Positions 1 through 11,528 of a DNA stretch of 11,528 nucleotides are shown here, in pieces. A program made the position numbers and the translations under genes. Each line of letters begins with the position of its first letter. Positions within the stretch are counted from its first letter, which is position 1. The stretch lies in NCBI GenBank assembly GCA_008080735.1, contig SHMW01000107.1, forward strand, positions 1 through 11,528. The letters run 5' to 3'. The DNA comes from Promethearchaeota archaeon. GTDB taxonomy: Archaea; Asgardarchaeota; Lokiarchaeia; Sigyniarchaeales; SOKP01. Under the pieces are notes generated by a model that did no database searches, was not told the origin of the DNA, and worked only from the letters and a program-made list of their open reading frames with translations.

Positions 1-72
1 TTGAATTAGTGAGATTTAAACCAATTCTAATGAATGAATTTATGTAAAAGCATAATTGGACTTATATAAAGA

Positions 73-1416
73 ATGAAGTTTGGCCATATGGAGATTAACA
101 GAGACCAAGATATTATTAAGAAATATAAAGCTCGTTTTAGGATATCAACATCAACTTCCAAGGTAATTGAAGCTTTCTTATTAATGAGTTTTGAGATATT
201 TATTATCGTAATCTTCTCCCTCTATCTACAGGAAACTTATATCAATTCCAATTATTCTAAAAACACATATGAGTATATCTGGGCGGCTATTGAGACTTTT
301 TTAATTATCATTTTTATAATCCAATTACCTATTTATTTTTCTAAAGAAATTTATAATCTGAGAAAGCAAATCATTGGAGAAAAATACGTTCTTTGTCAAG
401 GGAAAAAATATTATTTTGATGGGATGACGCTCAAATTAAGGCCCAAAAGCCCCATAAAGTCGATATTAGAAATACAAAGACTTGAAAATTTTGGTTCAAG
501 CTTGACCTCACTCGATCTTAGCAAAAATGAGATAAACGCCATTCAGTTTCCGGGTAAATTTCCCCATCTTAAAGAGCTAAATTTAAACTATAATAAAATA
601 TCTCAGATTACTAAATTGGATCACGTACCAAAGCTCGAACGATTACAGATTAAATCAAACCGATTACAAGCTCTTGATAATTTATCTAATAATAAAGTTC
701 TTACAGTTATTAATGCTCAAAAAAATTTCATCAAGAAAATTAACCTCAAAACCAATCCAGAGCTTATTGTGCTTAAGCTGAGTGATAACGAATTAGAATC
801 ATTAAAAGATTTCAAAAGCCTCTACAAGCTCATAAACCTAAATGTTTCAAAGAACAACCTAAGGGAAATCGCTTATCTGGAAAAATTGATAAATTTAGTT
901 TTTTTTAATTGCCGAAAAAATCCAATTAAAAGAAATGCAACGATGCCGAAATTCAGTTTAGGGAAACTCTGGGTGAGATACTGTCAATTAAACGGAGATG
1001 CTAAAATCCTTGATAAATTGGTGCTATTATTTGAATACGCGAATAACCAAAAAAGACATAATAAATTGATTAATTATGCATCACGGTATTATAATTCTAT
1101 CTCGCTTCAGACTAAACGTATTAAGAAAAAAAAGAGAATTAGTTATTATTACCATTTCTCATTCTTTTTCCGAGAATTTTTTAGTATTATTAAAGAGAAT
1201 CTTAAAAAAATCAGCTTATATACAATTTGCGTTTTAATCTTATATTTTATCCTGACATCATGGTTACTGGAGATATTCTTCCCTTCAAGAATTGGAAATA
1301 CCCCTTCAAATATTTATAGTGAAAATATGATCCGATCGATTATTCTTCTCATCGTTATTTTTATTTTTTATTGGGTTGAGCTTGATAACACTAATATTGA
1401 TGTGAATTTCAATTGA
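73..1416 (+). CDS. Membrane-anchored leucine-rich repeat protein (about 2 N-terminal TM helices, 7 SDS22-like LRRs, about 2 C-terminal TM helices)
   Basis: 447 aa ORF. Seven 21-22 aa repeats of type LxxLxLxxNxI (SLTSLDLSKNEI, HLKELNLNYNKI, KLERLQIKSNRL, VLTVINAQKNFI, ELIVLKLSDNEL, KLINLNVSKNNL, NLVFFNCRKNPI). Hydrophobic segments at about aa 33-52, 69-89, 380-403 and 420-436. Start could be the ATG at 88. Confidence 0.85.
   Translation: MKFGHMEINRDQDIIKKYKARFRISTSTSKVIEAFLLMSFEIFIIVIFSLYLQETYINSNYSKNTYEYIWAAIETFLIIIFIIQLPIYFSKEIYNLRKQIIGEKYVLCQGKKYYFDGMTLKLRPKSPIKSILEIQRLENFGSSLTSLDLSKNEINAIQFPGKFPHLKELNLNYNKISQITKLDHVPKLERLQIKSNRLQALDNLSNNKVLTVINAQKNFIKKINLKTNPELIVLKLSDNELESLKDFKSLYKLINLNVSKNNLREIAYLEKLINLVFFNCRKNPIKRNATMPKFSLGKLWVRYCQLNGDAKILDKLVLLFEYANNQKRHNKLINYASRYYNSISLQTKRIKKKKRISYYYHFSFFFREFFSIIKENLKKISLYTICVLILYFILTSWLLEIFFPSRIGNTPSNIYSENMIRSIILLIVIFIFYWVELDNTNIDVNFN
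499..930 (+). repeat. Protein-level LRR array (7 units) inside the first CDS
   Basis: Periodic LxxLxLxxNxI/L motif every 21-22 codons, aa 143-286; diverged at the DNA level. Confidence 0.85.
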
Positions 1417-1618
1417 TATTTATGAATTTCAGCAGACAATATTTGTAATCAAAAGATTACAAACTACCACAAAAAGGAGTAAGAATTAATTTTCAAAGCA
1501 GATCTACCAAAAAAAAAGAAATCTTAGTTTCAAAAAAATGAAATTTGTTGCGGAGACCCGTGTTAGTTCCAAATAATAAAAAAAGTAGATTAAAGGAATA
1601 AAGGATTAAATTCTACTC

Positions 1619-2830
1619 TTAATACTTGAATGCAACCTTAATAGCTTTATTTGTACTTTTATTATTTGCTGTTTCTAAGGCTTTTTTATAATTATCTAAG
1701 TCAAAAGTGTGAGTAACAAATGGTTCCGCATTTACAGCTCCAGATGAAATAAGATCTAAAGCAATTTCCATAGTACGTTTTTTTTGACCTTCAAAAGTGT
1801 CGTGACTAAATATATTTGAAGATAGAATCGTGATTTCTTTTGAAATTAAGGGAGTCCAATCTACCTTAATATTTCCGGGATATCCAATCAGGATGAGATG
1901 TCCTTTCATTTTGATCAATCTTAAGGCATCATTTAAAGAGCTCGCGTTTCCAACAGAATCGTATATTATATCTGCTCCCCCTCCGTATGGATATGCAGAC
2001 TCAAATGGAGGGGATAGAATTTTCGAGTCCAATTTGCGCCCCAATTTCTTGATATGAATGTCTTTTTTGGCGATAAATACTTCCTTTGCCCCTAATTGTT
2101 TTGCGATTTCAGCTTGAAAATTATAACGGGCGGTAGCATATATTTCTTTTATTCCTAGCGCTTTTAAGGTGGATATAACAGCCAATCCAATTGTCCCACA
2201 TCCAATAACAACGCATTTATCATTTTCATGGGGTCTATGTTTTAAGATACCGTGAAGAGCACAGGCAATAGGCTCCGCAATTAAAGCTTGTTCCCATGAT
2301 ATATTTTCAGGTATCTTATAGACAAATCTACGATGAGCAACAACAAATTCTCCCCATCCTCCACCCGTATCTTTACATACTCCAAAAATAACTCCTGGAG
2401 AAATATCTCCTTTATCCAAATTTATACATAAATTATAGCCCCCAGTCTTACACTGAGGACAAGGATCTAATCCTCTAACTTCACAAGGTAGATTGGTGTC
2501 GCATATCACCCTATCACCTTTTTCAAGATTTTTTACATTATCTCCAATTTCTATTACCTCTCCCACAATTTCGTGACCTGGAATCGATGGGAATGAAGTT
2601 AAAGTTGAAAGGACCATTGAATTTTGAAGATTCATCATATGCATATCACTCCCGCAAATTCCTCCTAACTTTAGCTTTAGCTTAATCCAATTTTCATTAA
2701 TTATGTCCGGTTCCTCAAAATCTTTCGAATATAGAACTAAATCATACGGTTGTAGTTTAAAATTAGGATCTTGCGATACTTTCCGTTTAAGTTCTAAATA
2801 TCGCTGAATGTCAAAATATAATGCTCTCAT
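1619..2830 (-). CDS. Zinc-dependent medium-chain dehydrogenase/reductase (threonine/sorbitol dehydrogenase-like); substrate unknown
   Basis: GICGSD (catalytic Zn Cys), PGHEIVGEV signature, structural Zn cluster CEVRGLDPCPQCKTGGYNLC, EPIACALH, Rossmann motif VIGCGTIG, C-terminal THTFDLDNYKKAL...KVAF. Confidence 0.93.
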   Translation of the reverse strand: MRALYFDIQRYLELKRKVSQDPNFKLQPYDLVLYSKDFEEPDIINENWIKLKLKLGGICGSDMHMMNLQNSMVLSTLTSFPSIPGHEIVGEVIEIGDNVKNLEKGDRVICDTNLPCEVRGLDPCPQCKTGGYNLCINLDKGDISPGVIFGVCKDTGGGWGEFVVAHRRFVYKIPENISWEQALIAEPIACALHGILKHRPHENDKCVVIGCGTIGLAVISTLKALGIKEIYATARYNFQAEIAKQLGAKEVFIAKKDIHIKKLGRKLDSKILSPPFESAYPYGGGADIIYDSVGNASSLNDALRLIKMKGHLILIGYPGNIKVDWTPLISKEITILSSNIFSHDTFEGQKKRTMEIALDLISSGAVNAEPFVTHTFDLDNYKKALETANNKSTNKAIKVAFKY

Positions 2831-3022
2831 ATTATTCGCTCTATTTTTTAATTGAATAATAAATAAACGTATGAAATATTTAAATCTATCAATGCAATTT
2901 TGAAATCAATTCACTTCCAACATCAATATTGCAGCTAAACTAAAAAATATTGCAACCCTCTATTCTTTTTTGAAAAATCTTAATAAAAAAGCTTAAGTAA
3001 GAGTAGATTATGTTATAATAGA

Positions 3023-3343
3023 GTGAATTTTATGGAAAAAGAAGCATTGAGAAAGATTTATGATGATGCGGAAATCGCGATGAAGAAAGGCGAATGGAAA
3101 AAAGGGAGAGATTTAGCATTGGAATTAATAAAAGCTGACCCCGATTATATTGAGGGTTGGACTCTGCTGTTTATATACGAGGTGAGGGAAGGTGTGCTGG
3201 GTAAAACGAATTCGTTAGAAAAGTTTGAAATAGATGATATTCCATTTGAAATATTGGAACAGCAAGCAACTCAAAAAAAAGTACTCTCGTTTAAATCTAG
3301 TTTTATCGAACACTTAAAAAAAGAATATAATATTGATGATTAA
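3023..3343 (+). CDS. Small hypothetical protein with one TPR-like helical pair
   Basis: 106 aa from GTG; the ATG at 3032 is a likely alternative start. Segment YDDAEIAMKKGEWKKGRDLALELIKADPDYIEGWTLL fits the TPR pattern (A...G....A......DP....W..L). Confidence 0.7.
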   Translation: MNFMEKEALRKIYDDAEIAMKKGEWKKGRDLALELIKADPDYIEGWTLLFIYEVREGVLGKTNSLEKFEIDDIPFEILEQQATQKKVLSFKSSFIEHLKKEYNIDD

Positions 3344-3416
3344 TTAATTTCCTTTGTTCTTCGGGGGGTAAAGAATATCTCGTGGGGAGATTTTGGGAGG
3401 ATATAGGTAGAAATCT

Positions 3417-3986
3417 TTATTTCGACTCATATTGATGGCCTATTTTCCAAGCCCGTCCAATATGCTCTCCTAATTTCCAATAATTATTATCATTCATTGA
3501 AAATATGAGAGGATTTAATTTCTTGATATCTGGTATCCCATTAGTTAGATATTTATCCTCTGCATAGGCATTCACAATCTCTCCTATTATAATATCATGT
3601 CCTCTCTGGTTATCTATTATTTTATCTACCTTACATTCTAAATTAATAGGCGATTCATTAATCATTGGAGCTTTTTTTAGATCTCCATAAAAGACCTTAA
3701 AAACTGTAGACTTGTTGATATCTTTCCCCGATTTTATTCCACAATAATCTGTCTCTATCACCATATCTTCAGAAGTAAAGTTCACACTGAAGCATTGATT
3801 CTCCTTAATTCCTTTATTGGTCAAATGTGTATGAGAAGCCGAAATAAGAATCATTGGAGGTTTATGTTCCGCAATACAAGTCCAAGCAATAGGCATAAAA
3901 TTCGCTCTTTCTTCTATCAAGGCTCCAATCAACACTACTGGCATCGGATAAAGATAGGGACCTATTTTAATTTTATTTTTCAACAT
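3417..3986 (-). CDS. Flavin reductase family protein (flavoredoxin-like FMN-binding split barrel)
   Basis: Motifs LYPMPVVLIGA, NFMPIAW, PPMILIS, HLTNKGIKEN..FSVN, DYCGIKSG, APMINESPINLECKV and HDIIIGEIV match the flavoredoxin/DIM6-NTAB family. Confidence 0.92.
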   Translation of the reverse strand: MLKNKIKIGPYLYPMPVVLIGALIEERANFMPIAWTCIAEHKPPMILISASHTHLTNKGIKENQCFSVNFTSEDMVIETDYCGIKSGKDINKSTVFKVFYGDLKKAPMINESPINLECKVDKIIDNQRGHDIIIGEIVNAYAEDKYLTNGIPDIKKLNPLIFSMNDNNYWKLGEHIGRAWKIGHQYESK

Positions 3987-4125
3987 TATTATCCACTACT
4001 TATTACGAATTTTTCAATTTATAGATGAGATGAGTCTATGATATACTAAATTTAAAATTATTTTTTATTAAAGATTAAAATATATCAACTAAAATTTAAA
4101 AATCTCTGATTAATTAACTCTAAAT

Positions 4126-4332
4126 ATGAATAGAAAGGTCTCGAAGTTAAAAAAGCTCTTAGAGCATTGGGCAGAACATAACGACTCACATAAAGAATCA
4201 TTTATAAAATGGCGTGAATTTGCTAACGAGGAGGGTCTGGAATCCGTAAGAAAGAAATTGGATAAAGCAATAGAAAAAATTGACGAATGTTCTGCATATT
4301 TAAGAGATGCTCACAGAGAAATTGAAGAATAA
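4126..4332 (+). CDS. Small helical-hairpin protein with HWxxHNxxH motif, putative metal-binding
   Basis: 68 aa, ATG start, amphipathic helices; KLKKLLEHWAEHNDSHKESFIKW places three His at i, i+4, i+8. Confidence 0.75.
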   Translation: MNRKVSKLKKLLEHWAEHNDSHKESFIKWREFANEEGLESVRKKLDKAIEKIDECSAYLRDAHREIEE

Positions 4333-4353
4333 GTCATAAAATTCATTGTCAAT

Positions 4354-4392
4354 CCTTTTCTTTTTTGACTAAGAAAGAAAATAGGGAAAAAA
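4354..4392. terminator. Possible bidirectional terminator between convergent genes
   Basis: Pyrimidine/T tract CCTTTTCTTTTTT followed by purine/A tract AAGAAAGAAAATAGGGAAAAAA. This gives oligo-U tracts on both strands and an imperfect hairpin in the 65 bp gap. Confidence 0.35.
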
Positions 4393-4397
4393 ATAGG

Positions 4398-5603
4398 TTA
4401 TAAGAACAAATTGATAAGCGGTAAAAGTTGTTTTTTAAAATAATCAAGATTCTCTTCAATTAATTCCGGGTTTTCAGTTAACGCCCACAAATACACTGGA
4501 ATTTGCAAATCAGAATATTCAAAGAGTTTCTCACCATTAATAGTAAATCCATTTAGTGGAAAATCCAGTTTTATGGATTTCTCTCGAATTAATCCTATTG
4601 AACTATGAAAATTGATAAGAACCTGTAGCATTATTGCGGTATTATTTACAAGCATTTCATCAGTATTGGTTTGGTGAAAGCTTCCAAAAATTAACCCATC
4701 CATTGAAATAAGACTCGTAGCTTTTCCGTTTACCGTTCTTGTAAAATCTTCAAGGATATTTTCAATAATTTCAGAGGTCTCCGACACTTTCTTTAAGGCA
4801 ATGCTAAACATTTGCATAATGGTCTCCTTTTGGAACACTGTCGTATCGTAATAATCCACGTTAAATCCCCCATGCTTGTCAATTAATGGATTGAACAGAT
4901 CCTTTACTTCCCTCACATTTTGTTGCCACTCGAGAGTTTTTCTGAAATCTTGGTCGCTTTTATGTAACACAATAAGGATTGGTGCAGATTCATTTAATTC
5001 TTCCAAAGACGCTAACACTTCATCAAAATATTGCGCAGATTCTTCGAATCGTTCGGGATCTTGAATATCAATGACGTACAAGATAAGATCGACTTCAGTG
5101 AAAAATATTTCTGGTTTGTTAAAGTAATACTTCTCTCTATATTGGACTTGACCACCAAGATCCCAACTTACGATAGGGTAACCAAAGAAGTCCAATCGCT
5201 CTCTTTTGACACCTTTTGTGGGCAATAAAGATTTGATGATTGAGAATTTATCCTGAAGAACAGCCAAGATTGACGATTTACCCCCGTTATCTAAACCTAT
5301 CAATAAGAGCTTTTTATGGGCTTTGAGCTGCTCTCCCACGGCCTTTTCTAAAACTTTTGCTATCTTTACCCATTTTGATAAAATGCTGGGTAGAATTCCT
5401 TTAATCTCGGGCAGATTTTCCTCCGGGATATTTGCAAGATCTTGTATTGTTTTAATATTGTTCTCTTTTAGTTTGTCCGCGGATATCTGGTCGATTCCTA
5501 TCAAAGTGTCTGGCTTAAATCTCAAGACTTCTTCTACTTCTGTTATGATAACGTTGCTTTTGAAGAATTCTTTTATATTGGATAATTCTTCCTCCCTTGA
5601 CAT
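4398..5603 (-). CDS. Multidomain small GTPase: N-terminal helix-hairpin-helix domain, Arf/Rag(Gtr1)-like G domain, C-terminal roadblock/longin-like domain
   Basis: G1 GLDNGGKSS (aa 103-111), G2 PTKG (T129), G3 WDLGGQ (147-152), G4 HKSD (214-217), G5 TTVF (254-257). N-terminal LIGIDQISADKLKENNIKTIQDLA..EIKGI is HhH-like. C-terminal IENILEDF...ATSLISMDGLIFGS matches the roadblock alpha-beta-beta start. Confidence 0.9.
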   Translation of the reverse strand: MSREEELSNIKEFFKSNVIITEVEEVLRFKPDTLIGIDQISADKLKENNIKTIQDLANIPEENLPEIKGILPSILSKWVKIAKVLEKAVGEQLKAHKKLLLIGLDNGGKSSILAVLQDKFSIIKSLLPTKGVKRERLDFFGYPIVSWDLGGQVQYREKYYFNKPEIFFTEVDLILYVIDIQDPERFEESAQYFDEVLASLEELNESAPILIVLHKSDQDFRKTLEWQQNVREVKDLFNPLIDKHGGFNVDYYDTTVFQKETIMQMFSIALKKVSETSEIIENILEDFTRTVNGKATSLISMDGLIFGSFHQTNTDEMLVNNTAIMLQVLINFHSSIGLIREKSIKLDFPLNGFTINGEKLFEYSDLQIPVYLWALTENPELIEENLDYFKKQLLPLINLFL

Positions 5604-5632
5604 ATGGACATCAGATTAAGTTGTTATTATTC

Positions 5633-5641
5633 TTATAAAAA
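5633..5641 (-). promoter_or_regulatory. Candidate archaeal TATA box for the GTPase gene
   Basis: TTTTTATAA on the minus strand 30-38 nt upstream of the ATG at 5603; low specificity in AT-rich DNA. Confidence 0.3.
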
Positions 5642-5884
5642 TATTAGTGCTATGCTATTTATTTATATTCTTATTTTAGTATTTATTTTTTTGGTCATAT
5701 TATAAATGGAATTTTTGATATTAACATTTAATAAAATATAAATTGTATTTTTAACCATAAACGAGATTTATGGGGAGAAAATCAAGTAGGTAAAAACTTT
5801 AATAAAAATTAAAAATAAAATACTTTAAGTATTATTTGTTTTTTTTAGTGAAATAAAACTCTAAATGGAAAGGCTAAAAAGGAA

Positions 5885-6076
5885 ATGGTTTCATCTGAAG
5901 AAGCAGAAGCTATTGCAACTGAATATCTGAAAAAAAATGGACATACAGAGTGTAGTTTAGATAAAAACGAGGATAAAATCGTCAAATGGCTTGTTACTTT
6001 TTCTGGAGGAGGAAAAGTATATCGTGTTCAAGTATCAAAATCAGATGGAAGTGTATTAGGATTTACGGTTGATTAA
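5885..6076 (+). CDS. Small stand-alone PepSY-like domain protein
   Basis: 63 aa. VSSEEAEAIA (helix)...WLVTF...YRVQVSKSDGSVL follows the PepSY consensus (IS.EEA..IA...Y.V......V.ID..TG.VL). No signal peptide. Confidence 0.7.
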   Translation: MVSSEEAEAIATEYLKKNGHTECSLDKNEDKIVKWLVTFSGGGKVYRVQVSKSDGSVLGFTVD

Positions 6077-6263
6077 AAATAAAGTTTGAAGGCTTTTTTG
6101 ATATTATACCTTTCTCGAAATTAGAACAAAAAAATTAGATAGCTTCAGATAGGATTTTAAAATTATTTCATAATACTTAACTAAATAAATACAAAATCTA
6201 TTATTTAATTAGGATTCTAAAAATATCTATTCTCAAATAGGAAAAACTTTAAGGTTTAAAGCT

Positions 6264-7466
6264 GTGTCTGATCAAAGATACCCTGAAAATGTAGTAATAT
6301 GTATTGATACCTCTCGTTCGATGTATCGGAGTGATTATTCTCCCTCACGATTAGCGTGCAGTGTTAATGCCTTGAAAAAGTTAGTTTCAGAACGTTTATC
6401 CCTTGATCCTGCCACGTCATTTGCAATTGTCCGATTTTCTACAAATCCAGAAAAACTTCTAAATTTCAGTTCTGTGGAAAGTGAGATTTATAATACACTT
6501 GATTCCCTTAAAATTGAAGGAGAATCTGCTATGGGGGATGCTCTGGCAGTATCTATCAAGATGATCATAGAAGAATTACGAAAAGTCTCTGCCAAGCTTC
6601 CAAGGATCTTACTTATTTCAGACGGAAATTTTACGACGACCGCAGTTGATCCAATAAAGATGTCCAGACTGGCAAATGAATTAAATATCAAAATAGATAC
6701 ATTTCGATTAGGAGAAGCGAGTCATTTAAATATATTAAAGCGTCTCAGTGATGTATCTAACGGGAGATATTATTATATTAATGATACTCAGACTTTAAAG
6801 CAATCAGCTCTTGATTTTGCCCGGTCAAATCTTAAATCTTCTAGTTCAAAAGCCAAGAAAATAATTGAAAATCCCAAATTTCTAAGAAAAATTGCCGCAA
6901 ACCTATTAAGAGTCCAAGATCTTACAAAAGACGATGAACAAAGGATAAAGCATATTCGAGGGATGGCGGATTATAAAAAATGTTCTATTTGTTTTTCGGA
7001 TAGCGATCCTATTACAAAAGGTTCGTTTTATATCACAGGAAGATATTGTCCTAATTGTATGACTCCTTTTCATATCCATTGTCTCGCTGGCTGGGCCGAC
7101 TCACAAGATGAGCCTAAACTGAAGAGATCGGGAACTGTAAGATGTCCACATTGTTTTTACCTTCTAAAAATTCCCTCAGAAGTTAGCCAAGCTCAAAAGT
7201 TAAAGGTTCTTTCTGGTGGTTCGACAAATGTAGATATTGAATCTGGAGATAAAAAAGAAGTTATCGCCACTCAGAAAAAAACTTCAGAGTTGGGAGATGA
7301 AGCAATGTATAATTCTTGTCCGGTATGTAATATGATTTTTGAGGAAGACCAAGATATTGTAAAATGCGGTAACCCTGAATGCGGGACTCTTTATCATAAA
7401 GATTGTTTTGAAAAATTATATAACAAAATTTGTAAGAATTGTGGTTCAAAATTAGTATTGAATTAA
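6264..7466 (+). CDS. VWA-domain protein with two C-terminal C4HC3 RING-like zinc fingers (Ssl1/p44- and Rpn10-like VWA; putative E3 ligase)
   Basis: GTG start. MIDAS motif DTSRS (D15), then DYSPSRL and LLISDG. Finger 1: C240,C243,C262,C265,H270,C273,C294,C297 with W277. Finger 2: C352,C355,C368,C373,H378,C381,C390,C393. Confidence 0.9.
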   Translation: MSDQRYPENVVICIDTSRSMYRSDYSPSRLACSVNALKKLVSERLSLDPATSFAIVRFSTNPEKLLNFSSVESEIYNTLDSLKIEGESAMGDALAVSIKMIIEELRKVSAKLPRILLISDGNFTTTAVDPIKMSRLANELNIKIDTFRLGEASHLNILKRLSDVSNGRYYYINDTQTLKQSALDFARSNLKSSSSKAKKIIENPKFLRKIAANLLRVQDLTKDDEQRIKHIRGMADYKKCSICFSDSDPITKGSFYITGRYCPNCMTPFHIHCLAGWADSQDEPKLKRSGTVRCPHCFYLLKIPSEVSQAQKLKVLSGGSTNVDIESGDKKEVIATQKKTSELGDEAMYNSCPVCNMIFEEDQDIVKCGNPECGTLYHKDCFEKLYNKICKNCGSKLVLN

Positions 7467-7541
7467 ATTTTTTTAGGTAATTTTCTTTCTTAACTATCAT
7501 AAACTTATTATTAACTCAAGTAATCTGTAAAGAATAGGACG

Positions 7542-8417
7542 ATGCCGTTAGAAACTTATCAATATGGTGATTTTGAAATGGGGGTGGGGCATTTTGAACT
7601 TCCTCCAGTACTCATCGGAACAATTTTTTATGATGGGGAGACGATCCTTGAGAGAGACAATCCAGTAAACTTTAGTGAGGGCAAAGCTAAAAAGAGAATA
7701 GATAATCATTTTAAATTATCTTTAAAATATAAAATACCTGGATTGGTCGAATTATCTGCACCAGACCCCGAATCAATGAAAAAATATTTAGATTTTTATT
7801 TAGATAATTATGAACCTCCTTTTGTATTAGGAGGAACCTTTGAAGCAAGAAAGGCGGGAATAATCCATCTTAAAGAACGGGGAATAAAATCCAATCAATA
7901 TATTTACAACACAATTTCGAATCTTAAAAATAAAAAAGAACTTGATTTGTTAAAAAATAATAATATAGAAACCGTAGTTATTCTAATTCTGGGTTCAGAG
8001 AGTATGACCTCCACTCAGCGCTATAACTATCTTGTAAAAAAACGAGAGCCCTACAATGTGAATTTAATTGAAGGGATAAGACAATTAGGGGTTGATAAAA
8101 TCTGGATAGACGGAGGGGTTATTAATTTGGAATCCCTTGCTTATATTCTTGAAACACAACAACTTATAAGTGAATCTTTACAACTTCCTGTAGGAACTGC
8201 TCCCAATTTATTTCTATTTCAATATTCCTCTCCACGATTAAATAAAAAATTTCATACTAAATATCGGAGAGCAAGCATAATGTTTATTGCAACTTGGTAT
8301 TCAAATTTCATTTTTTATGGTGCAATAGAAGATGCCACTGAATGTTTTGCTTCAGCTTATCAAGCGTTAGAGTTTAGAAAAATATTGAAAGAGAAAAACA
8401 TAAAACTCTTAGAGTAG
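7542..8417 (+). CDS. mtrH: Divergent MtrH-family (tetrahydromethanopterin/tetrahydrofolate:corrinoid methyltransferase subunit H-like) protein
   Basis: PPVLIGTIFYDGETI (family PTVL.G.IFY..H.I), F...KAKKRI, ESMKKYLDF, IYNTIS, LPVG and NFIFYGAIEDA (family DF.LYGPIE.A). The 291 aa length fits the family. The symbol denotes family membership, not a proven Mtr complex subunit. Confidence 0.85.
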   Translation: MPLETYQYGDFEMGVGHFELPPVLIGTIFYDGETILERDNPVNFSEGKAKKRIDNHFKLSLKYKIPGLVELSAPDPESMKKYLDFYLDNYEPPFVLGGTFEARKAGIIHLKERGIKSNQYIYNTISNLKNKKELDLLKNNNIETVVILILGSESMTSTQRYNYLVKKREPYNVNLIEGIRQLGVDKIWIDGGVINLESLAYILETQQLISESLQLPVGTAPNLFLFQYSSPRLNKKFHTKYRRASIMFIATWYSNFIFYGAIEDATECFASAYQALEFRKILKEKNIKLLE

Positions 8418-8562
8418 ATATTTAAAACTAAATAGTTTTATATCAAAATTTATTTTTTACATGTATAAGAACAACATTTTAATATTATATTGGTTATTTT
8501 ACACTGGGTTTAAAATATATGTATCCAACCAAAAAATATTCTCACAGTATTAGGGGAAAAAA

Positions 8563-9702
8563 ATGATAAATCATCATGACCGGGAAGAAATTGAAATTGA
8601 AGCTTTGCGATTAATTGACAGGGCAGAAGATCTGGTAAATAAAGGAAAAGGAAAGGAAGCTATAGATCTCTATGAAAAAGCAGCCCAAAAATATCTTGAT
8701 TTGGGAAGCTATATGAAGCTTGATGAGCTTTTTATAAAGATCTCTACCATTATCTCCCGATTTAAAAATAATATTCAAGCTATGTATCGACTTAAATCGA
8801 TCATAAGAAAGACTGAAGAGCTGGATCTCTATGAAATCTCCGCAAAACTCTTGATGCAACTTGGTAACTTATCATATAGAATGAAGGATTATGAAACAGC
8901 GGGACAATCATGGAAAAAAGCATCAGATCATTTTTACAATATCGACCCAGATGAATATTATAATCTATCCTCTGAATTATTACTTCGAGCGGGTCAAGCG
9001 TTAGAACGCACAAGTACTAGCAAGGATGAGGGGGAGAGACTAATTTTAAAGGCTTTAATGAAAGTGAACAAATTCGATGAGCTCTATCATACCGAAGAGA
9101 AACGGGCACTCAAACTCCTAAATATGGAGCAATATGAACCGGCAGCGAAAAAATATCAAGATATTTCAAAATATTTTGAAAAAGCTATCGAAAATGTTGA
9201 CGATCTGATACAAGAGACCGATTATGTCGGAATAATGAAGAATGCAAAAAGTCGATTATTGCATTTAGCGGCAGAATATAAGGCTCTTGCAGCATTGAGC
9301 TTGAGGGCATCCAAAAATAGAGAATTCAATCCTCGTATTAAAACTATTGCTCATCATGCCATCAATTTGGCCCTCGATTCCATAACAATTCTTAAAGAAG
9401 TTTTGATCTCAAAAGGTTCAGAAAAAGATAAGGAGGATATTTTGAGAATCACCTTTGATACGCTTTTGATCAGTATTCTTCAAGAGATGCTTGGAGAGAA
9501 AAAAATTGAACCTATTGAATTTTTATTAGATAACTTCAATAAAAAGAATTCGACCCTAGTGAAACGAATAAAGAATTCCCCATTTTACAAACTAACAGAA
9601 AGAATTGAGAAGCTTGGAATTGAAGAAACATTAGACAGAGTGAAAGAGACCAAATTAGGACACCTTGATAAAGTCAAAGAAACACTAATATCTTATTTTT
9701 AG
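8563..9702 (+). CDS. Alpha-helical repeat protein, alpha-SNAP/TPR-like
   Basis: 379 aa, predicted all-helical. Repeated helix pairs KEAIDLYEKAAQKYLDLG, SAKLLMQLGNLSYRMKDYETAGQSWKKASDHF and YEPAAKKYQDISKYF. Purine-rich GGGG upstream of the ATG. Confidence 0.75.
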   Translation: MINHHDREEIEIEALRLIDRAEDLVNKGKGKEAIDLYEKAAQKYLDLGSYMKLDELFIKISTIISRFKNNIQAMYRLKSIIRKTEELDLYEISAKLLMQLGNLSYRMKDYETAGQSWKKASDHFYNIDPDEYYNLSSELLLRAGQALERTSTSKDEGERLILKALMKVNKFDELYHTEEKRALKLLNMEQYEPAAKKYQDISKYFEKAIENVDDLIQETDYVGIMKNAKSRLLHLAAEYKALAALSLRASKNREFNPRIKTIAHHAINLALDSITILKEVLISKGSEKDKEDILRITFDTLLISILQEMLGEKKIEPIEFLLDNFNKKNSTLVKRIKNSPFYKLTERIEKLGIEETLDRVKETKLGHLDKVKETLISYF

Positions 9703-9752
9703 ATGTTCTTATTGATTAATATCAAATTGAAAAGAAGAATAAAAGGTTTTAC

Positions 9753-9989
9753 TTATTCGAGCTCTCTTGAAAGGATATCCTTATAATTATTATCTCCTTT
9801 CGAGAGTGTTTTTTTATCTTCTTTATGATTTTTTTCTTCCATATCTAACAAATTCTTTGAGTTCTTCTCTCTCAAAAATTCTTTGAAGGTCACAACTAAT
9901 TTTCTAATATTCGGAAAAGGATCATCCGCCATTAACGGAAAAATAGTGTTATCCTCAACTTGATGACTTTTATTACTCACTTTTTTCAC
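9753..9989 (-). CDS. Small hypothetical protein
   Basis: 78 aa ORF, co-oriented with two upstream genes and convergent on 9702. The minus strand reads GGAAGGTGAAAAAAGTG, so GGTGA may be an SD and the real start the second GTG at 9980. No family recognised. Confidence 0.5.
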   Translation of the reverse strand: MKKVSNKSHQVEDNTIFPLMADDPFPNIRKLVVTFKEFLREKNSKNLLDMEEKNHKEDKKTLSKGDNNYKDILSRELE

Positions 9990-10129
9990 CTTCCAGATTC
10001 TCTATTCTCCAAAAATCTTTTCCTCTTATAAATTAGATGAGACGACAAATTTTCTGATTTATTCTCATACAGAATTTTATTAATTTTTTCTGATATAGGA
10101 TTGACTCCACATTTAACAAAATATGGAAG

Positions 10130-10450
10130 TTATTTTCCACGAGAGACTTCTTTCATGAGGATTTTTCTATATTCATCTTTAGTAAGTTTCCCATCTTTTT
10201 CTTCGAGAGAAAAAATATCGATTGGATATGCGCCTCCGTGGAAATTTAAAAATAAATTTATCAAGTTGGTGATGCTCACATACATTTCTTTGGAATCTTT
10301 ATATTTAAATAGAAGTTGAGTTAGTTGATCTATTATTTTGTATTTATACTTTTGATTCAGGCTACTCAATTTTTCCTGAGATTCTAACAACTTTAACTTT
10401 TCCAAATATTTTTCAACTAAATCTTGCTCAGAAGATGGCGTCTTTTTCAT
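10130..10450 (-). CDS. Hypothetical helical protein
   Basis: 106 aa ATG-start ORF with K/E/L-rich composition typical of the real genes here; no family recognised. Confidence 0.7.
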   Translation of the reverse strand: MKKTPSSEQDLVEKYLEKLKLLESQEKLSSLNQKYKYKIIDQLTQLLFKYKDSKEMYVSITNLINLFLNFHGGAYPIDIFSLEEKDGKLTKDEYRKILMKEVSRGK

Positions 10451-10504
10451 TATAAAAAATCATATTTGTTATTTGTCAAAATTAAATTATTTAAACAAAT
10501 ATAA

Positions 10505-10542
10505 TTTGGACTAAAAGGAGTTTGTACTAATCTTTGGACTGA
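10505..10542. repeat. Three imperfect 10-bp direct repeats (TTTGGACTAA)
   Basis: TTTGGACTAA 10505-10514, TTTGTACTAA 10521-10530 and TTTGGACTGA 10533-10542, in the intergenic gap. Confidence 0.6.
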
Positions 10543-10592
10543 AGTTAGGATTTTTTGAAAAGCAGAAATTTTGAGATATAAAAAATATAATT

Positions 10593-10931
10593 TTAGGAGA
10601 ATTGCAGGAGCAATTGATTATATTTGATCTTACTGATCTTACGAACACCATGCTTTCCAGAGCTGTATTCACAAAATATTAATTGAGCCTCTTCCAGCTT
10701 TTTAATTTGAGCAGAGATATTTGCTTCCGTCATATCTAATGTGGCTGCAATATTGGATACGTCCATAGGTCCTGCGCGAATGCATTGGAGGATCTGGCGT
10801 CTCGTTTTGGAAGAAAGGGCCTTCACAATTAACTCAATATGTTCATCTGATTCTATAACGAGCAAATCAGCATTATTTTCTAATAAACCTACCTCTAAAA
10901 TTTCACTTTCGGCTAATTCGTTAATTTCCAT
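10593..10931 (-). CDS. ArsR/SmtB-family winged helix-turn-helix transcriptional regulator
   Basis: KALSSKTRRQILQCI..GPMDVSNIAATLDMTEANISAQIKKLEEAQLI followed by the wing GKHGVRK is a typical ArsR-like wHTH. Confidence 0.9.
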   Translation of the reverse strand: MEINELAESEILEVGLLENNADLLVIESDEHIELIVKALSSKTRRQILQCIRAGPMDVSNIAATLDMTEANISAQIKKLEEAQLIFCEYSSGKHGVRKISKIKYNQLLLQFS

Positions 10932-11528
10932 AATTTTTTACATAACTCTTATCAAAAATTTTCATTACTTTAACAAATTTAGTAAGTAATTTTATCCTTT
11001 TATATGTTGGTTAAAAACTTTTGGATATTCATTTGTAAATTTTATTTATGAAATATAATAAATGATTACATAATTTACTCTAGATTACGATCCTATAAAT
11101 TACTTTTACGGCTCTTGAAATATATAAAGAAACGTTTGATTAAATTAAAATTGCTTAGACGGAAGGATATTAGACCTAATGACAGATTGGATGTATCTCG
11201 AGCTCAATATTTTCTAAAACTACTATAAAAATTAGCATTTTTTAGAAAATAATAATTCTGAATCCATTTTTTGGGATCAAAAAAATTTCAAAATTGTCGA
11301 ATTTTTTTAATATTTATAAAATAATTGATTAAATTGAACGTAGGAGCTCACCAGAATGAATATTGCCTAAAACACCTTTTGACTTTTCCACAAAGTTTCT
11401 TGAAATTATTAAAAAACATAAATTTGAGCCTATCTTTTTAATTATAATGATTAAATTAATAGAAAATAAATCAAGAACAATTTATTTGATTTTGAAAAAA
11501 ATTATATTTGATATATTAACATATGAGT

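Follow-up and report, generated by a model that had tools for sequence, protein, structure and literature searches.

The window analysed here, an 11,528-bp stretch of contig SHMW01000107.1 from a Promethearchaeota archaeon (GenBank assembly GCA_008080735.1), contains a gene for a protein in which a vWA domain is followed by two Cys/His zinc fingers, and the question raised by this locus is whether the product is an archaeal counterpart of the TFIIH subunit p44/Ssl1, as proposed in an earlier note on this DNA, or a protein of another kind. To our knowledge, Asgard archaea are rich in ubiquitin-like systems and small GTPases, and almost no substrate-selecting E3s or GTPase effectors have been identified in them. 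The window is AT-rich (27-36% G+C) and has a gene content typical of Asgard archaea, with genes for a leucine-rich-repeat protein, a Rag/Arf-like GTPase, an MtrH-like methyltransferase, a TPR protein and an ArsR-type regulator; the leucine-rich-repeat protein (447 aa, LRR_4 and LRR_8) is encoded at the start of the window (73-1416, plus strand). The gene under study and the parts of its product are located as follows.

6264-7466, plus strand: vWA-RING-RING gene, an open reading frame of 400 aa with a GTG start, the stop codon being included in the end coordinate
6285-6833, plus strand: vWA domain (aa 8-190), with MIDAS residues D15-x-S17-x-S19, S88 and D120
6861-6962, plus strand: conserved helical linker (aa 200-233), consensus ENPxFLRKIAAxLLRVQDLTKDQEQR
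6981-7154, plus strand: RING1 (aa 240-297), a C4HC3 cross-brace with E2-contact residues I242, W277 and P295
7317-7442, plus strand: RING2 (aa 352-393), C4HC3, Pfam Prok-RING_1, preceded by a beta-hairpin

The GTG at position 6264 was accepted as the start codon because homologues aligned from residue 1 onwards (consensus MSxxRxPEN); an alternative database gene call (P0002, 381 aa) begins at M20 and would lose strand beta-1 together with the MIDAS loop. Pfam analysis of the 400-aa protein located the vWA domain at aa 9-180 (VWA_2, 64 bits; VWA, 48 bits) and also returned Ssl1 (PF04056; 41.2 bits against a cut-off of 27), Prok-RING_1 (PF14446; aa 350-385, 35.9 bits against a gathering score of 29.1), zf-RING_2 (27.5 bits) and Tfb4 (20.7 bits, below its cut-off). 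The AlphaFold model of the whole protein (pLDDT 81) has an alpha/beta vWA fold over aa 8-187, linker helices at aa 204-210 and 222-232, and a pair of small zinc modules with a disordered segment (aa 313-329) between them; the C-terminal half modelled alone (pLDDT 85) also adopted a RING fold. Together with the alignments, these results bear out the layout read earlier from the sequence, namely a vWA domain at aa 8-190 followed by two eight-ligand fingers in about 400 aa.

More than 330 homologue clusters of about 400 aa are known for this vWA-RING family, and an exhaustive search yielded 34 representatives (50% identity level) with E values below 1e-30. Between genera of the window's GTDB family the proteins are 58-68% identical. 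Both fingers share the pattern C-x2-C...C-x2-C-x4-H-x2-C...C-x2-C, i.e. C4HC3, the ligands being C240, C243, C262, C265, H270, C273, C294 and C297 in finger 1 and C352, C355, C368, C373, H378, C381, C390 and C393 in finger 2. Among 39 members with identities down to 22%, 15 of the 16 zinc ligands were invariant and the remaining one, C381, was Cys in 38; conservation of the ligands across such divergent members is far beyond chance. W277 and L300 were also invariant in this set. The MIDAS-type motif that the earlier note had read as retained was indeed found to be kept, with D15, S17, S19, S88 and D120 fully or almost fully conserved in 33 members, nearly all of which are orthologues; it was weaker in distant paralogues, S88 being present in 18 of the 39 members. 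The 34-residue linker was nearly invariant among orthologues, with L214, R216 and E225 among the invariant or nearly invariant columns. Longer variants of the family (619-686 aa) revealed no informative additional domains.

The two RINGs differ in the residues that bear on E2 binding. A canonical RING grips its E2 by an Ile or Val after the first Cys, a Trp four residues past the sixth ligand and a Pro after the seventh. In RING1 this triad was kept throughout the 39 members (Ile/Val in 39, Trp in 39 and Pro in 37), and the residue right after the last Cys was Phe or Tyr, not the basic linchpin residue. RING2 lacked the Trp and the Pro of the triad and had Met/Leu and Lys/Arg at these positions. 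At the level of Pfam profiles, zf-RING_2 was matched by all 38 C-terminal halves searched, and Prok-RING_1 by 29 of the 38 at E values up to 1.

The full-length family was found in 43/43 other genomes of the window's GTDB order (40/40 in family f1 and 3/3 in family f2) and was not found in any of the 158 Asgard genomes sampled outside that order, 201 genomes having been searched; outside the order, the double-RING profile picked up single RINGs only. The Ssl1 profile reached its cut-off solely on this family among the 201 genomes. A wider range, as suggested by the source labels ('Hodarchaeota', 'Thorarchaeota') of some close homologues, was rejected, the labels being unreliable: in the 'Hodarchaeota'-labelled assembly GCA_048887225, a 436,370-bp contig matched a contig of G144, a genome of the window's own GTDB family, in both size and gene order. 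Genomes of the order have a pair of old paralogues each, about 33-37% identical to each other, and sometimes further ones; the window's genome carries at least five vWA+RING genes, on contigs C107, C96 and C20 and as a tandem pair on C19. The C19 pair (around 42593-42889) comprises vWA + RING1-like genes of 429 and 470 aa, and the C20 gene (32536-33600) encodes a divergent vWA-RING-RING protein of 380 aa. Paralogue 2 (in the stretch 4322-13929 of the C96 locus) is situated between the genes for methionyl-tRNA synthetase and an M20 peptidase, near two Roadblock/LC7 genes and a gene for a conserved protein of 1175-1495 aa (1175 aa here) for which there was no Pfam match. The presence of 3-14 RING-profile matches per genome of the order suggests a lineage-specific expansion of RING proteins. 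Searches of the literature on Asgard or Loki vWA, RING and Ssl1/TFIIH proteins, Asgard GTPases, ESPs and structural clustering found no description of the protein studied here.

How close this protein is to p44 depends on the comparison made. When the single sequence was searched against the PDB, the leading matches were S. pombe Rpn10 (E = 1.3e-5) and human p44 (E = 1.4e-5), both limited to the vWA domain; in a family-profile search, a BatA-like Vibrio chain (1.4e-12) preceded Rpn10 (8.6e-12) and p44 (6e-11). Foldseek ranked full-length p44/Ssl1 chains first (E = 1.7e-17 over about 400 columns), and full-length p44 was also at the top of the VIA structural comparison, with bacterial BatB nearly tied in fold score. 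Outside the protein studied, the Ssl1 profile scored 35 bits on the paralogue, 33.4 bits on a eukaryotic Rpn10 (P0261) and 17-28 bits on BatA-like proteins, and most eukaryotic Rpn10 proteins carry a precomputed Ssl1 match. Since Rpn10 passes this profile at a similar score, the Ssl1 match marks a broad Rpn10/p44-like sequence type and not p44 itself. With the family vWA profile, the best RING-less prokaryotic vWA proteins had a median of 82 bits versus 73 bits for 14 Rpn10 proteins. The parallels between the vWA motifs and those of p44 that had been drawn in the earlier note are present in the HMMER alignment to human p44, but the motif DxSxSM...D..PxRL also occurs in many BatA-type proteins, and its status as a derived trait shared with p44 and Rpn10 was rejected on that ground.

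A vWA tree of 120 domains (RING family, Rpn10 and prokaryotic vWA; unrooted, p44 and p34 not being included) fell into three groups, namely Rpn10 (a clade with support 100), about 50 RING-less prokaryotic vWA domains (a clade with support 85-94) and the RING family. The tree is a three-way split in which no sister pair is resolved. Nesting of Rpn10 inside the RING family, as given by the free tree (support 81), was rejected, the tree with a monophyletic family being 15 log-likelihood units better (p-AU 0.74).

The fingers and the potential partners set the protein apart from p44. In p44, a central four-ligand Cys finger is followed by a C-terminal C4C4 RING (Pfam C1_4, PF07975). Here, finger 1 is an eight-ligand FANCL/listerin-like RING and finger 2 is RING-H2-like. 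C1_4 was neither matched by the protein nor among the top 25 families of the 38 C-terminal halves, and a C1_4 search of the genome gave no match, the control of that search having matched nowhere either. The parallel proposed between GRYCPNC/CPHC and the p44 finger was reproduced by no tool. The best structural matches of RING2 were RNF12 (7.3), ZNRF1 and RNF165 (7.2 each) and RNF38 (7.0), and the p44 RING scored 6.5-6.6 (rmsd 2.6 Å over 62 residues). The p44 RING is a protein-binding module closest in structure to the RINGs of RNF38 and Ark2C (PMC5737387); because it is itself most like these RINGs, its match to RING2 shows only a common RING fold. In the genome (93% complete), Tfb2 (p52) had no match, and Tfb4 (p34) had a single sub-threshold match of 21 bits, which fell on the vWA-RING gene itself. 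Two XPD-like genes are present, on contigs C111 and C36, and neither adjoins either vWA-RING paralogue.

Components with which a RING ligase could work are encoded elsewhere in the genome. On contig C21 (19304-22334), genes for a ubiquitin-like protein (Ubl), E1, E2 and a JAB isopeptidase are consecutive and form an operon, and contig C118 carries a second E2 and an E1-like gene. There was no RING gene in the examined stretch of the C21 operon, and the vWA-RING gene is located outside it. The ORF that follows the C21 operon, of 212 aa and still open where the locus ends on its 3' side, had no Pfam match.

The closest and most constant neighbour of the vWA-RING gene is a small GTPase gene, and the surroundings of the two genes are as follows.

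4398-5603, minus strand: Rag/Arf-like GTPase, head-to-head neighbour, 401 aa with an N-terminal extension (Gtr1_RagA, 87 bits; Arf, 75 bits)
5604-6263, no strand: divergent intergenic region, 660 bp here versus about 200-400 bp in relatives
7542-8417, plus strand: MtrH-like methyltransferase, between the vWA-RING and TPR genes (MtrH, 97 bits)
8563-9702, plus strand: SNAP-like TPR protein, 379 aa, with weak TPR and SNAP Pfam matches

PDB matches of the GTPase include RagA, Gtr1, Arl3 and Sar1. The solved chains closest to it are named just 'GTP-binding protein' (8yl2, E = 2e-36; 8zla, E = 2e-26) and are far ahead of these four; a literature search for structures 8YL2 and 8ZLA returned no relevant paper. 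Within its first 95 residues, aa 45-69 weakly matched the family of the RNA polymerase alpha C-terminal domain. Several GTPase paralogues in this and related genomes (e.g. C56:3879-4580) have one to three in-frame stops inside the match and are possibly pseudogenes or affected by sequencing errors. A full-length orthologue of the GTPase was confined to the same 43 genomes as the vWA-RING family, and in about 38 of the 40 genomes with both genes on one contig the two are divergent and about 200-700 bp apart. In family f2, where the proteins are 38-41% identical and the remaining gene order has changed, the GTPase gene still adjoins the vWA-RING gene in two of the three genomes, the distance in the remaining one being 2 kb. 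The SNAP-like TPR gene, whose product belongs to atlas clusters of SNAP/TPR families that are mostly from Promethearchaeota, accompanies the vWA-RING gene in 10 of the 12 related loci inspected, with family f2 among them (within a few genes). The MtrH-like gene is probably unrelated, since it is a neighbour only in the window's GTDB family and is missing from the loci of genus g4 and family f2. Two short ORFs also lie in this region. One of 63 aa (5885-6076, plus strand), inside the enlarged spacer, had a weak PepSY-like match (20 bits, below cut-off), and tblastn found no counterpart of it in 23 related loci; the other, of 68 aa (4126-4332, plus strand), by the GTPase gene, has counterparts of 48-55% identity, annotated as DUF8180, in 10 related loci and had no Pfam match at E 0.01 here.

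Taking these data together, we consider it probable, at roughly 55%, that the vWA-RING protein acts as a RING E3 ligase that docks a partner by its vWA domain and is tied to GTPase signalling. Its E3 chemistry and its coupling to the GTPase are predictions from sequence and gene order. In the proposed mechanism, RING1 would recruit the charged E2, and the MIDAS face of the vWA domain may hold a substrate or partner by an acidic residue, as do integrin I domains and RGLG1; RING2 and the conserved linker may form another module, for docking or self-association, comparable to the p44 RING in its binding of p34, and the ligase would be controlled by, or act on, a module built round the Rag/Arf-like GTPase. 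The E3 function is favoured by the retention of the RING1 triad and by the presence of Ubl, E1, two E2s and a JAB isopeptidase in the genome. Against it, a RING may have a structural role only, as in p44, RING1 has no basic linchpin, the gene lies outside the Ubl operon, and the MIDAS is less well kept in divergent paralogues. A tie between the ligase and a GTPase module is suggested by the conserved head-to-head GTPase gene and by the linkage of the SNAP-like TPR gene. The pairing with the GTPase persists in the second family, where other synteny is lost, and paralogue 2 lies among Roadblock/LC7 genes. On the other side, small GTPase genes are abundant in Asgard archaea and synteny inside one GTDB family is generally conserved, so that independent support for the GTPase link comes only from the three genomes of the second family. 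A complex prediction for the GTPase and the vWA-RING protein gave a score of 0.00, a value that carries no weight on binding in either direction.

The vWA domain and the two fingers might instead form a non-catalytic scaffold, for example round the Rag-like GTPase, roadblock and TPR proteins, with no transfer of ubiquitin, and we regard this as possible but unlikely. The lack of the Trp and Pro of the E2 surface in RING2 is consistent with such a role, as are the strong conservation of the 34-residue linker, which suggests many contact constraints, and the identity of 58-68% across genera of the window's family, which indicates a tight structural constraint; moreover, the p44 RING, which matches the same RNF38/Ark2C RINGs, binds protein (PMC5737387). 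However, the triad of RING1, kept across 39 divergent members with the Pro in 37, is hard to explain without an E2, and E2 genes are present in the genome. The family could also represent the true archaeal counterpart or ancestor of p44/Ssl1, its vWA domain stimulating XPD and its fingers organizing a complex for repair or transcription. In layout and fold the protein does resemble p44: vWA and C-terminal RING are collinear, full-length p44 leads both Foldseek and VIA, the Ssl1 profile is passed by this family alone among the 201 Asgard genomes, the genome has two XPD-like genes, and ubiquitin-ligase activity has been described for p44/Ssl1 (PMC5737387), which we count in favour of this explanation. 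The likeness fails in finger type, partners and range, and in these respects the counterpart proposed earlier is not supported. The Ssl1 score is at the level of the Rpn10 cross-match, BatB is a near tie in fold, and the family profile has its best PDB match in a BatA-like chain; C1_4 is missing and finger 1 is a FANCL-like RING with eight ligands; neither p34 nor p52 turned up in the genome, both XPD-like genes sit on contigs different from that of the vWA-RING gene, and the neighbour that stays constant encodes a GTPase; and the family was found in 0/158 Asgard genomes outside one order, and the three-way vWA tree has no resolved sister pair. We consider this explanation very improbable.

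A role as an Rpn10-like, proteasome-associated factor, with the vWA domain docking a proteasome or AAA-ATPase cap and the RINGs extending or editing ubiquitin-like chains, would agree with S. pombe Rpn10 being the best single-sequence match in the PDB and with the 54-84 bits that Rpn10 proteins reached on the family vWA profile. The best prokaryotic vWA proteins, however, score the same or higher on that profile, Pfam found no UIM in the vWA-RING protein (Rpn10 P0261 does show a weak UIM match), the tree has Rpn10 neither nested in the family nor as its resolved sister, and proteasome genes are absent from the neighbourhood, so that we give this role hardly any credence. As for ancestry, it is improbable that p44 inherited its vWA-zinc-RING layout and its reported ligase activity from an Asgard vWA-RING E3 since lost in most other Asgard lines; given its restricted range and how generic the shared features are, the family is unlikely to have taken a direct part in the origin of TFIIH.

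The preferred explanation, a RING E3 ligase with a docking vWA domain, can be set beside several known proteins. The order of vWA, zinc and C-terminal RING is common to p44/Ssl1 and the protein studied, whereas the latter has two C4HC3 RINGs, of which the first is FANCL-like with an intact E2 surface, has a complete MIDAS and is limited to one archaeal order. Rpn10 and the vWA domains of BatA/BatB (VWA_2) are about as close to it in sequence and fold as p44 is, and the DxSxSM...D..PxRL start is common to all; Rpn10, however, has UIMs, a degenerate MIDAS and no RINGs, in contrast to the complete MIDAS and two RINGs found here, and BatA and BatB are membrane-anchored and also lack RINGs. The RINGs themselves resemble those of FANCL and listerin (C4HC3 type) and of the RING-H2 ligases RNF38, RNF165/Ark2C and RNF12. 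RING2 is like Prok-RING_1, the cut-off of which it passed, but here it shares a chain with a vWA domain and another RING and is encoded outside the Ubl-E1-E2-JAB operon. A precedent for such a ligase is provided by plant RGLG1, an E3 in which a vWA domain with MIDAS is joined to a RING (PMC7155146). By analogy with plant RGLG1/2, the MIDAS vWA domain would bind and the fused RING would recruit the E2 (PMC7155146). RGLG has a single RING versus two here, and the likeness, for which RGLG was set beside the archaeal protein by its description, may reflect convergent domain fusion.

The p44-like features merit a proper phylogeny, and the link between ligase and GTPase is open to testing with recombinant proteins. 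Given its presence in 43/43 genomes of the order, its identity of 58-68% between genera and its head-to-head pairing with a Rag/Arf-like GTPase, the vWA-RING family is a concrete candidate for a link between the ubiquitin-like and GTPase systems of Asgard archaea.
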